Shown here: positions 1-64,000 of the stretch, piece by piece | Position numbering within the stretch: the stretch's first letter is position 1 | How the letters are laid out: each line of letters starts with the position of its first letter | Assembly: GCF_044348765.1 (NCBI RefSeq) | Contig: NZ_JBIKSE010000004.1 | Span: 2,981-66,980 of the forward strand | Direction: 5' to 3' | Source: Arenimonas sp. | GTDB taxonomy: Bacteria; Pseudomonadota; Gammaproteobacteria; Xanthomonadales; Xanthomonadaceae | Length of the DNA stretch: 64,000 nt | The notes under the pieces: model-generated | Databases searched by the model: none | Told to the model about the DNA's origin: nothing | Seen by the model: only the letters and a program-made list of their open reading frames with translations | Position numbers and translations under genes: made by a program

Positions 1-126
1 ATCGTGCTGGATACCACCGCACCGGAAGCAGCGGCCTCGCACGAACCGATTTATCATATCAACGTTCCCGCGCACTCTCTGCTGATTCTCGCGCGCGCCC
101 AAATTGCACAGGAGTTTCATCCATGA
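1..126 (+). CDS. 3' end of a gene running into the window, probably glycogen debranching enzyme GlgX (partial)
   Basis: Frame 1 is open from base 1: IVLDTTAPEAAASHEPIYHINVPAHSLLILARAQIAQEFHP*. This resembles the GlgX C-terminal 'vlDT...y.v.ahSll.l' pattern. Its TGA (124-126) overlaps the malQ ATG (ATGA). Confidence 0.5.
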   Translation: MVLDTTAPEAAASHEPIYHINVPAHSLLILARAQIAQEFHP

Positions 127-1643
127 TCGATCTGCAACAACGCCAAGCCGGTGTGCTGCTGCATGTCACTTCACTGCCCGGCCCAAACGGCATCGGCGAC
201 TTCGGACCGGATGCATTCCGATTCGTCGACTGGCTGGCATCGGCCGGACAGAAGATCTGGCAGTGGCTGCCGACCACGCCAATCGGACCCGGCGACTCGC
301 CGTACCAGAGCGTGTCGGCCTTTGCCGGATCGCCCTTGATGGTGGCGCTTGAGCCGCTGCTGATGGCCGGCTGGCTGGGCAAACCGGAAATGCCGAAGGA
401 TGGATTCAACGCATTGCGCGTGGATTTCGCAAAGGTGGTGCCTTGGCGGCTGATCCAGCTGCGCGCCGCATTTGCCGGCTTTGTGGCCAAGAACAATGCT
501 GGCGAACAGGCCGCGTTTTCCGCATGGCGCAGCCGCGAAGCGTCCTGGCTGGATGATTACGCGCTGTTCATGGCCCTGGAAACCGAAAACGCCGGCAAGG
601 CCTGGTGGCACTGGCCGGAGGCATTGTGCCGTCGCGAAACCTCCGCTCTGGCCGACGCACGAACGCGTCTGCAGGATGAAATCGCATTCTGGGCGTTTGT
701 GCAGTGGTGCTTCGACACCCAGCTGGCCGCGCTAAAGCAGTATGCCAACGGAAAAGGTATCGCCATCATGGGCGATCTACCGATATTTATCGCCCACCAT
801 AGCGCCGACTGCTGGTCGCGTCCGGACCTGTATACACTTGATGAACATTTCCAGCCTACCGTGGTCGCCGGTTGCCCGCCGGATGCAATGGCACCGACCG
901 GGCAACGCTGGGGCAACCCGCTGTACCGCTGGGATAAAATGGCGGAAGAAGATTACGCCTGGTGGAGCGCCCGACTGAAACGGGCCTTGAATCAAGCCGA
1001 TGTGTTCCGGATCGACCACTTCCGTGGCTTCGCCGGCTATTATGAAATTCCTGCGAGCTGTCCGACCGCCGAAGAAGGCCGATGGGTTCCTGGCCCAGGC
1101 AAGGCCTTGTTTGAAGCCATCGAGCGTATGCTTGGCCGGCTTCCGATTGTCGCCGAGGACCTCGGACTGATTACTGAAGACGTCATCGCGCTGCGTGATG
1201 GCTTCGCCTTCCCTGGCATGAAAATATTGCAGTTCGGCTTCGGTACCGACGGTACCGATGATTTCCTGCCGCACAACTGGAGCCGGAATTTCGTGGCCTA
1301 TACGGGTACTCACGACAACGACACCGTGCGCGGTTGGTGGGATTCGGCCAGCGAACGTGAACGCGTTTATGCCGGCAGTTATCTGGCCACCGATGCCGGC
1401 GATGTGCATTGGGCAATGATCCGCGCCTGCTGCAATTCAGTGGCGGACATCGCAGTATTTCCACTACAAGACGTGCTCGGTCTGGACGGTGCGCACCGGA
1501 TGAATGTGCCCGGCACCATCGGTGCGCATAACTGGACTTGGCGTTTCCACTGGGATTGGCTGGGCAGCGAGCCGGCACGCGTGCTTGGTCTGATCTGCGC
1601 TGCAAGCGGAAGGTCACCGGTCGCGCTGCTGCAACTGCCATGA
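123..1643 (+). CDS. malQ: 4-alpha-glucanotransferase (amylomaltase, GH77)
   Basis: GVLLHVTSLP, DSPYQS.SAFAG, GDLPIF, QRWGNPLY, RIDHFRGF, AEDLG, YTGTHDNDT and RMNVPG...NWTWR motifs; GGAG upstream. Confidence 0.95.
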   Translation: MIDLQQRQAGVLLHVTSLPGPNGIGDFGPDAFRFVDWLASAGQKIWQWLPTTPIGPGDSPYQSVSAFAGSPLMVALEPLLMAGWLGKPEMPKDGFNALRVDFAKVVPWRLIQLRAAFAGFVAKNNAGEQAAFSAWRSREASWLDDYALFMALETENAGKAWWHWPEALCRRETSALADARTRLQDEIAFWAFVQWCFDTQLAALKQYANGKGIAIMGDLPIFIAHHSADCWSRPDLYTLDEHFQPTVVAGCPPDAMAPTGQRWGNPLYRWDKMAEEDYAWWSARLKRALNQADVFRIDHFRGFAGYYEIPASCPTAEEGRWVPGPGKALFEAIERMLGRLPIVAEDLGLITEDVIALRDGFAFPGMKILQFGFGTDGTDDFLPHNWSRNFVAYTGTHDNDTVRGWWDSASERERVYAGSYLATDAGDVHWAMIRACCNSVADIAVFPLQDVLGLDGAHRMNVPGTIGAHNWTWRFHWDWLGSEPARVLGLICAASGRSPVALLQLP

Positions 1644-1695
1644 GCTCCTTTCAGAAATTTTGATTCCTCTTCAACTTTACAAACCGGAGTTCGGC

Positions 1696-3414
1696 ATGCC
1701 GTCAATGAAAAGCCCTTTTCTGGCTTTACTTATGTCTCTCGCCTCTGGTCTGGCATTTGCAATGCCAGCCGGTCATGAGTATGCAGCAGCTTCCGGGAAA
1801 TTCAGCAACCCCGTAATACCGGGTTTCGCGCCAGATCCTTCGATCGTCCGTGTTGGTCAGGACTTCTATCTAGTCAGCTCCAGCTTTGAATACTTTCCGG
1901 CGCTTCCCATTTACAAAAGCCGCGACTTGGTAAATTGGACTTTGATAGGACATGCGCTTTCAGATCCCAATGTTTCCGGCCTCCACATGGTTGAATCCAG
2001 CGGCGGCGTGCAGGCAGCAACTATCCGTTACCATCAAGGTACTTTCTATGTCGTCACTACCCGCATCGTTGATGGGAAGATGGCCAGTTTCATCGTCACG
2101 GCAAGAAACCCTGAAGGACCATGGTCCGCACCGAAAATCATTACCGATGCCGTTGGCATCGATCCCTCGCTGTTCTTCGATGATGACGGTCGTGTCTGGT
2201 ATACGGCAAACTGGATTCCTCCGGATCCCGAATTCGATGGACAGGCTGAGATTTGGTTGCAGGAGCTTGACCTAAAGCGTTTTGTCCTGAAAGGCCCCAG
2301 ACATTTCATCGGACGCGGCTGCTGCCAGGGCGTCTGGGCAGAAGGTCCGCATATCTACAAACGGAATGGACGATATTATCTTCTGATCGCTGAGGGTGGC
2401 ACATCCTATGAACATGCCGTTTCCATCTCAGTGGCCGATACCATCACCGGCCCCTACAAAAACAACCCACGAAACCCGGTTCTCACGCACCGCAACCTCA
2501 GCTACGACCATCCGATTACCGGGATTGGACATGCCGATCTGGTTGAACTCGATGATGGTCGGTGGTATGCGGTGGCGTTGGGCTGGCGGCTACTGGATGG
2601 CAGACATGGCATTCTGGGGAGAGAGACGTTTCTGGTGCCGGTCCTCTGGGAAAGCGAGCGCGAATGGTGGAAAGAAAACAAGCAGACCTTTCCGGTGTTC
2701 AGCCCGGATAGCGGCAAAGTGGAATCTCATTTTCCATTGCCTTTTCCCGCCCTACCCCAGGCAGCCCCTGCCGAATTCAGGGATGAATTCAATACCACGG
2801 CGTTGAATCCCGAATGGACGTTCCGGCGTGCACCAATCCGTCCTTTCCACAACCTTCGGGACAATACAGGCGAACTAAGGCTGTTTCCACAACCGGGTGC
2901 TTTTGCCGAACGTACTCAATACAGTTTTGTCGGCATTCGACAACGCCATTTCCAGTTCGAATCCAGCACTGTAATGGCCTTTTCACCGGAACATCATGAA
3001 GAAGCCGGCCTTGCCATCGTTCAAAAAGACAATGCGGCATATGCGATGACTTTGGCCAAATCGGTAAGCGGGAAAAATGTCATCCGCGTCTCTCAAATGA
3101 CCGAGGCCGGGCCGACTATTTTATCGGAACAGGCCATATCGGAAACAAAAGTTTTCCTAAAGGTCACTGGCAATGCACTTGCTTACCAATTTTATTTTTC
3201 ATTGGATGGCAAGTCATGGTTGGCGACAGGTCCAGTAATCGATGGCTCGACACTCTCTCCTGCTGTGCTTCGCGGCTTCAACTACACCGGTGTTTTTATC
3301 GGTCTGTACGCAACATCCAACGGATTGAAGTCAGATAATTATGCCGATTTTGAATGGTTCACCTACAGCCCCCGGTCTACCAAAGAAACCCTCGGTTTAC
3401 GACGGACCCAATGA
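1696..3414 (+). CDS. Secreted GH43 family glycoside hydrolase (beta-xylosidase/arabinofuranosidase-like) with C-terminal beta-sandwich domain
   Basis: NPVIPGFAPDPSI, SSSFEYFPALP, GIDPSLF, WAEGPHI and GHADLVE motifs; N-terminal signal-like segment. GGAG at 1686-1689 favours the ATG at 1696. Confidence 0.9.
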   Translation: MPSMKSPFLALLMSLASGLAFAMPAGHEYAAASGKFSNPVIPGFAPDPSIVRVGQDFYLVSSSFEYFPALPIYKSRDLVNWTLIGHALSDPNVSGLHMVESSGGVQAATIRYHQGTFYVVTTRIVDGKMASFIVTARNPEGPWSAPKIITDAVGIDPSLFFDDDGRVWYTANWIPPDPEFDGQAEIWLQELDLKRFVLKGPRHFIGRGCCQGVWAEGPHIYKRNGRYYLLIAEGGTSYEHAVSISVADTITGPYKNNPRNPVLTHRNLSYDHPITGIGHADLVELDDGRWYAVALGWRLLDGRHGILGRETFLVPVLWESEREWWKENKQTFPVFSPDSGKVESHFPLPFPALPQAAPAEFRDEFNTTALNPEWTFRRAPIRPFHNLRDNTGELRLFPQPGAFAERTQYSFVGIRQRHFQFESSTVMAFSPEHHEEAGLAIVQKDNAAYAMTLAKSVSGKNVIRVSQMTEAGPTILSEQAISETKVFLKVTGNALAYQFYFSLDGKSWLATGPVIDGSTLSPAVLRGFNYTGVFIGLYATSNGLKSDNYADFEWFTYSPRSTKETLGLRRTQ

Positions 3415-3914
3415 TGTATAGAATTGCCATCCGCGATATATCGCAAGGCGACTTCGAGCGGATCGTCGAACTCAATGCCGCCGCCGTGCAGCACACCAGT
3501 GCGATGGATGCTTTGCGGCTGAAGGAATTGCAGACGATGGCAAATTGCAACTGGGTTATTACCGTTGACGGCACCGTCGTCGGCTTTCTGCTGGCCATGC
3601 GCGAACGCGCCGGCTACGCCAATCCCAATTATGATTTCTTCGCTGCACGGTATCCGGTATTTCTATACATCGACCGGATTGTCATCGCACCGGAACATGC
3701 CGGACTGAAACTCGGCACCCGCCTGTACGAGGCGCTGTTCGAACATGCACGTGCGCAGGGCGTTCCGGTGCTGACCTGCGAATACAATATCGAACCACCG
3801 AACGAGCCGTCGCGGCGCTTCCATGACCGGTTTGGTTTCAGCGAAATCGGCACGCAAGCACTGGACAGCGGCAGCAAGTGGGTTTCGCTGCAGGCCGCGC
3901 CAGTCAGGCAATAA
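3411..3914 (+). CDS. GNAT family N-acetyltransferase
   Basis: FLYIDRIVI...AGLKLGTRLY, CEYNIEPPNEPSRRFHDRFGF; the ATG overlaps the GH43 stop (ATGA at 3411-3414). Confidence 0.85.
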   Translation: MMYRIAIRDISQGDFERIVELNAAAVQHTSAMDALRLKELQTMANCNWVITVDGTVVGFLLAMRERAGYANPNYDFFAARYPVFLYIDRIVIAPEHAGLKLGTRLYEALFEHARAQGVPVLTCEYNIEPPNEPSRRFHDRFGFSEIGTQALDSGSKWVSLQAAPVRQ

Positions 3915-3917
3915 AGG

Positions 3918-5896
<1,979 letters not shown>

Positions 5897-5911
5897 TGCG
5901 TATTAGACCAT

Positions 5912-5936
5912 AAAAAACCCGCCATTCGGCGGGTTT
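5912..5936 (-). terminator. Intrinsic terminator upstream of the TPP riboswitch
   Basis: Minus strand AACCCGCC-GAAT-GGCGGGTT followed by a T run. Confidence 0.85.
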
Positions 5937-6059
5937 CTTGGGCTTACCGGCCTTTCAGGCGGGCAGCGCGGCGACGGGCGCGGGCTTTTCTCATGACGGC
6001 GTACTCTGGATGAATTGATGACTATTGTCCCACAATCGACGGGTTCGCACCTGAACGGC

Positions 6060-6767
6060 TCAATCCGAGAGGTAATACTCGACCGTTGCCACCACCCGCA
6101 CGGCCTTGATATGTGGGGTATTGGCATCGCGCGCCTCCAGGCTGAACTGACCCTGGCTGGCTGATTTGATCTTGCCGAGCTTGCTGTTGGAGTCTTCCGC
6201 GAATTTTTGGGCAACCTGGCGAGCATTGCGAGTCGCTTCTTCAATCATCTGCGGTTTGAGCGCATTCAGTCCGGAGAATTGATAATCGGTGGACTGATAG
6301 CCGCCGCCGACACCGACGCCCTGCTTGCCGAGCTCGGCGATCTGGGTGTTCATCGCGCGTACCAAATCGATGTTCTTGGTGTACACCGTGGCGGTCTGCG
6401 TCGCGTAATAGCGCAAGCCACCGCGGTTGTCGTCGGCGTACTGGCCCTTGTCATTCACGTTCGGCGCCGACAGCGTGATCTCCTCCGCCCTGAACCCCTT
6501 GTCGAGAAGGAACTGACGGACCTTGCCGCTGTCTTTCTCCAGCTGCGTATACACCGCGGAAAGCTCGTTACCGCTGGCGGCGAAGGTCACCGGCCACAGC
6601 GCGGTATCTGCCGGCACATTGCGCTCCGACAGGCCTTTGACCGTCACCGTGCGTTCGTATTCCTTGAACCGGATCAGGCTCTGACCGAGAGTCAGGCCCA
6701 GCAGCAACAGGCCGAACAGAATACCGCCGGCAAGAATCCAGGCGCTTTTGCTAGTCGAAGTGGACAT
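6060..6767 (-). CDS. SIMPL domain (DUF541) protein
   Basis: N-terminal TM segment, RTVTVKGLSER.V.AD.A.W, KPQMIEEAT.NAR..A.KFA.DS..KLGKIKSA.QGQFS. Start set at the MSTST ATG behind GAGG. Confidence 0.85.
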   Translation of the reverse strand: MSTSTSKSAWILAGGILFGLLLLGLTLGQSLIRFKEYERTVTVKGLSERNVPADTALWPVTFAASGNELSAVYTQLEKDSGKVRQFLLDKGFRAEEITLSAPNVNDKGQYADDNRGGLRYYATQTATVYTKNIDLVRAMNTQIAELGKQGVGVGGGYQSTDYQFSGLNALKPQMIEEATRNARQVAQKFAEDSNSKLGKIKSASQGQFSLEARDANTPHIKAVRVVATVEYYLSD

Positions 6768-6853
6768 AAGGTATTCCTCAGCGGAGTTTCGGCCTATTAG
6801 AGCAAAAGCCGGAGGCATTGGCGATGCCGCCCGCTACGCTGGTTATGCGGCGT

Positions 6854-7714
6854 TTATCCGCCGAAGGCCTCGAGCTGCTTCAGGGCATGTGGCCAGAGGG
6901 TGTCTTTATGGATACTGCGGAAGAAATTCAGATGCCCGATGGCACGGCCACCGAAATCCGCAGGACGCAGGGTTTCCATGGCGACACTGCGCGCGTTCGG
7001 ATAATGCGCAATCAGGCTGCGCACCGCTTCCGGGGTGCCCCAGGGGTCGTCACTGACCTGGTACAGATGCAGGTGGCCTTTGAACGCCAAAGCATTGCCA
7101 CGGGGATCGAACTGGCGGGCATCGAATACGAAATCGGCCTGCTGAGCCCATTCGGCGAATTCGCGGCCGAGTTTCGCCGGCAGATCATGGCTCAAGCCTG
7201 CCCAGCCCGGCCAGTATCCGAATAAGGCCGTGGTTACCGGCACCAGGGCCGTCCAGGCGAACCAATGGAAATAACGATGCGGACGTGCCATCAAGGGCCA
7301 ATACGCGGACAAGGCGGCGACTCCGAGCAAGCCGTCAATGCGCGGACTGGCATAGGTCAACGCGGGCATCCAACCGCCGACACTGTGACCAACGATGTAC
7401 AGCGGCTGGCTCGGATGGCGTGCGCGCATCCAGTCGATGACCGCCGGGTAATCTTGCTCGGCCCATGAGGAAAATCCGATATCCGCATAGTCACGGATTG
7501 GACGCAGTTTCGATTGACCGACGCTCCGGAAATCGAAGGTAAGCACGTCGTATCCGTGGCCGGAAAGATACTTGCAGAAGTTGTAGTAAAACGTCTGCGG
7601 CACCGCCGTGGCCGGACCAACGATGACACTGCGACCGCGCCGGAAACCTGTTGCCGCAGGAAAAAGATGAGCGATCAGGCGGTCATCGTTGATGGCAATG
7701 TCGACTTTCTGCAT
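6854..7714 (-). CDS. Alpha/beta fold hydrolase
   Basis: DVLTFDFRSVGQS, nucleophile elbow GHSVGG, DDPWG acid, GHLNFF His; GGAG upstream of the ATG at 7714. Confidence 0.85.
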   Translation of the reverse strand: MQKVDIAINDDRLIAHLFPAATGFRRGRSVIVGPATAVPQTFYYNFCKYLSGHGYDVLTFDFRSVGQSKLRPIRDYADIGFSSWAEQDYPAVIDWMRARHPSQPLYIVGHSVGGWMPALTYASPRIDGLLGVAALSAYWPLMARPHRYFHWFAWTALVPVTTALFGYWPGWAGLSHDLPAKLGREFAEWAQQADFVFDARQFDPRGNALAFKGHLHLYQVSDDPWGTPEAVRSLIAHYPNARSVAMETLRPADFGGRAIGHLNFFRSIHKDTLWPHALKQLEAFGG

Positions 7715-7731
7715 CAGCAGGCTCCGATTCT

Positions 7732-10700
7732 TTACGGCACTGATTGCGCGGGCGTGTCGCATTCGACCTTGAACCAGGCGGCATACAGCGCCGGCAGGAA
7801 AAACACGGTCAGCGCGGTCGCCACAATCAACCCGCCCATTATCGCCACCGCCATCGGCCCGAAGAATACGCTACGCGACAGCGGAATCATCGCCAGTACA
7901 GCAGCCAATGCAGTCAGCACGATCGGTCTAAAACGGCGTACAGTGGCATCGATAATGGCGGCATACGGCGCGCTACCGGCCCGGATATCATGATCGATTT
8001 GATCGACCAAAATCACCGAATTACGCATGATCATGCCGGACAGCGCGATGGTGCCGAGCATGGCCACGAAGCCGAACGGCACGCGAAAAATCAGCAGGAA
8101 AGCGGTCACCCCGATCAGCCCCAGTGGAGCGGTCAACAGCACCATGAACGCACGCCGGAAGCTTCTCAGCTGCAGCATCAGCAGGGTCATCACCACCAGC
8201 AGGAACAAGGGTATGCCGGCAGCAACCGATTTCGAGCCGCGGTCGGAGTCCTCCACGGTGCCGCCGGTCTCCAGCAGATAACCGTTCGGCAGCGCGGCAC
8301 GGATGCTTTCCAGTTCCGGCAGGATCTGCGCGGTCACCGTCGGCGGTGCGGTCTCATCGTAAATATCGGCACGCACGGTAATGGTTGGCAGCCGGTTACG
8401 GTGCCAGATGATGCCGTCTTCCATGGTGTACTCGAGCGAGGCGATCTGTGACAGCGGAACGCTGGCACCGGAGTCAACCGGTACCGACAGGCTGTCGAGC
8501 AGATCGAGGTTGGCGCGTTCGTTGTCCGGACCGCGCAGCAGGATTTCGATCAGCTCATTGCCTTCGCGGTAGGTGCTGACCGTGGTGCCTGAAAGCGAAC
8601 CGCGCAGGAACGCCGCTAGATGAGTGGAGGTGATGCCGAGTGCGCGTGCGCGGTCCTGGTCGATGTTCAGACGCACGATCTTGCTGGGCTCGTCCCAATC
8701 CAGATTGACATTGACAACATGCGGATTGGCACGCACTTTGTTCGCCACGGCATGGGCAAGGCGTTTGACTTCGTCGATGTGTTCCCCGGAAACCCGGAAC
8801 TGGATCGGATAGCCGACCGGAGGACCGTTTTCAAGGCGCCATACCCGGGTCTGTACAGTCGGGAATTTTTCATGCATGAGCTGGATCAGCCAGGTCCGTG
8901 TCCGCTCGCGCGATTCGATGTCCTTGGTCAGGATGACGAATTGCGCGAAGTTGGCCTGTGGCAATTTCTGGTCGAGCGGCAGATAGAAACGTGGCGAACT
9001 GGCGCCGATATGGCTGACGTAGTTCACTAGATCCTTACGCTTGGCCAGTTCGCGCTCCAACCGCTCGGTAATGCGCTGGGTGTCCTTCAGCGAAGCGCCT
9101 TCGGCCAGTTCCACATCGACCATCAGTTCGAGTCTTGTGGAGGACGGAAAGAACTGCTGCGGAATGAACCGGAACAGCAGCACCGAAGCCACGAAGGCGG
9201 CGATGGTACCCAGAATCACCGCGCGCCGGTGCTGCAGACACCAGCCGACCCACTGTTTGAGTTGGTGGTAAAACGGTGTGCCATAGGGATCTTGATGCGT
9301 GGCGCCGGACTCCGCCAACCAAGCCTGTGCCCGTGCGGGAAGCAGATGCGAAATACGCTCTTTGAACCGGGACGGTTTGCGTTCCGATGGCGTATCCGCC
9401 GTATGCGCATCCGGCAGCAGCCGGTAGCCCAGGAAGGGAATGAAGATGACCGCCACGATCCAGCTCAGCAACAAGGCAATGGTGACAACCTGGAAGATCG
9501 AGCGCGTGTATTCCCCAGTCGAGGAATTGGCGGTGGCGATCGGCAGGAAGCCGGCAGCGGTGATTAAGGTACCGGTCAACATCGGGAAGGCGGTACTGGT
9601 GTAGGCGAACGCCGCCGCCGAAAGCCGGTCGAAGCCCTGCTCCATTTTAATGGCCATCATTTCGACGGCAATGATGGCATCATCAACCAGAAGGCCAAGC
9701 GCGAGGATGAGCGCGCCGAGTGAGATCTTATGCAAACCGATGCCGAAGTAGTACATGGTGGCGAAGGTCATTGCCAGCACCAACGGAATCGACAAAGCCA
9801 CTATCAGGCCCGGACGCTTGCCGAGCGAGAAGAAGCTGACCAGCAACACGATGATCACCGCCTCGGCCAGGACGCGGACGAATTCACGCACCGAATGCTT
9901 GACCACCGCCGGTTGGTCGGACACCTTCTCGAGCAAGATACCGGAAGGAAGGGTTTTCTGCAGGCGTTGGAATTCCGTTTCCAGCTGTTCGCCGAGTGCG
10001 ATGATGTCGCCACCCTTGCGCATCGAGACCGCAATGCCGATGCCTGGCTTGCCCAGGAAACGCATTTTCGGTGCAGCCGGATCGGCGAAACCACGAGACA
10101 CTTCGGCGATTTCGCCGAGCCGGAAATTGCGGCCGTTGGCGCGTACCGGGAAATTGCGGATTTCATCGATGGACTGGAATCCGCCGCTCACGCGCAATTG
10201 TACCCGGTCGGTCTCGGTTTCGAAGAAACTGCTGCTGTTGACTGCATTCTGGGCGTCAATGGCCTGCTGTACCTGATACATCGACAGGCCGAGCGTGGCC
10301 AGTTTGGTATTGGACAGATTGATCCAGATTTTTTCGTTCTGCAGACCGACTAGTTCAACCTTCGCCACATCCGGAACACGGTGCAGTTCGAGCTCGATGC
10401 GCTCGGCGTAGTTCTTGAGCGTGGCGTAATCGAAACCGTCGCCACTGAGCGCATAGATGTTGCCGAAGGTGTCGCCGAATTCGTCATTGAAAAACGGGCC
10501 CTGCACGCCCTGCGGCAGCGTATGCCGGATATCTCCGACCTTCTTGCGCACCTGATACCAGAGCTCGGGAACATGGTCGGAGGTCATGGCGTCTTTGGCC
10601 ATGAACATCACCATCGACTCGCCGGGCTTGGAATACGAGCGCAGGAATTCGTATTGCCCGGTTTCCAGCAATTTCTTTTCAATGCGGTCGGTCACCTGTT

Positions 10701-10887
10701 GGCTGACTTCAGCCGCCGTCGCACCCGGCCAGTACGTTTGCACCACCATAACCCTGAAGGTAAACGGCGGATCTTCCGACTGGCCGAGTTTCTGGTAGCT
10801 GAAAATGCCGACCAGTGCCAGCACCAGCATGGCAAATCGCACCAAGGTGCGGTTCTTGATCGCCCAGGCGGAAAGATTGACGCTCAT
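7732..10887 (-). CDS. RND efflux permease subunit (AcrB family, MexK-like)
   Basis: 1051 aa; NLSAWAIKN, LGQSEDPPFT, GLLVDDAIIAVE, RRFRPIVLTALAA. Confidence 0.93.
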   Translation of the reverse strand: MSVNLSAWAIKNRTLVRFAMLVLALVGIFSYQKLGQSEDPPFTFRVMVVQTYWPGATAAEVSQQVTDRIEKKLLETGQYEFLRSYSKPGESMVMFMAKDAMTSDHVPELWYQVRKKVGDIRHTLPQGVQGPFFNDEFGDTFGNIYALSGDGFDYATLKNYAERIELELHRVPDVAKVELVGLQNEKIWINLSNTKLATLGLSMYQVQQAIDAQNAVNSSSFFETETDRVQLRVSGGFQSIDEIRNFPVRANGRNFRLGEIAEVSRGFADPAAPKMRFLGKPGIGIAVSMRKGGDIIALGEQLETEFQRLQKTLPSGILLEKVSDQPAVVKHSVREFVRVLAEAVIIVLLVSFFSLGKRPGLIVALSIPLVLAMTFATMYYFGIGLHKISLGALILALGLLVDDAIIAVEMMAIKMEQGFDRLSAAAFAYTSTAFPMLTGTLITAAGFLPIATANSSTGEYTRSIFQVVTIALLLSWIVAVIFIPFLGYRLLPDAHTADTPSERKPSRFKERISHLLPARAQAWLAESGATHQDPYGTPFYHQLKQWVGWCLQHRRAVILGTIAAFVASVLLFRFIPQQFFPSSTRLELMVDVELAEGASLKDTQRITERLERELAKRKDLVNYVSHIGASSPRFYLPLDQKLPQANFAQFVILTKDIESRERTRTWLIQLMHEKFPTVQTRVWRLENGPPVGYPIQFRVSGEHIDEVKRLAHAVANKVRANPHVVNVNLDWDEPSKIVRLNIDQDRARALGITSTHLAAFLRGSLSGTTVSTYREGNELIEILLRGPDNERANLDLLDSLSVPVDSGASVPLSQIASLEYTMEDGIIWHRNRLPTITVRADIYDETAPPTVTAQILPELESIRAALPNGYLLETGGTVEDSDRGSKSVAAGIPLFLLVVMTLLMLQLRSFRRAFMVLLTAPLGLIGVTAFLLIFRVPFGFVAMLGTIALSGMIMRNSVILVDQIDHDIRAGSAPYAAIIDATVRRFRPIVLTALAAVLAMIPLSRSVFFGPMAVAIMGGLIVATALTVFFLPALYAAWFKVECDTPAQSVP

Positions 10888-11996
10888 TGCGCTGCCTTGG
10901 CGGCACCGCCCATCGGCACCGGCCGGTTGTCGGCATCGACCGCGCGCACGCTTTCACCGTCGCGCAGCAGATGCACGCCGGCCTGCACAATCCACTCGTT
11001 CTGCGCCAGTCCCGCTGTGATCTCAGCGCTGCGGGCACCGTAGCGACGCACGCTGACGCCGCGTTTCTGCAGACGTTGGTCACGCCCGACGACCCACACC
11101 GCTGGCTTGCCATTGCTTTCAGTCAAGGCCGACAAGGGCACCGAGAGGCCCTGATTACCGCGTTCCGCCATGTACACCCGTGCGCTCTGGCCGAGCTGGG
11201 TCACCGCTGCGGCATCATCGAGTGCTACCCGCACAGCATAGGTACGGGTCAAGGCATCGGCGGCGGCGCCGATTTCACGGATTTTGCCGTCGTACACGGT
11301 GCCTTCCTGTGTCCACAACTCGACTTTCACCGGCTGCCCTGCACGCAGATTCGGCAAATGCTGTTCGGCCACGGTGATGGCGACGTCGCGGGCGCCGTCG
11401 GCGGCGAACGTGAACACCGGCTGGCCGGCGGAAACCACCTGCCCGGCTTCGGCCAGACGCTGGCTGATGACACCGCTGACCGGTGCACGGATCACGGCAT
11501 AGCCGGTCTGGTTGCTGTTGACCTTGGATTGTGCGACCGCCTGTTGGTAACGCGACTGCGCCGCCTGGGCCTGGGCTTTCTTGCTGTCGAAAAGGGATTG
11601 CGACACCAGCTGCTTGCCGACCAGTTCGCGGTAGCGGGCCAACTCGGCCGCCGCCAGATCCCGGTCAGCGCGCAGGGCCTGCACCGAGGCCTCGGCGGCC
11701 TCGCTTTGCAGCGCAAGGTCACTGTCATCCAAACGCGCCAGAATCTGACCGGCCTGCACACGGACGCCGGCATCCACATAACGGGTGGCGATTTTACCGG
11801 CCACGCGGAACGACAGATTGACTTCCTCGCGGGCACGGACTTCGCCGGCAAAGATCTGGGATGCCGTGCCGCTCGGTTGCGCCTGGGTCACCAGCACCAA
11901 GCGCCTGGAATCGGGCTCCGGGCCGCGGGAACAGGCGCTCAGGGTCAGCAACAGGGCGGTGGCAAAGCCAAAACGGCGAAAGGATTGGTGGCGCAT
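10884..11996 (-). CDS. RND periplasmic adaptor (membrane fusion lipoprotein)
   Basis: Lipobox LSAC, FRVAGKI lipoyl motif, IRAPVSGVI; 4-nt overlap with the permease start. Confidence 0.92.
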   Translation of the reverse strand: MRHQSFRRFGFATALLLTLSACSRGPEPDSRRLVLVTQAQPSGTASQIFAGEVRAREEVNLSFRVAGKIATRYVDAGVRVQAGQILARLDDSDLALQSEAAEASVQALRADRDLAAAELARYRELVGKQLVSQSLFDSKKAQAQAAQSRYQQAVAQSKVNSNQTGYAVIRAPVSGVISQRLAEAGQVVSAGQPVFTFAADGARDVAITVAEQHLPNLRAGQPVKVELWTQEGTVYDGKIREIGAAADALTRTYAVRVALDDAAAVTQLGQSARVYMAERGNQGLSVPLSALTESNGKPAVWVVGRDQRLQKRGVSVRRYGARSAEITAGLAQNEWIVQAGVHLLRDGESVRAVDADNRPVPMGGAAKAAQ

Positions 11997-12010
11997 GGTG
12001 CTGTCCGAAT

Positions 12011-12060
12011 TATTGTACTAATTGGTATACTATCATTATATTGTACTAATTGGTACACTA
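12011..12060. promoter_or_regulatory. Two tandem palindromic operators between the adaptor gene and tetR
   Basis: TATTGTACTAATTGGTATACTA (12011-12032) and TATTGTACTAATTGGTACACTA (12039-12060): 22-bp repeat with 1 mismatch, each with a TGTAC.AATT.GTA(C/T)A dyad. Confidence 0.8.
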
Positions 12061-12065
12061 ATGTG

Positions 12066-12704
12066 ATGAATCTGCGAAATCCCCAAAAACTCGGCCGGCC
12101 GAAAAATCCGGAAAAACACCAAGCCATTTTGCAGGCGGCAGCCGAACTGTTTCCGGCCAAAGGCTTTTCCGGCGTCAGCATGATGGAAATCGCCGAAAAA
12201 GCGAATGTTTCGAAACTGACTCTGTACAGCCATTTCGTCGACAAGGAAGATCTTTACACGCAATCGGTAATCGACTGCTGCGAGCAGCAACTTCCGGCCA
12301 GCAGCTTCAAGCCCGCGCCCGGCCTCGATCTGGAGCAGGCCCTGCGCGCCATCGGCAATGGCTTCCTTGACCTGATCATGGACGAAAAGGCACTGACGCT
12401 GCACCGGATGATCATCCAGCAATCGGGCGCCGATGGCGACCACGCCGGTCTGTTTTTCAACGCCGGCCCGGCACGCATGCTCTCCGAAATGCGCAGCTTC
12501 CTTGAACAGGCCTCACGCAGCGGCGCATTGCTGATTGCGGAACCACGTCTGGCCGCCGAACATTTTTTCTGTCTGCTCAAGGGTCTGGTCTACATGCGGG
12601 TGATGATGGGGCTTTGTCCGCCGCCAGCCAAAGCCGAACGCGAAAAACACGTACGGGAAGTCGTTTCCCTGTTCCTGCGCGCCTATCGCCCGCTGACGGC
12701 CTGA
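12066..12704 (+). CDS. TetR/AcrR family transcriptional regulator, divergent from the RND pump
   Basis: GRPKNPEKHQAILQAAAELF..KGFSGVSMMEIAEKANVSKLTLYSHF HTH; corresponds only to the last ~212 aa of the 605-aa ORF call. Confidence 0.92.
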   Translation: MNLRNPQKLGRPKNPEKHQAILQAAAELFPAKGFSGVSMMEIAEKANVSKLTLYSHFVDKEDLYTQSVIDCCEQQLPASSFKPAPGLDLEQALRAIGNGFLDLIMDEKALTLHRMIIQQSGADGDHAGLFFNAGPARMLSEMRSFLEQASRSGALLIAEPRLAAEHFFCLLKGLVYMRVMMGLCPPPAKAEREKHVREVVSLFLRAYRPLTA

Positions 12705-12810
12705 CAAGATGACTTTTGGCACGTTTTCAACCCGGCGCGAACGGGGATAATCACTTTCTGCACACAGGCAAAAGCCTTACAATAGGCGCTCTTGCCGGAG
12801 AATGAACGTA

Positions 12811-13464
12811 ATGACGATGAATGTTGAACATGCCCGCCACGCCATGATCGAACAACAGGTCCGCCCCTGGGACATCGTCGATCTGCAAGTGCTGGCCGCG
12901 ATGTCGGCGGTTCCGCGCGAGAACTTCGTGCCGGCGGCCTACCGTGACCTCGCCTTTGCAGACACCGAGCTGCCGATTGGCTATGGCGAAACGATGTTCA
13001 AGCCGGTGCTGGAAGGCCGCATGCTGCAGGGCCTGAAGCTGCAGCCGAATGACGAAGTGCTGGAGATCGGCACCGGCACCGGTTACATCACCGCCTGTCT
13101 AGCCAGCCTGTGCCGCTCACTGGTCAGCGTCGATCTGCATGCCGATTTCATTGCCGATGCCAAAAACCGATTGGCCGCACTTGATCTGAACAATGTCCGT
13201 TACGAACAGGCCGATGCATTGGCCTTCAATCCGGATCAGCAGTTCGATGCCATCGCGGTCACCGGCGCCGTCACCGATGTGCCGCAGGTGTTTCTGGACT
13301 GGCTACGTCCCGGCGGCCGCCTGTTCATCATCCACGGCCAGTCACCGGCACAGGAAGCGGTATGCCTGACCCGCAGCGCACAGGGCTTCGATACCGAAAG
13401 CCTGTTCGAAACCGATATCCCCTACCTCGTCGGCGCACAGCCGATCGACCGCTTTTCCCTTTGA
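12811..13464 (+). CDS. pcm: Protein-L-isoaspartate O-methyltransferase family protein
   Basis: ARHAMIEQQVRPW, VPRENFVP, VLEIGTGTGY SAM motif, FDAIAVTG, L.PGGRLF. Start chosen by spacing from GGAG (12797-12800). Confidence 0.88.
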   Translation: MTMNVEHARHAMIEQQVRPWDIVDLQVLAAMSAVPRENFVPAAYRDLAFADTELPIGYGETMFKPVLEGRMLQGLKLQPNDEVLEIGTGTGYITACLASLCRSLVSVDLHADFIADAKNRLAALDLNNVRYEQADALAFNPDQQFDAIAVTGAVTDVPQVFLDWLRPGGRLFIIHGQSPAQEAVCLTRSAQGFDTESLFETDIPYLVGAQPIDRFSL

Positions 13465-13478
13465 TCAAGGAATTCCAC

Positions 13479-14834
13479 ATGCGTTTCAAAGCGACCCCCC
13501 TGGCCTTGGCCACCGCGCTGGCACTGAGTTGTTCGCCGGCTTTCGCTGTTGACCTGGTCCAATCCTACACCCAGGCCCGTCAAGGCGACCCGACACTGGC
13601 CATCAGCGAATCGCAGAATGCCATCTCGAAAGAAGGTGTAGTGCAGTCGCGCTCGAATCTGCTGCCGCAGATCAACGGCCGCGTGGGCCTGAACAAAAGC
13701 GATACCGACGGTACGCTGAACAACAACAGCACCTTCAGCAGCTCGAGCACCCAGCAGCAGAACAGCGCCAGCCTGAGCCAGAGCATTTACAACTACGGCA
13801 ACTACGCCCGACTTTCAGGCAGCAAGGCGCGCGCGCTGCAATCGGATTCGGAACTGGATTCGGCCAACGATAGCCTGATCATCCGTGTTTCTGAAGCCTA
13901 CTTCAATGTGCTCACCGCCATCGACAGCCTGGCCGCATCGCGTGCCGAAGAACGTGCGGTGAAACGCCAGCTGGATCAGGCCGAAAAACGTCTGGAAGTC
14001 GGCCTGGCACCGATCACCGATGTGCACGAAGCCCGTGCCCGTTACGATTCTTCGCGCGCCAACACGATTCTGGCCGGCAATGTGCTGATCGATGCGCGCG
14101 AAGCCCTGCTTGAAATCACCGGTCCGCTGCCGGAATCACGCATCAAGGGCCTGCCCAACGATTTCCAGCCGGTCGGCGAGTCCCGCAAAGCCACGGAAGA
14201 GCTGGTCAACGATGCGCTGATTAACAATCCCAATGTGATTGCGCGCGAAAACGCTCTGAAAGCTGCGGAAGACGATGTGCGCCTGGCGCGCTCGGGCCAC
14301 CTGCCCTATCTCGATGCCAATGCCAGCTGGAGTGACAACACTCTGAAAGACGGCGATACCGGTCCGTTCTCGGCCAAGGATTCGACCTCGACCGGCGTCA
14401 ACCTGTCGCTGGTGGTGCCGATTTTTACCGGCGGCGCCACCCAATCGCGGGTACGCCAGACCGTATCCAGCCGCGACATCGCGGCTGAGCAGCTGGAGCA
14501 GACCAAACGCCAAATCGCCCGCCAAGTCCGCAATGCCGACCGCAATTTGGAATCCGGCCTAGCCGAAGTGGAAGCCCGCCGACTGGCTGTGGTGTCTGCG
14601 AAATCGGCGCTGGAGGCCGGGGAAGTGGGTCTTGAAGTCGGAACGCGCACCATCGTCGACGTGTTGTTGGCACAGCAACAGCTGTTCACCGCCGCCCGCG
14701 AATATTCCCGTGCGCGCCACAACTATCTGGTCAACACCCTGCGCCTGAAGCAGGCCGCCGGCACGCTGGAAGTCGCGGATGTGGAAGCGGTCAACCGCTT
14801 CCTGACCGAAGACGCTGAAGCCAAACTGCAGTAA
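13479..14834 (+). CDS. tolC: TolC family outer membrane channel
   Basis: Signal peptide, SRSNLLPQI, RVSEAYFNVL, ARSGHLPYLD, GLEVGTRTIVDVLLAQQ; AAGGA RBS. Confidence 0.92.
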   Translation: MRFKATPLALATALALSCSPAFAVDLVQSYTQARQGDPTLAISESQNAISKEGVVQSRSNLLPQINGRVGLNKSDTDGTLNNNSTFSSSSTQQQNSASLSQSIYNYGNYARLSGSKARALQSDSELDSANDSLIIRVSEAYFNVLTAIDSLAASRAEERAVKRQLDQAEKRLEVGLAPITDVHEARARYDSSRANTILAGNVLIDAREALLEITGPLPESRIKGLPNDFQPVGESRKATEELVNDALINNPNVIARENALKAAEDDVRLARSGHLPYLDANASWSDNTLKDGDTGPFSAKDSTSTGVNLSLVVPIFTGGATQSRVRQTVSSRDIAAEQLEQTKRQIARQVRNADRNLESGLAEVEARRLAVVSAKSALEAGEVGLEVGTRTIVDVLLAQQQLFTAAREYSRARHNYLVNTLRLKQAAGTLEVADVEAVNRFLTEDAEAKLQ

Positions 14835-14844
14835 TACCGGCCGA

Positions 14845-16137
14845 TCAGTCCGGATCACCAAGGCACAGGGCGACCCGTGCCTTTGTTTTTTCTAAAGCAC
14901 CGCGGTTTCGGGCGACACAGGCCATATTCTGCGCCGCCATGGCATATCGACGGGACTCATCCGCCAGAAGACCCAACACGGCATCCTTCAACGCACTGGC
15001 ATCCGCGACTTCGAGCAGCCCCCCGGCATCCTTCAACGCAAGGATGCTATCGGCGAAATGGGCGGTATGCGGACCGACCAGAACCGGAACGCCGGCGGCT
15101 GCCGGCTCCAGCACGTTATGGCCGCCAATGGCCTGCAAACTGCCTCCGACGAAAACTAGATCCATGCCCGGCATGAACGCCCGCAGTTCGCCGAGGGTAT
15201 CGATCAGGAAAATCTGCGCCGCCGTCGATGGGTGCGCCTGACGGCTCCGGCGCTGCACCCGGAAGCCCTGCGCCTGGGCTGCCGTTACCGCCACGGCAAA
15301 ACGCTCCGGGTGCCGGGGGGCCAACAGCAGCAATGCGGTCGGCCAGCGAGCCAACACCGCACGATGTGTGGCAAGTACCGCCGCCATCTCCTCAGGGTGC
15401 GTACTCGCTGCCATCCAGACCGGCGATTGCGGCCAGGAAGCCCGTCGCTGGAGCCCGGCTTCCCGTGTCGCGGCATCCGGCGTCAGATCCCATTTCAGAT
15501 TGCCAGTAACCGCGACCGCCTCCGCGCGCGCTCCGGCCGCAACATAACGCGCGGCATCGGCAGGACTCTGGCAGAGGATAGCCTCCGGCAAGATCAAAGC
15601 GGTACGGAACAGATCGCCGAATCGCCGGTAACGCCGCAGCGAGCGTTCGGACATGCGGGCATTGACCATCGTCAATGGGATGCCGGCCCGGTGTATCTCT
15701 CGGAACAGATTCGGCCAGATTTCGGTTTCCACGATGAGGGCGGCGCGCGGCTGGAAATGCTTGAGGAACCGGCGCGCCAGACAGGTCAGATCGATGGGCA
15801 GATACACCACGATGCTGTTCATCAATCCAAGCGCCTGCGCTGCTTGACGACCGGCTGGGGTCTGGCAGGTAATCAACAACGGTAGTTTCGGGGAATCTAC
15901 ACGCAAGGCCAGCAACAAAGGTTTCAAGGCATGCACTTCGCCCATGGAAGCGGCATGGCACCACAGGGGTGCACTCGCTGCAGCCGGATAGCGGGCGAAA
16001 CGCTCGAACAGATTTCGCCGATAGGCCGGCTGCGCCAGACTACGGAAAAGCAGCAACCCGATTACGGCCGGTAACGCCAACAACCATAAGGCGGCGTATA
16101 TCAGGCGTGGGAGGATGGGATAAGATACAGAAGCCAT
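14845..16137 (-). CDS. waaA: 3-deoxy-D-manno-octulosonic acid (Kdo) transferase
   Basis: LWCHAASMGEV, VYLPIDL, VETEIWPNL, VNARMSERS, TGNLKWD, AASTH, PRHPERF, DTLGEL, FVGGSL...GGHNVLEPAA. Start uncertain (16137 or 16149). Confidence 0.92.
   Translation of the reverse strand: MASVSYPILPRLIYAALWLLALPAVIGLLLFRSLAQPAYRRNLFERFARYPAAASAPLWCHAASMGEVHALKPLLLALRVDSPKLPLLITCQTPAGRQAAQALGLMNSIVVYLPIDLTCLARRFLKHFQPRAALIVETEIWPNLFREIHRAGIPLTMVNARMSERSLRRYRRFGDLFRTALILPEAILCQSPADAARYVAAGARAEAVAVTGNLKWDLTPDAATREAGLQRRASWPQSPVWMAASTHPEEMAAVLATHRAVLARWPTALLLLAPRHPERFAVAVTAAQAQGFRVQRRSRQAHPSTAAQIFLIDTLGELRAFMPGMDLVFVGGSLQAIGGHNVLEPAAAGVPVLVGPHTAHFADSILALKDAGGLLEVADASALKDAVLGLLADESRRYAMAAQNMACVARNRGALEKTKARVALCLGDPD
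14860..14892 (+). terminator. Probable intrinsic terminator after tolC, lying inside the 3' end of the waaA CDS
   Basis: AAGGCAC..GGGCGACCC.GTGCCTT hairpin followed by TGTTTTTT. Confidence 0.6.
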
Positions 16138-16166
16138 TTGGTTAAGCATAACCCAGGACACCCCGC

Positions 16167-17069
16167 GTGCCGCAGCCCTCCCTTCGCCCCGCCCTGCTCC
16201 CGCACCTGCCATCCTGGATCGGCATCGGCTGCGGATGGCTGATTGCGCACCTGCCATGGGCCTGCTACCGGCCTCTGGCCTGGCTGTTGGCGCGCCTGAT
16301 GCGTCTGCTGATGCGGGAACGCGGCCATATCGCACGCACCAATATCCGTTTATGTTTTCCCGAATGGGATGAAGCGGCGCAGGAAAACCTTTGGCGTGAC
16401 AGTTTCGATTCCATGGCTTTTTCGCTATTCGAATTCGCGCGCGGATGGTGGGGCAATCTGCGTCCGGCGGATACGCTGACGCCGGTCAGCGGCCTTGACC
16501 GCCTCAAGCAAGCCCAGGCCTGCGGCAAGGGCGTGCTGTTGGTTTCCGCGCATCTGATGACCTTGGAGTATTGTGTCAAGATCCTTGCCGGTCATGTGGC
16601 CATCGGCGGCATGTACCGCCCTTTCGATTCCGCAGCCTTCGAGTGGAGCGTACGCCAAGGGCGCCGCGCCTACACCGACAGTATGTATACGCGCGAAGAG
16701 CTGCGCGCTGTGCTGCGCCACCTTAAAGCGGGTGGCATTCTTTGGTTTGCGCCCGACCAGGAAACCCGGCGCGGCGATAGCATGTTCGTGCCGTTTTTCG
16801 GTAACCCGGCCTGGAGCCTGACCTCGACCCATCAGCTGGCGAAACTCAGCGGCGCCGCCGTGATGCCGTTTTTCCACCGGCGTAAAACCGACGGCGGCTA
16901 TGAGCTGGAGATCGGCGAAATTCTGGAGGATTTTCCGGGCGATGATCCGGCTACCGATACCACGCGCATCATGGCGCTATTCGAAGCGATGATCCGTCGC
17001 TGTCCGGAACAGTATCTCTGGTTGCATGCCCGTTTCAAGCGCCAGCCCGGCGGGAAAAGTCCTTACTGA
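16167..17069 (+). CDS. lpxL: Kdo2-lipid IVA acyltransferase (LpxL/LpxP family)
   Basis: IARTNIRLCFPE, HxxxxE (AHLMTLE), LWFAPDQ, VPFFG, PEQYLWLHARFK; GTG start. Confidence 0.88.
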   Translation: MPQPSLRPALLPHLPSWIGIGCGWLIAHLPWACYRPLAWLLARLMRLLMRERGHIARTNIRLCFPEWDEAAQENLWRDSFDSMAFSLFEFARGWWGNLRPADTLTPVSGLDRLKQAQACGKGVLLVSAHLMTLEYCVKILAGHVAIGGMYRPFDSAAFEWSVRQGRRAYTDSMYTREELRAVLRHLKAGGILWFAPDQETRRGDSMFVPFFGNPAWSLTSTHQLAKLSGAAVMPFFHRRKTDGGYELEIGEILEDFPGDDPATDTTRIMALFEAMIRRCPEQYLWLHARFKRQPGGKSPY

Positions 17070-17070
17070 A

Positions 17071-17259
17071 TCAGTCGATCAGACGGTATGCCGCGCCGCA
17101 GTAGGGGCACTTGGCGGTGCCGTTGGCTTCGATGGGAATCACTACTTTCGGATGCTGGTTCCACAACGCCATGTCCGGAGTCGGGCAGGTCAGGGGTAGA
17201 TGCGCACGCGACACTTCAATGAGGGTATCTTTCGGCGTATTGGCGGCGTTGGCGGTCAT
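17071..17259 (-). CDS. Small zinc-finger (zf-CHCC type) protein
   Basis: 62 aa with C..(x)..HP.V...CPYCG; GGAG upstream. Confidence 0.85.
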   Translation of the reverse strand: MTANAANTPKDTLIEVSRAHLPLTCPTPDMALWNQHPKVVIPIEANGTAKCPYCGAAYRLID

Positions 17260-17310
17260 ACCTGGACTCCTGGATGGACAACCAGTTTACCCGTTCAGGC
17301 GGCAATCGGC

Positions 17311-17336
17311 AAAACAAAACCCGCCGCAGCGGGTTC
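17311..17336 (-). terminator. Intrinsic terminator after the YceI gene
   Basis: Minus strand AACCCGC-TGCG-GCGGGTT then TTGTTTT, preceded by a second hairpin GTCGCTT/AAGCGAC. Confidence 0.7.
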
Positions 17337-17362
17337 TGTCGCTTGCCGGAAGCGACGGGACC

Positions 17363-17932
17363 TTACTTGGCCGCAGTAGCTTCCAGCGTGATACTGATAC
17401 GGACTTCGTCGCTGACCGCCGGAACATAGGCACCCACACCGAAATCGGAACGCTTGATTATGGTGGTGGCATCGAAACCGGCAGCAGGAATCTTCTTCAT
17501 CGGATGGTTGCCGATGCCGTTGATCTTGACGGTCAGTATGGCCGGCTTAGTGACGCCGTGAATGGTCAGGTCACCGCTGACATGCAGTTCCTTGGCGCTA
17601 GCGACATGTACCGATTTGCTCTTGAAGCTAGCGGTCGGGTATTTCGCAATGTCGAAGAAGTCTGATCCCTGCAAGTGCTGATCGAGCTTGGCCACGCCGG
17701 TCGAGATCGAAGCGATTGGAATTTCGACGGAGATTTTTGACTTGGACAAATCGGCGGTATCCAGATCGAATTCACCGCTAATCTGGTCGAAACGGCCGGT
17801 GATGTTGGAGAAGCCAAAATGGCTGTAGGTGAACTGGACCTGGGTATGACCGGGGTCGATGTCGTATTTGGCGGCATCGGCGGCACCCGAAAGAGTGAAA
17901 GCGGCGAGAGCGATTAGTACGTAATTTTTCAT
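17363..17932 (-). CDS. YceI family lipid/polyisoprenoid-binding periplasmic protein
   Basis: Signal peptide, YDIDPGHTQVQF...HFGFS, DFFD..KYPTASFKS, GDLTIHGVTKP, IKRSDFG; AAGGAG RBS. Confidence 0.92.
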   Translation of the reverse strand: MKNYVLIALAAFTLSGAADAAKYDIDPGHTQVQFTYSHFGFSNITGRFDQISGEFDLDTADLSKSKISVEIPIASISTGVAKLDQHLQGSDFFDIAKYPTASFKSKSVHVASAKELHVSGDLTIHGVTKPAILTVKINGIGNHPMKKIPAAGFDATTIIKRSDFGVGAYVPAVSDEVRISITLEATAAK

Positions 17933-17972
17933 GGGTTCTCCTTGCATGGTAAGCGATTGAAGTTTTGTAGAA

Positions 17973-18563
17973 TCACAGAATACGGCAGGCTTCACTGAAT
18001 TCAAGGCGCGGCGAACGCGGAAACAGCTGGGTCGCATCACCGTAGCCGAGGTTAATCAGAAAGTTGGATTTCCAAGAAGTGCCGGCGAAGAACGCGTCAT
18101 CGACCATGGCATTGTTGAAACCGGACATCGGACCGCAGTCCAGACCCATGGCACGAGCCGCAAGGATGAAATAACCGCCCTGCAGGTTGCCATTGCGCAC
18201 TGCGGTGCTTTCGATTTTGGCCGGACTTCCAGCGAACCAGCTACGTGCATCCGTGTGCGGAAACAGTTTGGGAAGCTGCTCGTAGAATTCGAAATCGGTG
18301 GCAACGATGACATTGACCGGGGCCTGCAAGGTCTTGGCACGATTGCCTGCATCGAGTGTCGGCGCCAGCTTGGCCTTGGCCTCGGCCGACTTCACAAATA
18401 CAAAACGGACCGGGCAGCTGTTGGCGGCGGTCGGGGCCCATTTGACCTGATCATAGATGGCCTGCAAGAGCGCGTCCGGTACCGGCGTATCGAGCCAGAC
18501 ATTGTGCGTGCGGGCATTTCCGAACAGCTGACCAAGCATGGTTTCATTCAAAGCAGTATTCAT
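17973..18563 (-). CDS. rutE: Malonic semialdehyde reductase, RutE-like nitroreductase
   Basis: [62 protein letters not shown]...FPRSPRL.F. Confidence 0.85.
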
Positions 18564-18687
18564 GACTTCTCCAATAATCAATATCGGCAATCCGGCGCAC
18601 CGGATTCCGAGAATGGATGTTCATGGTACGGGAAATGCACCAAGCGCGGTAAGCGCAACAAATCAAAAGATTGTTCCGATTATGGGA

Positions 18688-21411
18688 CTATTGCTCGGCC
18701 TCAAAAATGTAACCATGCTCGCGTAGAACCGTTGCAACCGCCCGTCGCACGGCCTGCAGCACTGGGGTCAATGCAACCACCCGTGACTGCATGGCCAGAT
18801 GACAGCGCAGACTTTCAGCCTGAAGCACTTCGATGGCATCCATCAGAATTTCGGCCTGCCCCGCGGTCATGGTACCGGTCTGCACCAAGGCCGTGACCAG
18901 CGCGCAGCTTTCACGACATACCGCCAGCGACGGATGCTCGGCAGCATGGCCGAGCACCATCGCCTGCAGTAGAAACTCGATGTCGGTCAGTCCACCAGGA
19001 CCGTGCTTGAGATCGAACCGGTCCTCGCAGCCGCGGTCGAGCTCGGCCCGCATGCGTTGACGCATGGCGGTGATTTCCGCTTTCAAAGCCATTGGATCAC
19101 GCGGGCTGCAGAGAATTTCGACACGCAGCGTTTCGAAAGCCGAAACCAGCGAGGCATCGCCTGCGACCGCACGGGCACGCACTAGGGCCTGCAACTCCCA
19201 GACCCAGGCCCGTTGTTTCTGATAGGTTGCGAAGCTGTCGAGGCTGCTGACCAATAGCCCCTTGGCACCGTCCGGGCGAAGCCGAATATCAGTCTCGTAC
19301 AGACTGCCGGCGGGCGTGGTCAGATCCAGCAGTGCAATCAGCTTCTGGGCATGACGCAGGAAATAACGGGAGGCATCGAGGCTGCGTATGCCATCACTGG
19401 CCTGAATCGGCCCGACTTGATTGAGGAAAACAAGATCAAGATCTGAATTGAATGACAAGCCGGAAGCGCCCAGACTGCCGTATCCGATGACGGCGAAGGC
19501 CGAATCCATTACCGCACCGTGCTGCTGGAAAAGCTCGGTGGCGGCAATCCGCTGGCAACGCTCCAGCACTTGTTCGGCGAGTTGGGTCAGGAGGCGACTG
19601 GCCTGGGTGGCGGCCATGCCGTGAAAAAGAAAATGGTAGGCAATCTTGAACCCGAGACTGAGCTTGGATTCGTTCAAAGCGAGCAGCGCGGCCTCGGCAT
19701 CTTCGGCATGTCCGGCCAACCGAGCATCGATCTGTGCCGGCAAGGTCTCGGCATCGAATCCACGCGCGATGATACGGCTGTCCAACAACTCATCCAACAA
19801 CAGAGGATGCTCGATTAACTGCTGGGTCATCCACAGGCTTTCATCAAAAACATCGACCACCCGCTGCAGTGCATTCGGCTGCTCGTCGAGCAGGGCGATG
19901 TAACTGCTGCGCTTGAGGGTGGCCTGCAGGAAGCTGATGGCATGGGTCAGACAGTCGTCCGGGTGGCTGGCCTTGCTGCAGGCGAGCATCAAAGCTGCTG
20001 TGACGCGCTGCAGTCGCTGTTTCGAGCGATCCGCCAGTGCCTGGGTGACGGCACTTTCAAATAATGCCGTGATGCGATCAGTATGCCGGACAGAATCAGC
20101 AAAACCCATCGCCTGCAGGTCCTGCTCGCCAGCGGTAGCGGCAGGCTGTGCTGCAGGATCGCCGAGCAATCCGGAAAACAATTGTTCAACAGCGGACCGG
20201 TGCCGTTCTAAATCGGCAATCAATGCGGGTGTCTCGGCATAGCCCAATCCCTGGGCCAGACGCTTCTGGATTTCGGATGGTTCCGGAAGCCGGTGCACCT
20301 GTGCATCCGCCAGCATCTGCACGCGGTTTTCCAGACGCCTGAGGAACAGATAGGCTTCATGCAGGATGACCGCTGCCTGCGGATCGATCAATCCAACATC
20401 CCGAAGACGCATCAATCCCTCAAGCAGGCTCCTTACCTGCAGCGCCTTATGGCGTCCGCCATAAATGATCTGCAGCGCCTGCACATAGAATTCGATTTCA
20501 CGGATGCCGCCCGGGCCCAGCTTCAGATCATCGCGTTTGTCGCGGCGCTGCACTTCGGCCTCGATTTTCGCCTTCATGTCGCGCAACCCATCGATGGCGG
20601 TGAAATCGAGATAGCGCCGGTATACAAACGGGCGCAGCATGTCGAGCAGGCGCCAGCCAGTAGCGGCGTCACCAGCCACCGGACGCGCCTTCAGCCAGGC
20701 ATAGCGCTCCCAATCACGTCCCGCACTTTGGAAATAGTGTTCCATGGCAGTGAACGACAGTAGCAAGCGGCCACTGGCACCGAACGGACGCAGTCGCAGA
20801 TCAACCCGATGACAGAAGCCATCGGCAGTGACCTCATCAAGCAGATTGGCCAGCCGTTGTCCAAGCCGGGTGAAATACGTTTCGGCAGCAATCGGGCGTT
20901 CGCCATCACTCATGCCATGCCCGCTGAAGGCATACACTAAATCGACATCGGATGAAAAGTTCAGCTCTCCGCCGCCGAGCTTGCCGAGGCCGAGCACCGT
21001 CATATGCTGCTCCAGACCATGCTGGTCACGAACGGTGCCATGACTTTGGCGCAATACTCTGTCAATGGCCGAAAATCCAGTCTGCAAAGCCTGCTCGGCA
21101 ATCCAGGTACTGCCGGCAAGTGTCTGCTCGACGCTATCGATGCCAAGCACATCCCGCCAGATCAATTTCAGTGATTGCGCGCGACGCCAGCGGCGGATCA
21201 GGCCAGGCCACTCGGCGTCTCTGCCATCGGGAAGTTGCAGAGACTGCAAGGGCTCATCAAGCCTGCCCAATAGATCGGGTTGCTGAATCAATACATCAAC
21301 AGCGAAATCAGAAGCGGCCACAAGTCGCGCGAGCGCCTCGGAACTTGGGGCATTATGGGGATGATCGGCCAACAGTCCGGCCAGTACCGGCGGTAAAGCC
21401 TTATAGGACAA
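18688..21411 (-). CDS. glnE: Bifunctional glutamine synthetase adenylyltransferase/deadenylyltransferase
   Basis: GLGKLGGGELNFSSDVDL, RVDLRLRPFG, GRDWERYAWLKAR, GYGSLG...SDLDLVF, D.RLRPDGAKG. Start uncertain (TTG at 21411 overlapping the upstream stop is a guess). Confidence 0.92.
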   Translation of the reverse strand: MSYKALPPVLAGLLADHPHNAPSSEALARLVAASDFAVDVLIQQPDLLGRLDEPLQSLQLPDGRDAEWPGLIRRWRRAQSLKLIWRDVLGIDSVEQTLAGSTWIAEQALQTGFSAIDRVLRQSHGTVRDQHGLEQHMTVLGLGKLGGGELNFSSDVDLVYAFSGHGMSDGERPIAAETYFTRLGQRLANLLDEVTADGFCHRVDLRLRPFGASGRLLLSFTAMEHYFQSAGRDWERYAWLKARPVAGDAATGWRLLDMLRPFVYRRYLDFTAIDGLRDMKAKIEAEVQRRDKRDDLKLGPGGIREIEFYVQALQIIYGGRHKALQVRSLLEGLMRLRDVGLIDPQAAVILHEAYLFLRRLENRVQMLADAQVHRLPEPSEIQKRLAQGLGYAETPALIADLERHRSAVEQLFSGLLGDPAAQPAATAGEQDLQAMGFADSVRHTDRITALFESAVTQALADRSKQRLQRVTAALMLACSKASHPDDCLTHAISFLQATLKRSSYIALLDEQPNALQRVVDVFDESLWMTQQLIEHPLLLDELLDSRIIARGFDAETLPAQIDARLAGHAEDAEAALLALNESKLSLGFKIAYHFLFHGMAATQASRLLTQLAEQVLERCQRIAATELFQQHGAVMDSAFAVIGYGSLGASGLSFNSDLDLVFLNQVGPIQASDGIRSLDASRYFLRHAQKLIALLDLTTPAGSLYETDIRLRPDGAKGLLVSSLDSFATYQKQRAWVWELQALVRARAVAGDASLVSAFETLRVEILCSPRDPMALKAEITAMRQRMRAELDRGCEDRFDLKHGPGGLTDIEFLLQAMVLGHAAEHPSLAVCRESCALVTALVQTGTMTAGQAEILMDAIEVLQAESLRCHLAMQSRVVALTPVLQAVRRAVATVLREHGYIFEAEQ

Positions 21412-22597
21412 ACGCCACCGCCATCCACAGGAACAGGCCAATGCAGATCATGTCGGACAACCCCGAGAGCACCAGATTGGCGGCCATGGCCGGATTGATG
21501 CCAAGCTTGCGGAGCAGCAAGGGCATGGCCGCACCGAGCAAGCCGGCGACCATGCAGCTGAGCGCCATCGCCGTCGCAAGCAAAAGCGCCAGGGGCAATG
21601 GATCGCCCTGCTCCGGATGCCGCGAGGCGATGATAAACATGCCGACACCGGCCAAAACACCAGTCAGAACACCGTTGACCAGTCCGAGCCAGGTTTCCTT
21701 GAGCACCTGACGTTTGACCGGCCGTGCGGGATTGGAAAGGCTGAGACCACGGAGGGTACAGGCCAGAGACTGCGCCCCGATTGTCCGGCACAGGCCGGCC
21801 AGTACCGGCAGGAATATCGCGAGCAGTGTGGCTTTCGCGATATCTTCCTGGAAGCGGCCGATGATGGCACCGACTACAAACAGCATGAACAGATGGATCT
21901 GCAACCAGGGCTGACGGAACTGGAATTTACGCCACCACGGGGATGCCCACTGTTCATCATGGTCGACCCCGACCAGGTAGCCAGGCTGTCCCGACAATTC
22001 GAACGCCTGCTGCTGGTGCAACCGGTGCGTGTGCACCTGGCCAAGCAATACGTTAGCGTCGTCGCAGACCGGATAGGTCAGCGGCGGCTGAAGTGATAGT
22101 CGCGACAGGGCCTCATTCAATGGCCATTCGGGACGCAGGCTGCAGGGATCACGCTGCATAATTTGGTCGAGTGTTTGTCCGCGCTCAGCAAACAGCAGTT
22201 CGCGGAAGGCCACGATACCGAGCAGACGGTTCTCGGGATCGACCACATAGACTTGGTTCAATTCGCGTTGCGGCATCAATTCGCGCAACAGATCGACTGC
22301 CATAGCCACCGAAGTGCCTTTGCGGAAGGCCGCAACCGGTTCTTCCAGTTGATTGCCTACGGTGCCCAGCGCGTAGTGTTCGGCGCGCAACCAGGCCGCG
22401 CCGGTTTGACAGGCAGTCATGATCGATTCACGGACGTCTTCCGGCAAGGCCAGCAGGATGGCCATGGCACGCGCCGGCGGCAGATCACTGAGTTGCTGTG
22501 CGGCCAGATTGGGATGCTCGAGATCAAGCAGACCGGCGGCCGTGCGTGCATCCAACGCCATCAGGCGGGAACTGAACAGTTCGTCTTGGCGGACCAC
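21401..22597 (-). CDS. MgtE-like magnesium transporter (CBS pair plus membrane domain), divergent
   Basis: YVVD..N.LLGIV..RELL CBS pair, R.PWL, LAIFLPV, NPAMA...LSD in the last TM; GTG start. Confidence 0.78.
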   Translation of the reverse strand: MVRQDELFSSRLMALDARTAAGLLDLEHPNLAAQQLSDLPPARAMAILLALPEDVRESIMTACQTGAAWLRAEHYALGTVGNQLEEPVAAFRKGTSVAMAVDLLRELMPQRELNQVYVVDPENRLLGIVAFRELLFAERGQTLDQIMQRDPCSLRPEWPLNEALSRLSLQPPLTYPVCDDANVLLGQVHTHRLHQQQAFELSGQPGYLVGVDHDEQWASPWWRKFQFRQPWLQIHLFMLFVVGAIIGRFQEDIAKATLLAIFLPVLAGLCRTIGAQSLACTLRGLSLSNPARPVKRQVLKETWLGLVNGVLTGVLAGVGMFIIASRHPEQGDPLPLALLLATAMALSCMVAGLLGAAMPLLLRKLGINPAMAANLVLSGLSDMICIGLFLWMAVAFVL

Positions 22598-22648
22598 GGC
22601 GCTTCCTCAAAGGGTTTGCCATAGATTAACGCAGTTGTGCGGCAATGC

Positions 22649-23650
22649 CTACGGCACGTACACTGGTTCGGTAATGACATAACCGCGGGCCTGCAGGCGG
22701 TCAAGCAATCCGCCGGGTGCAATCAAGTCGGCGATATTGACCACGGCCACGGTAGAAGGATTCTTCGCCACGGCGGCATCCACCGCCTGCAGCCAGGCAC
22801 TCCGTGCACGTTGCTGCACATCACCCAAGCCGGCGCTCTGACCAATACCGGAACCGACCAAGGCATCAATGCAGGCCCCGGAAAAATCGGTTTGCGCAAT
22901 ACGCCGGTAGCCAGCGATATCGCCGACCGCCCATAGACGCCCGCGTTCGCCCATGAACTGCACATCGCGTTCGATACTGTCCAAAGTTTTCTCGAAGCAG
23001 GCAACATCGCTGAGCGCACGCTTGTTGAACTCCTTGATGAATTTTTTCGGATCGCCGATATCCACGGTGATTTCCGGGCGCGTCACCGGCACATCGGCTT
23101 TCTTGGCCAGGTCCTTGGCTTCCGGCCAGACAATGCCCTTGTTGCTTAGGCCGGCCTTGCGGATGGCTTTTTCGTACAATTCCTGCGCAGCGAAAATCGG
23201 ACGCCAGCTTTCGATATCCTTGTCATTACCGATGTACTTCTGCTTCATCACCTGCCAACGGCGATAGGTTTCCGGCTGCAGGATCTCCTGCAGCGTACGG
23301 CCATCGGGATTCTTACGCGCTTTCAAAAGCGAAGGCACCAAACCGATTTTGGCAAAGAAACCGAGCTTGCTGTCGAGTTTGACCGATGGCCCACCGATCA
23401 GCGCCTGCGATTGGGCCAGACGGCGCTCGAGCTTGATGGTTTCCCATTCCATGCCCTTGGGTACCGGCCGGATCGAGGCCAAAATCCAGACGATGTTGCC
23501 GCCTTTACTGGCCTGCCAGAAACCGGGCCCAGGCAAAACGCCTTTGACCTCGACGGTATTGGCCACCACCACGGGCGGTGTGGCCGCAACGTCCTGCGAC
23601 AGGACCGGAGTGGCGCTGATGGACAGCAGCAGAGGTAGGATGAGACGCAT
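22649..23650 (-). CDS. TraB/GumN family exported protein
   Basis: Signal peptide, VLPGPGFWQ.SKG..VWIL, N.DG.TL..IL.PE.Y.RW, W.P.FAA..L, LARLQARGY-type C-terminus. Confidence 0.78.
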   Translation of the reverse strand: MRLILPLLLSISATPVLSQDVAATPPVVVANTVEVKGVLPGPGFWQASKGGNIVWILASIRPVPKGMEWETIKLERRLAQSQALIGGPSVKLDSKLGFFAKIGLVPSLLKARKNPDGRTLQEILQPETYRRWQVMKQKYIGNDKDIESWRPIFAAQELYEKAIRKAGLSNKGIVWPEAKDLAKKADVPVTRPEITVDIGDPKKFIKEFNKRALSDVACFEKTLDSIERDVQFMGERGRLWAVGDIAGYRRIAQTDFSGACIDALVGSGIGQSAGLGDVQQRARSAWLQAVDAAVAKNPSTVAVVNIADLIAPGGLLDRLQARGYVITEPVYVP

Positions 23651-23711
23651 GGCTTTTCCGGAGAGGCAATGATGCATTCTATGACAGGTTGATGTGAAGA
23701 ATGTTGCAATG

Positions 23712-23741
23712 AAAAACCCCGCTCGGAAGCGGGGCTCTTTT
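23712..23741 (-). terminator. groEL intrinsic terminator
   Basis: Minus strand CCCCGCT-TCCG-AGCGGGG then TTTTT. Confidence 0.85.
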
Positions 23742-23765
23742 CAGGCCTGCATGTACAGGGCTGGA

Positions 23766-25439
<1,674 letters not shown>

Positions 25440-25727
25440 TTAGGCCAGGATGGCCAGGATGTCGTCTTCTTTGACGACCAGGATTTCGACGCCATCGTGT
25501 TTGATTTCGGTGCCGGCGTATTTGCCGAACAGGACCTTGTCACCCACTTTGACTTTCGGCGCGCGGACGCTGCCGTTATCCAGCGGCTTGCCTTCACCCA
25601 CCGCCAACACTTCACCTTTCACCGGTTTTTCAGTGGCCGAATCCGGAATGACGATGCCGCCGGCGGACAGTTTTTCTTCTTCCATGCGTTTGATGACAAC
25701 GCGATCATGCAGAGGCTTGATGTTCAT
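25440..25727 (-). CDS. groS: Co-chaperonin GroES
   Basis: [38 protein letters not shown]. Confidence 0.99.
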
Positions 25728-25779
25728 AAATTACCTTTGTGTTTAAAATCAATATGTTGAGTAAATCCCGAGTCGGCGT

Positions 25780-25806
25780 TTAGCACTCGGGAAAGCAGAG
25801 TGCCAG
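25780..25806. promoter_or_regulatory. CIRCE element (HrcA operator) in the groES leader
   Basis: TTAGCACTC-GGGAAAGCA-GAGTGCCAG versus consensus TTAGCACTC-N9-GAGTGCTAA. Confidence 0.9.
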
Positions 25807-25842
25807 ATTCTACGCGAAAATGCCCAGCTCTGGGGTGTTGCC

Positions 25843-25874
25843 TTAATGGGGGCCGGTGGTTCGGCTTTCAAGGG
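25843..25874 (-). promoter_or_regulatory. Sigma32 (RpoH) heat-shock promoter of groESL
   Basis: Minus strand CCCTTGAAA-GCCGAACCACCGGC-CCCCATTA, matching CTTGAAA-N13-17-CCCCATNT. Confidence 0.85.
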
Positions 25875-25939
25875 GTCGGCAAAGCGCCCGCTTTGGGCTA
25901 CCCTAGAAAGCCGTTGAAAACCGCCTGTCCGGAACGCCC

Positions 25940-28033
25940 GTGAACCGTATTGTTCTCTGCCTAGCCCTGCTTTCCCTGTCGTCCGCATCGGCACGTGCCG
26001 CTTCCGAAGCCGATCTGCTGCCGGTGGATCAGGCCTACCCGATTTCAATCGATGCAGTGCGTACCGACAGCGTCCGGATCCGATGGGGCATCGCCGACGG
26101 CTACTATCTTTACAAGCACCGTACCGCCATCGAAAGCGATAACCCGGAGGTGACGCTGGAGCCGCTACAGCTTCCTGCCGGCAAACCCTACCGCGATGAA
26201 TTCTTCGGCGATGTCGAAACCTACCGCAAGGAATTGGTCACCACGGTCCGTTTCAGCGCGCCGGACGGCACCGGCCATCTGCTGTTGCGCCTGCAATATC
26301 AAGGCTGTGCCGACATCGGCATCTGTTATCCGCCGCAGAACAAACGTCTGCGCATCCCGCTGACGACTACCGACACCGATGGCATGGCTGTACTTGGTCT
26401 GGATGCCGCCGACGATAGCACCCTGCGGGAACAAGATGCGTTCCGCGTCGAAGCCATCGTCGGTGATGCCGGATCACTACTACTGAAATTGACGCCGGCT
26501 GAAGGTTACTACCTGTATCGCGACAAAATTGCCTTCAGCACATCGCAGGACGCCATCGCCGAACTGGGCAAAGCGAAGCTGCCAGAAGCGGTGTGGTATC
26601 CCGATCCGGAATTCGGCACCGTGCCGGTATATTTCGAGCCAGCAGAAATCGTCCTGCCCCTGCAACGAAAGCGTACGAAGGCCGGCACCCTGCAATTGAC
26701 CGTGAATTATCAGGGTTGCAAGGAAAACGGTATCTGCTATCCGCCGATGAAAAAAACGCTCACGCTCGGACTTCCCGCCGGTAGCACGGTCAGTGATGCC
26801 GGTGCTGTCGATACCAAGGCGCCAGCCATGCTACTGCAATGGTTGCCGGCGTTGCTCCTAGCGCTTCTGGGCGGACTGATTCTCAACCTGATGCCCTGCG
26901 TGCTGCCGGTACTGTCGTTCAAGGCTATGGCGCTGGCAAAGGCCAACACCCCCGGCCATGCCCGCAGCCATGCCCTGTGGTACACCTCCGGCGTCATGAG
27001 CAGTTTTGCCGCACTCGGCATTGGCGTGCTGGCGCTGCGTAGTGCCGGTCAAGCCATGGGCTGGGGCTTCCAGTTGCAGCAGCCAATTATCGTCGGCGGT
27101 CTTGCGCTGCTGATGTTCGGTATCGGTTTGATGATGTCAGGTCTTTTCAACTGGGGCTCCGGCTTCGCCGGCATGGGACAATCGCTCACCGAAAAATCCG
27201 GCCCCACCGGTGACTTCTTCACCGGCGTTCTGGCGGTGGTAGTGGCCAGCCCGTGCACCGCACCGTTCATGGGCAGTGCCTTGGCGTTCGCTTTCACCGC
27301 ACATTGGCTACTGGCCTTATCCGTTTTCCTGGCCTTGGGTCTGGGTCTAGCACTGCCGTTCCTGCTGATCGGCTTCCTGCCCGGCCTTGCCGGTAGATTG
27401 CCGAAGCCCGGCGCCTGGATGGACACGCTCAAGCATTGGCTGGCCTATCCGATGTACCTAACCGCGGTATGGTTGGCTTGGGTATTCGGAAACCAGAAAG
27501 GCGTGGATGGCTTGGCACTGCTGTTGCTTGCCGCCACCATGCTGGCCGCCGCACTGTGGTGGTTCGAGCGTCAGAAACTGAACCCCAACCTGCGCGCCAA
27601 AGCCATTGTGCTGGCGCTGGGCGTACTGGCCGCTGCCAGCTTCGGTGCCGCCCTGCAACAAGCGCAACCGGGCGCAACAATCAGCACGCAAGGCAAGAAT
27701 TACGAAGCGTTCAGTCCGCAACGCCTGGCCGAACTGCGCGCACAGGGCACGCCGGTGTTCGTCGACATGACCGCCGACTGGTGCATTACCTGCAAGGTCA
27801 ATGAAAAAGCAGTACTGCATACGGACGCCTTTACGCAGCTACTGAGAGAGGCCGGCACCGTGTATCTGGTCGGTGATTGGACTAACCAAGACCCGGCCAT
27901 CAGCGCCTATTTGGATCAATACGATACTCCGGGCGTGCCGCTGTATGTGGTCTATCCCAACGGCCCGGGCGAAGGCAAGAAACTGCCACAGCTACTGACG
28001 CTCGATATCATGCGTGACGCGCTGGTGCCATGA
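25940..28033 (+). CDS. dsbD: Thiol:disulfide interchange protein DsbD with two N-terminal Ig-like domains
   Basis: Two GYYLY...YQGC...GICYPP units, TM cysteines MPCVLP and ASPCTAP, C-terminal thioredoxin ADWCITCKVNE. Confidence 0.92.
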   Translation: MNRIVLCLALLSLSSASARAASEADLLPVDQAYPISIDAVRTDSVRIRWGIADGYYLYKHRTAIESDNPEVTLEPLQLPAGKPYRDEFFGDVETYRKELVTTVRFSAPDGTGHLLLRLQYQGCADIGICYPPQNKRLRIPLTTTDTDGMAVLGLDAADDSTLREQDAFRVEAIVGDAGSLLLKLTPAEGYYLYRDKIAFSTSQDAIAELGKAKLPEAVWYPDPEFGTVPVYFEPAEIVLPLQRKRTKAGTLQLTVNYQGCKENGICYPPMKKTLTLGLPAGSTVSDAGAVDTKAPAMLLQWLPALLLALLGGLILNLMPCVLPVLSFKAMALAKANTPGHARSHALWYTSGVMSSFAALGIGVLALRSAGQAMGWGFQLQQPIIVGGLALLMFGIGLMMSGLFNWGSGFAGMGQSLTEKSGPTGDFFTGVLAVVVASPCTAPFMGSALAFAFTAHWLLALSVFLALGLGLALPFLLIGFLPGLAGRLPKPGAWMDTLKHWLAYPMYLTAVWLAWVFGNQKGVDGLALLLLAATMLAAALWWFERQKLNPNLRAKAIVLALGVLAAASFGAALQQAQPGATISTQGKNYEAFSPQRLAELRAQGTPVFVDMTADWCITCKVNEKAVLHTDAFTQLLREAGTVYLVGDWTNQDPAISAYLDQYDTPGVPLYVVYPNGPGEGKKLPQLLTLDIMRDALVP

Positions 28034-28617
28034 ATCCACTGAAGGTGGTGGCGCTAGCGTTTTTGGCAGCCCTACTGGGATTGGCGGCCGGAGTGTTCGT
28101 TGCCGGACCCGGTATTTTGCTGCGCACCGACGTCGGACAGGCGCTGTTCGAGCACGTGCTGCCACCAAAATATCCGGCACCGGGCGGTGCCGCCAGCATC
28201 GGCGACACAGTGCGGCCTTTCACGGTGACCAGCTTCGATGGGAGCCCGCGTATGCTGCCAAGCCCGGGCCGTTGGCAGATCGTCAACTACTGGGCCAGCT
28301 GGTGCGGCCCCTGTCGGTTGGAAATGCCATGGCTGGATGCTGTCCATGCCGACAGCCGAGGACGCTACGAGGTCGTTGGCATCGCGCTGGAAGCCCCGGA
28401 TGCGGCCGTCACCCTATTGAGTGAAATTCCGGTCCGATTTGCCCAACACCACGAGCCGCCTGGCGCGGCCGATAGCTCGGTAATTCTGGGTAATGGCTGG
28501 GGGGTTCTGCCGTTCACGGTGCTGATTGACCCACAAGGGCGTTTGGTCAAACGCCATATCGGCGTATTTGCCGGCGAAGCCCAATTGCGCGAATGGCTGC
28601 AGGATGGCATGCGCTGA
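28030..28617 (+). CDS. TlpA-family thiol:disulfide oxidoreductase
   Basis: N-terminal TM, VNYWASWCGPCRLEMP, LPFTVLIDPQG; ATGA overlap with dsbD. Confidence 0.9.
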   Translation: MNPLKVVALAFLAALLGLAAGVFVAGPGILLRTDVGQALFEHVLPPKYPAPGGAASIGDTVRPFTVTSFDGSPRMLPSPGRWQIVNYWASWCGPCRLEMPWLDAVHADSRGRYEVVGIALEAPDAAVTLLSEIPVRFAQHHEPPGAADSSVILGNGWGVLPFTVLIDPQGRLVKRHIGVFAGEAQLREWLQDGMR

Positions 28618-28675
28618 TGCCAACGGTGATTAAAATTCAAACAGCATTCATTTTCAGCTAAATTACGTCATTATC

Positions 28676-28704
28676 TGGACAAAACCGCTCAAGTTTGCGA
28701 AAAT
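28676..28704 (+). promoter_or_regulatory. Probable sigma70 promoter for aroQ-accB-accC
   Basis: TGGACA-17 nt-GAAAAT with an AT-rich stretch upstream; same -10 as the tRNA-Met promoter. Confidence 0.55.
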
Positions 28705-28728
28705 TGTCGTTCGCTTGGGGAGGATGCT

Positions 28729-29187
28729 GTGGCGTATTTTCTGATATTGAACGGCCCGAATCTGAATCTGCTAGGGCAACGCGAGCCGGGCATTTACGGC
28801 ACGGAGACCCTGACACAGATCAACGACGGCCTCAGAATTCAGGCCGAAAGCGCCGGTCACCGCATCACCTTCCTGCAGAGCAATGCCGAACATGAACTGG
28901 TCGAGGCGGTGCAGAAGGCGCCCGCCCAGGGCGTGAATGCCATCCTGATCAATCCGGCGGCGTTCACCCACACCTCAGTCGCCCTGCGCGATGCCTTCGC
29001 GGCGGTCGGCCTGCCCTTCATCGAAGCGCACCTGTCAAATCCGCACAGCCGCGAACCGTTCCGGCAGCATTCCTATTTTTCCGATCTGGCCAAAGCCGTC
29101 ATCTGCGGCTTCGGTCCCGACAGCTACCGCTTTGCCCTGGCGCAACTGATGCAGTGGTTTCCCGCATCCACTGCCGACACCCCCTGA
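28729..29187 (+). CDS. aroQ: Type II 3-dehydroquinate dehydratase
   Basis: [46 protein letters not shown]...REPFR; GGAGG RBS. Confidence 0.97.
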
Positions 29188-29207
29188 ACCACGCACCCGA
29201 GGTCATT

Positions 29208-29687
29208 ATGGACTTACGCAAAATCAAAGCTCTGATCGAACTGCTGGAAAAATCCAGTCTGTCCGAGCTGGAAATCAAGGAAGGCGAGGAGACCGTGCGC
29301 CTGGCCCGGCATAGCAGCATGGCCGCACCGGCTCCGGTCGTGCATCATGTGTCGGCGCCGATGCCCGCCACAGAAGCCCCGGCACGTGTACCGGCCGCCA
29401 ACCCCGGTCCGTCGGCCGAGGCCGTCGGCAAATCGACCAGGTCGGTTCCGGACGGCCACACTGTGCGTTCGCCGATGGTCGGCACCTTCTACGCCTCGCC
29501 CAGTCCGGAAGCCGCACCCTATGTGCGGATCGGACAGACCGTGAAAGCCGGCGACACCATCGGCATCATCGAAGCGATGAAGATGTTCAATCCGATCGAA
29601 GCCGACGTGTCGGGCACCGTGACCACCATCCTGGTCCAGCCGGGCCAGGCGATCGAATTCGACGAAGCGATGTTCATCATCTCCTGA
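29208..29687 (+). CDS. accB: Acetyl-CoA carboxylase biotin carboxyl carrier protein
   Basis: [31 protein letters not shown] biotinylation site. Confidence 0.97.
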
Positions 29688-29700
29688 GCAGGTTGAATCC

Positions 29701-31068
29701 ATGTTGAAGAAAGTCGTCATCGCCAACCGTGGCGAAATCGCATTGCGCATCCTGCGCGCCTGCCGCGCACTCGGCATCAAGACCGTGGCCGTGCACTCCA
29801 CGGTCGACCGCAACCTGAAGCACGTGGCCATGGCCGACGAATCGGTCTGCATCGGTCCGGCGCCGTCGATTGAAAGCTATCTGAACGTTCCGGCCATCAT
29901 CGCCGCCGCGGAAGTGACCGACGCCGACGCCATCCATCCGGGCTACGGTTTCCTGTCCGAAAACGCCACCTTCTGCGAGCGCGCCGAAGGCTCCGGCTTC
30001 ATCTTCATCGGCCCCACCGCCGATGTCATCCGCATGATGGGCGACAAGGTCGAAGCCATCCGCGCCATGAAGGATGCCGGTGTGCCCTGCGTGCCCGGCT
30101 CGGACGGACCGCTCGGCGACGATGCCATGGCCAACCTGAGAATGGCCGAAGAGATCGGCTATCCGGTGATTATCAAAGCGGCCGGCGGCGGCGGCGGACG
30201 CGGCATGCGTGTGGTGCGCGAAGCCGACAGCCTGATTACCTCGATCGCCACCACCCAGCAGGAAGCCAAGGCTGCATTCAACAACGACATGGTCTACATG
30301 GAGAAATTCCTGGAGAACCCGCGCCATATCGAAATCCAGGTACTGTCCGACGGCCAGGGCAATGCCATCCATCTGGGCGAACGCGATTGCTCGATGCAAC
30401 GCCGCCACCAGAAAGTAGTGGAAGAAGCGCCGGCACCGGGCATCACCCCCGAGCAGCGTGCCGAAATCGGCCGCATCTGTACCGAAGCCTGCGTGCGCAT
30501 CGGGTACCGCGGCGCAGGCACCTTCGAATTCCTGTATGAAAACGGCCGTTTCTATTTCATCGAAATGAACACCCGCATCCAGGTCGAGCATCCGGTTACC
30601 GAAATGATCACCGGCGTCGACCTGGTGCGTGAACAACTGCTGATCGCCTCCGGCCAAAAACTGTCGCTCACTCAGGACGACATCGTCATCCGCGGCCACG
30701 CCATCGAATGCCGCATCAATGCCGAAGATCCGGACAGCTTCCTGCCGAGCCCGGGCCTGATCAAACATTTCCATTCGCCGGGCGGTCCGGGCGTGCGCGT
30801 GGATTCGCACATCTACGAAGGCTACAAAGTTCCGCCGAATTACGATTCCATGATCGGCAAGTTGATTGTGCATGGCAACACGCGTGAACAGGCCATTTAC
30901 CGCATGCGCTGCGCGCTTTCGGAAATGATCGTGGATGGCATCAAGACCAATGTGCCGCTGCAGCAGCGCATTCTGGCCGATACCGGCTTCTTTCAGGGCG
31001 GCACCAATATCCACTATCTGGAAAAACGTCTGGCCGAACGCAAAGACAAAGGCCTCGGCCTGACCTGA
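29701..31068 (+). CDS. accC: Acetyl-CoA carboxylase biotin carboxylase
   Basis: [49 protein letters not shown]. Confidence 0.98.
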
Positions 31069-31964
31069 TGCCCTTCCTCGAGCTGTCCATCGCCTGCAAG
31101 TCCAGCGAGGAGGCGCGGGTGGAAACCGCGCTGAACGAACTCGGCGCGCTCAGCGTGTCGCTGCTGGACGCGGCGGATGCCGACAATGAAAAAGCCATTC
31201 TCGAACCCGGCGTCGGCGAAACCCCGTTGTGGAACGACATCGTGCTGCTGGCCTTGTTCGATGCCGGTACTCACGAAGGCCTGCTGTTGCATGCGCTGGA
31301 CGCCTACGACAGCGGCATCGACTGGTCCAGCGCCAGCTTCCGCACGGTGGAAGATCAGGATTGGGAACGGGCCTGGCTGGATCAATTCGAGCCGATGCGC
31401 TTCGGCAACCGTACCTGGATCATCCCCTGGCACCGAGAGGCGCCGCCGGAAGCAGCCGAGGGTACCATCATCCGCCTGGACCCGGGCTTGGCCTTCGGTT
31501 CCGGCACGCACCCGACCACCGCACTCTGCCTGCAATGGCTGGATGGCCTCGATTTGCAGGACCGCGAGGTGCTCGACTTCGGTTGCGGTTCCGGCATCCT
31601 GGCCTTGGCGGCACTGAAGCTGGGCGCGGCCTCGGCGATCGGCGTCGACAACGATCCGCAGGCGTTGATTGCCACGCAGGATAACGCCGAACGCAACGGG
31701 GTTAGCCGCGCGCTACAGGTGTATCTGCCCGAAACCGAACCGCTGCGCCAATATCCGGTGGTCATTGCCAACATCCTGGCCTCGGCGCTCATTGCCCTGC
31801 ATGATACGTTGGCGGCACGCACACAGTCCGGTGGCGTCATTGCCCTATCCGGCATTCTGAAAGGCCAGGAATACGAGGTTTTGGAAGTGTTCGCAGCACA
31901 TTTCGATGCATTGACGGTGACGCAGCAGGACGACTGGGTCCGGATTGATGGCCGTAAACGCTGA
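31068..31964 (+). CDS. prmA: 50S ribosomal protein L11 methyltransferase
   Basis: EDQDWERAW, LDPGLAFGSGTHPTT.LCL, VLDFGCGSGILA, ANILA, LSGIL. Confidence 0.96.
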   Translation: MPFLELSIACKSSEEARVETALNELGALSVSLLDAADADNEKAILEPGVGETPLWNDIVLLALFDAGTHEGLLLHALDAYDSGIDWSSASFRTVEDQDWERAWLDQFEPMRFGNRTWIIPWHREAPPEAAEGTIIRLDPGLAFGSGTHPTTALCLQWLDGLDLQDREVLDFGCGSGILALAALKLGAASAIGVDNDPQALIATQDNAERNGVSRALQVYLPETEPLRQYPVVIANILASALIALHDTLAARTQSGGVIALSGILKGQEYEVLEVFAAHFDALTVTQQDDWVRIDGRKR

Positions 31965-32110
31965 GAAAAATAGCCTTTGCGAGCCGAAAACTTTCGTGCT
32001 GGCCCGGGCAAGGCCGCCAACTCCGCCTTCGACTCTCACTGAGACGTTCAGGTAGCCGGTGTCAAATCCGGCTAAACTACACGACCGGAAATTGTCAGCC
32101 TGAGCCGTTC

Positions 32111-32392
32111 GTGAACTCCCTGCACCTCATCCACAGCACCACCTCCGATGCCAAATCCCAACCCTGCCTGAAAGATGTCGTGGCTCGCGTGGTACGTCGG
32201 TACCTGCAAGACATGGGTCACGCCCCGAGCAGTGATCTGTATGACACCGTACTGGCCGAAGTCGAGCCGGCGTTGCTGCAGGAAGTGATGATTCATTGCC
32301 GTGGCAATCAGAGCCGCGCTGCCGAAATTCTCGGTCTGAATCGCGCCACTCTGCGCAAAAAGCTCAAGCAATACGCGGTTTCCGGGAGCTGA
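32111..32392 (+). CDS. fis: DNA-binding protein Fis
   Basis: LY..VLAEVEPALL..VM.HCRGNQSRAAEILGLNRATLRKKLKQY; GTG start. Confidence 0.92.
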   Translation: MNSLHLIHSTTSDAKSQPCLKDVVARVVRRYLQDMGHAPSSDLYDTVLAEVEPALLQEVMIHCRGNQSRAAEILGLNRATLRKKLKQYAVSGS

Positions 32393-32448
32393 GGTCGCCC
32401 AATGCATCACCCCGAGGGTTTATAATCAAGACCCTTCCGGAGTGATTT

Positions 32449-34020
32449 ATGCCTGCTACCTGTCATCCCGTCCGCCGGGCCCTGCTGTCGGTGTCCGATA
32501 AGTCCGGCCTACTGCCGCTGGCTGAAGCCCTCATTGCACATGGCGTGCAGCTGCTCTCCACCGGCGGTACCGCCAAAGCCCTGCGCGACGCCGGTCTGAC
32601 CGTCATCGATGTCAGCACCGTCACCGGCTTTCCGGAAATCATGGATGGCCGGGTGAAAACCCTGCACCCGAAAATCCACGGCGGCCTGCTGTCGCGCGCC
32701 GGCACCGATGACGCGGTCAGCGCCGAATACGGTATCGAGGCCATCGATCTGCTGGTGGTGAACCTGTATCCGTTCGCGGCCACCGTTGCCAAATCCGACT
32801 GCAGCTACGACGACGCCATCGAGAATATCGATATCGGCGGACCGGCTATGCTGCGCGCTGCTGCAAAAAACCATGCGCGCGTGGCCGTACTGACCGATCC
32901 GGCCGATTACGCCGGCTTCATCGAAGCACTGGCCGACGGCGGCAGTACTGCGGCGCAGCGCCGCGTGTGGGCCGCGAAAACTTACGCGCACACCAGCGCC
33001 TACGACGGCCAGATCACCGAATGGCTGTCTAAGCGCGCCGAAACTCCCGAAGCGCCCACAGCCTGGCCGGCCAGTCTGCATCCGGCTTTCGCACTCGGCA
33101 GCGCACTGCGTTATGGTGAGAACCCGCACCAGGCCGGCGCGCTGTTCGTCGAAGCTGGTGCCGGTACCGGCATCGTCACCACCGCGCGTTCCATTCAAGG
33201 CAAGGACCTGTCGTTCAATAACATCGCCGATGCCGATGCCGCACTCGAATGCGTCAAGGTCTTCGAGGCGCCGGCCTGCGTCATCGTCAAGCATGCCAAT
33301 CCCTGCGGCGTAGCCGTGGCCGCCGATATCGGCGATGCCTATGAGCGTGCCTTCGCCACCGATCCGACCTCGGCCTTCGGCGGCATCATTGCCTTCAACC
33401 GCATGCTCGACGGCAAAACTGCGAGCGCCATCGCCGAACGCCAGTTCGTGGAAGTGGTAATCGCGCCGGGCATCAGCCCGGAAGCACAGATGGCCTTCGC
33501 GCACAAACCCAATGTGCGCGTGCTCGACTGCGGCGCGCTCGACGGCCACCACGGCAACTGGGACTACAAACGCGTGGCTGGCGGCCTACTGGTACAGAAC
33601 ACCGACAGCGACCATCTGGGCAACAAGGACCTGAAAACGGTTAGCGACACCCAGCCGAACCTCGAACAATTGGAAGACCTGCTGTTCGCTTGGAAAGTAG
33701 CGATGTTCGTGAAGTCGAACGCCATCGTGTTCGCGCGCGGCCAACGCACCATCGGCATCGGTGCCGGCCAGATGAGCCGTGTCATCAGCGCGAAAATCGC
33801 CGGCATCAAGGCCGATGATGCCGGTCTAGCTGTGTCCGGTGCGGTGATGGCTTCCGATGCGTTCTTCCCGTTCCGCGACGGCATCGATACAGCAGCCGCC
33901 GCCGGCATCAAAGCCATCATCCAACCCGGCGGATCCATGCGCGACAACGAAGTCATCGACGCCGCCAATGAACATGGCATCGCCATGGTGTTTACCGGCC
34001 GCCGTCACTTCAAGCACTGA
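32449..34020 (+). CDS. purH: Bifunctional AICAR transformylase/IMP cyclohydrolase
   Basis: [58 protein letters not shown]. Confidence 0.98.
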
Positions 34021-34029
34021 GGAACCTCC

Positions 34030-35316
34030 ATGAAAATTCTCGTGATCGGATCCGGCGGACGCGAACATGCGTTGGCCTGGCGTTTGGCCCAGTCGCCGCG
34101 TATCACGCAAATCCTGGTGGCTCCCGGCAATGCCGGCACCGCCAATGAACACAAATGCCGAAATGTCGCGGTTGCCGTCACCGACATCGATGCTCTACTG
34201 GAGCTGGCCTGCGAGGAACGGGTGGCTTTCACTCTGGTCGGTCCGGAAGCACCGCTGGTGCTGGGCGTGGTCGATCTGTTCCAGGCCCATGGCCTGCGCA
34301 TCTTCGGGCCGCGTCAGGCCGCCGCGCAGCTGGAAGGCAGCAAGGCCTTCGCTAAGGATTTCCTGGCCCGGCACGGCATTCCGACCGCGCATTATGCGGT
34401 GTTCGACAACGAAGCCGAAGCGTTGGCGCATGTCGATCACGTCGGCGCACCGATCGTAATCAAGGCCGATGGCCTGGCCGCCGGCAAAGGCGTGGTTGTA
34501 GCGATGACATTGGACGAAGCACGTGCGGCGATCACCGATATGCTCGGCAACAACCAGTTCGGTGACGCCGGTACACGCGTAGTGATCGAGGAATTTCTGG
34601 TCGGCGAAGAAGCCAGTTTCATTTCGATGGTGGACGGCCGCACCGCACTGCCGATGGCCACCAGCCAGGACCACAAACGCGTGGGTGACGGCGACACCGG
34701 TCCGAATACCGGCGGCATGGGCGCGTATTCGCCGGCCCCGGTGGTCACTCCGGAAGTACACGCGCGGGTCATGCGCAAAGTGGTCGAACCGACCGTGCGC
34801 GGCATGATTGCGGACGGCATGCCGTTCACCGGATTCCTGTATGCCGGCCTGATGATCGATCATGCCGGCGCACCGAAGGTAATCGAATTCAATGTGCGTT
34901 TCGGCGATCCGGAAACCCAGCCGGTGATGTTGCGTCTACAATCGGACTTCAGTGAACTGATCGAAGCCGCCATCGACGGCCGCCTGCATGACACCGAAGC
35001 GCGCTGGGATCCGCGCCCGGCACTCGGCGTGGTGATGGCCGCCGAACACTACCCGGGCACGCCGCGCACCGGCGATGTCATCCACGGCCTCGACATCGAC
35101 GCGCCGCCCGGCAGCAAACTGTTCCACGCCGGCACCGTGCTCGAAGACGGTCAGGTACTGACCAGCGGCGGACGTGTACTGTGCGCCACCGCGCTCGGTA
35201 CTACGGTAGCAGAGGCGCAGAACATAGCCTATACACTGGCCGACCAGATTTCATGGCTGGGCGAGTTCCACCGCAGCGATATCGGTTGGCGTGCCATCGA
35301 ACGCGAGCGCGGCTGA
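34030..35316 (+). CDS. purD: Phosphoribosylamine-glycine ligase
   Basis: VIGSGGREHALA, GPEAPL, LEGSKAFAK, KADGLAAGKGV, QDHKRVGDGDTGPNTGGMGAY. Confidence 0.98.
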   Translation: MKILVIGSGGREHALAWRLAQSPRITQILVAPGNAGTANEHKCRNVAVAVTDIDALLELACEERVAFTLVGPEAPLVLGVVDLFQAHGLRIFGPRQAAAQLEGSKAFAKDFLARHGIPTAHYAVFDNEAEALAHVDHVGAPIVIKADGLAAGKGVVVAMTLDEARAAITDMLGNNQFGDAGTRVVIEEFLVGEEASFISMVDGRTALPMATSQDHKRVGDGDTGPNTGGMGAYSPAPVVTPEVHARVMRKVVEPTVRGMIADGMPFTGFLYAGLMIDHAGAPKVIEFNVRFGDPETQPVMLRLQSDFSELIEAAIDGRLHDTEARWDPRPALGVVMAAEHYPGTPRTGDVIHGLDIDAPPGSKLFHAGTVLEDGQVLTSGGRVLCATALGTTVAEAQNIAYTLADQISWLGEFHRSDIGWRAIERERG

Positions 35317-35356
35317 ACGGCTATAGTAGGTCTTGGTCACCGAACACCCGCGTACC

Positions 35357-37240
35357 ATGGCCCACTCGCAATTCGAACTGCTCAAGCAACGCCGCTTCCT
35401 GCCGTTCTTCCTGACGCAGGCGTTGGGCGCTTTCAACGATAATGTATTCCGTAATGCCATGCTGGCGCTGATGGTGTATCAGATGGGCCTGAGCACGGAG
35501 CAGTCTACGCTTTATGCCAATCTGGCGCCGGCACTGTTCATCCTACCCTATTTCCTTTTTTCCGCCACCGCCGGCCAGATCGCTGAGAAGGTCGAGAAGG
35601 CGCGCCTGATCCGCATCACTACCGCCATGGAAATCGCCATCATGAGCCTGGCGGCGTACGGCTTCATCTACAGCCTGCCCACACTACTGCTATTCTGCCT
35701 CTTCCTGACCGGCGTGCAGTCCACCCTGTTCGGTCCGGTGAAATACGCCATCCTGCCGCAGGTGTTGGCACCAGAAGAGCTCACCGGCGGCAACGGTCTG
35801 GTCGAAATGGGCACGTCCATTTCAATTCTGATCGGCATGATCGCCGGCATGTCCTTGCTGATGATTCCCGGTTACGGGCCGCAGGCCGCGGCCGCGGCAA
35901 TGATCGGCCTAGCGGTGACCGGTCATCTGGTCAGCCGCGCTATTCCGATGGCGCCGGCTATCGCTCCGGATCTGAAAATAAACATAAATATTCTGGCCGA
36001 ATCTCTGCATGTACTCGGCATGGTCCGCCACAACCCGGTGGTGCGGCGCGCGGTGTTCGGCGTGTCCTGGTTCTGGTTCGTTGGCACACTGCTCAGCGCG
36101 CAATTGCCGAATTACGCCAAGCTGCATCTGGGTGGCTTGGAATCCCTGAACCTGTTGGCGCTGGCACTGTTCTCGGTCGGTATCGGCCTGGGTTCGCTGT
36201 GGTGCGAAAAACTCTCGCAGCGCACGGTGGAAATCGGTCTGGTGCCGTTCGGCGCACTGGGCATGACCGTATTCTGCGCCGACCTATATTTCGCGCGCCC
36301 CGGGTATGCACCGGAAACCGGCATTACCCTCGCGCAGTTCTGGCAACAGACCGGCAGCTTCCGGATTATGGCCGACCTGACTCTGATCGGTCTGTTCGCC
36401 GGCTTTTTCATCGTGCCGCTGTTCGCACTAATCCAAAGCCGGACCGAAAAGCATCATCTGTCGCGCGTCATCGCCGGCATGAACATCCAGAACGCGGTAT
36501 TCATCGTCTCGGCTGCTGCCACCGGCATCGTGCTGCAGCGCTATCTGGGATTCAATATTCCGGACGTGTTCCTGCTACTGTCGGTGCTGAATCTGGCCGC
36601 GCTGGTTTACCTGCTGCTGCTGGTGCCGGAATTCTTCCTGCGCTTCCTGGCCTGGATCTACATCCGCATCATGTACCGGGTCGAGGTTCAAGGCATCGAA
36701 AAACATGTGCCAGATGATGGTCCAGCGCTGCTGGTGTGCAATCACGTGAGCTACATGGACGCCCTGCTGCTGAGCAGCGCGGTGCCGCGACCGATCCGTT
36801 TCGTGATGTACTACAAAATCTTCAATACCCCAGGCGTGCGCTGGGCGTTCAAGGCCGCCAATGCCATTCCGATTGCCGGTAGAAGTGAGGATCCGCAACT
36901 GATGGAACGCGCATTCGCAGAAGTCGATAATGCTTTAGCCGACGGCGAACTGGTCTGCATTTTTCCCGAAGGCCGCTTGACTCCCGACGGCGAAATCGGC
37001 CCGTTCAAACTCGGCATGGAGCGTATTCTGGCCGCACGCCCGGTGCCGGTGGTGCCGATGACGATCCGCGGCATGTGGGCCAGCATCTTCAGCCGCAACG
37101 GCATGATCAACACGTTGCGTCTGCCCAGCCGCATCCGCGCGCACGTGACGGTGCTGGCCGAAGCACCGGTGGATGGCGCCAGCGCCACGGCAGCGGGCAT
37201 GGAAGAAAAAGTGAAAGCAATGCGGGGCGAGTGGGCCTGA
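35357..37240 (+). CDS. MFS transporter fused to a C-terminal PlsC-type acyltransferase (LplT-like)
   Basis: RRFLPFFLTQALGAFNDN, FGPVKYAILP, then NHVSYMD (HxxxxD) and IFPEGRLT acyltransferase blocks. Confidence 0.88.
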   Translation: MAHSQFELLKQRRFLPFFLTQALGAFNDNVFRNAMLALMVYQMGLSTEQSTLYANLAPALFILPYFLFSATAGQIAEKVEKARLIRITTAMEIAIMSLAAYGFIYSLPTLLLFCLFLTGVQSTLFGPVKYAILPQVLAPEELTGGNGLVEMGTSISILIGMIAGMSLLMIPGYGPQAAAAAMIGLAVTGHLVSRAIPMAPAIAPDLKININILAESLHVLGMVRHNPVVRRAVFGVSWFWFVGTLLSAQLPNYAKLHLGGLESLNLLALALFSVGIGLGSLWCEKLSQRTVEIGLVPFGALGMTVFCADLYFARPGYAPETGITLAQFWQQTGSFRIMADLTLIGLFAGFFIVPLFALIQSRTEKHHLSRVIAGMNIQNAVFIVSAAATGIVLQRYLGFNIPDVFLLLSVLNLAALVYLLLLVPEFFLRFLAWIYIRIMYRVEVQGIEKHVPDDGPALLVCNHVSYMDALLLSSAVPRPIRFVMYYKIFNTPGVRWAFKAANAIPIAGRSEDPQLMERAFAEVDNALADGELVCIFPEGRLTPDGEIGPFKLGMERILAARPVPVVPMTIRGMWASIFSRNGMINTLRLPSRIRAHVTVLAEAPVDGASATAAGMEEKVKAMRGEWA

Positions 37241-37375
37241 GGCCGAATGCCAACGATGTGCAAAGCCGGTTGAACTGGGCCAGGAAGCCACATCGGCCTG
37301 CTGAATGTCACCATTCCGCTGTGCCTGCTGTACAGTCTCGCGATGCGTTTCAACAGAAGGAAAGGCTGAGGCAGT

Positions 37376-38251
37376 TCAATTCACCAAACCCGCCAAAACG
37401 AACACGGCCAGCACCGCCATCCACAGCAGGAGCGTGCGCCAGGCCAGACTCATAGCATCGCGCAGTTCCAGCAGAGCCGGTGCCGAAGATGGGCCGTCCT
37501 CAGCATCGGCCGTTTCTTCGGCGAGCTCGGAAGCCACACTGGCATTGGCTGCAGCCGCCAGAAACGTATAGTCGAGACGCATGCCACCCTCGGCATACCA
37601 GCCGCGCCAGACCTGTATCACCTTGTCGAAATTGGCTGCCAGTGCCATCGCCAGTGTCATCAGGTGCGCCGGCGGGCAGTGCGCAGCATTGAGGGTTTTT
37701 ACAGCAGCAGAGCGCAGCCCTTCCGGCAAAGCCATGCCATGTTTGTGATGTACCAGCAGATACAGCAGACGATAGGCCAGCGCACCGCCCGGACCGAGCA
37801 ACAGGAACCAGAACAGAACAGCGAACCAGCGCGTCAGTGCATTTTCGAATACCGCCGCCACCACCATCGGGCCATCCATGGAAACCGTCTGGCCTTCTTC
37901 ATACAAGACGCCGGCTGCTCGCTCTTTCGCATCGAGACCTTCTGCGGCGATGATGGCGCTCACATCGAGATCGAGATCTCGCGGACCCCACGTGTATAGC
38001 ATGGCAGCGAGCGCGATCAGAAATGCGAACAGGCCATCCAGCCAGCCAACCAACAGCGCCAGAACCAAAGCCGGAAGGCCGACGCACAGGAACACAGCAC
38101 CGTACTGATGCCAAGGGGCTTTACCGAATTCGGCGCGACGCACGATGTCCAGCCAGCGTTCGAACCAGGTAAAGTCGCGCCATCGGCTGACCTGCGGCAG
38201 AACATGACCGATCAACAATGCTGCCAAAACCGCCATTACCGTCCAGGTCAT
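37376..38251 (-). CDS. AmpE/CobD-CbiB-like membrane protein
   Basis: Hydrophobic N-terminus, LYTWGPRDLD.D, RWFAVLFWFLLLGPGGALAYRL, AL.ANFD.V. Confidence 0.7.
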   Translation of the reverse strand: MTWTVMAVLAALLIGHVLPQVSRWRDFTWFERWLDIVRRAEFGKAPWHQYGAVFLCVGLPALVLALLVGWLDGLFAFLIALAAMLYTWGPRDLDLDVSAIIAAEGLDAKERAAGVLYEEGQTVSMDGPMVVAAVFENALTRWFAVLFWFLLLGPGGALAYRLLYLLVHHKHGMALPEGLRSAAVKTLNAAHCPPAHLMTLAMALAANFDKVIQVWRGWYAEGGMRLDYTFLAAAANASVASELAEETADAEDGPSSAPALLELRDAMSLAWRTLLLWMAVLAVFVLAGLVN

Positions 38252-38266
38252 TTACCCCCCCCCTTG

Positions 38267-39166
38267 TCAGGCCTTAGTATGCCAAAATTCTCCGATCGCA
38301 GAATCGGCATGCAGCCAGCGCATGATCAGATAATGCGATATCGACAGTGGGTCGGGCAAGGTCAGCTCATCGGCCGCAACCAGCGCTTCGAGTTCGTCCC
38401 GGCCGAACCAACGTGCATCCTGCAACTCATCGCTGATGTGGATGGCCTGCATTGGCGCGTAGGCGTCGAATCCGACCATCAGTGCCATCGGCATCGGCCA
38501 AGGCTGCGAAGCGACATAACGCACGTGTTCGACGCGCACACCGGATTCCTCCCAAACCTCGCGCACCACGGTCTGCTCCGGCGTTTCACCAGGCTCGACG
38601 AAACCGGCGAGCAGCGACCAGCGCTTTTCCGGCCACGCCGGCTGCCGGCCGAGCAGCAAATGTTCGCCGTCGCTGACGCACATAATGGTCGCCGGATGCG
38701 TCTGCGGATAACTGGCCAAGCCACAGTCGCCGCAGACTGCGCTGTAGCCGGCGGTTTTCAAATCCAGAAAGCCGCCGCAGCGTCCGCAGAATTTGGACTG
38801 CGACTGCCAGTGCAGAATGGCCTTGGCCTGCGCGAATACGGCGGCATCCCGGGCGGGCCACCGCACAGCGGCGGCGCGGATACTGATGACTTCATGCGGT
38901 GCATGCACCATCGTATCCTGTGGCAATGCGAAAAAGGCTTGACCATCATCGAAGCCAAGCCATGTGGCCGATTCCGGTCGACGCAAAAACATACTGGAAG
39001 CCGGATAATAGATTTCGGAGGCGCTATAACAACAAGCCTCACCTTTTTCATTCAACACCAGAAGCTGCGCATCCTGCCAAGCCGCATCGAGTTCGGCCGG
39101 ATGCGCACGCATCGGTTCGGCGCGGTCCAGACCGGCATGCTGGAAAGCGAAATCAGGGGCCTGCAT
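38267..39166 (-). CDS. nudC: NAD(+)/NADH pyrophosphatase
   Basis: FCGRCG...C..C zinc motif, YP, Nudix box AGFVEPGETPEQTVVREVWEESG, SQPWP.P. Confidence 0.95.
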   Translation of the reverse strand: MQAPDFAFQHAGLDRAEPMRAHPAELDAAWQDAQLLVLNEKGEACCYSASEIYYPASSMFLRRPESATWLGFDDGQAFFALPQDTMVHAPHEVISIRAAAVRWPARDAAVFAQAKAILHWQSQSKFCGRCGGFLDLKTAGYSAVCGDCGLASYPQTHPATIMCVSDGEHLLLGRQPAWPEKRWSLLAGFVEPGETPEQTVVREVWEESGVRVEHVRYVASQPWPMPMALMVGFDAYAPMQAIHISDELQDARWFGRDELEALVAADELTLPDPLSISHYLIMRWLHADSAIGEFWHTKA

Positions 39167-39522
39167 CAGGCCGAAAAACTGCTGCCGCAGCCGCAGGTAG
39201 TTTTGGCGTTTGGATTGCGAATCACGAACTGCGAACCCTGCAGACTTTCACGGTAATCCACTTCGGCACCCATCAGATACTGCAAACTGAGCGGATCCAC
39301 AATCAGAGTCACGCCATCGCGTTGCACCGCCAGATCATCGGTCTCTGCCTGTTCGTCGAAACTGAATCCGTACTGGAATCCCGAACAGCCACCGCCACTG
39401 ATGTATACGCGCAGCTTGAGTTCAGGATTGGCTTCCTCGGCAATCAGGCTAGCCACCTTGGCAGCGGCTGACGCGGTCAGACTCAGCGGGGCGGCAACGG
39501 TTTGGTAGGTCGGTTCGCTCAT
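39166..39522 (-). CDS. erpA: Iron-sulfur cluster insertion protein
   Basis: [45 protein letters not shown]. Confidence 0.96.
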
Positions 39523-39542
39523 GGACTTTGCCTCGGAATGAG

Positions 39543-39923
39543 TTATTCGGCCGGCTGCTGATGGATTAACTGGCCGCTGACGGTGGCGCCGGCGGTGATT
39601 TCAATCAGACGGTAATGGATATTGCCCTGGATGTGGGCGGTTTCAGTGAGTTCAATGCGCTCATGGCTATGGATATCACCGGTCAGTCGACCGGAAATGA
39701 CCGCGTTTGGCGCACTGATGCTACCTTCGATGATGCCGCCCTGGGCCAAGGTCAGCAGCGAATCAGCGCCGTCTTCAGCGATGACCTTGCCGAGCACTTT
39801 GCCTTCGATGTACAGGCCGCCAGAGAACAACAGGTCGCCCTGGATGACCACATGGCGGCCGATCAGCGTTTCCACATTATCCGATCGATTGGCGGACAGT
39901 TTTGTTTTTTTACTACCCAACAT
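39543..39923 (-). CDS. Bactofilin (polymer-forming cytoskeletal protein)
   Basis: TLIG..V.IQGDL.FSGGL.IEGKV.G, IEG.I.AP..VISG...GDI, A.IQGNI.Y..IEI..GA.VSG. Start uncertain (39923-39947). Confidence 0.9.
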
Positions 39924-39956
39924 GGTGTGAAACTCCATTGTGATCAAATTAAGAAT

Positions 39957-40676
39957 TTAGAGATCCGGCTGTGTAGACGTAGTGCTGACCGTCCAGTCGA
40001 AGCGCTGTTCCTGTTTGCCAAAGCCACCGCTGACACTGACCCGTACCCGTTGCGGAGTGAAGCCCAGCGGCAGCATGACATCGCCTTCAATCTGCTGGAA
40101 ATAGCGAAAGGAAAAGTCCTGCGCGGGCGCTTCCGGCTTCTGCAGCAACTGTGACCAATTGAGGGTCTTCAGTTTGCCGCCGGAAACACCGTCCACGGCG
40201 AACTGCATCTGGCCCGAGGTCAAACCGCCGCGATTAAGGTTCTGGGTCAAGGTGATGGTGTAGCGCCAGGCATTGCCGGCACCGGGACTGAACTCGGCGT
40301 TATGCACACTCAGACCGTGCCGGCGGCCGCCGGAGCCGACCAGACGTTCATAGAAATCCATATCGGCGCGCAACCCGGCGATCTGTTCGTCTTTTTCGGC
40401 CAGGGACTCCTGAATTTGGGTGTTGGCGCTACGGGTGATGAATTCGGCACGCTTGGCGTTGGCCAGCTCCTGCTTCAACAGTGCTTCGCTCCGTTTTAGC
40501 CCGTCCCGCTGCTCACGCAGTTGCGCCGCATCAGTATCCATACCCCGCCAGAGCAACCAAAGCCAAGCCATGGCCAGCGCCAGCCAAAACACAGCCAGCA
40601 CCACGCTGAGGCGTGTGAAACGCGGTGATTGGCTGACGATAGAAAAGCGTGGTAGATCTTTGTTTTGCACCGCCAT
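39957..40676 (-). CDS. Membrane-anchored coiled-coil protein (DUF6776-like)
   Basis: TM segment, coiled coil ending in L.FYERLV, then Y.ITLTQN, F.FRYFQQIEG...LP.GFTP.RV.V. Confidence 0.72.
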   Translation of the reverse strand: MAVQNKDLPRFSIVSQSPRFTRLSVVLAVFWLALAMAWLWLLWRGMDTDAAQLREQRDGLKRSEALLKQELANAKRAEFITRSANTQIQESLAEKDEQIAGLRADMDFYERLVGSGGRRHGLSVHNAEFSPGAGNAWRYTITLTQNLNRGGLTSGQMQFAVDGVSGGKLKTLNWSQLLQKPEAPAQDFSFRYFQQIEGDVMLPLGFTPQRVRVSVSGGFGKQEQRFDWTVSTTSTQPDL

Positions 40677-40800
40677 GGCAGCGACTCCCGGCGCGGACTA
40701 CGTACATCATTATAGCGGTTCCCAACGACCCCGTTCGCAATCGCCGGACATGCTGACAACGGCTTGATTTTGGGTGCGTAATGAGTATTCAAAGTGCATA

Positions 40801-41394
40801 TCAGGCCGGCTTGCGCGCCTGCCGTTCCGAGCGGCTGCGCGCGTCACGGGCGATTTTGCGGATGCGTAGGTTTTCCAACAGCCGTTCGCCTGTTTGCTGA
40901 GGCACACTGGTCTCGCCGGCCAGCTCGCGCGCCATCGGCGATAGCAGCTGCAGGGCCTGAACATACACTTCGCGTTTGAAGTGCACCACGTTCTCGCCCG
41001 GATACCAGAAATCAACCCAGCGCCAGGCATCGAACTCCGGCGTATCGGTCATATCCAGGCGGAGTTCCGATTCATCGGCATTGAGCTTGAGCAGGAACCA
41101 GACCTGTTTCTGGCCGATACAGACCGGCTTGGTATGGTTGCGGATGCTGCGCCGCGGCAACCGGTAACGTAGCCAGCCGGGAGTGGCGCCGAGCACGTCG
41201 ACGTGATGCGACTGCAAACCGATTTCTTCTCCCAGCTCACGGTACATGGCTTCCAGTGGGGTTTCATCGGTGTTCATCCCGCCCTGCGGAAACTGCCAAC
41301 CATCCCGGTTGACCCTGCGGGCCCAGAACACCATACCGTCGGCACGCATCAGGATGATGCCGACATTGGGGCGGTAACCGTCCGGATCTATCAC
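40801..41394 (-). CDS. rppH: RNA pyrophosphohydrolase
   Basis: [22 protein letters not shown]...[39 protein letters not shown]. Confidence 0.97.
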
Positions 41395-41488
41395 GGCCGG
41401 AACTCCAGAAAATTCTACTGCCTACAAGACTGCCACAGCGCGCGGTAATCCACAAGCGCAGCGCTTTGACCAGGGTTTAGGCAAATCA

Positions 41489-41517
41489 TTGACAGAACTG
41501 GCGAAAACCGCGAAAAT
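41489..41517 (+). promoter_or_regulatory. Sigma70 promoter of tRNA-Met
   Basis: TTGACA (41489-41494), 17 nt, GAAAAT (41512-41517), then a GC-rich discriminator. Confidence 0.75.
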
Positions 41518-41536
41518 AGCGCCCTTGTCACGTTTC

Positions 41537-41613
41537 GGCTATGTAGCTCAGCCGGTTAGAGCACAGCACTCATAATGCTGGGGTCGGTGGTTCGAGTCCA
41601 CCCATAGCCACCA
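41537..41613 (+). tRNA. tRNA-Met (CAT), elongator type
   Basis: 77 nt: GGCTATG/CATAGCC acceptor stem, TAGCTCAG D-arm, CAGCA-CTCATAA-TGCTG anticodon arm, GTTCGAGTC T-loop, encoded CCA. Resembles elongator Met rather than fMet or Ile2. Confidence 0.96.
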
Positions 41614-41646
41614 AACAAAAACCCGCCTTTCGGCGGGTTTTTTGTT
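41614..41646. terminator. Bidirectional terminator between tRNA-Met and the convergent DUF3016 gene
   Basis: AACAAAAACCCGCC-TTTC-GGCGGGTTTTTTGTT. Confidence 0.88.
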
Positions 41647-42157
41647 ACTGCCCTTTCGGCAGTAACGTTTTGGTGAACCATTCCCGGAGCATTCGGGTTT
41701 CATAATAGAACGACGTGTTAGTGGTGCTGCTCCGCGGGCCGGACAGATAGGACATATCCTTCAACTCCACGTCCTTCTGTTCGGAAACCACCGCGCCGGC
41801 TGCATCCAACACACGGTAGTCGAATTGCAGGCGCGGGAAATAGACGTCCTTCAAGAGGCGCAGCTGGTAGCCGCCCGGAACCTCGACTGGATCGACCTCA
41901 CCGGCCAGATCGATATCGGTGAAGTTCAGCTCCAGAGTCTGCCCGGCCGGCAGGGTCTTGGCCGATTTGGCCAGCTCTTGGGTGAATGCCCGCTCAAGGC
42001 CCTTGCGGAAGCTCTTATCGGTGCCGTTGCCCGGCTCGATATCGGTGAATTTATCGGGATTCTGCAGGCTCATGCGGGCTTCGCCGGCCACTGCGGTGGC
42101 CGGAACCGCCAACACCAGGGCCAAAACAGCGGCTTGTAGCGCAATCGGGGTTTTCAT
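41645..42157 (-). CDS. DUF3016-like exported protein
   Basis: Signal peptide, NPDKFTDI, LPAGQTL...TDIDLAG.V, RLLKDVYFPR....Y, L.DM.YL, YETRML.EWF. Confidence 0.8.
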   Translation of the reverse strand: MKTPIALQAAVLALVLAVPATAVAGEARMSLQNPDKFTDIEPGNGTDKSFRKGLERAFTQELAKSAKTLPAGQTLELNFTDIDLAGEVDPVEVPGGYQLRLLKDVYFPRLQFDYRVLDAAGAVVSEQKDVELKDMSYLSGPRSSTTNTSFYYETRMLREWFTKTLLPKGQ

Positions 42158-42439
42158 GGGTTTTCCCTCCGGAATCAGTCCAGTACCCCCAATTCTACGT
42201 CCGAATCGCCGGCGCAGGGTGAAAAACTGTTCAGTTTCAGTGGTCAAAAAACACCCCGCTTCACCTGTCGTTCAGTAAAAAACCGTCAAAATACATCCAC
42301 TTATCGCAAGGGACGAGCTGCCGCTACCCCAAATTCCGGTGCCCGCCGCAGTCCGTGGCACCACCCGCCAGTACCAACCGGCTTCATTTGCCGGGTCTGG
42401 CTCCCCCCGTGAAAACCCAAAGACGTCAAGGAGCAAATC

Positions 42440-42811
42440 ATGATTGATTTACCCCCCGCAGAAGTGCGCTGCCTTGAAGCAGCCATCCACCACGAAGCTA
42501 AAGGCGAAAGCCTGGCCGGCAAGCTGGCCGTGGGTAATGTGGTGCTGAACCGCGTGGCCGCCCCGGCCTTCCCGAAAAGCGTGTGCGCCGTGGTCAAGCA
42601 GAAGAAGCAGTTCTCCTGGTACAAAGGCAACGATGCCACCCTGCATACCCCGGTGAGCCAGGAAACCAAACTGGCCGCCCGCAAAGCCATGGCCGCCGAA
42701 CGCGACAATGTGCTGTTCTTCCACGCCACCTATGTGGCCCCGAAGTGGTCGAACCGGCTCAGCCGGCGCTATACCATCGGCAACCACATCTTCTACGCGT
42801 TGAGTCACTGA
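42440..42811 (+). CDS. SleB/CwlJ-type cell wall hydrolase (Hydrolase_2 domain only)
   Basis: CL..AI.HEAKGES..GK.AVG.VVLNRV....FPKSVC.VV.Q..QFSW, LFFHATYV.P.W, IGNHIFY; strong AAGGAG RBS. Confidence 0.9.
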   Translation: MIDLPPAEVRCLEAAIHHEAKGESLAGKLAVGNVVLNRVAAPAFPKSVCAVVKQKKQFSWYKGNDATLHTPVSQETKLAARKAMAAERDNVLFFHATYVAPKWSNRLSRRYTIGNHIFYALSH

Positions 42812-42814
42812 TCG

Positions 42815-42842
42815 AAAAAACCCCGCTTCGGCGGGGTTTTTT
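42815..42842. terminator. Bidirectional terminator between the hydrolase and mobA
   Basis: AAAAAACCCCGC-TTCG-GCGGGGTTTTTT. Confidence 0.9.
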
Positions 42843-43386
42843 ATGGCGCGGCCAAGGCCCGGCGGAACGCGGCCCAGTCTTCCGGCGTGTTGAGGTTGGC
42901 CTGCTCATGGGTCGGCAGGGCCGGCAAGGCGCGGCTGTGCAGGCGCGCATGCAGCTGGTGGATGGCCAATTCGCGTGGCGCGGCGGCCAGCATGGCGGCA
43001 ATGGCGGTCGCCAAAGCGTCGGTATCCGGAAACCAGGCCGGCAAGGGCGAGTCGCCATAAAACGCGGGTGTGGTCTGCTGGCGTAGCACCTGCAGGCGTT
43101 CGGGGCGCAGGCCGGGCATGTCCACAGGCAGCGCCCACAGCGCGGCATTCGGGAATCGCAGCACGGCCGCATGCAAGCCGGCCAACGGGCCCAAGCCGGG
43201 CAGTAAATCGGGCACGGCGTCATGTTCGGGGTAATCGCCGCTGACCACGATCCGATCGCAACAGTCCGCCAAGCGCGCCACTTGCCAGGCCAGCAGATCG
43301 CCCTGCGCCAAGGGCAACCGGGCTTTGTCTTCGCCCATGCGCTTTGAGCGGCCGCCGGCCAGAATCAGGCCGATGCAGGGGCGCAT
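42841..43386 (-). CDS. mobA: Molybdenum cofactor guanylyltransferase
   Basis: GLILAGGRSKRMGEDKA.L, GPLAGL, PVDMP, NLNTPED. Confidence 0.92.
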   Translation of the reverse strand: MRPCIGLILAGGRSKRMGEDKARLPLAQGDLLAWQVARLADCCDRIVVSGDYPEHDAVPDLLPGLGPLAGLHAAVLRFPNAALWALPVDMPGLRPERLQVLRQQTTPAFYGDSPLPAWFPDTDALATAIAAMLAAAPRELAIHQLHARLHSRALPALPTHEQANLNTPEDWAAFRRALAAP

Positions 43387-44615
43387 GGCCATTCCGACTG
43401 CGCCGGTTGCAGCGGGTAACAATCCAACACGCGGCCGGCTTCAAGCGTGGTGTCGCTTTCCGGCAGAACGGCCCAGGCATTGGCCAGAGCGAAAGGTTGA
43501 ATGCGGAACGATTCCTGCCCGACCAAGACCCGTAGCTGCAGCTGGGCGTCATCCGACACCGCCAGCGCGGCTTTCTGGATCAGGGTCCAGCCCGGTTTTT
43601 TGCGCACCGGCGCCTGCAACACGGCGCGCAGCGGCAGTTCCGGCGGTAGGCCCTGCATCTGGCGCAGCACGGCCTGCACGAAAAAGCGTGCGCCCACCGC
43701 GCACGACATCGGATTGCCCGGCAAGCCAAACAGCAGAGCGCCCGAGGGCAACACCGCGAACAGAGTCGGTTTGCCCGGCCGCATCTGCAACTTATGGAAT
43801 ACCACCTCGGCGCCGAGCGCACGCAGGGCTTCCGGCACGAAATCGTGCACGCCCATCGACACCGCACCGGTGCTGAGGATGATCCGGGAGCCGGCGCGTT
43901 CGGCCTCGCGTACGGCATCAACATAAGCCTTCGCGGAATCGGGAACGCTGCGGTACAGCGCAATGGCCGCACCCATCATCGACAATGCCGCGCACAGATA
44001 GGGACCGTTGCTGTTGCGGATGAAGCCGTCGACCAATGGCGCGCCGGCCTCCACCAGTTCGGAACCGGTGCACAGCACGGCCACGGCCACCGACGCACGC
44101 ACGTTGACCTGAGTGATGCCGAGCGCGGCGAGCAGCATCCGGTGTTGTGGCAGCAGGCGCGTGCCTGCGGAAAATATACAGCTTCCGGCGCACACATCTT
44201 CACCGGCACGGCGGATATGCATGCCGGCGTTGGCGGGCGTGTTCAACACGAAGGTCTGTGTGCCATCGGCAGCGATGTGCACCGTGGCTTCTTCCACCGG
44301 TACTACCGTGGCAGTGCCGTCAGGCACCATGGCGCCGGTCATGATTCGGCAGGCGGCAGCGCCCAGCGTTAAGCGCGCATCCCCGGCGGCCTGCACACCA
44401 TGCAAGGCAATTGGCGCGCCCAGCGGCAGTGCCAGATGCGCGGCGCTCAGCGCGAAGCCGTCCATGGCGGCGTTGTCGAAGCCCGGCAGGGAATCGGTGG
44501 CGATGAGGTCTTCGGCTAGCACATGGCCGAGCGCGGCATCAGCCGCAAGCATCACATCGGGTTGCGGGGTGGCGCGTTGGCGCACGGCCATAAGGGCCTG
44601 CTCGAAGGAAATCAC
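43365..44615 (-). CDS. moeA: Molybdopterin molybdotransferase
   Basis: LPGFDNAAMDGFAL, RIMTGA.VP.G, TGSELV, SNGPYL, TGAVSMG..D, KPGKP-like RPGKP, GLPGNP.S; GTG start chosen. Confidence 0.93.
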   Translation of the reverse strand: MISFEQALMAVRQRATPQPDVMLAADAALGHVLAEDLIATDSLPGFDNAAMDGFALSAAHLALPLGAPIALHGVQAAGDARLTLGAAACRIMTGAMVPDGTATVVPVEEATVHIAADGTQTFVLNTPANAGMHIRRAGEDVCAGSCIFSAGTRLLPQHRMLLAALGITQVNVRASVAVAVLCTGSELVEAGAPLVDGFIRNSNGPYLCAALSMMGAAIALYRSVPDSAKAYVDAVREAERAGSRIILSTGAVSMGVHDFVPEALRALGAEVVFHKLQMRPGKPTLFAVLPSGALLFGLPGNPMSCAVGARFFVQAVLRQMQGLPPELPLRAVLQAPVRKKPGWTLIQKAALAVSDDAQLQLRVLVGQESFRIQPFALANAWAVLPESDTTLEAGRVLDCYPLQPAQSEWPCAPASA

Positions 44616-44687
44616 GGGGCTCCGGCACAAAGGGGCATCAGGGGCTTTAATGCTATGCTATCGGCGGTCATTTGAGCAGTCCGCCGC

Positions 44688-45044
44688 ATGGAAATCTACA
44701 AGAAATTCCACATTGAAGCCGCCCATCGTCTGCCGAACGTACCGGACGGTCACAAGTGCGCGCGCCTGCACGGCCATTCCTTTCTGGTGGAACTGTTCGT
44801 GACCGGCACCCCGGGCAAACACACCGGCTGGATCATGGATTTCACCGACATCAAATCGGCCTTCCAGCCGATTTATGCGCGACTCGACCATCACTATCTG
44901 AATGATATTCCTGGTCTGGAAAACCCGACCAGCGAGAATCTGGCGCGCTGGATCTGGAACGAACTGAAACCAGCGCTGCCGCCACTGAGCGAAGTGTGGG
45001 TGCATGAAACCTGCACCTCAGGCTGCCGTTACCGCGGCGACTGA
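44688..45044 (+). CDS. queD: 6-carboxytetrahydropterin synthase
   Basis: [47 protein letters not shown]. Confidence 0.95.
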
Positions 45045-45045
45045 T

Positions 45046-48000
45046 TCAGCTTGCCGCCGGCCGGTGATCGCGCGCCAGCAGCAAATACGCCACCGGCACC
45101 ACCAGTAGGGTGAACACGGTGCCTATACTCAGACCGCCGACGATGACCCAGCCAATCTGGTGACGCGCTTCTGCACCGGCACCCGAGGCCAGCGCCAAGG
45201 GCACTGCACCCAGCACCATGGCACCGGTAGTCATCAGAATCGGGCGCAGACGCAGCGTGGCGGAATCCACCACCGCTTCCAGTTTGCTCTTGCCTTGCTC
45301 TTGCAGTTGATTGGCGAACTCGACAATCATGATGCCATGCTTGGAAATCAAGCCGATTAGGGTGACTACACCAATCTGCGTGTAGATATTCCAAGAACCG
45401 GTGGCGTTCCACAGACCCAGACCGGCACCGGCATTGAGCAGCACCAGACATAGGAACGCACCGAACACCGCCAGCGGCACCGAGACCAGAATCACGAACG
45501 GATCGATGAAGCTCTCGAACTGCGCGGCCAGCACCAGGTAAATGAATACCAGCGCCAACAGCAGCATGGCCGCAGTGCTGGATCCGGACTCGCGATACTC
45601 GCGCGATTGGCCGTTCAGATCATATTGCGAACCGGGCGCCACCTGTTGCAGAGCGTTTTCCATCCAACTCAGGGCTTCGCCCTGGGAATAGCCGGGTGCC
45701 AAGCCGGCGCTGATCACCGCTGCACGCATTTTGTTGAAGTGGTTGAGTTCCTTGGCTGCCACGGTTTCCGACACGGTGGCTAGATTGCTCATCTGCACCA
45801 GGCCGTCGCTGCCGCGCACGTAGATGTTGGCCAGCGCTTCCGGGGTGCGGCGCAGGCCGTCATCAATCTGTACGATCACATCGTACTGTTCAGAGCCCTT
45901 CTTGAAGCGGGTCACGTTGCGACCACCGAGCATGGTTTCCAGGGTGCGGCCGACCGTACCGACATCGGTGCCGACCGACGCAATCTTGTCGCGGTTCATC
46001 AGCACACGCAGCTCGGGTTTGTTCAATTTCAGATCGGAGTCCGGATTGGTCAGCTGCGGATTTTCCTGCATCTTGGTCAGCAGTTTCTTGACCGTGCCAT
46101 CCAGCTCTTCCCAAGTACCGGTGGTCTGCACGACGAAACTGACCGGCTGACCGAAATCATTCTGGCCGAGCGGCGGCGGTGTGACCGGAAACGCCATCAG
46201 GCCGGTAATGCCCATGAACTGGGGGAACAGGCTGCCGGCGATCTGCTGTGCGGTGCGCGCGCGTTCGTCCCAGTCCTTCAGGCCGACGAAACCGATGGCG
46301 GAAGTGACTTCGCCAAAACCAACAATGACGAACGAACGGTCGCGCTCGACCACATTTTCGAACACTTTTTCCATCTGCTTGGCGTAGCCGTCCGTGTAGT
46401 CGATGGTGGCGCCTTCGGGCGCGTTGGCGAAACCGATGATCAGTCCCTGGTCTTCCTGAGGTGCCAGTTCTTTCGGCAGCAACGTGAATAGCAGCGCGGC
46501 GCCGGCGAACACCACCGCGGCACCGAAGACCACCAGTTTACGTACCAACAGAACCCGCGCCAGCACGCGCCGGTAGCCGGCATCGAGCGATGCCAGCATG
46601 CGCTCGCCCCACAGATAGAATCGGCCGTGCTCGGTTTCGCGGCGCAGCAGTTTCGAGCACATCATCGGCGACAGGGTCAGCGCGGTGAAACCCGATACTA
46701 ACACGGCGCCGGCCAGAGTCAGGGTGAATTCGACGAACAGCTTACCGGTGCGTCCGGTTGAGAACGCGAAAGGCAGATAGACCGCAGCCAGGGTCAGTGT
46801 CATGGCGATGATGGCGAAGCCGATTTCTTTGCTGCCTTTAAACGCCGCCTGCAAGGGTGGCATGCCTTCTTCGATATGCCGGTAGATGTTTTCGAGCATG
46901 ACGATGGCATCGTCCACCACCAGACCAATGGCCAGCACCATGGCCAGCAAGCTGAGGATGTTGATGGAAAAGCCGAGCATATACATGATGGCGAACGCGC
47001 CGATCAGCGAGACCGGAATGGTCACGATCGGAATCAGCACCGCGCGCCAGTTGCGCAGAAACAGGAAGATCACCAGCACCACCAGCAGCATGGCCTCGAG
47101 CACGGTGACGTACACTTCGCTGATCGATTTTTCGATGAAGATGGTGGAGTCGTAGGCGACTTCCACTTTCATGCCGGCCGGCAGCGCGCGGGTGATCTGC
47201 GGCAGCATCGTCTTGATGGCCTTGGAAATTTCCAGCGGATTGGCCACGGCCTGCTTGACGATGCCGAGCGGAATCGCGTTGGTGCCGTTGAAGCGGGCCC
47301 GGAAGCGTGCCGAATCGGCGCCGAGCTCGACCCGGGCGACATCGCCCAGACGCACCAGATAGCCGTTGCTGTTGCCGAGGATGATCTGCGCGAACTGCTC
47401 CGGCGTTTTCAGGTCGGTTTCCGACAGCACGGTGAACTCACGTTGCAGGCCTTCGACGCGACCGGCCGGAATTTCCACGTTCTGCGCGCGCAAGGCCGAC
47501 TCGACATCGGACGGCGCCATACCGTAACCGGCCAAACGTTCGGGATTCAGCCAGACACGCATGGCGTAGCGGCTGCCGTAAACCTGCGCCTGGGCCACGC
47601 CGGGAATGGTCTGCACCCGATCCTTGACGATGCGGTTGGCGTAATCGGCGATTTCCACCAGCGAGTGGCGGTCGGAGGAAAAGGCCAGATAGATAATCGG
47701 CTGGGCATCGGCTTCCTGCTTCTGCACGATTGAATCGCTGGCTTCTTCCGGCAGCGAGCCGCGGGCCTGGGCCACGCGATCACGCACATCGGAGGCGGCG
47801 GCATCGGCGTCGCGGTCGAGCTTGAAGCGTACGGTGACCTGCGAGGATTCGGCGCGTGACACCGACTGGATGTAATCGATGCCTTCAATGCCGGACAGGG
47901 TATCTTCAATCGGCTTGGTGATCTGCGACTCGATGACCTGCGCATTGGCGCCCGGATACCCGGTGGCCACGGTCACCACCGGTACGTCCACATTCGGCAG

Positions 48001-48108
48001 CTGGCGCACGGCCAAGCGGTCGTAGCAGATCACGCCGATCAGCACGATGACCAGATTGACCACAATGGCCAGCACCGGCCGGCGGATGGAAAGATCGGAG
48101 AGCACCAT
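45046..48108 (-). CDS. RND efflux permease subunit (second system)
   Basis: 1020 aa; SDLSIRRPVLA, PNVDVPVVTV...YPGA, IGLVVDDAIVMLENI, RLRPILMTT.AM.LG..PL. Confidence 0.93.
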   Translation of the reverse strand: MVLSDLSIRRPVLAIVVNLVIVLIGVICYDRLAVRQLPNVDVPVVTVATGYPGANAQVIESQITKPIEDTLSGIEGIDYIQSVSRAESSQVTVRFKLDRDADAAASDVRDRVAQARGSLPEEASDSIVQKQEADAQPIIYLAFSSDRHSLVEIADYANRIVKDRVQTIPGVAQAQVYGSRYAMRVWLNPERLAGYGMAPSDVESALRAQNVEIPAGRVEGLQREFTVLSETDLKTPEQFAQIILGNSNGYLVRLGDVARVELGADSARFRARFNGTNAIPLGIVKQAVANPLEISKAIKTMLPQITRALPAGMKVEVAYDSTIFIEKSISEVYVTVLEAMLLVVLVIFLFLRNWRAVLIPIVTIPVSLIGAFAIMYMLGFSINILSLLAMVLAIGLVVDDAIVMLENIYRHIEEGMPPLQAAFKGSKEIGFAIIAMTLTLAAVYLPFAFSTGRTGKLFVEFTLTLAGAVLVSGFTALTLSPMMCSKLLRRETEHGRFYLWGERMLASLDAGYRRVLARVLLVRKLVVFGAAVVFAGAALLFTLLPKELAPQEDQGLIIGFANAPEGATIDYTDGYAKQMEKVFENVVERDRSFVIVGFGEVTSAIGFVGLKDWDERARTAQQIAGSLFPQFMGITGLMAFPVTPPPLGQNDFGQPVSFVVQTTGTWEELDGTVKKLLTKMQENPQLTNPDSDLKLNKPELRVLMNRDKIASVGTDVGTVGRTLETMLGGRNVTRFKKGSEQYDVIVQIDDGLRRTPEALANIYVRGSDGLVQMSNLATVSETVAAKELNHFNKMRAAVISAGLAPGYSQGEALSWMENALQQVAPGSQYDLNGQSREYRESGSSTAAMLLLALVFIYLVLAAQFESFIDPFVILVSVPLAVFGAFLCLVLLNAGAGLGLWNATGSWNIYTQIGVVTLIGLISKHGIMIVEFANQLQEQGKSKLEAVVDSATLRLRPILMTTGAMVLGAVPLALASGAGAEARHQIGWVIVGGLSIGTVFTLLVVPVAYLLLARDHRPAAS

Positions 48109-48123
48109 GGCGGTCGTTCCCGG

Positions 48124-49167
48124 TTATTTAGCAGCGGCGGGTTTGCCGGTCATCACCGGGGCGCCAGGGAACAGCTTCTGCTGTCCGGCGGTGATCACTT
48201 CGTCACCGACCGACAGACCGGCGGTGACCGCGACCCAGCCGGGTTCACGCAGTCCCAGAGTGACCGGCACCAGCTCGGCTTTGCCGGCCTTGATGCGATA
48301 CACCATCTTCTGATCACCGCTTGGCCAGATGGCCTGCTCGGGCACCATCAGCACCGGTTCCGCGGCGGCCAGCGCCACCTGCACCTGCGCGAACTGGCCG
48401 GGCTTGAGTTTCTTTTCGGCATTGGCCAGGCGTGCGCGCACGGCCACGCTGCGGCCGGACACCTGCACGCTTGGCGCAATCGCGCTGATGCTGCCGGTGA
48501 AGGATTCGCCCGGGAAAGCATCGGTCTGCACACTGACGCTTTGGCCGGCATTCAAACGTGCAGCCAAGGTTTCCGGAATCTGGAACTCCACTTCCAGCGG
48601 ATCCAAGCGCACCAATTCCACCAAGACCTGGCCGGCATTGACGTATTCGCCGACGCTGACCTGACGCAGACCGACTACACCTTCGAACGGTGCACGGATT
48701 TCGGTCTTGGCCAGACGCGCCTTGGCCGAGGCCAGTTTTGCGCTATTGATTTCAGAGATGGCCAAGGCCGCATCGGTATCGGATTTGGAAATGAGCTGTT
48801 TGGAAGCCAGCTCGATAATACGCGGTCGGTTGCGTTCGCTGGCACGCACGGAGGCCATGGCTTCGTTTACTTCGGCGCGCGCGATATCGCCATCGAGTGC
48901 GAACAACAGCGTGCCGGCAGCCACGGTCTGGCCTTCGGCGACCTGGATGCGCACCAGCTTGCCGGCCACTTCCGGACGCACGGTCACCGACTCCAGCGCG
49001 CGCAGACTGCCCACCGCCTCGATGTGATCGGACAGCGGCCGGGTCTCGACTTTGAAGGTTTCGACCATGGTCGGCGGCATGCCGCCGCCGGGCGGGCCGC
49101 CTTGCGGGGCATCTTTGCCGCAGGCGGACAGCAACAACGCCAACAGAATGGTCAGAATGACGCGCAT
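48124..49167 (-). CDS. RND periplasmic adaptor (second system)
   Basis: Lipobox LSAC, VRPEVAGKL, IRAPFEGVVG, LKPGQFA.V. Confidence 0.9.
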   Translation of the reverse strand: MRVILTILLALLLSACGKDAPQGGPPGGGMPPTMVETFKVETRPLSDHIEAVGSLRALESVTVRPEVAGKLVRIQVAEGQTVAAGTLLFALDGDIARAEVNEAMASVRASERNRPRIIELASKQLISKSDTDAALAISEINSAKLASAKARLAKTEIRAPFEGVVGLRQVSVGEYVNAGQVLVELVRLDPLEVEFQIPETLAARLNAGQSVSVQTDAFPGESFTGSISAIAPSVQVSGRSVAVRARLANAEKKLKPGQFAQVQVALAAAEPVLMVPEQAIWPSGDQKMVYRIKAGKAELVPVTLGLREPGWVAVTAGLSVGDEVITAGQQKLFPGAPVMTGKPAAAK

Positions 49168-49266
49168 GATGTTCTCCAGAATTCCCCGCCACAAGACCGC
49201 CATTATACGGCTTATGCGTCCTGTCTTATTGAAGCGGATTCGCCGCCACAGTGCATGGGTCGGAAG

Positions 49267-49926
49267 TCATGCGTTTTGGAACGGCAGGCGCCCGAGGCAA
49301 GGCGAGCGCATGCTGCGTTGCAGCGCTCCGAAATAGCGACCATCGCCATCGAAACCGGGTTCCACGGCATTGCCCAGCCAGCCGAGCAGACGGCAGCCGC
49401 TGGCGCGGATGCTGTGCTCGCTCAGGCGCGCATGATTGATGCATCCCAAGCGCAGGCCGACCACCAGGAGCACCGGAAGATCCAAAGCATGCACCAGATC
49501 GGATTGATCCAGATCATCGCTCAGCGGCGCCAGCCAGCCGCCGACGCCTTCCACCAGCACCATATCGGCCTGTGCGGCCAGCTGCCGGTAAGCGGAAGTA
49601 ATCACCGGCAAGGCGATGACCACGCCTTCCTCGGCCGCAGCCAGCTGCGGTGCGGTCGGGGTCGGTAAGGCATACGGATTGACCCACGCGTAATCGGTAT
49701 CGCTGCTGGCGGCGTCGATCAGCATCAGGGCGTCTTCGTTGCGCCAGTCGCCATCGATGCGCTCGCAACCGCTGGCCACCGGCTTCATGCCCTGCACGCG
49801 CCGGTCCGCAAGGCGCATGGCCCGCAACAATGCGGCACTGGCATGGGTTTTGCCGATACCGGTATCGGTACCGGTCACGAACATGCCGGTTTCCGGCAAT
49901 AGGAAGTTCACATCAAGGGTCTGCAT
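49267..49926 (-). CDS. bioD: Dethiobiotin synthase
   Basis: FVTGTDTGIGKT, MKPVASG, LVEGVGG, LRLGCINHA.L. Confidence 0.95.
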   Translation of the reverse strand: MQTLDVNFLLPETGMFVTGTDTGIGKTHASAALLRAMRLADRRVQGMKPVASGCERIDGDWRNEDALMLIDAASSDTDYAWVNPYALPTPTAPQLAAAEEGVVIALPVITSAYRQLAAQADMVLVEGVGGWLAPLSDDLDQSDLVHALDLPVLLVVGLRLGCINHARLSEHSIRASGCRLLGWLGNAVEPGFDGDGRYFGALQRSMRSPCLGRLPFQNA

Positions 49927-49957
49927 ATCGCCTAAAATACCGCAAAAGGAAACCACC

Positions 49958-50440
49958 ATGTTCACCGCCAGCCCGCTTTCCGGCAATAAAGCCGAACAAT
50001 ACGAACAACTAATCGCCCAGTGCCAAGCCCTGCTGCACGGCGAGCGTCACCGCGTGGCCAATGCCGCCAATCTGAGTGCACTGCTGTTCAATAACCTGTC
50101 GGAAGTGAACTGGCTCGGTTTTTATTTTCTCGAACAAGACGAACTGATTGTCGGTCCATTCCAGGGCCTGCCGGCCTGCGTGCGCATTGCGCTCGGCAAG
50201 GGCGTCTGCGGCGGCGCGGCACAGACCCGCGAAACCCTGCTGGTGCCGGATGTGCATGTCTTCCCGGGCCACATCGCCTGTGATTCGGCCTCGCAATCAG
50301 AAATCGTGGTGCCGCTCATCCAGAATGGCGTATTGATCGGCGTGCTGGACGTGGACAGCCCAGTGCTGAACCGCTTCGATGACACCGACAAGGCAGCGTT
50401 CGAAACCATCGCCGCGCTGTTCTGCGCCGGCAGCGACTAA
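49958..50440 (+). CDS. msrC: GAF-domain protein, free methionine-R-sulfoxide reductase type
   Basis: ANAANLSALL, NWLGFY, GPFQGLPACVRI..GKGVCG, HIACD.AS.SEIVVP, GVLDVDSP. Confidence 0.85.
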   Translation: MFTASPLSGNKAEQYEQLIAQCQALLHGERHRVANAANLSALLFNNLSEVNWLGFYFLEQDELIVGPFQGLPACVRIALGKGVCGGAAQTRETLLVPDVHVFPGHIACDSASQSEIVVPLIQNGVLIGVLDVDSPVLNRFDDTDKAAFETIAALFCAGSD

Positions 50441-50445
50441 GACGG

Positions 50446-51024
50446 CTAACGCACCACCGCATAATCGCGGGCGTCTTCGCGCCATTTCGGGGTGGCCAGA
50501 ATGCGCGGCAGCACATCGGCCGGCGTTTCTTCCAGCGACCACATCGCAATGTGCTCCGGATTCATGAATTTTTCGACAATGACCTGATCCATGAACAGCT
50601 GCAAGGGCGCATAGAAATTGCGGGTATTGAGCAGGACAATCGGGTTGAAATAGATGCCGAGCCGCTTCAGGGTGATGGCTTCGAATAATTCTTCGAGCGT
50701 GCCGCAGCCGCCGGGCAAGGCGATGACCGCATCGGAGTCGGTCAGCAGACGGTGTTTACGCTCACGCATGTCTTCCACCAGCTGTAGTTGGGCCAGTCCC
50801 GGGTGGCCCCACTCGAGATCGGCCATGAATTTCGGCAGAATGCCGATGACTTTACCGCCGTGCTTCAGCGCGCCATCGGCCACGGCGCCCATCAGGCCGG
50901 TGGAGCCGCCGCCATACACCAGGCTGTGCCCGGCCAAGGCGATCTGTTCACCCATAGTGAATGCCGCGATCTGGAATTCGGGATGGACTTGCGCGCTGGA
51001 CGCGGCATAGACGCAGATACGCAT
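50446..51024 (-). CDS. LOG family nucleotide phosphoribohydrolase (TIGR00730-type)
   Basis: LVYGGG..GLMGAVA, M.ERK..L...SDA.IALPGGCGTLEELFE, PIVLLN...FY. Confidence 0.9.
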   Translation of the reverse strand: MRICVYAASSAQVHPEFQIAAFTMGEQIALAGHSLVYGGGSTGLMGAVADGALKHGGKVIGILPKFMADLEWGHPGLAQLQLVEDMRERKHRLLTDSDAVIALPGGCGTLEELFEAITLKRLGIYFNPIVLLNTRNFYAPLQLFMDQVIVEKFMNPEHIAMWSLEETPADVLPRILATPKWREDARDYAVVR

Positions 51025-51038
51025 GGACAGGCACTCGC

Positions 51039-52262
51039 TTAAACGGAAGCCTTATTATGCCTCGGAAGTGCACGCGCGATAAGCGCCGCCAGCGCCAGCA
51101 GACCGGCAGAGACCCACAGACAGGCAGCCAGCCCCTGGGTCTGATAAATCCAGCCGGACAATACCGTACCGAGTAATCGACCCATGGCATTGGCCATATA
51201 GTAGAAACCGACATCCAGCGACACGCCGTCTTCGCGGGCATAACTGAGAATGAGATAACTGTGCAGAGCGGAATTCACTGCGAACAGCACACCGAATACG
51301 GCCAAGCCAATCATCAGCACGCCGGCGGCAGAAACGCCTTGTACCAGCGCCATGGCCATACCGGCCGGCACCAGCACCAAGGGCAGCGCCCAGTGAAGCG
51401 CGGTCCGGCCGTCCGGGGCGTGTGAGGCGTGACGGCGCCCGGTAATTGCCGGCGCTAGCGCCTGCACGATACCGTAGCCAATGACCCACAGCGCCAGAAA
51501 TCCGCCGACCTGCCAATGATCCCAACCCAACTGCGCGCCCAGAAACACCGGTAAAGCGACTACGAACCAGACATCGCGGGCGCCGAATAAAAAAAGACGT
51601 GCGGCCGAGAGGATGTTCACGGCGCGACTTTTCGACAGCAGCTCGGTAAATTTCGGTTTGGCCTTGGCCTTGCCTAGATCGCCGCGCAGCAGGAACAGAC
51701 TCGCAATCCAGACCAGCAGCAGCACTGCCGCCATAACGCCGACGGCGCCCTGGAACCCAAGCACACTGAGCAACAGCCCGCCCAGAAAAAACCCGACGCC
51801 TTTGAGTGCGTTTTTCGATCCGGTCAGCAGGGCAACCCACTGATAAAGCCTGTTCTGGACATGATCGGCTACCAGGAATTTCAGACTGCTCTTCGCGCTC
51901 ATCTTGTTCAGGTCTTTGGCGATACCCGAGAGCGCCTGCGCTGCCATCACCCAGACCACGCTCAGCATCGCGCTGGGCACCAGCAGCATGGCCAAGGCCA
52001 GTACCTGCAGCAGCAGGCCGGCATTCATGGTGCGGTTCAAGCCCCAGCGCGCGCCCAGCCAGCCCCCGAGCAGATTGGTGATGATGCCGAAGATTTCATA
52101 AAATAGGAACAGCAGGGCAATCTGCAACGGACTGTAGCCGAGCGCGTGGAAATGCAGCACCACCAGCATGCGCAGGGCGCCGTCGGTCAGCGTGAATGCC
52201 CAGTAATTGCCAGTGACCGTCAGGTACTGCTTTAGCTCCGTAGTAAGCGGCCTGCTAGCCAT
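51039..52262 (-). CDS. arsJ: Organoarsenical efflux MFS transporter ArsJ
   Basis: [70 protein letters not shown]; coupled to an upstream GAPDH. Confidence 0.93.
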
Positions 52263-53277
52263 TGGTTTTGGCTTGATCGATTTGGCCGACTTTTATTGCC
52301 AGCTCGAAGGTACGGTTGGCATAGCCCCATTCGTTGTCGTACCAGGCATACAGCTTCACCTGCGTGCCATTCACCACCATGGTCGACAGCGCATCGATGA
52401 TGCTCGAACGCGGATCGGTTTTGTAATCGCTGGACACCAGCGGGCGCTGCTCATAACCGAGAATGCCTTTCAGAGGGCCTTCCGCGGCGGCTTTCAGCAG
52501 CGCATTGACTTCATCGGCGGTGGTGGGCCGCGCCACTTCGAATACGCAGTCGGTCAGTGAGGCGTTGGCCAAGGGCACGCGCACGGCATGGCCATTGAGT
52601 TTGCCTTTCAGCTCGGGAAAGATGTGGGTGATGGCGGTGGCCGAACCAGTGGTGGTCGGAATGAGATTCAGGCCGCTGGCGCGCGCGCGGCGCAGATCCT
52701 TGTGCGGCGTATCGAGAATGGATTGGGTGTTGGTCAGATCATGGATGGTAGTAATCGAGCCATGCTTGATGCCGAGCGCTTCATGGATGACCTTCACCAC
52801 CGGCGCCAGACAGTTGGTGGTGCAGGACGCGGCGGTGACGATGCGATGCCGGGCTGGATCGTAGGTGGCATCGTTGACGCCCATCACTACATTCAGCACG
52901 CCCTCCTCTTTCACCGGTGCGGTGACCACCACGCGCTTCACACCCTGATCCAGATAGGCCTGCAGCACGGCTTTGGTTTTCATCTTGCCGGAAGCCTCGA
53001 TCACTACATCGCAGTCCGACCAATCGGTGTCGGCGATGGCTTTGTGATGGCTGACCGCGATGCGCTGGCCGTCCAGCATGATTGCACCGTCGCTTGCCTG
53101 CGCTTCGCGGTGCCAGCGGCCGTGCACCGAGTCGAAGTTCAGCAGATGCGCCAAAGTTTCGGCATCTCCAGCCGGATCGTTGACACGGACCACCCGGACA
53201 TTGGGATTGTCGGCGGCGATGCGCATCACCAGGCGTCCGATGCGACCGAAGCCGTTAATGCCGATACGTAGTGCCAT
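52255..53277 (-). CDS. ArsJ-associated glyceraldehyde-3-phosphate dehydrogenase
   Basis: [21 protein letters not shown] catalytic Cys, HKDLRRARA...[17 protein letters not shown]; 8-nt overlap with the arsJ start. Confidence 0.93.
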
Positions 53278-53301
53278 ATGCGGAACCTACAAATAAAAGG
53301 A

Positions 53302-53335
53302 ATTATATGACGGAAATATGACAGGTCTATGACGG
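53302..53335 (-). promoter_or_regulatory. Putative Pho box array plus -10 element driving gapdh-arsJ
   Basis: Minus strand CCGTCAT-AGAC-CTGTCAT-ATTT-CCGTCAT (11-bp period); TATAAT (53307-53302) starts exactly 10 nt after the second half-site. Confidence 0.78.
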
Positions 53336-53338
53336 GGC

Positions 53339-54199
53339 TCAATACGAAATTCGCACCGAAACTGGTAGATGATCCGAGGGATAACTTCCCGCGTTGGCGT
53401 CGTCCAGCACTGCATGCTCAAGCACCTCAACCGGCCCCCGAGAGACAGTGAACAAATAATCAATGCGGCGGGTTACGGCGCCCTCCACGGTAAAGCCGCT
53501 GAAGGTTCCCGATGGCCCGCTCGGCGGGCTATGGCTACTGTCGCGTGAATCGGAAAGGTGTTGCTTCAGCAAAACCATCGGCGGGGACTCCGGCTCGGCA
53601 TTGAAATCGCCCATCAGCACCAGCGGCCCACCATCGGGATTGATTTTTTCGATCTGCGACAGCAGCAGCCGGACGCTCTCGAGGCGCGCCGTTTGCCCAG
53701 CATGATCGAAATGGCAGTTGATGACCCACAGCCGCTGCCGGCTCGATGTTTCTTCGAACTGCCCGTAGCTGCAGATCCGATTCAGCGCGGCATCCCAACC
53801 GCGCGAGGGCTGATCCGGCGTTTCGGACAGCCAGAAAGTAGCGCTCTGCAGCATGGTGAAACGGTCCTTGCGGTAGAACACCGGCACGCCTTCGCCGTCG
53901 CCGCTGGCATCACGGCCCACGCCGAACCATGCGTAGTCCGGCAACGCGGCGGCGAGCTCACTGATCTGATGCGGCAGCGCTTCCTGTATGCCGAAGATAT
54001 CCGGCGCGTGTTGACGCAGCAATTCGGCAACCGCCGCTTTGCGCTGCGGCCAGGCATTCACGCCGTCGGCCGGCGTGTCGTAGCGGATGTTGTAGCTCAT
54101 CAGCCGGGCTTCTGTGGCCAAGGCGACGCCGGGCAGAAGCAATACTGCCCACAGCAGCAGGGCGAAGCCGGAAATTCCGGAGAGCGCTTGCTTATTCAA
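53339..54199 (-). CDS. Exported endonuclease/exonuclease/phosphatase (EEP) family protein
   Basis: [53 protein letters not shown]. The TTG start at 54199 overlapping the glmS stop is inferred. Confidence 0.88.
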
Positions 54200-56018
54200 C
54201 CGTGACGGATTTCGCCAGATTGCGCGGCTTGTCGACATCCGTGCCTCGCGCGATGGCGGCGTGGTAAGCCAGCAGCTGCACCGGAATCGAGTGCACCACG
54301 GGGCTAAGCAATCCGACATGGCGCGGGGTACGGATCACATGCACGCCATCGGAATCGCTGAAGTGGCTGTCGGCATCGGCGAACACGAACATCTCGCCGC
54401 CGCGGGCGCGCACTTCCTGGATGTTGGATTTCACTTTTTCCAGCAGGCTGTCGTTCGGGGCGATCACCACCACCGGCATGTCGGCATCGACCAGCGCCAG
54501 CGGACCGTGCTTGAGCTCGCCGGCCGGATAGGCTTCGGCGTGGATGTAGGAGATTTCCTTGAGCTTGAGCGCGCCTTCCAGCGCGATCGGATAATGCAGG
54601 CCACGGCCAAGGAACAGGGCATGCTGCTTGGGCGCGAACAGACCAGACCAGGCGATGATCTGCGGTTCGAGGTTGAGCGCGGCCTGCACGCTACCCGGCA
54701 GCAGGCGCAGATCATCGAGCAGTGCCTTCTCACGCGTGGCATCCAGGCGACCCTGCAGTTTAGCTAGCGTGCCGACCAGTGCGAACAGGGCGATTAATTG
54801 CGTGGTGAAGGCTTTGGTCGAAGCCACGCCGATTTCGGCGCCGGCACGGGTGTAGAACACCATGCGGCTGGCACGTGGAATCGCGCTTTCCTGCACATTG
54901 CAGATGGATAGCGTTTTGTCCTGTCCAAGACTCTTGGCGTATTTCAGGGCTTCCATGGTGTCGAGCGTTTCGCCCGACTGCGAGATGGTCACGATCAACT
55001 GTTTCGGATCGGCGTAAGCGTCGCGGTAACGGTATTCACTGGCGATTTCCACGCTGCAGGGAATGCCGGCCACCGCTTCCATCCAGTAGCGTGCGATCAA
55101 GCCGGCGTAGTAGCTGGTACCGCAGGCGAGAATCTGTACCGAGTGGACATCGGCCAACAATGTTGCGGCATCTTCGCCGAATAGCGACGGCGAAAAGCCT
55201 TCGCCCATGATCGGTTCGATGGTATCAGCCAGCGCGCGCGGCTGCTCATGGATTTCCTTCTGCATGAAATGGCTGTACGGCCCCAGCTCCATCGAAGCCA
55301 GCGACACATCCGAGCGGTGCACGGGCCGGGTAATCGTGTTGCCGTCAGCGTCATAAACCTGCACGCCGGCCAGGGTCACGTCGGCCACATCGCCCTCTTC
55401 CAGAAAGATGACATCACGGGTGGCCGACAGCACCGCCGAGACATCGGAGGCGATGAAGTTTTCACCCTCGCCCAGACCGACCAGCAAAGGGCAGCCCATG
55501 CGCGCGGCGATCAGGCGCTTGGGTTCGTTGCGGTGGATGACCGCGATGGCATAGGCGCCTTCCAGATCCTTGACCGCACGCCGGGTGGCGGTCAGCAGAT
55601 TGCCACTTTCGGCGTAGTAATGATGCACCAGATGACCGATGACTTCAGTATCGGTCTGCGATTCGAACACATAGCCGAGCGCGCGCAGGCGTTCGCGCTG
55701 CTGCTCATGGTTCTCGATGATGCCATTATGCACCAGCGCCAGTTCGCCGGAGCTGATATGCGGATGCGCATTGAGTTCGGTGACGCCTCCGTGCGTGGCC
55801 CAGCGCGTGTGTCCGATGCCGACCTGGCCGGTCAGCGCTTCGGCCTGCGCCGCCGCTTCCATTTCGGCCACACGGCCGGTGCGGCGCACGCGCTTGATGC
55901 TGTCGGACATGACCGCGATGCCGGCAGAATCATAGCCGCGGTACTCGAGGCGCTTGAGTCCATCGACCAGGAAATGCACCACATCCCGTTCCGCTACCGC
56001 TCCGACAATGCCGCACAT
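54192..56018 (-). CDS. glmS: Glutamine-fructose-6-phosphate aminotransferase
   Basis: [59 protein letters not shown]. Confidence 0.99.
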
Positions 56019-56027
56019 AAGGCTTCC

Positions 56028-57407
56028 TTAGGGTGATTTGGGTTTCTTGGCCGGTCGCTGCCAGCCATTCAAACTGAGTTGTTTCGCGCGCGCCACGGTC
56101 AGGGTATCGGCCGGCGCGTCCTTGGTGATCACCGAACCGGCGCCGATGGTGGCGCCCGCACCGATGGTGACCGGTGCCACCAGCGAGGAATTGGAGCCGA
56201 TGAAGGCGCCGTCGCCAATTTCAGTCAGCGATTTATTCACGCCATCGTAATTGCAGGTGATGGTGCCGGCACCGACATTGACCTTGGCGCCGATCTCGGC
56301 ATCGCCGAGATACGTGAGATGGTTAGCCTTCGAGCCCTTGCCGATCCGGGTTTTTTTGCTTTCGACAAAATTGCCCAGATGCACGCCTTCGGCCAGTTCG
56401 GTGCCCGGGCGCAGACGCGTGAACGGACCGAGCACGCAGTCGGGACCGGCTTGCACGCCGTCGAAATCGCAATGCGCGTGCACCACGCTGCCGGCGCCGA
56501 GCTCGACATCCTTCAATCGGCAGAACGGCCCGATGCGCACGCCGTCATGCAGCACCACGCGGCCTTCGAACACAACATCGACATCGACTTCGACATCCAT
56601 GCCGGCGCAGACCGAACCGCGGATATCGACACGGGACGGGTCAGCGAAACGCACGCCTTCGCGCATCAGGGCTTCAGCCTGCCGACGCTGGTAGCGACGT
56701 TCCAGTACCGCCAGTTGCAGCGCATCATTGGCGCCGTCAGCTTCACCGGCACTGAGGCAGCCCACGGCTTGTGCCGGCCTGCCTTCGCCCGCGGCCATCG
56801 CGAAAATATCGGTCAGGTAGTATTCGCCCTGGGCGTTGGTATTGCCCAGCCCGGCCAGCCAGCGTCGCAGCATGGCGGCATCGGCACAGACCACGCCGGT
56901 ATTGATCTGCCGCACCGCTTTCTGCGCAGCATCGGCATCCTTCTGTTCGACAATCGCCTGCACCCGGCCATCCTTGTCGGTCAACACCCGGCCGTAGCCG
57001 GTGGGATCGTCCAGGGTTTCGGTCAATACCGCGGTGCCGCCGTCAGCGGCGGCCAGCAGCTGGCGCAGGGTGGTTTCGGTAATCAGTGGCACATCGGCGT
57101 ACAGCACTAGCACCTGGGCGCCATCCGGAACGCCGGGCATGGCCTGCAACACGGCATGGCCAGTACCCAGCTGCTGCATCTGTTCGGCCCAATGCAGATC
57201 GGCATCCGCGGCGAACGCGGCCCGGACCTGATCGCCGCTATGGCCGTAAACCACATGGATGCCTTCAGCGGCAAGCCCGCGGGCGGTGGTAATTGCATGA
57301 CCGAGCATGGCACGTCCGGCAATCTGCTGCAGCACCTTCGGGCGCCGCGACTTCATGCGCTTGCCTTCGCCGGCGGCCAGAATGATGACATGTAAGGGCT
57401 TTTGCAT
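56028..57407 (-). CDS. glmU: Bifunctional UDP-GlcNAc pyrophosphorylase/GlcN-1-P acetyltransferase
   Basis: [30 protein letters not shown], hexapeptide repeats, [19 protein letters not shown]. Confidence 0.98.
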
Positions 57408-57472
57408 AATGCCTCCCGCAGGCGTTTATTATGCCCGACCCGGTGCGTTCTGAATACTGGAATTAGGCCTAG

Positions 57473-57495
57473 AAAAAACCGGCTGAGGCCGGTTT
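57473..57495 (-). terminator. Intrinsic terminator after atpC
   Basis: Minus strand AAACCGGC-CTCA-GCCGGTTT then TTT. Confidence 0.75.
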
Positions 57496-57503
57496 GATTC
57501 CAA

Positions 57504-57926
57504 TCAGTGCTTGAGATTCTTGCGCAGGCGTTCGAGGGCCTGCAGTTGCGCCATGGCCTCGGCCAGTTTGGTCTGGGCTTCGGCGATTTCCATGGCTTCG
57601 GAACGGTTGGCGAGCACGCGCTCGGCTTCTTCCTTGGCCAGCTTGGCTTTGGCTTCATCCAGATCGGCGGCACGTACCGCGGTATCGGCAAGAACCGAGA
57701 CCAGTTGCGGTTGCACTTCCAGAATGCCGCCGGAAACGTAAAACTCCTGCTGCGTGCCGCCTTCCAGCATGACGCGCACGTAACCGGGCTTGATCCGGGT
57801 GATCAGCGGCGCGTGCTGCGGCGCGATGCCGAGCTCGCCCATTTCACCGGTCACCACCACCATCTGCACGGAACCGCTGAAAAGCTCCTGCTCGGCACTG
57901 ACGATGTCGCATCGAATGGTAGTCAT
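57504..57926 (-). CDS. atpC: ATP synthase F1 epsilon subunit
   Basis: DIVSAE..LFSG, GELGI.P.HAPL, VSGG.LEVQP, LADTA.RA.DLDE. Confidence 0.97.
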
Positions 57927-57942
57927 GTCTTGCTCCGGTGGA

Positions 57943-59370
<1,428 letters not shown>

Positions 59371-59407
59371 TCAAATCTGTAATTCGTGAATGGGTGCGCC
59401 AGGCGCG

Positions 59408-60271
59408 TTATACAGCGGCGGCGCCGCCGACGATTTCGGAAATTTCCTGGGTAATCGCCGCTTGACGCGCCTTGTTGTAAATCAATTGCAGGGTTTCGAT
59501 CAGCTTGTTGGCATTGTCGGAAGCCGACTTCATGGCGACCATGCGCGCGGCATGTTCCGAAGCCAGATTTTCCAGCACCGCCTGGTACACCAGCGACTCG
59601 ACGTAACGCGTGACCACGTGGTTGAGCACGGTCTTGGCGTCCGGCTCGTACAGGTAATCCCAGCTGTGTTTGGAATCGAGCGCTTCATCAGCCGGCAGCG
59701 GCAGCAGCTGGTCCTGTACCGGACGCTGTGCCATGGTGTTGATGAAGTCGTTGTAGCACAGGAACACGCGGTCGATGTTGCCGGCTTCGAAACCGTCGAG
59801 CATGACCTTGATCACGCCGATCAGTTGTTCGACATGCGGCTGTTCGCCCAGATGGGTGACCGAGGCCAGCATGTTGACTTTCAGACGGCGGAAGAAGGTG
59901 GCGGCTTTCTGGCCTACGCACACCAGATCGATTTCGACACCCTTGTCCTGCCACACGCGCATGTCGGCCAGGATGCGGCGGAACATCTGCGAGTTCAGGC
60001 CGCCGCAAAGGCCGCGGTCGGTCGATACGATGATGTAGCCGACGCGTTTGACGTCTTTGCGCTCGACCATGAACGGGTGCACATAGTCGGTATTCGCTTT
60101 GGCCACGTGACCGACGATCTGACGCATCATGCGCGCGTACGGGCGCGATGCCTTCATGCGGTCCTGGGCCTTGCGGATTTTAGAGGCTGAGACCATTTCG
60201 AGCGCACGCGTCACCTTGCGGGTGTTTTGCACGCTCTTGATTTTGGTCTTGATTTCGCGTCCGCCTGCCAT
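59408..60271 (-). CDS. atpG: ATP synthase F1 gamma subunit
   Basis: [57 protein letters not shown]. Confidence 0.98.
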
Positions 60272-60325
60272 GTCTTTCTCGCTATCGCTTGTGGGGTTGC
60301 GGGCACCCAAGGGCGCCCGGTCGCA

Positions 60326-61870
<1,545 letters not shown>

Positions 61871-61913
61871 TGGAATTCCTAGGTTTCTGGCCGTAGCCAG
61901 CGGTTAATTGAAA

Positions 61914-62441
61914 TTAATTGGCAAGATTTGCGTTGAGACGAGCCAGCTTGTTGCGCACCGAACCGTCGATCACCACATCGCCGGCATCGATCACCGCACC
62001 GCCAATCAGCGAAGCATCGACCGCAGTCTGCACCTCGACATCACCACCGAATCGCTTTTTGAGCGCATCCGTCAGCGACTTCAGGCTCTCGGCGGACAAG
62101 GGCTCAGCGGACGTGATGTTGGCTCTGACCACATGTTCGCTTTCGGCGCGCAGGGCTTCGAACAAGGCGTAGATTTCCGGCAGCAACGGCAGCCGTCCAT
62201 TCTCGGAAAGCACTGAGAAGAATCCGCGAACGGACTCTGGCGCTTCCGGATGACTAATCAGGTCCAGTAGCTGTGCTACGGAAACCCGGGGATCGTCGAG
62301 CATATCGGCGAGATGGGGAACCGAGACGGCCTGCGCGGAAAACGCAAGCGCTTCCGAGACATCCTTCAGAGAACCTACTTCTTTCGCTAGCATGAAAATG
62401 GCGCGGGCGTAAGGGCGGGCGAGCGTGGTGGCTTGACTCAT
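61914..62441 (-). CDS. atpH: ATP synthase F1 delta subunit
   Basis: TLARPYARA.F, NGRL.LLPEI, D.SLIGG.VI.AGD.VIDGSV. Confidence 0.95.
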   Translation of the reverse strand: MSQATTLARPYARAIFMLAKEVGSLKDVSEALAFSAQAVSVPHLADMLDDPRVSVAQLLDLISHPEAPESVRGFFSVLSENGRLPLLPEIYALFEALRAESEHVVRANITSAEPLSAESLKSLTDALKKRFGGDVEVQTAVDASLIGGAVIDAGDVVIDGSVRNKLARLNANLAN

Positions 62442-62452
62442 GATTGGTTGGC

Positions 62453-62923
62453 TCAAATTTCCGAAGCCAGCTCATCAAGCAGCGCTTTATGGGCGTTGCC
62501 GTCGATTTCGCGGCGGATCAGTTTTTCGGCACCGGCCAGAGCCAGCACGGACACCTGCTTGCGCAGTTCCTCGCGGGCCTTGTTGGCGGATTGTTCAATT
62601 TCGGCATCGGCGCTGGCTTTCACGCGCTGGGCCTCGGCAACGGCTTCGTCCTTAGCGGCGTCGATAATTTGCAGACGACGGGCCTCAGCCTGAGCAATGA
62701 TTTCATTCGCCTTGGCACGTGCTTCACGAAGGACCTCGTTGACCTTCTCTTCGGCCGAAGCCAGGTCTTTCTTGCTGCGATCGGCGGCGGCCAGGCCTTC
62801 AGCAATCTTGGCCTGGCGCTCTTCGATGGCAGCCAGGAGCGGCGGCCAGATCTTGGTCGCGACGATCCAGATCAAACCGGCGAAAGCCAGCGCCTGGGAT
62901 ATAAGGGTAAGACCGATATTCAT
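62453..62923 (-). CDS. atpF: ATP synthase F0 b subunit
   Basis: [39 protein letters not shown]. Confidence 0.97.
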
Positions 62924-63011
62924 TTCAATACGCTCTGAAAAGTTCGGGTTTAGGCACGTGGCGCCCGTATTGTCCGGATGCGGACCGGCTGACCGGTCCG
63001 CGGATCAGGCA

Positions 63012-63347
<336 letters not shown>

Positions 63348-64000
63348 TCAGTGGCTGTCTTCCGACAGACTGAGGTATACGATTGACAGCATCATGAAAA
63401 TGAAGGCTTGCAGCGGAATCACGAGCAGATGGAACAGCATCCAGCCCAGACCGAAGACCCCGCCGGCCAACATACCGAACACGCTGGCACCGCCGAGCAC
63501 CCAAATGAGCAGGAACACAATCTCGCCGCCGAACATGTTGCCGAACAACCGCATAGCAAGCGAAATCGGCTTGCTGACCCACTCAACGATGTTGAGAATC
63601 AGATTGAACGGCAGCATCCATTTGCCAAATGGCGCGGTCAGAAATTCATGGGTGAACCCACCCAGGCCCTTACTGCGCAACGCGAAAAAGATCATTAGGA
63701 AGAACACGCTGATTGACAAGCCAAGAGTGGCATTGACATCGGCGGTCGGTACCGGCTTCCAGTAATGTACGCCGACCAGCTCCAAGGGCTTGGCGATGAA
63801 ATCGGCTGGAATCATCTTCAGCATGTTCATCATCAGAATCCAGAAGAACAGAGTGATCGCGACGGGTGTCACGAGCTTGCTGGGGCCGTGATAGGTGTCA
63901 CGTGCCTGCTTGTCAACGAACTCAAGACAAATCTCCACGAAGGCCTGCCATTTGCCTGGAACGCCGGAAGTCGCCTTGCGTGTGGCGAGCCAGAATGCGA
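63348..64000 (-). CDS. atpB: ATP synthase F0 a subunit, 5' end beyond the window
   Basis: VPTADVN.TL, KPISLAMRLFGNMFGGE, LQAFIFMML..VY. Confidence 0.96.
   Translation of the reverse strand, partial: AFWLATRKATSGVPGKWQAFVEICLEFVDKQARDTYHGPSKLVTPVAITLFFWILMMNMLKMIPADFIAKPLELVGVHYWKPVPTADVNATLGLSISVFFLMIFFALRSKGLGGFTHEFLTAPFGKWMLPFNLILNIVEWVSKPISLAMRLFGNMFGGEIVFLLIWVLGGASVFGMLAGGVFGLGWMLFHLLVIPLQAFIFMMLSIVYLSLSEDSH

Follow-up and report, generated by a model that had tools for sequence, protein, structure and literature searches.

How does a bacterium decide when to expel arsenate if the genes for doing so stand behind a promoter of the phosphate-starvation type? Arsenate mimics phosphate and is taken up via phosphate transporters, and how organisms in lakes and oceans cope with it when these transporters are open in phosphate-poor water is a long-standing question. 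To our knowledge, the GAPDH-ArsJ pair constitutes the only pathway that removes arsenate without reduction. The uncultured freshwater Arenimonas considered here carries such a two-gene GAPDH and ArsJ module preceded by a PhoB-type promoter (Table 1), and the whole 64-kb stretch of its DNA that was analysed is referred to below as the window.

Both proteins belong to curated families (Table 1), and the GAPDH encoded at 52255-53277 on the minus strand also scores 635 bits against PRK08955 and contains the SCTTNC catalytic motif. Membership of these families points to arsenate resistance via export of 1-arseno-3-phosphoglycerate by the window pair. The gapdh stop and the arsJ start overlap by 8 nt on the same strand (52255-52262, ATGGCTAG), such that the ORF coordinates agree with the overlap claimed in an earlier note on this DNA, and the two genes are translationally coupled. 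The adjacent gapdh-arsJ arrangement is common to all related loci inspected. According to the passages of PMC13556079 and PMC6514093 that cite Chen, Yoshinaga, Garbinski and Rosen (2016), GAPDH and ArsJ form an arsenate-resistance pair in ars operons, as in Pseudomonas aeruginosa DK2. The window pair resembles the Pseudomonas pair in its curated families and in its adjacent, co-directional and coupled genes, but it lies outside an ars cluster, has no adjacent arsR, is followed by a LOG gene and is preceded by a Pho box. This LOG gene starts 14 nt after arsJ, and a co-directional LOG gene is found 13-84 nt downstream of arsJ at all Arenimonas-clade loci whose sequence extends that far; the gene is absent at the Marinobacter gapdh-arsJ locus L173. 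It is probably the third member of the operon and would be co-transcribed with the pair. The slot occupied by the module in the window lies among housekeeping genes (atp-glmU-glmS ... bioD).

The intergenic gap in front of the module measures 61 nt (53278-53338), with the upstream ORF ending at 53339 and gapdh starting at 53277. It holds the minus-strand 34-mer CCGTCATAGACCTGTCATATTTCCGTCATATAAT (53335-53302), which reads CCGTCAT-AGAC-CTGTCAT-ATTT-CCGTCAT followed by TATAAT, with one T shared between the array and the hexamer. Measured against the CTGTCAT consensus, half-sites 1, 2 and 3 match at 6/7, 7/7 and 6/7 positions, and the spacers are AGAC and ATTT. Three half-sites at an 11-bp period, with TATAAT 10 nt past the second, had been claimed previously, and this description is upheld both by the coordinates and by a repeat search of the gap, from which one repeat family emerged, CYGTCATA, with three copies of 8 nt spaced 11 nt apart. 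The repeat search revealed no inverted repeat or dyad operator in 53260-53350. The -35-like hexamer of the promoter scan, TAGACC, is not conserved among relatives. An Rfam search of 50000-54500 gave nothing credible, its sole match being RT-15 at E=0.3, well below the gathering score.

Table 1 Features of the gapdh-arsJ locus in window coordinates
Feature	Position	Strand	Evidence or remark
Endonuclease/exonuclease/phosphatase-family (EEP) gene	53339..54319	-	PF03372; likely start 54238
Pho-box half-site 1, CCGTCAT	53329..53335	-	about -40 to -34 if TATAAT is the -10
Pho-box half-site 2, CTGTCAT	53318..53324	-	about -29 to -23; ends 10 nt before TATAAT
In-phase half-site 3, CCGTCAT	53307..53313	-	about -18 to -12; last T is the first T of the -10
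-10 hexamer, TATAAT	53302..53307	-	one promoter-like site here in the promoter scan, 10/12 matches
Conserved TTATTT	53291..53296	-	kept in 12 Arenimonas main-clade sequences
ArsJ-associated glyceraldehyde-3-phosphate dehydrogenase (GAPDH), 340 aa	52255..53277	-	NF033735, 578.6 bits (cut-off 450); Pfam Gp_dh_N and Gp_dh_C
ArsJ, MFS exporter, 407 aa	51039..52262	-	NF033734 'MFS_ArsJ', 622.8 bits (cut-off 400)
LOG / TIGR00730-family gene, 192 aa	50446..51024	-	TIGR00730, 146 bits (cut-off 96); PF03641

The PhoB consensus and the 11-bp repeat structure match those described for Pho promoters (PMC4447250). The E. coli phoA promoter reads CTGTCATAAAGTTGTCAC-10 nt-TATAGT, and pstS and phoB have the same geometry; all three share with the window CTGTCAT-type 7-mers in 11-bp phase, a second repeat that ends 10 nt before the -10, and the lack of a -35 (PMC4447250). 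The suggestion that an E. coli phoA-like box replaces the -35 at about 10 bp from the -10 is therefore well founded, since the spacing is the same as in phoA, pstS and phoB. E. coli pstS, phoA and phoB also have one more repeat in phase, the last base of which doubles as the first base of the -10 (TTGTCCT/ATTTT, GAGACTT/ATAGT and CTGACGC/ATAAT, where the slash marks the end of the repeat). This third repeat is degenerate in the E. coli Pho promoters, whereas it is of consensus quality in the window, and the downstream genes differ as well, being phosphate-acquisition genes in E. coli and an arsenate-export pair here.

We consider it reasonably probable that the 61-nt gap is a PhoB-dependent promoter that drives gapdh-arsJ-LOG and places arsenate export under induction by phosphate starvation. 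Upon phosphate limitation, phosphorylated PhoB would bind the in-phase CYGTCAT array at about -40 to -12 and would bring RNA polymerase to this promoter, in which a consensus -10 is present and a -35 is missing. GAPDH would then turn arsenate that has leaked in via phosphate transporters into 1-arseno-3-phosphoglycerate, and ArsJ would export this product, as reported for the Pseudomonas ars-operon pair. For the window promoter itself, PhoB binding, induction at low phosphate and a benefit against arsenate are predicted from DNA sequence.

How readily could such an array arise by chance? The pattern CYGTCAT-N4-CYGTCAT with at most two mismatches has a single occurrence in the window, and the triple array with at most three mismatches occurs once versus 0.01 expected from shuffles; base composition predicts 1.6e-7 exact triples per window. 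Both registers of the array score 13/14 against CTGTCAT-N4-CTGTCAT, where the next best score among ~128,000 window positions is 11. A position weight matrix built from eight E. coli half-sites gives its two highest scores in the window to these registers, 25.5 and 23.2 bits (window mean -19.6, sd 7.2), and both values fall inside the interval covered by the boxes of E. coli itself.

The in-phase array and its -10 recur over a monophyletic Arenimonas clade of gapdh-arsJ-LOG loci in which flanks, spacers and the upstream neighbour vary, and by this comparison of sequences the array is a phylogenetic footprint across the clade. Among 13 Arenimonas-clade promoters found by pattern, variants are confined to the Y/T-C alternations of the consensus, and at two loci whose GAPDH is 91-93% identical to that of the window (L087 and L088) the half-sites and -10 are kept and spacer 1 and the flanks are changed. 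A second sample, chosen by ArsJ identity alone, provided five distinct informative promoters (L324 is identical to L325). Three half-sites are present in L324/L325, two in L319, L320 and L322, and one good plus one weak in L318; wherever a clear TAnnnT -10 is readable in this sample, it is in phase with the array. Half-site 1 is perfect in the EEP-bearing subclade and degenerate elsewhere in the clade (CCGTAAC, GTGTAAC, CTGTAAA, ATGTAAT), and half-site 3 is near-consensus in most of the clade and decayed in L318 (CCGGGCG) and L322 (GCACGCT). The best-conserved pair consists of sites 2 and 3 with the ATTT spacer, abutting the -10. Box strength is uneven in the clade, from the decayed box of L318 to L322, which has two GTAAT-type repeats only. 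As the -10, relatives carry TATAAT, TAAAAT, TACAGT, TAGCAT or, in the case of Marinobacter, TAGAAT, with T-12, A-11 and T-7 constant throughout, and a TAnnnT hexamer overlaps site 3 in every arsR-less sequence aligned. Further downstream, TTATTT is invariant in the 12 main-clade sequences, where the preceding 5 nt are variable, and is absent in L178 and Marinobacter. It may represent the transcription start region, with the start expected near 53294-53296. It could alternatively serve as the -10 for a box made of sites 2 and 3, a reading that was set aside as less likely because nothing resembling a -10 occurs at this place in L178 or Marinobacter, in contrast to the TAnnnT hexamer over site 3.

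The box is kept beside varied upstream neighbours, namely the EEP gene, an OsmC-like gene, acr3 plus an OsmC-like gene, arsR, or glmS directly. The EEP gene product has a signal peptide with the residues TEA after the cleavage mark, and its best relatives outside Arenimonas are Bacteroidota proteins of at most 53% identity. The gene is absent in L170, L312 and L318, and the distance from the glmS stop to half-site 1 is ~90 nt in L170 and 2 nt in L312 and L318. No Pho box precedes the EEP gene, the best score in 54150-54650 being below 10/14. The EEP gene is a lineage-specific insertion that lies outside the module.

An alternative to consider is that the repeats are a relic in decay, or came about by chance, and that the promoter is effectively constitutive. 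The box of L318 has decayed while its -10 stays, and other phyla contain perfect tandem repeats of the CTGTCAT type, 11 bp in period, that have no connection with Pho genes, both of which would fit such an origin. However, the expected frequency given above, the retention of half-sites while spacers and flanks diverge, and the independent presence of the layout in Marinobacter (see below) make this explanation highly improbable. Moreover, the three copies are not identical 11-mers, and therefore the array is not a microsatellite.

PhoB is named as the presumptive regulator on the strength of a pan-proteobacterial consensus. When genomes were scanned for the triple box, at least 20 loci in Proteobacteria had pstS, pstSCAB or phoBR immediately after it, a number that is a lower bound for the pst/pho association; tandem repeats of 11 bp in unrelated phyla were also numerous among the matches. 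Queries with E. coli PstS, PstC, PstA, PstB, PhoU, PhoB, PhoR and PhoA gave nothing usable in the window or the compared loci. An exact box 29-59 nt upstream of a GAPDH gene was found for 28 genes, half of which (14/28; 6/13 in genomes and 8/15 in metagenomes) are of the ArsJ type, although one genus dominates these counts. Another response regulator of the OmpR/PhoB family might instead bind the repeats, in which case the module would be induced by a signal other than phosphate. Direct repeats in 11-bp phase are generic for this family, and GTAA(C/T) variants in place of GTCA(T/C) recur in the clade and could mean a slightly different specificity. Nevertheless, the core TGTCA(T/C) with A/T-rich spacers is the PhoB consensus, the same triple pattern precedes pstS and phoB in many Proteobacteria, and the repeats are placed relative to the -10 as in the E. 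coli Pho promoters; we hold binding by a different regulator to be quite unlikely.

If PhoB is the regulator, what would half-site 3 contribute? The earlier note proposed that it could cap expression, and the only experimental precedent found for such a cap is the E. coli phoB promoter, where a PhoB site over the -10 represses and strengthening of that site deepens repression (Gao and Stock 2018, PMC6194859). Both cases involve a PhoB-type site that overlaps the -10 of a PhoB-activated promoter (predicted to be so in the window). However, the E. coli auto-repression site is weak, comprises two half-sites and is antisense, whereas half-site 3 is single, consensus-like, sense and in tandem phase. 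It is also near-consensus in most of the clade, and E. coli pstS, phoA and phoB have a degenerate in-phase third repeat at the same place; the proposed cap finds no support in these comparisons. A stronger version would make PhoB mainly a repressor or ceiling, with sites 2 and 3 (-29 to -12) as a high-affinity pair at which PhoB~P occludes the -10, so that the operon is shut or capped in deep phosphate starvation. Such a role would suit the observation that sites 2 and 3 with their ATTT spacer are the best-conserved unit, the repression exerted from the -10 region of the E. coli phoB promoter (PMC6194859), and the fall of phoB and ugpB reporters at high PhoB~P (PMC4447250). On the other hand, there is no conserved -35 or extended -10, and for this reason the promoter should be weak without an activator; Marinobacter, L178 and L322 have good sites 1 and 2 at the canonical activating position; and E. 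coli pstS, phoA and phoB are strongly induced despite their degenerate in-phase third repeat. Together with the weak and antisense nature of the E. coli repression site, these points leave a mainly repressive PhoB rather improbable, and activation from the array is the reading that we carry forward.

A Pho box was previously said to stand at this locus instead of ArsR. Pfam or NCBIfam scans found no ArsR, ArsC, Acr3, ArsB, ArsH, pst or pho gene among ~46 main window ORFs and no HTH_5 or HTH_20 ORF among those scanned, and tblastn with eight ars seed proteins (E. coli ArsR, ArsB and ArsC; Acr3; ArsH; two LMWP-type ArsC; and an LMWP+HTH_5 ORF) gave no match in the 64-kb window at E<=1e-4. The profile scans and tblastn thus corroborate the claimed absence of arsR, arsC, acr3, arsB and arsH from the window. 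Replacement of ArsR by the box accordingly describes the window lineage, with no arsR in 64 kb, but it does not extend to L319 and L320 of the same clade, in which an ArsR-family gene (HTH_20, C-terminal CCx4C motif) lies between a two-half-site box and gapdh. Because box and ArsR coexist at these two loci, loss of arsR is the likelier history. An ancestor likely had arsR-gapdh-arsJ behind the box, and arsR was then lost in the window lineage, leaving phosphate status as the sole cis-encoded input.

An ArsR from another part of the genome could nonetheless act in trans, such that arsenic control persists and the box supplies a basal or additive phosphate input only. The ArsR-family genes of L319 and L320, along with acr3 ~550 nt upstream in L309, mean that arsenic-responsive control exists in close relatives. 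In the window, however, arsR is missing from all 64 kb, the 61-nt gap contains no inverted repeat or dyad, and nothing corresponds to the dyad-like TTCGA-N6-TCGAA of L320; we regard persisting arsenic control as unlikely.

The 80 closest listed ArsJ loci in GTDB genomes, a set that is mostly ArsR-linked, from other genera, and from which Arenimonas-clade relatives were left out, include ~65 with ars genes within 6 kb and none with a box score above 10/14 within 250 nt of gapdh. Searches for the box upstream of other gapdh-arsJ loci, which the earlier note had advised for the arsR-less ones, located it in the Arenimonas clade and in Marinobacter, with most other loci being ArsR-linked and boxless. 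In Marinobacter sp. CHS3-4, CTGTCAC-TGGG-CTGTCAC-ATTG-ATGTCAT+AGAAT precedes a stand-alone gapdh-arsJ pair, and this locus nests among ArsR/ArsH/Acr3-linked Marinobacter loci. Judged from these sequence relationships, the Pho-type layout in Marinobacter arose independently of that in the Arenimonas clade. Nitrincola alkalilacustris (L179) also matched the pattern and was rejected as a Pho-wired case, having arsR directly upstream and no good in-phase -10.

Joining these observations, we tentatively hypothesize, as a possibility short of an expectation, that within Gammaproteobacteria GAPDH-ArsJ came under the Pho regulon on at least two occasions, one in the freshwater Arenimonas clade and the other in Marinobacter. 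The path would have led from ArsR-only control via box plus arsR (L319, L320) to phosphate-only control (the window), with arsenate expelled whenever high-affinity phosphate uptake is on, without arsenic sensing, and with a co-transcribed LOG gene tying the response to nucleotide breakdown in phosphate starvation. If true, the promoter link between the Pho regulon and arsenate export would be a simple and testable example of anticipatory regulation. The related loci form a natural series of ArsR only, box plus ArsR, and box only, which could reveal how control of a resistance module passes from detection of a toxin to detection of the condition that admits it.

Such a link would also explain the gap1/mfs-type pairs in cyanobacterial phosphate-stress islands; the mfs gene of Prochlorococcus is reportedly an ArsJ orthologue induced by phosphate starvation, a finding credited to Martiny et al. 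in 2006. In Prochlorococcus phosphate-acquisition islands, gap1 and mfs are located beside arsR, phoA, phoBR and pstS (PMC10504305). Under phosphate limitation, Nodularia spumigena CCY9414 shows log2 fold changes of 1.6-2.4 for the ArsJ-associated GAPDH and 1.2 for ArsJ (PMC9846622). Both cyanobacteria resemble the window in that an arsenate-handling GAPDH and MFS pair is tied to the phosphate-limitation response, but the Nodularia pair adjoins arsR and sphX, its induction is modest, and the phylum and regulator lineage of both cyanobacteria differ from those of the window. The literature searched reports no Pho box for the Nodularia pair, and it yielded no paper combining ArsJ with a Pho box, nor one combining GAPDH, PhoB, a Pho box and arsenate. 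The idea that the Pho link is unrecorded can therefore be kept as regards an ArsJ/Pho box paper, whereas the cyanobacterial phosphate-stress data partly anticipate it (PMC9846622, PMC10504305). The practical value is modest: 'second GAPDH' genes, and the Pho regulons of Xanthomonadales-like bacteria, would be annotated more accurately.

On the minus strand of the window, the atp operon, glmU and glmS are followed by an endonuclease/exonuclease/phosphatase-family gene (EEP), a 61-nt gap, gapdh, arsJ and a TIGR00730-family gene (LOG), as listed in the table. The gapdh and arsJ reading frames share 8 nt, LOG begins 14 nt past arsJ, and beyond LOG lie a convergent GAF-domain gene and then bioD; metagenome contigs carrying the identical GAPDH protein have an unchanged gene order. 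The gap reads ...TGA GCC CCGTCAT AGAC CTGTCAT ATTT CCGTCAT ATAAT TCCTT TTATTT GTAGGTTCCGCAT ATG, and a repeat search of it returned the 8-mer CYGTCATA three times at a spacing of exactly 11 nt, with no inverted repeat at the gapdh promoter. The triple with up to 3 mismatches occurs once in the window versus 0.01 expected from shuffles, and 1.6e-7 exact triples are expected from base composition. Both overlapping registers match CTGTCAT-N4-CTGTCAT at 13/14 positions, with at most 11 in the rest of the window. A small matrix (PWM) built from the half-sites of E. coli pstS, phoA and phoB places the two registers at the top of 127,958 positions, with 25.5 bits for the best and 23.2 bits for the next; the E. 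coli training boxes themselves span 20-32 bits. The earlier note's description of the genes, half-sites, 11-bp period and TATAAT is therefore accurate to the base.

Features of the window locus, of the motif-blind promoters and of the slot between glmS and the box
Feature	Position	Strand	Detail
glmU	56028-57407	-	
glmS	54192-56018	-	
EEP gene	53339-54319	-	
Half-site 1	53335-53329	-	
Half-site 2	53324-53318	-	
Half-site 3	53313-53307	-	
TATAAT	53307-53302	-	
ArsJ-associated glyceraldehyde-3-phosphate dehydrogenase	52255-53277	-	NCBIfam NF033735, 578.6 bits (cut-off 450)
Organoarsenical efflux MFS transporter ArsJ	51039-52262	-	NF033734, 622.8 bits (cut-off 400)
TIGR00730/LOG-family protein	50446-51024	-	
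Promoter, L324 and L325 (identical)			ATGTAAT-TTTC-CTGTCAT-AATT-CAGTCAT+AAAAT
Promoter, L322			CCGTAAT-CGTG-CCGTAAT; third repeat decayed; TAGCAT in phase
Promoter, L318			CTGTCAC; second repeat weak, third lost; TATAAT in phase
ArsR-family gene between glmS and gapdh	L319:1115-1441		upstream of arsR: TCGTCAT-GATT-TTGTCAT+ATATT
Sulfotransferase-like gene + ArsR-family gene between glmS and gapdh	L320:384-1419		upstream of arsR: CCGTCAT-AATG-CCGTCAC+ATATT
OsmC-like gene in slot	L303:511-930		
acr3 + OsmC-like gene in slot	L309:2-747		

Pfam or NCBIfam scans of ~46 main ORFs depict a housekeeping chromosomal region (malQ-like and GH43 genes, thiC, two RND pumps, kdtA, glnE, groEL, dsbD, aroQ, accBC, prmA, purH, purD, moeA and the atp operon). 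Neither these scans nor tblastn with eight ars seed proteins revealed other ars genes in the 64-kb window, in agreement with the claim that the pair stands outside an ars cluster, and pstS, phoB and phoU are likewise absent from it. The window also holds a TPP riboswitch upstream of thiC (5811-5899, minus strand; 69 bits versus a gathering score of 54.3) and a single tRNA-Met(CAT) gene at 41537-41613 on the plus strand.

The Pho-box consensus has been described, as have the two 11-bp repeats that PhoB contacts (PMC4447250). In E. coli K-12 phoA, CTGTCATAAAGTTGTCAC is followed by 10 nt and then TATAGT, with the same spacing at pstS and phoB, and sites 1 and 2 of the window likewise end 10 nt before TATAAT, bearing out the phoA-like geometry proposed earlier. 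A -35-like TAGACC (promoter scan, 16-nt spacer) is not kept in relatives, which fits an activator-dependent promoter. A third repeat in the same phase, degenerate in sequence, is present in all three E. coli promoters as well, and its final base doubles as the start of the -10 (TTGTCCT|ATTTT, GAGACTT|ATAGT, CTGACGC|ATAAT). Since a third repeat falls at the -10 edge because of the 11-bp phase, only the consensus quality of the window's third repeat is unusual.

Two Arenimonas MAGs, L087 and L088, were reached through the EEP protein; their GAPDH is 93% and 91% and their ArsJ 94% and 84% identical to that of the window, respectively. All three loci share the same three half-sites and TATAAT and differ in the flanks and in spacer 1 (AGAC in the window, GGCG, CGGT). 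A composite pattern, GTCAY-N5-YGTCAY followed after 29-59 nt by DNA encoding INGFGRIG, gave 13 matches in GTDB genomes, six with ArsJ-type GAPDH (four Arenimonas, Marinobacter sp. CHS3-4 and Nitrincola), and 15 in metagenomes, where the eight ArsJ-type matches are all Arenimonas-like gapdh(-arsJ-LOG) loci. Aligned in register across the clade of Arenimonas gapdh-arsJ-LOG loci, site 1 reads CCGTCAT, CCGTAAC, GTGTAAC or CTGTAAA; site 2 CTGTCAT, TTGTCAT, CCGTCAT, CAGTCAC, CTGTCAC or AAGTCAT; and site 3 CCGTCAT, ACGTCAT, CTGTCAT or TTGTCAT, with spacer 1 A/T-rich or G/C-rich and spacer 2 ATTT, ACAC, AATC or ATTA. The -10 of the pattern-found clade loci is only TATAAT, TAAAAT or TACAGT, such that T-12, A-11 and T-7 are kept, as is characteristic of a functional -10. 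Upstream of a GAPDH gene that is not ArsJ-type (48% identical; Thioalkalivibrio MAG, L174:359-455, contig ending inside the gene), CCGTCAT-CGGC-TTGTCAT, 10 nt and GATACT have the correct Pho-promoter geometry. In Nitrincola alkalilacustris (L179:1078-1503), the 125 nt that separate arsR from ArsJ-type gapdh contain TTGTCAT-ACTC-ATGTCAT, for which a Pho box, an ArsR operator and chance are all candidate explanations.

Because pattern scans find boxes only, a second sample was chosen without the motif: ArsJ homologues 76-86% identical were taken from the protein database and their contigs fetched. All of these loci occupy one slot, glmS ... gapdh-arsJ-LOG-GAF-bioD-RND. The promoter is unreadable in L317 (run of N) and in L321, L323 and L326 (contig ends before the promoter); the others appear in the table. 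The ArsR-family gene of L319 and L320 belongs to PF12840 and has a C-terminal CCx4C. This sample thus shows that the array runs through the clade with varying strength; it is strongest in the window, and some clade members combine it with arsR. The earlier proposal of a Pho box instead of ArsR is partly supported by the recurrence of the 11-bp repeat across the clade and is qualified by its uneven strength and by arsR alongside the box in L319 and L320.

How specific is the motif itself? A genome-wide scan with GTCAT-N4-CTGTCAT-N4-CYGTCAT gave at least 119 new loci, and at least 20 of those listed lie immediately in front of co-directional pstS, pstSCAB or phoB-phoR genes (for example in Psychrobacter, Methylobacterium and Limnobacter). 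Many other listed matches come from unrelated phyla and consist of perfect 11-bp tandem repeats, and therefore the pattern alone is not diagnostic outside Proteobacteria. Bacteroidota, Planctomycetota, Actinomycetota and an archaeon have perfect 11-bp CTGTCAT-N4 arrays that lack a neighbouring pho gene (within L182-L300, e.g. L199, L205, L215, L237 and L284), and such arrays give false positives when Pho boxes are sought by pattern. Within the window, a further site at 23709-23676 on the minus strand reads TTGCAAC-ATTC-TTCACAT-CAAC-CTGTCAT+AGAAT, with TAGAAT beginning at the last T. Its PWM score (20.1 bits) is surpassed in the window only by the two registers of the gapdh promoter, and it lies directly past the groEL terminator hairpin and 28 nt upstream of the ATG (23649) of a signal-peptide TraB/PrgY/GumN-family gene (22649-23649, minus strand). 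Exact YGTCATANAAT occurs twice in the window, here and at the gapdh promoter, versus ~0.07 expected by a composition estimate. This site may be a second Pho-type promoter and a second member of the gapdh promoter's regulon.

The best-supported reading, which we hold to be reasonably probable, is that PhoB activates transcription of gapdh-arsJ-LOG when phosphate is limiting. High-affinity phosphate uptake would let arsenate in, and GAPDH-ArsJ would export it. The regulatory step is suggested by motif, geometry, footprint and convergence; the predicted gene functions follow from family membership and from published Pseudomonas work as cited in PMC13556079 and PMC6514093; and the physiological rationale of exporting arsenate during phosphate uptake is one that we infer. 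An alternative role raised earlier for half-site 3 is to cap expression at high PhoB~P. This has a precedent, since Gao and Stock (PMC6194859) found that E. coli phoB has a PhoB site at its -10 through which high PhoB~P is repressive, and reporters of phoB and ugpB drop under the same condition (PMC4447250). However, the E. coli phoB site is weak and antisense, whereas half-site 3 is strong and in tandem phase. It is also near-consensus in most of the clade, and the junction of a perfect half-site with TAGAAT recurs at 23676-23709. For these reasons we think that half-site 3 is probably part of the activating array. The TTATTT 10 nt past site 3 is invariant in the main Arenimonas clade; it may mark the region where transcription starts or, for a box of sites 2 and 3, serve as another -10.

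Among the papers searched, none joins ArsJ with "Pho box"; two partial precedents exist. RNA-seq of phosphate-limited Nodularia shows ArsJ-associated GAPDH up by log2 1.6-2.4 and ArsJ by 1.2, from a pair that adjoins arsR and sphX (PMC9846622), and Prochlorococcus phosphate-acquisition gene sets include gap1 and mfs with arsR, chrA, phoA, phoBR and pstS (PMC10504305). The system is therefore not of a new kind. What is new is the regulatory wiring, as module and regulon are both known, and the evolutionary series is clear.

In neighbor-joining (NJ) trees of GAPDH+ArsJ and of ArsJ alone, the slot-resident Arenimonas clade is monophyletic, and ArsR/ArsC-linked Lysobacterales loci, including other Arenimonas (L054, L028), fall outside it. 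The arsR-bearing L319 and L320 lie inside the clade and are not sisters. Given the ArsR-linked outgroups, ancestral arsR followed by repeated loss would be the simpler history, judged solely on these NJ trees. The locus of Marinobacter sp. CHS3-4 (L173) branches within a group of Marinobacter loci that have ArsR, ArsH and Acr3; its stand-alone gapdh-arsJ pair, flanked by a uvrD-like helicase gene and a mod-like ABC transporter, is preceded by CTGTCAC-TGGG-CTGTCAC-ATTG-ATGTCAT+AGAAT and looks like an independent origin of the window-type layout. LOG follows arsJ by 13-84 nt throughout the Arenimonas clade and does not do so in Marinobacter. Within the clade, the interval from glmS to the box is either empty or occupied by EEP, by an OsmC-like gene with or without acr3, or by arsR, and the box is kept in all of these arrangements; half-site 1 of L312 and L318 lies 2 nt from the stop codon of glmS. 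In E. coli K-12 (L180, 3904000-3916000), atpC-glmU-glmS leads directly into the Pho-regulated pstSCAB-phoU, the same slot downstream of glmS that holds Pho-box gapdh-arsJ in Arenimonas (window 53278-57926). The EEP gene encodes a signal peptide, overlaps the glmS 3' end and has no counterpart in L170, L312 and L318. Its best relatives outside three Arenimonas MAGs are Bacteroidota at no more than 53% identity, and it looks like a horizontally acquired insertion directly upstream of the Pho box. EEP and LOG homologues (LOG 47-48% identical) are convergent neighbours in nine Flavobacteriales/Crocinitomicaceae loci (L159, L162, L149, L165, L143, L137, L166, L141 and L157).
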